A DNA stretch of 14,021 nucleotides, taken from the UHGV virus genome UHGV-0240988. One strand, given 5' to 3'. The position numbers and the translations under genes were made by a program. Within the stretch, counting starts at the first letter, position 1. Each line of letters begins with the position of its first letter. This document shows positions 1 through 14,021 of this stretch, one piece after another. The stretch comes from a virus. The notes under the pieces were generated by a model. It worked only from the letters and a program-made list of their open reading frames with translations. It did no database searches and was not told the origin of the DNA.

Positions 1-247
1 TCATTTTTTCATGCCAATCTCGATCATTCCCATTGCACCAACCATCAGGTGGAGTCCAGTTTTCTATCAGAGCAGCCATTTTCTTTGCTTTCGCCGGAGT
101 AGCTGTTGCGGTATCGCAGTAATGACGAGTGTCAACCAACGCATCCATACCATCGATATCAAGTACGCAAAACCATGTGTGATTCGGCATTTCAACAGAT
201 GGTATTTGTTGCCCACGTCGACGTTTATCAATAAGACATACACTCAC
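1..247 (-). CDS. Hypothetical protein, 3'-truncated by window edge (N-terminal 82 codons visible: [43 protein letters not shown]...)
   Basis: Open frame on minus strand running off the window start; GTG at 247-245 overlaps the upstream stop (GTGA) and is preceded by a strong SD AAGGAGG (260-254) with 6-nt spacing; in-frame ATG at 190. Not in the supplied ORF track because it has no stop inside the window. Confidence 0.4.
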   Translation of the reverse strand, partial: MSVCLIDKRRRGQQIPSVEMPNHTWFCVLDIDGMDALVDTRHYCDTATATPAKAKKMAALIENWTPPDGWCNGNDRDWHEKM

Positions 248-675
248 TGGTTGCCTCCTTTGCGAAGCTGGGCAGCAAAGTCACGGATAGTGTCATCAAG
301 GTCTGGGCACAACAGATGGTCAGCAAACATCTCCACGCCCTGCGCCCGTACTTCAGCCAGAAAAGCATCGGTGGCTTGGGTTTCAGTAATATCATCTTCC
401 CATTCGCTAAACTCCTCACGACAAAAGTCATTAAATTCCTTCTCAGATTGCTTAAGCGAGGAATTTTCAGCAGCCATCTTCGCGCATTTAGCCTCAAGGT
501 TATCAATCGTGATTCCAGCAGAACGACACTCCCGCAACGCCGTTTCCAGTTTTGATTCAAGTTCACCGAACTTACGGACAAGATATTCAGCATTTGTTTC
601 GTTAACCTTTAAATCTCGTGGGATGCATTTACCTTTCAGAAATCCATCCATCTCAATTAGTGACATTTGTTTCAT
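244..675 (-). CDS. Hypothetical acidic phage early-left protein (approx. 143 aa from ATG 675; track ORF 244..693 starts at GTG)
   Basis: Clean ORF, Glu/Lys-rich with coiled-coil-like composition; ATG at 675 overlaps the stop of the upstream ORF (ATGA). Same strand and orientation as the rest of the leftward operon. Confidence 0.5.
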
Positions 676-854
676 TTCTTCCCACTCCGCCACATCGCAT
701 TCAGATATTTGTTGTCATTAACAGAACCGAAACTCTTTCTCTTAAGCAATTCCTCTCTCGATGGCATTGGCTTTACGCGTTGGCGAATAATCATTTCTGC
801 CGGAAGAATGCCGGGATTGTATGCAAGTCCTCTCATGGTAAATTCCTCAGTCAT
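672..854 (-). CDS. Hypothetical small protein (start uncertain: ATG 854, ATG 869 or upstream)
   Basis: Track ORF 672..977 overlaps the 847..1143 ORF in another frame; internal ATG at 854 sits 3 nt upstream of that ORF's stop (ATGACTGA), suggesting coupling. No clear SD. Confidence 0.3.
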
Positions 855-1143
855 TACTGATAGCGCCATAGCGTGATCGATAATTACGCAGCCGCGGGTC
901 GATATATTCAGGGAAGTGGGTATATGTGGCTTTGCGGAATGGTCGGATTGATGTTTCGTTTGTTCGGTCCTTCTCATTTTTTAACGCGAGTTGTATATCG
1001 CGTCGGTACATCCGTTCTGCTTTTGTTTCTGGTGGCAGATCGATAAACGTGTCGAAAATGTTTTTGATATTTTCCAGCACCTCCGCCTTGGAGCTACCGG
1101 AGCAATTGCGCGGGTCATCCGCACCATACAGAGGCGCTGGCAT
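847..1143 (-). CDS. Hypothetical protein, 98 aa
   Basis: ORF with ATG at 1143 and an AAGG motif about 10 nt upstream; lies directly downstream of the SSB-like gene in the same operon. Confidence 0.45.
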
Positions 1144-1166
1144 AATGGGAGCCTTATTTTCAGTAA

Positions 1167-1754
1167 TCAGAAAGCAGGGTAATCGTTCTGGCTGTAACCA
1201 TAATCATCTGCATGATTCTGGCTTACGTTTTTAGAGCGATTGTCTTTATCTTTGAGATTGGCAACCATGTTGGCGATAGTTTCTGGTTGCTTGCCTTCTG
1301 CCTTTTCTTTAAGGGTTTGACCTGTTTGTGCAATAAACGGGATGCGTATTTCCATCTGGTAGTTGTCTGCGCCAGTCTTTTTGTTTGTGGTTAATACTTT
1401 CTGGAGCACTAACCCGATTTTCTTTCCATGAAATTCAGGTGCAACAAATTTACTGGCGGAAACCATATGCTGCGTTAATTGTCCAATCCCGGCACACCCC
1501 ATCATGGCGTGAACGACATTTGCGCCAAATTTGTTTTCCGTTCCGTCATTTTTCTGAACACAGACGCTAAGATATTGGATTTTACGTCCGTCGTCGGATT
1601 CTCCAGAAAACTCAATAAATTTGGCTCCTTTTTCTGATTGCTTTAGTTCTGCTTCAGTAATGGTAATGATATGGGCGCCAGTTTCGTTAATAAAACCACC
1701 TTGCCCTGCGGTCAGTGCTGCTTCTTCGTTATAAGTAAAAATCACGTTGCTCAT
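1167..1754 (-). CDS. SSB-like / DUF669-type single-strand DNA-binding partner of Sak4
   Basis: 195-aa ORF whose ATG (1754) overlaps the sak4-like stop (ATGA); acidic aromatic C-terminal tail ...DDYGYSQNDYPAF resembling the SSB C-terminal DDDIPF tail; position immediately downstream of a Sak4-type ATPase is typical for this family. Confidence 0.55.
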   Translation of the reverse strand: MSNVIFTYNEEAALTAGQGGFINETGAHIITITEAELKQSEKGAKFIEFSGESDDGRKIQYLSVCVQKNDGTENKFGANVVHAMMGCAGIGQLTQHMVSASKFVAPEFHGKKIGLVLQKVLTTNKKTGADNYQMEIRIPFIAQTGQTLKEKAEGKQPETIANMVANLKDKDNRSKNVSQNHADDYGYSQNDYPAF

Positions 1755-2431
1755 GCGGCGTTTTCCTTAATTTGATGAACATTATTGATGCCGTAGTAAT
1801 CACAAACAGTGGCATCGACGAAAGAGAGATCGTTATCAATCTCATTGGAATCAAACATTCCCATTGGGGATTTGACAGTGTCTGCACCGTTGTTTTTCGT
1901 GGTGAAAAAGAACTGGTCATCGCGGGTAAGAGTGCGAAGAACTATAGTAAACATGCCTTCGACAGTGATTTTCTCGTCCAGCATTTTGCCGATAGTTTTC
2001 ATTTTCACGCGCCCCATAGGGGTTTCTTCGGTATGTGCAAGAAAATAGACTCTCAGGTCATCAGGTGCATCCTGTGCAGCCTTAATCACCTCCCATGCGT
2101 GGCGGCCTATCTCAGTGAATTTATCAAACGATTTTTCTTCTGAGCGGCGCATAAACTCATTGCTCATCACATACTGGAAGTCATCAACAATAACGATTCT
2201 TTTTCCGTATTCGTGAGCACGCTTAATTGCAGCAACTATTACGTCCCATTTGTCAGTGGTAACTACGGTTCCTTTTTTTGCTCTGGCATCCCATGCCAGC
2301 CAGTCTTTTGATTTAAATGGAAGCGGCTTGCCTATTGGTTTTATAAGTATTGCTTCCTCTGGATTGATATTTCTCATGCTGGTTGATTTTCCGGTGCCAG
2401 ATTCACCGAGTATTAATGTCGCAGTTCCCAT
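1751..2431 (-). CDS. Sak4-like RecA-fold ssDNA annealing ATPase (AAA_24 family)
   Basis: 226 aa; Walker A LILGESGTGKST near the N-terminus, Walker B RIVIVDD; size and motif order typical of phage Sak4 recombinases; GAGG SD 7 nt upstream of ATG 2431; occupies the position of lambda bet/exo. Confidence 0.7.
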   Translation of the reverse strand: MGTATLILGESGTGKSTSMRNINPEEAILIKPIGKPLPFKSKDWLAWDARAKKGTVVTTDKWDVIVAAIKRAHEYGKRIVIVDDFQYVMSNEFMRRSEEKSFDKFTEIGRHAWEVIKAAQDAPDDLRVYFLAHTEETPMGRVKMKTIGKMLDEKITVEGMFTIVLRTLTRDDQFFFTTKNNGADTVKSPMGMFDSNEIDNDLSFVDATVCDYYGINNVHQIKENAA

Positions 2432-2439
2432 AATTTGCC

Positions 2440-2628
2440 TCAGAATGGTAATTCGGATGGGGAGGAAAGAAACTCACGCTCATTCATGCGCTCTCTTTGT
2501 GCCTGCCATAAGCAAAGTTGTTTCTTTGATTTATCTCCCGCTTTACGCCAGTAACGAGCCTCAGCAATGTGATATTCTCTTTTTAATCGACTTAACTCTG
2601 GAGTTTTCGCCAGTTCTACCGGAATCAT
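2440..2628 (-). CDS. Hypothetical small protein, 62 aa (in the position of lambda gam)
   Basis: ATG at 2628 overlaps the kil-like stop (ATGA) and is preceded by GGAGG (2638-2634) with 5-nt spacing; track ORF 2440..2640 begins 4 codons earlier. Confidence 0.45.
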   Translation of the reverse strand: MIPVELAKTPELSRLKREYHIAEARYWRKAGDKSKKQLCLWQAQRERMNEREFLSSPSELPF

Positions 2629-2738
2629 TTTGACCTCCATTTTCTGTAGGCTTCGACGGCCTCACGAAACATCTTTTCATCGCCAATAAAAGCGGCGATA
2701 GTGAATTTAGTCTGGATAGCCATAAGTGTTTTATCCAT
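2625..2738 (-). CDS. kil: Kil-like host division inhibitor (short, 37 aa)
   Basis: Peptide MDKTLMAIQTKFTIAAFIGDEKMFREAVEAYRKW... closely matches my recollection of the lambda Kil N-terminus (MDQTLMAIQTKFTIATFIGDEKMFREAVDAYKKW); lies immediately downstream of cIII as in lambda. Confidence 0.55.
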   Translation of the reverse strand: MDKTLMAIQTKFTIAAFIGDEKMFREAVEAYRKWRSK

Positions 2739-2871
2739 TCTTTGGGACTCCTGGCTGATTAAGTATGTCGATAAGGCGTTTCCATCCGTCACGTAATTTA
2801 CGGGTGATTCGTTCAAGTAAAGATTCGGAAGGGCAGCCAGCAACAGGCCACCCTGCAATGGCATATTGCAT
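2731..2871 (-). CDS. cIII: cIII (protease-inhibitor / CII-stabilising protein), 46 aa
   Basis: Peptide MQYAIAGWPVAGCPSESLLERITRKLRDGWKRLIDILNQPGVPKNG matches lambda cIII as recalled (lambda is 54 aa; this copy ends 8 residues earlier); GGAG SD 6 nt upstream of ATG 2871. Confidence 0.75.
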   Translation of the reverse strand: MQYAIAGWPVAGCPSESLLERITRKLRDGWKRLIDILNQPGVPKNG

Positions 2872-2892
2872 GGTGTGCTCCTTATTTATACA

Positions 2893-2920
2893 TAACGAAA
2901 AACGCCTCGAGTGAAGCGTT
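2893..2920 (-). terminator. Terminator-like hairpin upstream of cIII (AACGC-loop-GCGTT then UUUUCGUU on the minus-strand RNA)
   Basis: 5-bp inverted repeat 2901-2905 / 2916-2920 followed on the minus strand by a U-rich run. Confidence 0.35.
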
Positions 2921-2930
2921 ATTGGTATGC

Positions 2931-2958
2931 ATATAAAAAGGCCCTCACACTGGAGGGC
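2931..2958 (-). terminator. Rho-independent terminator-like hairpin (GCCCUC-loop-GAGGGC then CUUUUUAUAU) in the leftward operon
   Basis: 6-bp GC-rich inverted repeat 2941-2946 / 2953-2958 followed on the minus strand by a U-tract (complement of 2931-2940); sits between the 207-aa gene and cIII. Confidence 0.5.
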
Positions 2959-3092
2959 AAAGAAGATTTCCAATAATCAGAACAAGTCGGCTCCTGTTTG
3001 GTTACGAGCGACATTGCTCCGTGTATTCACTCGTTGGAATGAATACACAGTGCAGTGTTTATTCTGTTGTTTATGCCAAAAATAAAGGACGA

Positions 3093-3716
3093 TTATGCGA
3101 CCTCGGAAGGAAGTCCAATCATCTTATTCAAATCTTCTACCCGTAAAGCAGGAAGTGCTGTACTTGCTTTATCTGCTTCTTTTGGTAGCAACTCTTTGCT
3201 TTCAGGCCAAACTTCAATAAGTCGCTTAACTGTTGTGACTGAGTTCAAAGCAGCCCATACATTTGATTCGATATCCTTTTTCTTGGCTTCAAGTTTTTGT
3301 TGCAATGCGCAGATTTCATCAAACCTTTTTGTTATTTCGTGTTCTGCGCTAAACATGCATTTATCTTTGGTCGGAGTAGGGAGCAATATATCTTCGCCGT
3401 TGCCGTCTTTCCCATATGAATACCAGCCAACCCTTCTGCCAGATACAGTCAGATAAATTGAAGTTGAACGGGCATCGCATGAGTAAAATGAACATCCCAG
3501 CTTTTCAAGTTCTTCGCTTATAGCCATTAACTTGGATGATAACTGATCCACTTCCTCAGTTTTCTTTTTACCGCCAAACGCAACAACTCTGGCGTCAAGT
3601 GCAAGCTGGTTCTTTAACTTTGTTACTTCTTCAAGCTCAGTGAAAACCCCAGATTTAATTAAAGCGTTACGAGCGATTTTCTCTTTCATTCTCGTAGTTA
3701 AGCGGATTGATGACAT
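3093..3716 (-). CDS. Hypothetical protein, 207 aa (accessory gene between N and cIII, where lambda has ral/sieB/ea10)
   Basis: ATG at 3716 with GAGGAA SD about 8 nt upstream (track ORF extends to 3776); Lys/Glu-rich, no obvious transmembrane segment; no family recognised. Confidence 0.6.
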   Translation of the reverse strand: MSSIRLTTRMKEKIARNALIKSGVFTELEEVTKLKNQLALDARVVAFGGKKKTEEVDQLSSKLMAISEELEKLGCSFYSCDARSTSIYLTVSGRRVGWYSYGKDGNGEDILLPTPTKDKCMFSAEHEITKRFDEICALQQKLEAKKKDIESNVWAALNSVTTVKRLIEVWPESKELLPKEADKASTALPALRVEDLNKMIGLPSEVA

Positions 3717-3777
3717 ATTAATTCCTCTCAAATAAGTGGTTTGCTGCCTAATTTCATTTTCTGGCGACCAACACAAG

Positions 3778-4050
3778 TCATCTTGCTGTCAGTTGTTTGG
3801 ATTTCCGGTAGCCTGCCGCGTAAAGAGCTACATTTGGAAGACAAGTTGAGCCTTCATATTTTCTGGTCAACGTTGTCAGTGTTATTACTTCTGCTCTCAT
3901 TGCTGGTTTGCGCTTGCATTGCAAGACCACTCGAGAGGGGGTTGGTCTGTGTAGCTTGTCGGAGCTAATCGCCTCCTGACTTTGCAGGTTTGCGCGACGA
4001 GCTCTACGACGAGAAGCTGAGGTGCCTTTAAATTCTGTTTTTCTGGACAT
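3778..4050 (-). CDS. N: N-like transcription antitermination protein (P22 gp24-like)
   Basis: Arginine-rich motif SASRRRARRANLQ near the N-terminus and C-terminus ...VALYAAGYRKSKQLTAR resembling the P22 gene 24 C-terminus as recalled; GGAGG SD 6 nt upstream of ATG 4050; first gene downstream of pL/nutL. Confidence 0.7.
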   Translation of the reverse strand: MSRKTEFKGTSASRRRARRANLQSQEAISSDKLHRPTPSRVVLQCKRKPAMRAEVITLTTLTRKYEGSTCLPNVALYAAGYRKSKQLTAR

Positions 4051-4148
4051 AGATTCCTCCCGAATAAACTTTGGTGATGCAATCTCGAAGCTCCTCCTGA
4101 GACGGTTGCTTCGGCATTGCATCCCACAGCTTATGTGGTTGGGTGATC

Positions 4149-4194
4149 TGGCTTTTCAGCCACGTAGTCGAGAGTCGACGTTGTTTAAAGAGCC
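4149..4194 (-). promoter_or_regulatory. Candidate nutL (boxA-like GCTCTTTAA, 23-nt spacer, boxB-like hairpin UGGCU-GAAA-AGCCA)
   Basis: Read on the minus strand; same architecture and spacer length as the candidate nutR at 7108..7153, with a compensatory G-C to C-G swap in the boxB stem. Confidence 0.45.
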
Positions 4195-4229
4195 TGCCAG
4201 TCTGTTCCATTTAGCTTCCAGCGTCCTGC

Positions 4230-4302
4230 TGATGTGTTTAGTATCACCGCCGGAGGTATTTTCGTCAACACCGCTAGAGATAAAATATTACCGCAAATGG
4301 TT
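4230..4302 (-). promoter_or_regulatory. pL promoter with OL1-OL2-OL3 operators (lambda-like, diverged)
   Basis: Three 17-bp sites TATCACCGCCGGAGGTA (4242-4258), CAACACCGCTAGAGATA (4266-4282), TATTACCGCAAATGGTT (4286-4302) closely resemble lambda OL1-3 as recalled; the minus strand reads TTGACG (-35) ... GATACT (-10) ... CATCAGCAGGACGC as at lambda pL. Confidence 0.75.
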
Positions 4303-4450
4303 ATGTGCATGTTTTTACTATTGATTTATTTTTTTAAAGTTTTGCAGAGCTAGTCTGGATGTGTAGGAGCTGAATTGCGCAATGTGATAAGTGTGATTTA
4401 TATTTATTCAATAAATACAATTCGTTAGGTGTGTTTTTGACGGGCTGATG

Positions 4451-4479
4451 GTAAAAGAAAACCCGGCGCGGAGGCCGGG
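4451..4479 (-). terminator. Rho-independent terminator ending the cI-cassette transcript (tIMM-like)
   Basis: Inverted repeat CCCGGC (4462-4467) / GCCGGG (4474-4479) with 6-nt loop, followed on the minus strand by UUUUCUUUUAC; begins 16 nt after the stop of the 309-aa ORF. Confidence 0.6.
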
Positions 4480-4494
4480 CTGAAGGGGCTCATT

Positions 4495-5424
4495 CTAATC
4501 GATTGATTTAATATCCCATTGAGGTCGAGAAACCAGAGTGTATCTGGGCTTGCCCTTACCAACAGTTTTTTTCAGGAACGTGGCTGTTGCAACGCTTCCT
4601 AAGTGCTTGTTTATAATATCTGGGTCATCTACAGCTTTGTCAATGCTAGCGGTTCTGATATCAGTGTTACCTAAAACTATAAATTCACATTGGCGCTTGT
4701 TAGGAAGAGTTCCCAAAAATATAACGTTCTCAATAATTTTTTCCTGCTGAATGTTATCATTGCTGAGATGTTGATATACAGCTTCAAGCTGTTTTGGCTC
4801 TCTAAAAACGATGCTAAAACCTTGGCTTTTAAGTGTAAAAACTGTTTTATTTTCATGCAGATAATGAATGAATGCTCTGATTTTATCTAAGGCCCGAGAG
4901 TCTAAGTTTTCTATAGCATCAGACAATTCTTCATCATCATTATCCAAGCTTGCCTGAAATATTTTTCTGGCCTTATTAATAGCTTTTGCTACTGGGGTTT
5001 CTTCATCGAATTCAAGAGGAGCATCAGGTCTAAACTCTTCAAGTACGAATCCGAAAGAACCACGGGCTGACGCGGTAATCATGAGATGATTATTTTCTAT
5101 GTTTGGTATCTTGCCTGATGCAGGAAGTGGGCCATTGAAAGAGGTTGCCAAGTAAGCTATTGCATCATTAAAACAAGATATAGCTTTTGTTCCAAATACT
5201 GCTGAAATGCCATGCGTGCCAACTACTGTTGGGCCTCTAAAAGTTAACACAGCATGCGTAGGTTCATGTTCTCGAACGTCAGCTTGTGAAATTAATCGCT
5301 CAACTTTCTCCAGACGGTCTTCTAAGCTTTTTCGGCTAATAGAATGACTTGTTGGCATATTTTTTAATAGATTACTTATTTGCTCGCGCTCACTGAGAGC
5401 GAAAACATAATCATTACGATTCAT
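4495..5424 (-). CDS. Hypothetical protein, 309 aa; distal gene of the two-gene cassette in the rexA-rexB position (candidate exclusion/defence component)
   Basis: ATG 5424 overlaps the upstream gene's stop (ATGA) and has a strong SD GAGGGGG about 8 nt upstream; AT-rich relative to flanks; no Walker motifs or long hydrophobic segments seen; no family recognised. Confidence 0.7.
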   Translation of the reverse strand: MNRNDYVFALSEREQISNLLKNMPTSHSISRKSLEDRLEKVERLISQADVREHEPTHAVLTFRGPTVVGTHGISAVFGTKAISCFNDAIAYLATSFNGPLPASGKIPNIENNHLMITASARGSFGFVLEEFRPDAPLEFDEETPVAKAINKARKIFQASLDNDDEELSDAIENLDSRALDKIRAFIHYLHENKTVFTLKSQGFSIVFREPKQLEAVYQHLSNDNIQQEKIIENVIFLGTLPNKRQCEFIVLGNTDIRTASIDKAVDDPDIINKHLGSVATATFLKKTVGKGKPRYTLVSRPQWDIKSID

Positions 5425-5999
5425 TGTTTGACCCCCTCAGTAGTAGCCGAATTAAGTATAGTCATTGCCACAACATCAAGTTGTGGGTTTAACGGGATTT
5501 GGATAAATCCCTTCCACGACAGATCGCGTCTATGTGCCCACATACTGTACCAATATACAGTCATTTCAACAAGCTCATGACTTGGTAGATTAAGTTCTTG
5601 GAAGTAGGAATCTACGAAAAACTCCTTCTTAACAAAATCATGATCAAATAGCTCTGGCTTTCTACCGATTACGATTGCATCATTATCGCCATTACTGAAT
5701 TGAAAAAAGGTCACAACATCGACATCATTCGGTGGCCTTTTTTCAATAAGTTCAATATGTTCTGTGAAGCTTCCATCTACCCACTGAAAACCTTCAACTA
5801 GCCCTGCTTGAGTGAGTGAAACACGAAAGTTAAGAAAACCCTTAAGGATTTTAATCCTTGCAGGGCTAAGCGAAAAAGTACTAACAAAGCGTACTATATC
5901 CATTTTGTATGGGGAACGAGTATGGCTTGTAGGATCAGCCTCGTCTATTGGGGGGATTAACCCCATCTCATTCCATAGAGAGACAGTTGGTATACTCAA
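5421..5999 (-). CDS. Hypothetical protein, 192 aa (or about 181 aa from ATG 5966); proximal gene of the rex-slot cassette; possible minimal nucleotidyltransferase-like motif
   Basis: Track start is TTG at 5999 (AAGG 9 nt upstream); in-frame ATG at 5966. Contains ...WVDGSF-x14-DVDVV..., which loosely fits the G[SG]...[DE]h[DE]h signature of Pol-beta-superfamily nucleotidyltransferases (inference only). Confidence 0.6.
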   Translation of the reverse strand: MSIPTVSLWNEMGLIPPIDEADPTSHTRSPYKMDIVRFVSTFSLSPARIKILKGFLNFRVSLTQAGLVEGFQWVDGSFTEHIELIEKRPPNDVDVVTFFQFSNGDNDAIVIGRKPELFDHDFVKKEFFVDSYFQELNLPSHELVEMTVYWYSMWAHRRDLSWKGFIQIPLNPQLDVVAMTILNSATTEGVKQ

Positions 6000-6085
6000 T
6001 GCTTAACCTTTATAACGAACTGAATATTCGGCAAAATATTGTTTTTAGGTATTGGCTGCTGTGCTTGTCGGACGTTTATTTCGTG

Positions 6086-6802
<717 letters not shown>

Positions 6803-6809
6803 TTAAATC

Positions 6810-6875
6810 TATCACCGCAGGGGATAAATATCTAACACCGCAGATGTTGGCTATTTTACCTCTGGCGGTGATAAT
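6810..6875. promoter_or_regulatory. OR3-OR2-OR1 operators with divergent pRM (leftward) and pR (rightward) promoters
   Basis: OR3 TATCACCGCAGGGGATA (6810-6826), OR2 TAACACCGCAGATGTTG (6833-6849), OR1 TACCTCTGGCGGTGATA (6857-6873); pR -35 TTGGCT (6847-6852) and -10 GATAAT (6870-6875); cro SD TAAGGAGG follows. Confidence 0.8.
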
Positions 6876-6890
6876 GACTGTATGTACTAA

Positions 6891-7100
<210 letters not shown>

Positions 7101-7107
7101 GTAACCC

Positions 7108-7153
7108 CGCTCTTTGTAACAACGGACATTCGTCCTACGTCGCTGAAAAGCGA
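7108..7153 (+). promoter_or_regulatory. Candidate nutR (boxA CGCTCTTTG, 23-nt spacer, boxB-like hairpin UCGCU-GAAA-AGCGA)
   Basis: boxA-like CGCTCTTTG at 7108-7116 just after the cro stop; hairpin TCGCTGAAAAGCGA at 7140-7153; mirrors the nutL candidate. Confidence 0.5.
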
Positions 7154-7238
7154 GCCCCAAGATATCTGACCAACTCAGGCCATATGCGTTTCCACGCATA
7201 CCAGTCAACTAACTATTCACTATTGGAAATCTTAAGAA

Positions 7239-14021: not shown

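Follow-up and report, generated by a model that had tools for sequence, protein, structure and literature searches.

The 207-residue open reading frame that follows N in the DNA analysed here (14,021 nucleotides of UHGV virus genome UHGV-0240988, referred to below as the window) almost certainly encodes a full-length, stand-alone Nmad5 protein, one of a phage family (PF18757), and forms a mosaic cassette that an E. coli prophage of the lambda-immunity type carries behind N in its pL operon. The original prediction had been unable to place this protein: we found that it matches the Pfam Nmad5 profile with an E-value of 4.2e-71 (239.7 bits, against a curated gathering cut-off of 27), with protein residues 4–203 aligned to profile positions 1–206 of 206 and with each half of the protein also matching separately. 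A further match was obtained to phrog_1965 at 1e-81 (PHROG 1965 is annotated as ‘unknown function’), and RefSeq already names the protein: it is listed as WP_000095087.1, ‘Nmad5 family putative nucleotide modification protein’, with an identical protein in E. coli W224N. Indeed, this strain carries a prophage to which the window is 100% identical over its entire length. This copy of nmad5 is an already annotated, ordinary member of a known family without demonstrated function. The gene and the elements surrounding it are listed here in the order of transcription:

4240..4268, minus strand: putative pL-like sigma-70 promoter, TTGACG-17 nt-GATACT; sole promoter-like site in 2600–4500
4167..4193, minus strand: putative nutL-like region with boxA-like GCTCTTTAA (4193–4185) and small hairpin GTCGACTCTCGAC (4179–4167)
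3778..4050, minus strand: N antiterminator gene, 90 aa from ATG at 4050 (PF25694 N_peptide, 1e-31)
3724..3729, minus strand: Shine-Dalgarno-like GAGAGG (GAGG at 3727–3724), 7 nt 5' of the nmad5 ATG, read from the sequence
3717..3777, minus strand: spacer between N and nmad5, 61 nt, containing no terminator-like site
3093..3716 including stop, minus strand: nmad5 coding sequence, 207 aa (open reading frame together with Pfam PF18757, phrog_1965 and PGAP)
3021..3048, minus strand: conserved 9-bp perfect hairpin GTGTATTCA-n10-TGAATACAC, 44 nt past the nmad5 stop; 3' end of the cassette
2931..2958, minus strand: first terminator-like hairpin 3' of nmad5 (stem 2958–2941 and T run; terminator scan)
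2891..2920, minus strand: second terminator-like hairpin, just ahead of cIII (stem 2920–2901 and T run; terminator scan)
2731..2871, minus strand: cIII, first gene past the terminators (PGAP annotation of the identical record; sequence)

Reading frame, integrity and distribution of nmad5

Read directly from the sequence, nmad5 starts with an ATG at 3716 and its stop codon ends at 3093 on the minus strand. The mechanical list of open reading frames contained a longer form (TTG at 3776, 227 aa); the shorter start is favoured, given that 22 of 22 aligned homologues begin at MSS/MTS-IRLT and that PGAP uses the 624-nt form. The good Shine-Dalgarno sequence that had been claimed for the gene is seen as GAGG 7 nt ahead of this ATG, and the description of its product as a hydrophilic, Lys/Glu-rich protein agrees with the composition: 23 K and 21 E, 33 K+R versus 31 D+E, a GRAVY of -0.34 and a pI of 8.2. 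No hydrophobic or membrane segment was found in the protein (Kyte-Doolittle, 19-residue mean, maximum 0.61).

Of 80 closely related IMG/VR loci, 79 carry an intact reading frame and the remaining one displays a stop at codon 3; a mean dN/dS of 0.27–0.30 was obtained over 1991 allele pairs. Together with the Pfam E-value of 4e-71, this intactness and a dN/dS of ~0.28 rule out a chance open reading frame or a pseudogene for this copy: nmad5 is a real gene under purifying selection. It is also dispensable, since the gene is disrupted by an insertion sequence in records of Stx2a-converting phages and since a Dhillonvirus tolerates its loss. In phage LC616032, a 1.3-kb IS3-family element (HTH_Tnp_1 and rve), accompanied by a target duplication of 4 bp, splits nmad5 at a site corresponding to positions 3610–3613 of the window, and the same split match is seen in other records of Stx2a-converting phages (48 in the phage collection). 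In the Dhillonvirus, a constructed nmad5 deletion mutant still plates and infects (PMC11846954).

Proteins of 93–99% identity are encoded by phage Kapi1 (Lederbergvirus; 99%), HK542 and Stx1a-converting phages, and nmad5 is present in 211 of 5426 complete E. coli genomes (~4%). The family comprises 2281 clusters at E <= 0.001, as obtained with HMMER over the full set of 1.8 billion representatives; the best 150 of these 2281 clusters are nearly all stand-alone proteins of 190–230 aa, with a few shorter fragments and one protein of 296 aa. It is found almost exclusively in phages and prophages: only 6 of 72,556 plasmids carry nmad5, all of them ~24–48 kb in size, non-mobilizable and phage-like. 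The idea of an anti-restriction gene from the leading region of conjugative plasmids is ruled out by this essential absence. A strict DNA-pattern scan of genome contigs returned 12 loci, all from Enterobacterales, where the strictness of the pattern limits what can be read from this about host range; in the sampling of viral contigs, repeat scans mostly returned the same 258 contigs. The protein gave no match in a scan against NCBIfam and none in PADLOC, the library of which consists of defence and not of anti-defence proteins.

When compared to PF18757 and WP_000095087.1, the protein belongs to the same length class (~200 aa), consists of a single full-length domain and exhibits the same invariant C-terminal motif. 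There is no structural difference from the family; what differs is the location in a lambdoid pL operon after N, unlike the context from which the family was named. The Pfam name Nmad5 (‘nucleotide modification associated domain 5’) originates from an association with modification genes, for which a passage of the paper on Tmn cites Iyer et al. 2013. No modification gene lies beside nmad5 in the window, where its neighbours are N, cIII and kil. As this feature is one of context and not of sequence, membership of the family is unaffected, but the transfer of the implied function is weakened.

A mosaic slot at the head of the pL operon

The gene lies between N upstream and cIII downstream, as had been predicted. 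The pL-like promoter corresponds in its position to lambda pL/OL upon comparison with the lambda record, and the region behind it is a putative nutL, judged by its position and by the lambda consensus; the GTCGACTCTCGAC hairpin within this region was detected by the terminator scan on the other strand. The spacer between N and nmad5 displays no stable RNA structure (the fold is no better than that of shuffled sequences, z = +0.89), and in 35 related loci it is merely 11 nt long. Both of the terminator-like minus-strand hairpins described in the original prediction were recovered, each followed by a T run. The N-dependent expression of nmad5 that had been deduced from them was not upheld: there is no terminator from 3778 to 3716 and both hairpins are located downstream of the gene, which argues that N and nmad5 are co-transcribed from pL as immediate-early genes without antitermination. 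Thus, nmad5 should be immediate-early, sharing an unterminated pL RNA with N, and the straightforward reading of the two hairpins is that they make cIII and the later genes dependent on N, not nmad5.

This arrangement can be compared with that of lambda, where the terminator tL1 lies just past N and ral, sieB and ea10 are located beyond it; nmad5, unlike these genes, precedes the first terminator-like sites. The analogy to the ral/sieB/ea10 position that had been drawn is valid for the slot, since all of these belong to the pL operon as accessory genes that are not essential, but it does not extend to homology: nmad5 shows none to lambda Ral, SieB or Ea10, with hhalign probabilities of 0.07–0.22% (0.07% versus Ral, 0.22% versus SieB). 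The lambda proteins are 66, 184 and 122 aa in length respectively, compared to 207 aa for nmad5, and sieB lies on the opposite strand in the lambda record, whereas nmad5 is found in pL orientation.

Across 80 loci and the window, nmad5 follows at least six unrelated N-type genes, with a gap of 11–136 bp in the main clusters; these include what we take to be lambda-type, 21-like, P22 gp24-like and 933W-like forms. A lambda-type cIII is found within 1.5 kb downstream of nmad5 in merely 18 of 81 loci, the downstream flank being variable. The hairpin at 3021–3048 travels with nmad5, being found at an unchanged distance from the gene in 57 of 79 related loci. The view of this site as a variable accessory slot after N is therefore well founded, given the six or more N types, the changing downstream flank and the dispensable gene.

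We also analysed the recombination genes that accompany nmad5. When the count was restricted to E. coli-type loci in which the downstream sequence extends for 5 kb or more (n = 58), P22-type Abc2 was found in 43 of the 58 lambdoid nmad5 loci and lambda Gam/Bet/Exo in 4, whilst the annealing proteins of lambdoid nmad5 loci vary (Erf, Rad52-like, RecT and Sak4-like). The window encodes Abc2 at 847–1143, a 195-aa protein with an SSB-like acidic tip at its end at 1167–1754 and a Sak4-like AAA_24 ATPase at 1751–2431. From work on P22, Abc2 redirects the host RecBCD. In complete E. coli genomes, gam occurs in 4053 places and abc2 in 1364 places. The binomial p of ~1e-14 for enrichment of the Abc2 module is nominal, as the loci are mutually related and the background stems from another collection, and we thus take this enrichment as a lead only: the association with Abc2 could stem from common ancestry and linkage instead of function.

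Protein models and homologues in other phages

In order to describe the protein itself, we used two AlphaFold2 models, calculated from alignments of 22 and 65 sequences, which reached pLDDT values of 84.7 and 87.9 respectively. Both models are helical bundles with three long helices (residues 8–72), a beta-hairpin (86–100), a 32-residue helix (127–158) and short helices (163–182). Residues 183–207 are the most conserved stretch of the protein, yet they display a pLDDT below 50 in both models: such a conserved tail of low confidence is a pattern typical of a docking peptide that folds upon its partner, which suggests a binding role for the tail. Nine positions do not vary across 65 diverse members, and all nine residues are present here (L166, W170, P171, E175, L176, P178, L196, N197 and G201), with I14, A18, K21, G23, R43, G48, G93, V153, E172, P189, L202 and P203 being near-invariant. 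The C-terminal motif W-P-E-x-x-E-L-L-P ... L-N-x-x-I-G-L-P is present in the nmad5 protein, and the extended C-terminal peptide reads T-x-K-[KR]-L-L-x-x-W-P-E-x-x-E-L-L-P ... L-P-A-x-x-V-x-D-L-N-x-L-I-G-L-P.

The conserved positions in 65–66 diverse members are mainly L, W, P, G, N and E, together with R43 and K21, and no cluster of catalytic-type residues was found amongst them. Since these residues do not resemble a catalytic site, the protein is probably non-enzymatic. No solved structure resembled the model, which also shows no fold of a known nucleotide-modification enzyme (transferases, kinases, glycosylases and methyltransferases), and a sequence-profile search of the PDB with the whole protein and with the C-terminal motif returned nothing significant, the best match to the motif being oligoribonuclease with E = 0.46. 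No helix-turn-helix or other known nucleic-acid-binding domain was detected in the protein. A DNA mimic of the Ocr/ArdA type is ruled out by the pI of 8.2, which is not acidic, and by the lack of a structural match.

The sole homologue with experimental data is Dhillonvirus Nmad5 (SM_S22 CDS6, SM_A8 CDS7 and SECphi18 gp24; PMC11846954). Homology with nmad5 covers residues 103–203 with 31–33% identity and a shared WPE...LN..GxP, and both genes are dispensable; the Dhillonvirus protein differs in its length (254 aa, annotated as 334), in a divergent N-terminal half and in its setting amongst head genes. Dhillonvirus escapers of the KAP NTPase Tmn carry Nmad5 K296E (SM_S22) or K216E (SM_A8); reverting the escape change restores sensitivity to Tmn, deletion of nmad5 gives no escape, and wild-type Nmad5 gives no protection from Tmn, this being provided by a separate anti-Tmn gene (PMC11846954). 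The Dhillonvirus gene could not be cloned and is apparently toxic (PMC11846954). In our alignment, K296 of SM_S22 corresponds to R165 of the window protein, located in the T-x-K-[KR]-L motif and adjoining the invariant L166, so that the escape change marks this surface of the conserved motif as functional. Both the toxicity and the link to Tmn are results reported for Dhillonvirus Nmad5. Other defence systems acting on SECphi18 could be eliminated as involving Nmad5: the KpAvs2 trigger Ksap1 is a different protein of 74 aa, the RAZR trigger is the portal, and the escapers of Retron-Eco8 and Borvo map to SSB and the polymerase. The unspecified ‘NMAD’ domain of bacterial systems in the DefensePredictor paper could not be tied to Nmad5.

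In virulent phages, Nmad5 genes are found in replication modules (N4-like Ithacavirus B2 gp19, Acinetobacter phage Scuro gp36 and Yuavirus SN1 gp19 with the matching gene of M6). The proteins of N4-like, Acinetobacter and Vibrio phages match over their full length with 25–34% identity, and those of the SN1/M6 type match only residues 121–207 with ~32% identity. Like nmad5 here, they are stand-alone proteins expressed with early or middle DNA-metabolism genes; they adjoin PolA, SSB, nucleases, ThyX and hypermodification enzymes, whereas the lambdoid phage has just the SSB-like protein and the Sak4-like ATPase further down the operon.

The contexts of the family were sampled from annotated phages, ten contig look-ups and 30 dereplicated IMG/VR contexts, with eight neighbours of each of the latter compared against Pfam (236 proteins). 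Amongst unrelated phages that are virulent or encode PolA, a recurrent order of DUF2800 exonuclease, Enc34-type SSB, Nmad5 and DNA polymerase A was found in contigs L100, L102 and L270 and in Acinetobacter phage Scuro, with a looser form in L096; in L089, L092 and Shigella phage B2, the gene immediately 3' of Nmad5 encodes a nuclease of the DEDDh or PD-(D/E)XK type. In temperate phages, Nmad5 is located within a few genes of a CI-type repressor and heads the early-left operon ahead of recombination genes. Within the 30 contexts, CI-type repressors are found amongst the four upstream genes (Peptidase_S24 in 9), and the four downstream genes comprise AAA_24/Sak4 (4), DUF2800 (3), PolA (3), PDDEXK (3), Enc34 SSB (2), Rv2179c-like (2) and ERF, RecT and YqaJ (1 each). 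Amongst the neighbours, no functional class is more frequent than that of the recombination and replication families; the modification-related families Thy1, dUTPase, MT-A70 and dGTP_diPhyd_N occur once each amongst the 236 proteins. Individual modification contexts were identified nevertheless: the thymidine hypermodification cluster of the M6/SN1 type includes Nmad5, an N4-like phage has it next to ThyX, elsewhere it adjoins a PurZ/MazZ/DatZ-type set (Adenylsucc_synt, dGTP_diPhyd_N and dATP-dGTP_PPHyd), and in two temperate early-left operons it is found at a distance of two genes from DNA methyltransferases. In the Dhillonviruses and in contig L094, Nmad5 is found amongst head genes, on the opposite strand in case of Dhillonvirus. 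The genes directly downstream of Nmad5 in 11 contexts show no similarity to one another, which indicates that there is no constant partner gene.

Candidate roles of Nmad5

Our preferred reading, held tentatively, is that nmad5 encodes a non-enzymatic helical adaptor that aids early phage DNA metabolism. The product would be synthesised as soon as lytic development begins, from the same unterminated transcript as N, and it may assist in end processing, the handling of single-stranded DNA and recombination-dependent replication. It would bind a partner conserved throughout the Proteobacteria, or DNA itself, with contact predicted to occur via the invariant flexible C-terminal peptide and a few conserved basic residues, and its function would be helpful without being essential. 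The theme shared by the contexts would be a nuclease, an SSB or annealing protein and Nmad5; in lambdoid phages, the nuclease could be the host RecBCD as redirected by Abc2. Several observations speak against such an adaptor. Lambdoid phages possess neither a PolA nor a DUF2800 gene, so any role of Nmad5 would have to be independent of those proteins, and the head-gene setting in Dhillonvirus and L094 resembles that of a moron and not that of a replication gene. There is no constant downstream partner and the gene is dispensable, whilst immediate-early expression and patchiness (211 of 5426 E. coli genomes) suit counter-defence equally.

Counter-defence is the main rival, one that we regard as possible if doubtful: nmad5 would here encode an immediate-early inhibitor or decoy of a restriction system (as does Ral), of a type IV system or of an Abi sensor such as the KAP NTPase Tmn, binding via its C-terminal peptide. 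The position directly after N on an unterminated pL RNA suits this role, as does a mosaic, patchy and dispensable cassette in the slot occupied in lambda by ral and sieB. The Dhillonvirus data point the same way in part: a charge reversal escapes Tmn and a deletion does not, suggesting that Nmad5 can interact with this pathway, and the homologue is toxic to clone; the protection itself, however, comes from the separate anti-Tmn gene and not from wild-type Nmad5. Neighbours are at times anti-nuclease genes (Abc2 and, once, a T7 gp5.9-like gene), and several phages have Nmad5 beside DNA-modification genes, themselves anti-restriction devices. On the other hand, the fixed place between SSB and polymerase in distant virulent phages is unusual for an anti-defence gene, the family is near-absent from plasmids (6/72,556), a pI of 8.2 does not fit a mimic of the Ocr/ArdA type, and there is neither homology to Ral nor a match in the PADLOC defence-protein library. 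The same modification genes could be read as support for a true nucleotide-modification factor, either an enzyme or a targeting or scaffolding subunit that installs or tolerates non-canonical bases or methylation. This we consider improbable: in its favour are the homologues in the M6/SN1 cluster, by ThyX, by the PurZ/MazZ/DatZ-type set and near DNA methyltransferases, but modification families are represented by 1 member each amongst the 236 neighbours in 30 contexts, no modification gene adjoins nmad5 in the window or in related lambdoid loci (where N, cIII, kil, recombinases, SSB and Abc2 are found), and the protein displays neither an enzyme-like fold nor a conserved catalytic set. Furthermore, the steps of 5-NedU formation in M6 have been assigned to gp51–gp54; the lysate mix additionally contained gp55, and none of the proteins used was an Nmad5 homologue (PMC8989533), which argues against a needed catalytic role.

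Two further roles are suggested by the neighbours of nmad5. A regulatory function exerted jointly with N and cIII, for instance on transcription, on antitermination or on the choice between lysis and lysogeny, would agree with the constant proximity to N genes, which belong to six or more types and are often separated from nmad5 by a spacer of 11 nt, and the long helical hairpins and conserved basic residues could bind nucleic acid; most Nmad5 members, however, reside within replication modules of phages that have neither N nor cIII, and with no helix-turn-helix or other known nucleic-acid-binding domain detected we deem this role unlikely by a wide measure. Superinfection exclusion of the SieB kind, or another defence expressed by the prophage, derives its sole support from the exclusion genes that lambda and P22 carry in the same slot, and it is largely refuted. 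The gene lies in pL orientation and has no promoter-like site of its own, so that CI should repress it in a lysogen, which argues against expression in the lysogen and hence against a SieB-like role. SieB is membrane-associated, whilst nmad5 lacks a membrane segment; the hhalign probability versus lambda SieB is 0.2%, PADLOC gave no match and strictly virulent phages frequently carry members of the family.

The adaptor reading can be extended to the family as a whole. Nmad5 may represent a large class of phage adaptors (~2300 clusters at 50% identity, in many types of Proteobacteria phage) whose invariant, flexible C-terminal peptide docks on a DNA-metabolism protein that is conserved in bacteria (such as SSB, RecBCD or the replisome) and so would couple end resection and the handling of single-stranded DNA to replication, with the interaction being monitored by sensors such as Tmn; this generalisation is speculative, and we would judge it rather unlikely to hold. 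Our analysis does suggest that ‘nucleotide modification’ in the family name overstates what the gene contexts support. The nmad5 gene itself is known and catalogued, and the interest of this finding, which is modest, lies in the role of a widespread early phage family: Nmad5 is found very widely in phages and should be expressed at the earliest lambdoid stage, its carriers include Stx-converting phages as well as phages that are being engineered for therapy, and escape from Tmn is the only experimental link of the family. The lambdoid nmad5 offers a convenient model in this regard, being small and dispensable in a tractable phage, with R165E and the loss of residues 183–207 as the changes on which predictions can be made.

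Disruption of nmad5 and the repeat at its 3' end

In the Stx2a-converting phage L103 (LC616032.1), nmad5 is split near codon 35 by an IS3-family element that encodes OrfA (HTH_Tnp_1) and OrfB (rve) and is flanked by a 4-bp target duplication. The same split nmad5 match recurs in the remaining Stx2a records of the phage collection, and the Stx2a-converting phages with split nmad5 carry an additional DUF2528 gene between cIII and nmad5. In the window itself, an inverted repeat with perfect 9-bp arms and a 10-nt loop lies 44 nt past the nmad5 stop codon:

L103 (LC616032.1) 1474-2782, IS3-family insertion in nmad5, corresponding to window 3610-3613
Window 3021-3048, minus strand, inverted repeat GTGTATTCA-n10-TGAATACAC

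The repeat is not accompanied by a T run and is kept at an identical offset in 57 of the 79 related loci; it could act in the processing or stability of the RNA, or could mark a recombination boundary.

The C-terminal motif and Nmad5 in other phages

When the profile of the C-terminal motif (residues 159-192, window ~3141-3242) was searched against the PDB, the top match was oligoribonuclease/REXO2 at a non-significant E = 0.46. The matched segment immediately precedes the last exonuclease motif of the enzyme, and DEDDh exonuclease genes adjoin nmad5 in several phages (comparison sequences L089 and L092 and some IMG/VR contexts); the match itself is probably due to chance. The Nmad5-bearing phage contig L092/L093 also carries a 2-aminoadenine-type gene set at ~8600-12800, comprising Adenylsucc_synt (PurZ-like), dGTP_diPhyd_N, dATP-dGTP_PPHyd and an HD protein, which adjoins DNA polymerase A and an RNase_T-like exonuclease.

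Nmad5 of the Dhillonvirus phage SM_S22 (PP627283.1, 5005-6009) is annotated as 334 aa, with an overlap of ~200 nt with the opposite-strand scaffolding gene; the start giving 254 aa is the more plausible of the two; SECphi18 uses it, and it is implied for SM_A8.

Recombination, replication and immunity genes of the window

The recombination module (847-2431, minus strand) is of the Sak4 type, not Red:

1751-2431, minus strand, AAA_24 ATPase
1167-1754, minus strand, 195-aa protein without a Pfam match, ending in DDYGYSQNDYPAF, an SSB-like acidic tip
847-1143, minus strand, P22-type Abc2

Also in the early-left operon, 3 kb past the left end of the window, PGAP annotates a truncated 'dTDP-6-deoxy-L-hexose 3-O-methyltransferase' pseudogene (comparison sequence L001, 1518-2030), for which a Pfam search returned no match at E <= 0.001.

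The HNH endonuclease gene situated between the primase-helicase gene and ninB is possibly a homing-endonuclease insertion:

8585-10465, Toprim/DnaB-like primase-helicase gene
10548-11159, plus strand, HNH endonuclease gene

Two overlapping genes lie between cI and pL (4495-5999, minus strand), in the place that rexA/rexB occupy in lambda, and are followed by a terminator-like hairpin:

6086-6799, cI
5421-5999, minus strand, DUF6932 protein gene (Pfam E 2e-26)
4495-5424, minus strand, 309-aa protein gene without a Pfam match
4481-4460, terminator-like hairpin

CI and Cro of the window look close to lambda-like. The 309-aa and DUF6932 pair could represent prophage-expressed defence or exclusion genes.

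What the first reader, a model, noticed from the sequence alone, without database searches (positions are those of the whole stretch)
4149..4194. nutL/nutR pair with non-lambda architecture and a compensatory base-pair swap in boxB
Both candidate nut sites have a boxA-like CGCTCTTT motif, a 23-nt spacer containing its own small hairpin, and a boxB-like stem-loop with a GAAA(A) loop: nutL UGGCU-GAAA-AGCCA (4149-4162, minus strand) and nutR UCGCU-GAAA-AGCGA (7140-7153). The two stems differ by a G-C to C-G swap at one position, which preserves pairing, as expected for a selected RNA structure. Lambda has about 8 nt between boxA and boxB, so this N/nut pair is a distinct specificity type, matching the P22-like N C-terminus.
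Basis: seen in the sequence. Interest (0 to 1): 0.4.

Follow-up and report, generated by a model that had tools for sequence, protein, structure and literature searches.

The report
Known Stx-phage-type nutL/nutR antitermination sites
The two elements are the leftward and rightward N-utilisation (nut) RNA sites of a lambda-like E. coli prophage, with a layout already annotated in phage VT2-Sakai and tested in phage H-19B, so the finding is correct but ordinary.

Summary
On the minus strand at 4149-4194, and on the plus strand at 7108-7153, there is a boxA core (GCTCTTT), a 24-nt spacer with its own small hairpin, the linker TACG, and a 5-bp stem capped by GAAA. The composite pattern occurs exactly twice in the window, against 0 expected by chance.

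Two details are wrong. nutL boxA is GGCTCTTT, not CGCTCTTT. The spacer is 24 nt, not 23.

The sites lie where nut sites belong. nutL is between a pL-like promoter and a 90-aa N gene (Pfam N_peptide). nutR is between cro and cII.

nutL is identical to the annotated "putative N-utilization leftward" of VT2-Sakai, and nutR matches its annotated rightward site. nutR shares the spacer hairpin, linker and boxB stem with the experimentally used H-19B nutR. Both helices show compensatory changes across relatives.

The link to a "P22-like C-terminus" does not follow. That C-terminus is shared by N proteins with quite different boxB sites.

One modest extra result: in about 170 loci, N proteins with the short arginine-rich motif always go with GNRA tetraloop boxB, and N proteins with the longer H-19B-type motif always go with GACAA pentaloops.

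Verdict: already known. Interest is low.

The parts
4149..4194 (-). nutL as a whole (boxA, spacer with hairpin, TACG linker, boxB)
   Evidence: Sequence. Identical to the VT2-Sakai feature 'putative N-utilization leftward'. One of only two matches to the composite pattern.
4187..4194 (-). nutL boxA, GGCTCTTT (extended GGCTCTTTAAACAA)
   Evidence: The core GCTCTTT is conserved in relatives while the first base varies among G/A/T/C.
4167..4179 (-). nutL spacer hairpin GTCGA-CTC-TCGAC
   Evidence: Folds. In relatives the stem is kept while the loop varies. Other lineages replace it by GGTGA/TCACC or GATTC/GAATC.
4149..4162 (-). nutL boxB, UGGCU-GAAA-AGCCA
   Evidence: -6.3 kcal/mol. At an anchor that does not require pairing, 172 of 172 nutL positions upstream of N form a 5-bp stem.
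7108..7153 (+). nutR as a whole
   Evidence: Matches the VT2-Sakai 'putative N-utilization rightward' feature. 93% identical to the annotated nutR region of mEp234.
7108..7115 (+). nutR boxA, CGCTCTTT
   Evidence: Corresponds to the boxA annotated in mEp234.
7124..7135 (+). nutR spacer hairpin GGAC-ATTC-GTCC
   Evidence: centroid structure. Same 12 nt as in H-19B nutR, reconstructed from antisense oligos, and as in 933W nutR.
7140..7153 (+). nutR boxB, UCGCU-GAAA-AGCGA
   Evidence: -5.7 kcal/mol. Same stem as H-19B/933W nutR, with loop GAAA instead of GACAA.
3778..4050 (-). N gene: 90 aa plus stop, MSRKTEFKGTSASRRRARRANLQ..., arginine-rich motif at the N-terminus
   Evidence: Pfam PF25694 N_peptide, E 1e-31. 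98.9% identical to VT2-Sakai N. 42% identical to the 127-aa H-19B-type N.
4240..4268 (-). pL-like promoter (TTGACG-17-GATACT) that would transcribe nutL and N
   Evidence: Consensus scan. Same position as the annotated pL of VT2-Sakai and mEp234.
6847..6875 (+). pR-like promoter (TTGGCT-17-GATAAT) that would transcribe cro and nutR
   Evidence: Consensus scan. cro follows at 6900.
6900..7100 (+). cro; nutR boxA starts 8 nt after its stop codon
   Evidence: Pfam PF09048 Cro, E 6e-35.
7180..7205 (+). Candidate tR1 region (hairpin AUAUGCG-UUUC-CACGCAU), the first terminator that N would have to overcome
   Evidence: Fold. The homologous stretch is annotated 'putative rho dependent terminator for pR transcript' in VT2-Sakai. 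Function is inferred.
7239..7538 (+). cII, the first gene downstream of nutR/tR1
   Evidence: Pfam PF05269 Phage_CII, E 6e-34.

Best explanation
These are the two N-utilisation sites of a lambda-like prophage. The prophage combines a lambda-type cI/cro immunity module with a VT2-Sakai-type N gene.

Proposed mechanism:
1. RNA polymerase starting at pL (minus strand) or pR (plus strand) transcribes the site.
2. In the nascent RNA the boxB hairpin (5-bp stem, GAAA tetraloop of GNRA type) is bound by the N-terminal arginine-rich motif of the 90-aa N protein.
3. NusA joins on N and the spacer. The boxA core GCUCUUU is available for NusB/S10.
4. The RNA-tethered complex stays with the polymerase and lets it read through the terminators that follow: tR1 ahead of cII on the right, and the terminators beyond N on the left.

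The extra spacer hairpin is the hallmark of the H-19B-type nut layout. Within that layout the window belongs to the VT2-Sakai subtype: tetraloop boxB with a short arginine-rich motif.

What is shown: sequence, position, folding, conservation, compensatory changes, homology to annotated and experimentally used sites, N family membership, and the N-motif/loop association.

What is inferred: N binding, host-factor use, and actual antitermination at these copies.
For: - Position. nutL lies between a pL-like promoter and N. nutR starts 8 nt after cro and lies upstream of cII.
- Chance. The composite motif occurs only at these two places, with 0 expected.
- Annotation. nutL is identical to, and nutR matches, the annotated putative nut sites of VT2-Sakai.
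- Experimental homologue. nutR shares GGACATTCGTCC-TACG-TCGCT...AGCGA with H-19B nutR, rebuilt from oligos described as antisense to boxA, spacer and boxB. That site supports N-dependent antitermination in vivo and in vitro. It has 'two hairpins', and N+NusA/NusG protect spacer and boxB from RNase H and RNase T1 (PMC3526286).
- Covariation. Across 22 distinct nutL/nutR sequences, 96.8% of cells pair against 67.4% in shuffles. The covariation score is 0.688 against 0.145, reached by 0 of 500 shuffles. Slid registers pair at 24-45%. Seven of 10 pairs change on both sides. The spacer helix has four unrelated stem sequences.
- Non-circular check. 172 of 172 anchor-defined nutL positions have a 5-bp stem.
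- N/boxB association. 85 loci with the short motif have tetraloops at both sites (84 GAAA/GAAA, 1 GAAA/GCAA). 78 loci with the long motif have GACAA at both. No locus is mixed. This includes recombinant-like pairs with the same flanks but a switched motif and loop: L174 versus L183, and L176 versus H-19B-type nutL.
Against: - No experiment exists for this subtype in the literature I could search.
- Most of the ~170 loci are near-identical, so the number of independent lineages is small: about six short-motif lineages and two long-motif lineages.
- In equilibrium folds of longer RNA, boxA pairs with the loop and 3' arm of boxB. The boxB pairing probability is then only 0.19 for nutL and 0.65 for nutR, so local or co-transcriptional folding, or protein binding, has to be assumed.
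- One relative (L057) carries this N with a lambda-type nutR. A matched nutR is therefore not universal.
- Rfam has no matching family.
Confidence: 0.9

Rival explanations
1. The sites are real nut sites, but the GAAA tetraloop is not a separate specificity. The short-motif N and the H-19B-type N would then be interchangeable on GAAA and GACAA boxB. The observed association would only reflect linkage of neighbouring DNA.
For: - N, nutL and nutR lie within about 3 kb and are inherited together.
- Most loci are near-clonal.
- The boxB stem of nutR is identical in both classes.
- L057 has this N with a lambda nutR.
Against: - nutR is separated from N by the highly mosaic immunity region, yet its loop always matches the N class.
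- L174 and L183 share spacer and flanks at both sites but differ in the loop, the closing pair and the N motif together.
- L176 has an H-19B-like nutL spacer but a short-motif N and a GAAA loop.
Confidence: 0.35
2. The copies in this window are inert relics of a defective prophage. The sequence is conserved by recent descent, not by current function.
For: The region is 100% identical to a chromosomal prophage of E. coli CE10 and a few other strains. Many E. coli prophages are defective.
Against: N, cro, cI, cII and both nut sites are intact, and the promoters are present. The same sites occur in inducible Stx phages such as VT2-Sakai.
Confidence: 0.08
3. The hairpins are not N targets. They would be chance structures, or parts of Rho-utilisation or RNase processing signals.
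For: In H-19B the nutR spacer overlaps the Rho loading site (PMC3526286). Folds of the 66-nt segments are not exceptional: z -1.0 and -1.2.
Against: - The motif is expected 0 times by chance and is found twice, at the two canonical positions.
- Both helices show compensatory changes.
- The loop type is tightly coupled to the N motif type.
Confidence: 0.02

Closest known systems
VT2-Sakai (Stx2 phage Sp5) putative nutL and nutR, GenBank AP000422
   Same: - nutL is identical over boxA-spacer-boxB.
- nutR has the same boxA, spacer hairpin, linker and boxB.
- N is 98.9% identical.
   Different: The immunity module between the sites is different. The window has lambda-type cI/cro (Pfam Cro, 237-aa CI), so the sequence just upstream of nutR boxA differs.
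H-19B / 933W nut sites (Neely & Friedman 2000, Mol Microbiol 38:1074; used in PMC3526286)
   Same: - Same layout: boxA, long spacer with a dyad-symmetry hairpin, TACG, 5-bp boxB.
- The nutR spacer hairpin and boxB stem are identical.
- The N C-terminal half and the overall Pfam family are shared.
   Different: - The boxB loop is the pentaloop GACAA in H-19B/933W, against GAAA here.
- H-19B N is 127 aa, 42% identical, with a segment between RRRxR and EAISS that is 7 residues longer.
- H-19B-type nutL has a different spacer hairpin (GATTC/GAATC) and no good boxA.
Phage P22 gene 24 protein and its nut sites
   Same: The last 24 residues of N are 79% identical. The boxB stem GCGCU/AGCGC of P22-type nutL resembles the stems here.
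   Different: - The P22-type arginine-rich motif (GNAKTRRHERRRKLAIER) is unrelated to the one here.
- The loop is GACAA.
- The spacer is about 12 nt with no hairpin (L180).
Phage lambda nutL/nutR
   Same: Same logic and genomic positions, with boxA CGCTCTT. boxB is a 5-bp stem with a purine-rich loop closed by U-A. The GNRA-like fold of the lambda loop is from my own knowledge.
   Different: - Lambda has a ~9-nt spacer without a hairpin.
- Its stem is GCCCU/AGGGC and its loops are the pentaloops GAAAA/GAAGA (seen in L057).
- Lambda N did not appear among the homologues found for this N.

Membership tests
Lambdoid N-utilisation (nut) site | boxA-like motif (core GCTCTT[TA]) 5' of boxB on the transcribed strand | tested here: met
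   GGCTCTTT at 4187-4194(-) and CGCTCTTT at 7108-7115(+).
Lambdoid N-utilisation (nut) site | boxB: short stem-loop with a purine-rich GNRA-like loop | tested here: met
   5-bp stems with a GAAA loop. The stem is supported by compensatory changes at 3 of 5 pairs and by an anchor-based check, 172/172.
Lambdoid N-utilisation (nut) site | One copy between pL and N, one copy between cro and cII/tR1 | tested here: met
   Promoter scan and Pfam assignments.
Lambdoid N-utilisation (nut) site | Cognate N protein with an N-terminal arginine-rich motif encoded next to nutL | tested here: met
   90-aa ORF, PF25694, E 1e-31, motif SRRRARRA.
Lambdoid N-utilisation (nut) site | N- and Nus-dependent readthrough of downstream terminators | not testable with these tools
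   Needs a reporter or in vitro transcription assay. Shown only for the H-19B homologue (PMC3526286).
H-19B-type nut layout | Long spacer (about 24 nt) with a dyad-symmetry hairpin between boxA and boxB | tested here: met
   Hairpins at 4167-4179(-) and 7124-7135(+). Four different stem sequences at the same position in relatives.
H-19B-type nut layout | Sequence homology to the experimentally used H-19B nutR | tested here: met
   GGACATTCGTCCTACGTCGCTGA..AAGCGAG is shared with the oligo-derived H-19B sequence and with 933W.
H-19B-type nut layout | boxB pentaloop GACAA together with the 127-aa H-19B N | tested here: not met
   The loop is GAAA at both sites. N is 90 aa and 42% identical. The window therefore belongs to the VT2-Sakai subtype, not to H-19B proper.
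H-19B-type nut layout | Reduced host-factor requirement (NusA but not NusB/S10) and dispensable boxA | not testable with these tools
   Recalled from the abstract of Neely & Friedman 2000, which the library does not hold. Here both sites have a good boxA core, unlike H-19B-type nutL.
P22-type N/nut | P22 arginine-rich motif, GACAA boxB, short spacer without a hairpin | tested here: not met
   Only the C-terminal 24 residues resemble gp24. The motif, the loop and the spacer all differ.

The most novel reading that the evidence does not exclude
The GNRA-tetraloop boxB (GAAA, once GCAA) together with the short arginine-rich motif (RRRxR + 7 residues + EAISS) may be a separate, orthogonal N-boxB recognition class. 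It would have arisen within the H-19B layout by loss of one loop nucleotide (GACAA to GAAA) and a 7-residue change in N. Natural recombinants (L174 versus L183; L176) would then show that loop and motif must switch together. I found no paper in the searchable library that describes or tests this.
Probability: 0.4. Interest if true: 0.35.

Novelty: already known. Interest (0 to 1): 0.15.

Why it matters
For genome annotation it confirms that this prophage carries a complete N/nut early antitermination module of the Stx-phage type joined to a lambda immunity module. The mosaic junction lies directly after cro.

The wider value is small, because the layout has been annotated since about 1999-2000 and dissected in H-19B.

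The only point that could interest RNA-protein recognition specialists is the strict pairing of tetraloop or pentaloop boxB with two lengths of the N arginine-rich motif. That offers a natural, minimal specificity switch that could be tested with simple reporters.

Tried and rejected
- **Rfam scan.** The gathering-threshold scan of the window found no nut/boxB family, only Lambda_thermo, isrK and C4.
- **PDB sequence searches.** Searches with the window N and with a P22-type N gave no relevant hit.
- **Genome-contig scan.** The scan with an N alignment gave only 5 loci, mostly fragments. Diversity came instead from viral contigs and exact-protein look-ups.
- **Plain MAFFT alignment.** Alignment of the nut sites (A3) put the pentaloop sequences out of register. 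I replaced it with a gap-free alignment in which loops were padded with N (A4). That alignment is hand-registered, and the boxB sites had been selected for pairing. The anchor-only check was added for that reason.
- **boxA/boxB co-variation.** I tested whether the first base of boxA (G in nutL, C in nutR) co-varies with boxB stem position 2 through an alternative boxA:boxB-3' helix. It holds in the window, L173 and L174, but fails in L170, L175 and several viral loci. Rejected.
- **Does the spacer hairpin protect boxB from misfolding?** In-silico arm mutations raised rather than lowered the equilibrium probability of boxB. This gives no support and remains inconclusive.
- **Literature.** Neely & Friedman 2000, Plunkett 1999 and Degnan 2007 are not held.

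Full report
**1. Observation**

On the minus strand the window reads, from 4194 down to 4149: GGCTCTTT-AAACAAC-GTCGA-CTC-TCGAC-TACG-TGGCT-GAAA-AGCCA. On the plus strand, 7108-7153 reads: CGCTCTTT-GTAACAAC-GGAC-ATTC-GTCC-TACG-TCGCT-GAAA-AGCGA.

- The two boxB 14-mers fold as 5-bp stems with a 4-nt loop: -6.3 and -5.7 kcal/mol, z -2.8 and -4.6.
- The pattern GCTCTTT-N15-30-TSGCTGAAAAGCSA matches these two places only, with 0.00 expected in 200 shuffles.
- A looser scan for a boxA-like motif followed by a 5-bp stem with a GA..A loop also returns only these two sites on both strands of the window.

The finding's coordinates 4149-4194 are exactly nutL, from the first base of boxA to the last base of boxB. 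Two details need correction. nutL boxA starts with G, not C. With an 8-nt boxA the spacer is 24 nt, not 23.

**2. Context**

- The ORF at 3778-4050 (minus) encodes a 90-aa protein, MSRKTEFKGTSASRRRARRANLQ.... It matches Pfam PF25694 (transcriptional antitermination N peptide) with E 1e-31.
- A pL-like promoter lies at 4240-4268 (minus) and a pR-like promoter at 6847-6875 (plus).
- cro (PF09048), cI (HTH_3 plus Peptidase_S24) and cII (PF05269) are in the canonical order.
- nutL therefore lies between pL and N. nutR starts 8 nt after cro and lies upstream of cII.
- The N-to-cII stretch is 100% identical to a prophage of E. coli O7:K1 CE10 and a few other strains.

**3. Relation to annotated and tested sites**

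- The nutL/N region is 97.7% identical to many Stx phages. The nutL sequence itself is identical to VT2-Sakai, where it is annotated 'putative N-utilization leftward'.
- VT2-Sakai also annotates a 'putative N-utilization rightward' with the same boxA, spacer hairpin and boxB as the window, followed by a 'putative rho dependent terminator for pR transcript'.
- 933W and mEp234 carry annotated nutL/nutR of the same layout but with GACAA loops.
- The H-19B nutR can be rebuilt from four oligos described as antisense to its boxA, spacer, boxB and the following region (PMC3526286 supplement). It reads ...CCGCTATTTTCACAATGGACATTCGTCCTACGTCGCTGACAAAGCGAGTCCC... The spacer hairpin, linker and stem are the same as in the window's nutR.
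- That paper reports N-dependent antitermination on this site in vivo and in vitro. [quoted passage not shown]
- The dyad symmetry in H-19B spacers was the subject of Neely & Friedman 2000. I know that paper only from memory of its abstract, because the library does not hold it.

**4. Comparative test**

I collected four sets of loci:
- 80 viral contigs encoding the window-type N;
- 80 viral contigs encoding the H-19B-type N;
- contigs encoding more distant N proteins at 82%, 72%, 70% and 52% identity, plus chimeric forms;
- contigs encoding phi21-type and P22-type N proteins.

Results by class:
- With the window-type N, nutL is always TGGCT-GAAA-AGCCA and nutR is always TCGCT-GAAA-AGCGA. The nutL spacer stem stays constant while its loop varies.
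- With the H-19B-type N, nutL is GCGCT-GACAA-AGCGC and nutR is TCGCT-GACAA-AGCGA.
- More distant relatives keep the layout CAA(C/T) - hairpin - (T/C)ACG - boxB. They replace the spacer stem (GTCGA/TCGAC, GGTGA/TCACC, GATTC/GAATC, GGAC(G)/(C)GTCC) and vary the boxB stem (TGGCT, AGGCT, TGGCC, GCGCT, TCGCT, TCGCC, each with its complement).

Covariation was counted on a hand-registered, gap-free alignment of 22 distinct sites:
- 96.8% of cells pair, against 67.4% in shuffles.
- The covariation score is 0.688 against 0.145, reached by 0 of 500 shuffles.
- Slid registers pair at 24-45%.
- Seven of 10 pairs change on both sides.

The boxB sites had been picked with a pairing filter, so I repeated the check for nutL with an anchor that ignores what follows. 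All 172 anchored positions form a 5-bp stem, where about 1.5% would be expected per random site.

phi21-type and P22-type N genes have nut sites without a spacer hairpin (L178-L180). The hairpin is therefore specific to the H-19B-like group.

**5. N motif and loop type**

- Among loci where both sites were found, 84 with the short motif have GAAA at both sites and 1 has GAAA/GCAA. All 78 loci with the longer motif (RRRxRLK...) have GACAA at both. No locus is mixed.
- Loci lacking one site are mostly truncated. The exceptions are L057, which has a lambda-type nutR, and L005, where no nutR was found within 7 kb.
- Many loci are near-identical, so the independent evidence rests on a few lineages.
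- L174 (short motif, GAAA) and L183 (long motif, GACAA) share spacers and flanks at both sites.
- L176 has an H-19B-like nutL spacer with a short-motif N and a GAAA loop.

This suggests, but does not prove, two recognition classes.

**6. The P22 argument**

The last 24 residues of N are 79% identical to P22 gp24. The same C-terminus (CLPNVALYAAGYRKSKQLTAR) is present in short-motif, H-19B-type, phi21-type and P22-type proteins. It therefore says nothing about nut specificity. From general knowledge of lambda N, that region contacts RNA polymerase, and the N-terminal motif reads boxB.

**7. Mechanism**

The best reading is standard N antitermination: boxB bound by N, NusA on N and the spacer, boxA for NusB/S10, and the complex carried along by the polymerase through tR1 and the leftward terminators.

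One caveat is that equilibrium folding of longer RNA favours pairing of boxA with the loop and 3' arm of boxB. The boxB probability is then 0.19 for nutL and 0.65 for nutR. I found no covariation for that alternative helix. In-silico spacer mutations did not show a protective role for the hairpin. The role of the hairpin in this subtype remains open.

**8. Verdict**

The element is already known: it is annotated with the same sequence in VT2-Sakai, and the layout was characterised in H-19B. Interest is low. A modest open point is the tetraloop/short-motif class.

Noticed in passing
window 4040-4150, minus strand (inverted repeat 4076-4091 / 4108-4123): The N leader between nutL and the N start codon folds into a very stable long hairpin that reaches the Shine-Dalgarno region (-40.7 kcal/mol, z -4.9, 0 of 200 shuffles as stable). 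Its position recalls the RNase III-processed hairpin of the lambda N leader (from memory).
   Followed up: partly
window 2826-2884 (-), 12083-12156 (+), 12181-12268 (+): Three Rfam gathering-score hits: the Lambda cIII thermoregulator element, the isrK Hfq-binding sRNA and the C4 antisense RNA.
   Followed up: no
L057 (IMGVR_UViG_2531839234_000006), boxA near locus position 1103 on the strand opposite N: This contig has the window-type N and a GAAA nutL, but a lambda-type nutR (CGCTCTTACACATTCCAGCCCTGAAAAAGGGC). It is a natural N/nutR mismatch or a recent recombinant.
   Followed up: partly
window 6086-7100 versus 7101 onward: Mosaic junction. cI (237 aa) and cro are lambda-type (Pfam Cro), as in the lambda-immunity phage mEp234. 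The sequence switches to the VT2-Sakai/H-19B type immediately after the cro stop codon.
   Followed up: partly
window 3093-3776 (-): The gene directly downstream of N encodes a 227-aa protein with a full-length Nmad5 domain ('nucleotide modification associated domain 5', E 6e-71). This is an unusual passenger in the pL operon.
   Followed up: no
window 4495-5424 (-) and 5421-5999 (-): Two genes occupy the rexAB-like slot between cI and pL: a 309-aa protein with no Pfam match and a DUF6932 protein. A terminator-like hairpin follows at 4460-4481. They may be lysogen-expressed accessory or defence genes.
   Followed up: no
L173 (Cronobacter turicensis prophage), nutR: Here the nutR boxB loop is GCAA instead of GAAA while nutL keeps GAAA. 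The change stays within the GNRA consensus.
   Followed up: no

What the first reader, a model, noticed from the sequence alone, without database searches (positions are those of the whole stretch)
5421..5999. Possible minimal nucleotidyltransferase signature in the rex-slot 192-aa protein; start codon ambiguous
The segment WVDGSFTEHIELIEKRPPNDVDVVTF has a Gly-Ser followed 14 residues later by D-V-D, the arrangement seen in Pol-beta-superfamily nucleotidyltransferases (MNT toxins/antitoxins, CD-NTase-like enzymes). If real, the cassette could act by nucleotide signalling or NTP transfer, a recurrent theme in defence systems. The annotated start is TTG 5999; an ATG at 5966 is an alternative.
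Basis: inference. Interest (0 to 1): 0.6.

Follow-up and report, generated by a model that had tools for sequence, protein, structure and literature searches.

The report
Divergent nucleotidyltransferase cassette in rex slot
The 192-aa protein next to the lambda-type repressor carries a strictly conserved nucleotidyltransferase catalytic signature and is always paired with a 309-aa partner of unknown function, forming a widespread, untested two-gene module that most likely protects lysogens against other phages.

Summary

The TTG at 5999 is the real start. The residues upstream of the internal ATG are conserved across the family, and a Klebsiella relative keeps the TTG and its AAGG.

The gene overlaps by ATGA a 309-aa orphan partner (invariant GSFGF hairpin, OB-like C-terminus). 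That partner follows it in every locus with enough downstream sequence. The pair replaces rexAB between lambda-type cI and oL/pL. In 22 of 80 other genomes it sits inside type I restriction-modification operons. It is a divergent branch of the PADLOC candidate PDC-M63AB, whose only reported test (a deletion) showed no defence.

Most likely it is a lysogen-expressed conflict module that acts by nucleotide transfer. Diffusible signalling is less likely.

The parts
5421..5999 (-). DUF6932 gene, 192 aa: divergent minimal Pol-beta-fold nucleotidyltransferase (A component of the cassette)
5997..5999 (-). TTG start codon (supported), two codons after an in-frame TAA at 6005-6003
   Evidence: This is the only canonical start upstream of the conserved P-x-W-N residues. 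Klebsiella homologue L013 keeps the TTG and the upstream AAGG. RefSeq also uses this start, WP_024201976.1.
6007..6010 (-). AAGG Shine-Dalgarno-like element, 7 nt upstream of the TTG
   Evidence: Read directly from the sequence. The same AAGG at the same spacing is present in Klebsiella L013/L014.
5964..5966 (-). Internal ATG (Met12), the alternative start; rejected as the main start
   Evidence: This alignment column is variable (M in only 47 of 358 sequences). The columns just upstream are conserved: P 291, W/F 313, N/T/D 304 of 358.
5769..5774 (-). G76-S77, the NTase hG[GS] motif at the end of beta1
   Evidence: Invariant in 132/132. Follows strand E69-75 in the model.
5718..5726 (-). D92-V93-D94, the metal-binding DxD at the start of beta2
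   Evidence: D92 and D94 invariant in 132/132. Strand E93-100 in the model.
5610..5612 (-). D130, the third catalytic carboxylate on beta3 (hDh: V-D-S)
   Evidence: Kept in 130/132, with one E and one gap. Strand E129-135 in the model.
5505..5555 (-). C-terminal conserved block YWYSMWAHRRDLSWKG (residues 149-164): family-specific, candidate substrate or triphosphate contacts
   Evidence: Y149, W150, H156, W162, K163 and G164 are near-invariant. The functional role is inferred.
4495..5424 (-). Partner gene, 309 aa (B component): orphan family with a helical N-terminus, a beta-hairpin domain and an OB-like C-terminal barrel
   Evidence: phrog_18731 E=3.6e-53. No Pfam, NCBIfam, PADLOC or PDB sequence hit. 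Found directly downstream of DUF6932 in 156/159 and 56/56 loci. AF2 pLDDT 85.5.
5421..5424 (-). ATGA overlap between the DUF6932 stop and the partner start (translational coupling)
   Evidence: Read from the sequence. The same 4-nt overlap occurs in 102 of 156 homologous junctions, and an overlap of 8-14 nt in 39 more.
5047..5061 (-). Partner G122-S123-F124-G125-F126 motif at the tip of a beta-hairpin
   Evidence: G122, S123 and G125 are invariant in 133/133; F124 in 131 and F126 in 132. The hairpin is E114-119, turn, E124-130. Its role as a modification or binding site is inferred.
4525..4752 (-). Partner C-terminal OB-like beta-barrel (about residues 225-300)
4460..4481 (-). Intrinsic-terminator-like hairpin 14 nt after the partner stop (tImm-like end of the immunity transcript)
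   Evidence: Stem of 8 pairs, 6 of them G-C, followed by a T-run.
4240..4270 (-). Lambda-type oL operator (TATCACCGCCGGAGGTA, 4242-4258) and pL-like promoter (TTGACG-17-GATACT)
   Evidence: mEp234 annotates a lambda-PL-like promoter at the equivalent place.
6086..6799 (-). Lambda-type cI repressor (HTH_3 + Peptidase_S24), directly upstream and co-oriented
   Evidence: Pfam. About 90% DNA identity to the immunity regions of mEp234, HK106 and HK97.
6810..6875 (.). oR operators (6810-6826, 6830-6843, 6855-6873) and pR-like promoter (6847-6875, + strand)

Best explanation
The 192-aa protein is a real, probably catalytically competent, and highly divergent minimal Pol-beta-fold nucleotidyltransferase (Pfam DUF6932). 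It is the first gene of an obligate, translationally coupled two-gene module. The second gene encodes a 309-aa protein with no enzyme-like signature, an invariant GSFGF beta-hairpin and an OB-like C-terminal barrel. In this prophage the module replaces rexAB. It lies between the lambda-type cI gene and the immunity terminator, so it is most likely co-transcribed with cI in the lysogen. The module is a divergent branch of the PADLOC candidate PDC-M63AB. My proposed mechanism is inferred, not shown. It is a lysogen-expressed conflict module of the phage-exclusion, abortive-infection or toxin-antitoxin-like kind. The NTase would transfer a nucleotide monophosphate onto a macromolecule, either the partner itself (for example its invariant Ser123) or an RNA or DNA end that the partner's OB domain presents. 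The partner would act as sensor, regulator or adaptor, not as a second enzyme. Approximate sub-claim confidences: NTase fold with an intact active site 0.8; obligate two-gene conflict or defence module 0.65; macromolecular NMP transfer rather than a diffusible signal 0.4.
Confidence: 0.55

Rival explanations
1. Classical type VII toxin-antitoxin logic, as in MntA-HepT. The NTase is the antitoxin and keeps a toxic partner inactive by covalent (oligo)nucleotidylylation. Phage infection would release the toxin.
For: The gene order (NTase first) and the overlapping junction match MNT-HEPN operons. The cassette occupies the same slot as HicAB in mEp234 and lies in type I R-M operons where MNT modules also occur; L061 and L085 have a bona fide MNT next to hsdS. 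An invariant exposed Ser123 on the partner hairpin is a candidate acceptor.
Against: The partner has no HEPN Rx4-6H motif, no conserved His, no nuclease or TM domain and very few invariant polar residues, so a toxic activity is not evident. The NTase is not a sequence-level MNT.
Confidence: 0.2
2. The NTase is itself the toxin or effector, as in MenT or AbiEii, which nucleotidylate tRNA acceptor ends. The partner is its antitoxin or sensor and restrains it until infection.
For: The partner looks non-enzymatic while the NTase has an intact active site, so the NTase is the only candidate effector. The OB-like domain could bind RNA or ssDNA. The strict pairing fits an addiction module.
Against: There is no similarity to DUF1814 (AbiEii/MenT) in Pfam or PADLOC. 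The gene order is the reverse of AbiE and MenAT, where the antitoxin comes first (my knowledge of those systems). No toxicity data exist.
Confidence: 0.2
3. CBASS-like or Hailong-like nucleotide signalling. The NTase makes a diffusible nucleotide or oligonucleotide signal on infection, and the partner is the receptor-effector.
Against: At 192 aa the protein lacks the C-terminal helical domain of CD-NTases. There is no hit to SMODS or CD-NTase models in Pfam or PADLOC. The partner has no SAVED, STING, CARF, TIR, nuclease, phospholipase or TM domain. MNT and ANT-type enzymes score above CD-NTases.
Confidence: 0.1
4. [not shown]
Against: Invariance of all three carboxylates and of GS over about 2,000 clusters argues against a dead enzyme. 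Recurrent embedding in type I R-M operons and next to prophage repressors, with an obligate partner, is typical of conflict systems and not of resistance or housekeeping genes. The C-terminal substrate domain of ANT enzymes is missing, since the protein is only 192 aa.
Confidence: 0.1

Closest known systems
PADLOC candidate system PDC-M63AB (phage defence candidate; not experimentally validated)
   Same: It is a two-gene module with the same order, sizes and prophage location. Every DUF6932 protein tested hits the PDC-M63A model (E 2e-10 to 1e-19). A member of the partner family (L161) aligns end to end with PDC-M63B, residues 11-304 against positions 14-308 of 309.
   Different: The window's own partner does not reach the PDC-M63B models, and its A protein scores only 38.7 bits, so this is a divergent branch. 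No mechanism or NTase assignment for PDC-M63 appears in the literature I could search. The one deletion test found no defence (PMC12409345).
MNT-HEPN (MntA-HepT) type VII toxin-antitoxin systems
   Different: There is no sequence-profile similarity to MNT, although a thin MNT profile readily finds many solved NTases. DUF6932 is about twice the size of an MNT, with conserved N- and C-terminal extensions, and GS to DxD is 14 residues rather than about 10. The partner is not HEPN.
Lambda RexA/RexB exclusion system
   Same: The genomic position and likely expression are identical: two genes directly downstream of cI, inside the immunity region, ending at a terminator before oL/pL.
   Different: There is no homology. 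Neither protein hits any Rex or other validated defence model in PADLOC. The partner has no predicted membrane domain, unlike RexB (my knowledge of RexB; model). The analogy is positional only.
AbiE (AbiEii) and MenAT (MenT) nucleotidyltransferase toxins
   Same: These are NTase-fold proteins in two-gene abortive-infection or TA modules that act by nucleotide transfer to macromolecules (established knowledge).
   Different: There is no DUF1814 hit. The size is different (192 aa against roughly 280-300 aa), the gene order is the opposite, and the partner is unrelated to AbiEi or MenA.
CBASS CD-NTases (SMODS)
   Different: DUF6932 lacks the CD-NTase C-terminal domain and has no SMODS or Cdn model hit. 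The partner is not a known CBASS effector.
Aminoglycoside nucleotidyltransferases ANT(3'')(9) and KNTase
   Different: Only the N-terminal NTase core aligns. The ANT C-terminal substrate-binding domain is absent, and the genomic context is not one of antibiotic resistance.

Membership tests
Pfam DUF6932 (PF22014) | Score above the curated gathering threshold over the whole domain | tested here: met
   93.6 bits against a cutoff of 27, residues 9-168 on profile positions 3-141 of 142. All 78 and then 120 listed homologues carry PF22014.
Pol-beta-like nucleotidyltransferase superfamily | hG[GS] motif between beta1 and the following helix | tested here: met
   V74-D75-G76-S77 directly after strand 69-75. 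G76 and S77 invariant in 132/132.
Pol-beta-like nucleotidyltransferase superfamily | [DE]h[DE]h metal-binding motif on beta2, 9-15 residues after GS | tested here: met
   D92-V-D94-V at the start of strand 93-100, 14 residues after S77. Both D invariant in 132/132.
Pol-beta-like nucleotidyltransferase superfamily | Third carboxylate (h[DE]h) on beta3 | tested here: met
   V129-D130-S131 in strand 129-135. D in 130/132 plus one E. The D94-to-D130 spacing is 35 residues, against 32 in the MNT alignment A5.
Pol-beta-like nucleotidyltransferase superfamily | alpha-beta-alpha-beta-alpha-beta-alpha core topology | tested here: met
   H46-64, E69-75, H82-85, E93-100, H107-127, E129-135, H140-154 in a model with pLDDT 90.2. 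This is a predicted structure, not an experimental one.
Pol-beta-like nucleotidyltransferase superfamily | Statistically significant structural similarity to solved NTases | tested here: inconclusive
   [not shown]
Pol-beta-like nucleotidyltransferase superfamily | Nucleotidyl-transfer activity dependent on the carboxylates | not testable with these tools
   Needs biochemistry with D92A/D94A/D130A controls.
MNT / NTP_transf_2 / Polbeta Pfam families (PF01909, PF18765) | Sequence or profile similarity to the family models | tested here: not met
   No hit even at E<=10 in 37 members. hhalign against 2- and 8-sequence MNT profiles gives probability below 1% and a non-canonical register. The DUF6932 profile against PDB finds only spurious PPR repeats, while an MNT profile finds 29 solved NTases.
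[quoted passage not shown] | Partner is a HEPN domain with an Rx4-6H RNase motif | tested here: not met
   No HEPN hit in Pfam or PADLOC. No conserved His among the partner's invariant residues. The fold is mixed alpha/beta plus an OB-like barrel.
[quoted passage not shown] | The NTase gene comes first and is translationally coupled to its partner | tested here: met
   ATGA overlap in the window and in 102/156 homologous junctions.
CBASS | CD-NTase (SMODS) cyclase plus an effector with a known sensor or killing domain | tested here: not met
   No Cdn or SMODS model hit in PADLOC or Pfam. The protein is 192 aa with no C-terminal CD-NTase domain. The partner has no recognised effector domain.
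PADLOC PDC-M63AB candidate | The A protein matches the PDC-M63A model | tested here: met
   E=2.2e-10, 38.7 bits, residues 38-171 on positions 26-150 of 152. Relatives score E 1e-11 to 1e-19.
PADLOC PDC-M63AB candidate | The adjacent B protein matches the PDC-M63B model | tested here: inconclusive
   The window partner has no hit at E<=1. Its homologue in L161 matches PDC-M63B full length at E=2e-7, and the window partner and L161's partner belong to one HMM family. Membership therefore rests on transitivity only.
Lambda RexAB | Homology to RexA and RexB | tested here: not met
   No PADLOC, Pfam or PHROG Rex hit for either protein. Only the genomic position is shared.

The most novel reading that the evidence does not exclude
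DUF6932 plus its GSFGF/OB partner is a previously unrecognised, very widespread NTase-based immune system: about 2,000 protein clusters across many bacterial phyla and methanogenic archaea. Its chemistry would be new for defence. For example, the NTase might nucleotidylylate, or prime a nucleotide chain on, the invariant Ser of its partner. Alternatively it might tail a phage or host nucleic-acid end that the OB domain presents. It would have been recruited independently into the lambda rex slot and into type I R-M operons.
Probability: 0.25. Interest if true: 0.8.

Novelty: new variant of a known kind. Interest (0 to 1): 0.55.

Why it matters
It gives a concrete, testable biochemical handle (D92/D94/D130, G76-S77) for a Pfam family of unknown function. 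That family is present in roughly 2,000 sequence clusters across bacteria and archaea. It also gives one for a PADLOC candidate defence system that has no proposed mechanism. The work shows that the lambda rexAB position is a swappable cargo slot (rexAB, HicAB, this cassette). It also shows that the same module recurs inside type I restriction-modification operons, which is strong circumstantial evidence for a role in phage-host conflict. If the chemistry involves the orphan OB-fold partner, it would add a new partner class to NTase-based conflict systems. For annotation, the TTG start should be kept, and homologues annotated from the internal ATG are probably truncated by 11 residues.

Tried and rejected
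1. PDB sequence search with the single protein found nothing. With the family profile it gave only spurious summed 'DVVTY' matches to designer PPR repeats, which I rejected.
2. Pfam at E<=10 on 37 family members found no weak NTase hit.
3. hhalign of the DUF6932 profile against a 2-sequence MNT profile and of a 359-sequence DUF6932 alignment against an 8-sequence MNT profile gave no meaningful alignment.
4. Building an MNT alignment from viral contigs failed: one fragment only. Mining my loci gave only 4 distinct MNTs.
5. Foldseek against PDB gave no significant hit. The afdb_sample library was unavailable.
7. Domain fusions: ten over-long DUF6932 representatives carry no extra Pfam domain, so the extra length probably reflects over-called starts.
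8. Transitive bridge to NTase families: the profile search with divergent members returned 2,152 clusters, but only the top 120 are listed and all are PF22014, so the informative tail could not be seen. The same limit applied to the exhaustive search.
9. A scan for more distant relatives with other partners returned essentially the same contigs, all with the same partner.
10. Megablast and tblastn against 50,697 isolated phage genomes found no match to the cassette.
11. Literature searches for DUF6932, WP_024201976 and NTase-in-rex-slot terms found nothing specific.
12. The internal RNA hairpin at 5699-5747 is unusually stable here (z -3.7) but is not conserved in homologues. I rejected it as a functional element.

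Full report
**Locus and observation**

The window is the immunity region of a lambdoid E. coli prophage. It is 100% identical over 4400-6100 to 8 of 5,426 complete E. coli genomes, including O7:K1 CE10, where the gene is annotated 'DUF6932 family protein'. On the minus strand, in the direction of transcription, the order is as follows.
- A lambda-type cI (6086-6799; HTH_3 + Peptidase_S24).
- The 192-aa ORF (5999-5421).
- A 309-aa ORF (5424-4495) whose start overlaps the first ORF's stop by ATGA.
- A terminator-like hairpin (4481-4460).
- A lambda-type operator TATCACCGCCGGAGGTA and a TTGACG-17-GATACT promoter (4242-4270).
- N (4122-3778).

Lambda-type oR operators and a pR-like promoter lie at 6810-6875.

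The flanks are about 90% identical to the immunity regions of phages mEp234, HK106 and HK97, but the two-gene cassette has no match in 50,697 phage genomes. In mEp234 the same slot carries HicA/HicB plus a hypothetical gene. From my own knowledge, lambda carries rexA/rexB there. So the 'rex slot' description is correct, and the slot is a variable cargo site.

The motif is exactly as reported: G76-S77, 14 residues, D92-V93-D94. As a bare pattern it is weak evidence, appearing in 1.9% of shuffles of this protein, or 0.45% with the hydrophobic context.

**Conservation**

The protein belongs to Pfam DUF6932 (93.6 bits, cutoff 27) and phrog_9194. An exhaustive profile search finds 1,954 clusters at 50% identity with E<=0.001, almost all stand-alone proteins of about 190 aa. 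A second profile search finds 2,152 clusters at 90% identity.

Genome scans recovered at least 571 species-level hits. These include Proteobacteria, Planctomycetota, Chlorobi, Myxococcota, Chloroflexota, Acidobacteriota, Firmicutes MAGs and methanogenic archaea.

In 132 unique sequences from 159 loci (32-100% identity to the query):
- G70, Q72, W73, G76, S77, D92 and D94 are invariant.
- D130 is kept in 130, with one E.
- Y149, W150, H156, W162, K163 and G164 are near-invariant.

The alignment also reveals the third carboxylate that the NTase catalytic triad requires.

**Structure**

AlphaFold2 with a 73-sequence alignment gives pLDDT 90.2 and pTM 0.87. The order of elements is H46-64, E69-75, [GS], H82-85, E93-100 [DxD at its start], H107-127, E129-135 [D130], H140-154, E166-169, H172-190. 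This is the alpha-beta-alpha-beta-alpha-beta-alpha core of Pol-beta-type nucleotidyltransferases, with each motif on the expected element.

Foldseek gives no significant hit. Its best is again a minimal NTase (2rff) at E=0.066.

Sequence-level links fail throughout.
- No Pfam NTase hit appears even at E<=10 in 37 members.
- The family profile finds no solved NTase.
- hhalign against MNT profiles is negative.
- By contrast, a two-sequence MNT profile easily finds 29 solved NTases.

My conclusion is that this is a genuine but very divergent NTase-fold family, with about 0.8 confidence. It is not a member of the MNT or CD-NTase families.

**Start codon**

An in-frame TAA lies two codons upstream of TTG 5999, so the only canonical choices are TTG 5999 or ATG 5966. 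Four observations favour the TTG.
- In 358 aligned family members the columns upstream of Met12 are conserved (P 291, W/F 313, N/T/D 304), while the Met12 column is variable, with M in 47.
- Most profile matches begin at profile position 3-4.
- A Klebsiella homologue annotated from the internal ATG has the same in-frame TTG, the same AAGG 7 nt upstream and the peptide TIPTISLWNE against SIPTVSLWNE.
- RefSeq also uses the TTG.

TTG 5999 is therefore supported.

**The partner and the module**

The 309-aa protein has no Pfam, NCBIfam, PADLOC or PDB sequence hit. A homologue nevertheless follows DUF6932 on the same strand in 156 of 159 loci. Two of the exceptions are contig ends and one is an ORF-calling artefact. 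It also follows in a further 56 of 56 loci and in every hand-checked case: Proteus, Bremerella, Burkholderia, Klebsiella and a metagenome. The junction is an ATGA overlap in 102 of 156 cases and an 8-14 nt overlap in 39 more.

**Context**

- In viral contigs the ORF directly upstream and co-oriented is usually a CI-type repressor, in clusters of 36, 12 and 7 loci.
- In 22 of 80 taxonomically diverse genomes the pair is embedded in co-directional type I R-M operons, typically hsdM-hsdS-[pair]-hsdR. This position is known to collect abortive-infection and TA modules such as PrrC (established knowledge). Bona fide MNT ORFs lie next to hsdS in two of these same loci.
- Cassette GC (0.35-0.41) is below the flanks.
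- All DUF6932 proteins tested hit PADLOC PDC-M63A. One partner (L161) matches PDC-M63B over its full length. The window's cassette is therefore a divergent branch of that two-gene candidate.
- The only published test, deletion of PDC-M63AB from an E. coli NILS69 prophage challenged with 10 virulent phages, found no defence (PMC12409345).

**Mechanism (inferred)**

An intact NTase active site, an obligate and stoichiometrically coupled non-enzymatic partner, and conflict-type genomic contexts all point to a lysogen-expressed exclusion, abortive-infection or TA-like module that works by nucleotide transfer.

I favour transfer to a macromolecule. The candidates are the partner's invariant exposed Ser123, or a nucleic-acid end held by the OB domain. 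I favour this over a diffusible second messenger for two reasons. The enzyme lacks the CD-NTase C-terminal domain, and the partner lacks any known sensor or effector domain.

I cannot decide with these tools whether the NTase is the restraining antitoxin (type VII logic) or the effector (MenT/AbiEii logic). I give both as rivals at about 0.2 each. Signalling and non-conflict readings get about 0.1 each.

**Novelty and score**

The family (DUF6932) and the candidate system (PDC-M63) are already catalogued. However, I found no published assignment of an NTase fold or any mechanism. NTase-plus-partner conflict modules are a known kind. This one has an NTase that sequence methods cannot recognise and an orphan OB-fold partner, so I rate it a new variant of a known kind, with interest 0.55.

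Noticed in passing
window 5699-5747 (inside the DUF6932 gene, spanning the codons for the DVD motif): A 16-nt inverted repeat (94% complementary) forms an A6-stem-U6 hairpin in the sense RNA, dG -18 kcal/mol, z = -3.7 against shuffles. The promoter/terminator scan also flags it as terminator-like on the + strand. Equivalent regions of homologous genes that encode nearly the same peptide fold much more weakly (-5 to -9 kcal/mol), so it looks like a codon-choice accident of this clade.
   Followed up: yes
window 3093-3776 (-), 1751-2431 (-), 1167-1754 (-), 847-1143 (-): The early-left operon downstream of N encodes an Nmad5 'nucleotide modification associated' protein (E=6e-71), an AAA_24 ATPase, a 195-aa protein with no Pfam hit, and a P22-type anti-RecBCD protein Abc2. 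This is a possible DNA-modification or recombination cargo cluster.
   Followed up: partly
window 10548-11159 (+): A 203-aa HNH_3 + AP2 homing-endonuclease-like ORF lies between the primase-helicase and ninB. Judging from the offset of the ninB coordinates in the CE10 annotation, this region appears to be about 477 bp longer than in CE10. That would fit a mobile endonuclease insertion.
   Followed up: no
window 7701-8477 (+) and 8585-10465 (+): The replication module is not lambda O/P. It is an HTH_36 protein with a Gly/Ala-rich low-complexity stretch (GGAGAARGGAGAALGGGAGAA), followed by a 626-aa Toprim + DnaB_C primase-helicase.
   Followed up: partly
window 12510-13196 (+) and 13265-13993 (+): Two consecutive antirepressor-type genes lie in the nin region: ORF6N + P22_AR_C, and Rha + KilAC/ANT.
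   Followed up: no
window 6190-6217 (-), inside the 3' end of cI: A promoter-like site (TTGATA-16-TATTTT, 9/12) lies upstream of the cassette. It could be an internal promoter for the cassette, analogous to lambda pLIT. It is only a consensus match, and the number of such sites in the region is not above the shuffle expectation.
   Followed up: no
L061:2409-2738 and L085:3350-3682; also L155-L157 near 7930-8268: Bona fide MNT (Polbeta/NTP_transf_2) ORFs lie next to hsdS in the same type I R-M operons that carry the DUF6932 pair, and about 1.4 kb downstream of the pair in some viral contigs. Classical MNTs and the DUF6932 module therefore co-reside rather than replace each other.
   Followed up: partly
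L175 (phage mEp234, NC_019715.1 26874-28004); HK106 and HK97 equivalents: The same cI-to-pL slot holds HicA toxin, HicB antitoxin and a hypothetical gene in mEp234 and HK106, and gp48/gp49 in HK97. This illustrates cargo exchange at this position among phages with the same immunity region.
   Followed up: partly
L002-L005 (Proteus mirabilis prophage) 4614-4949: In Proteus prophages a DUF3024 protein sits between the S24 repressor and the DUF6932 pair, so the slot can hold additional cargo.
   Followed up: no
L012:4001-4863: One metagenomic DUF6932 copy (P0077) has a degenerate N-terminus and is followed by only an 83-aa ORF. It is probably a decaying cassette, and it is the only case seen where the partner is not full length.
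   Followed up: no
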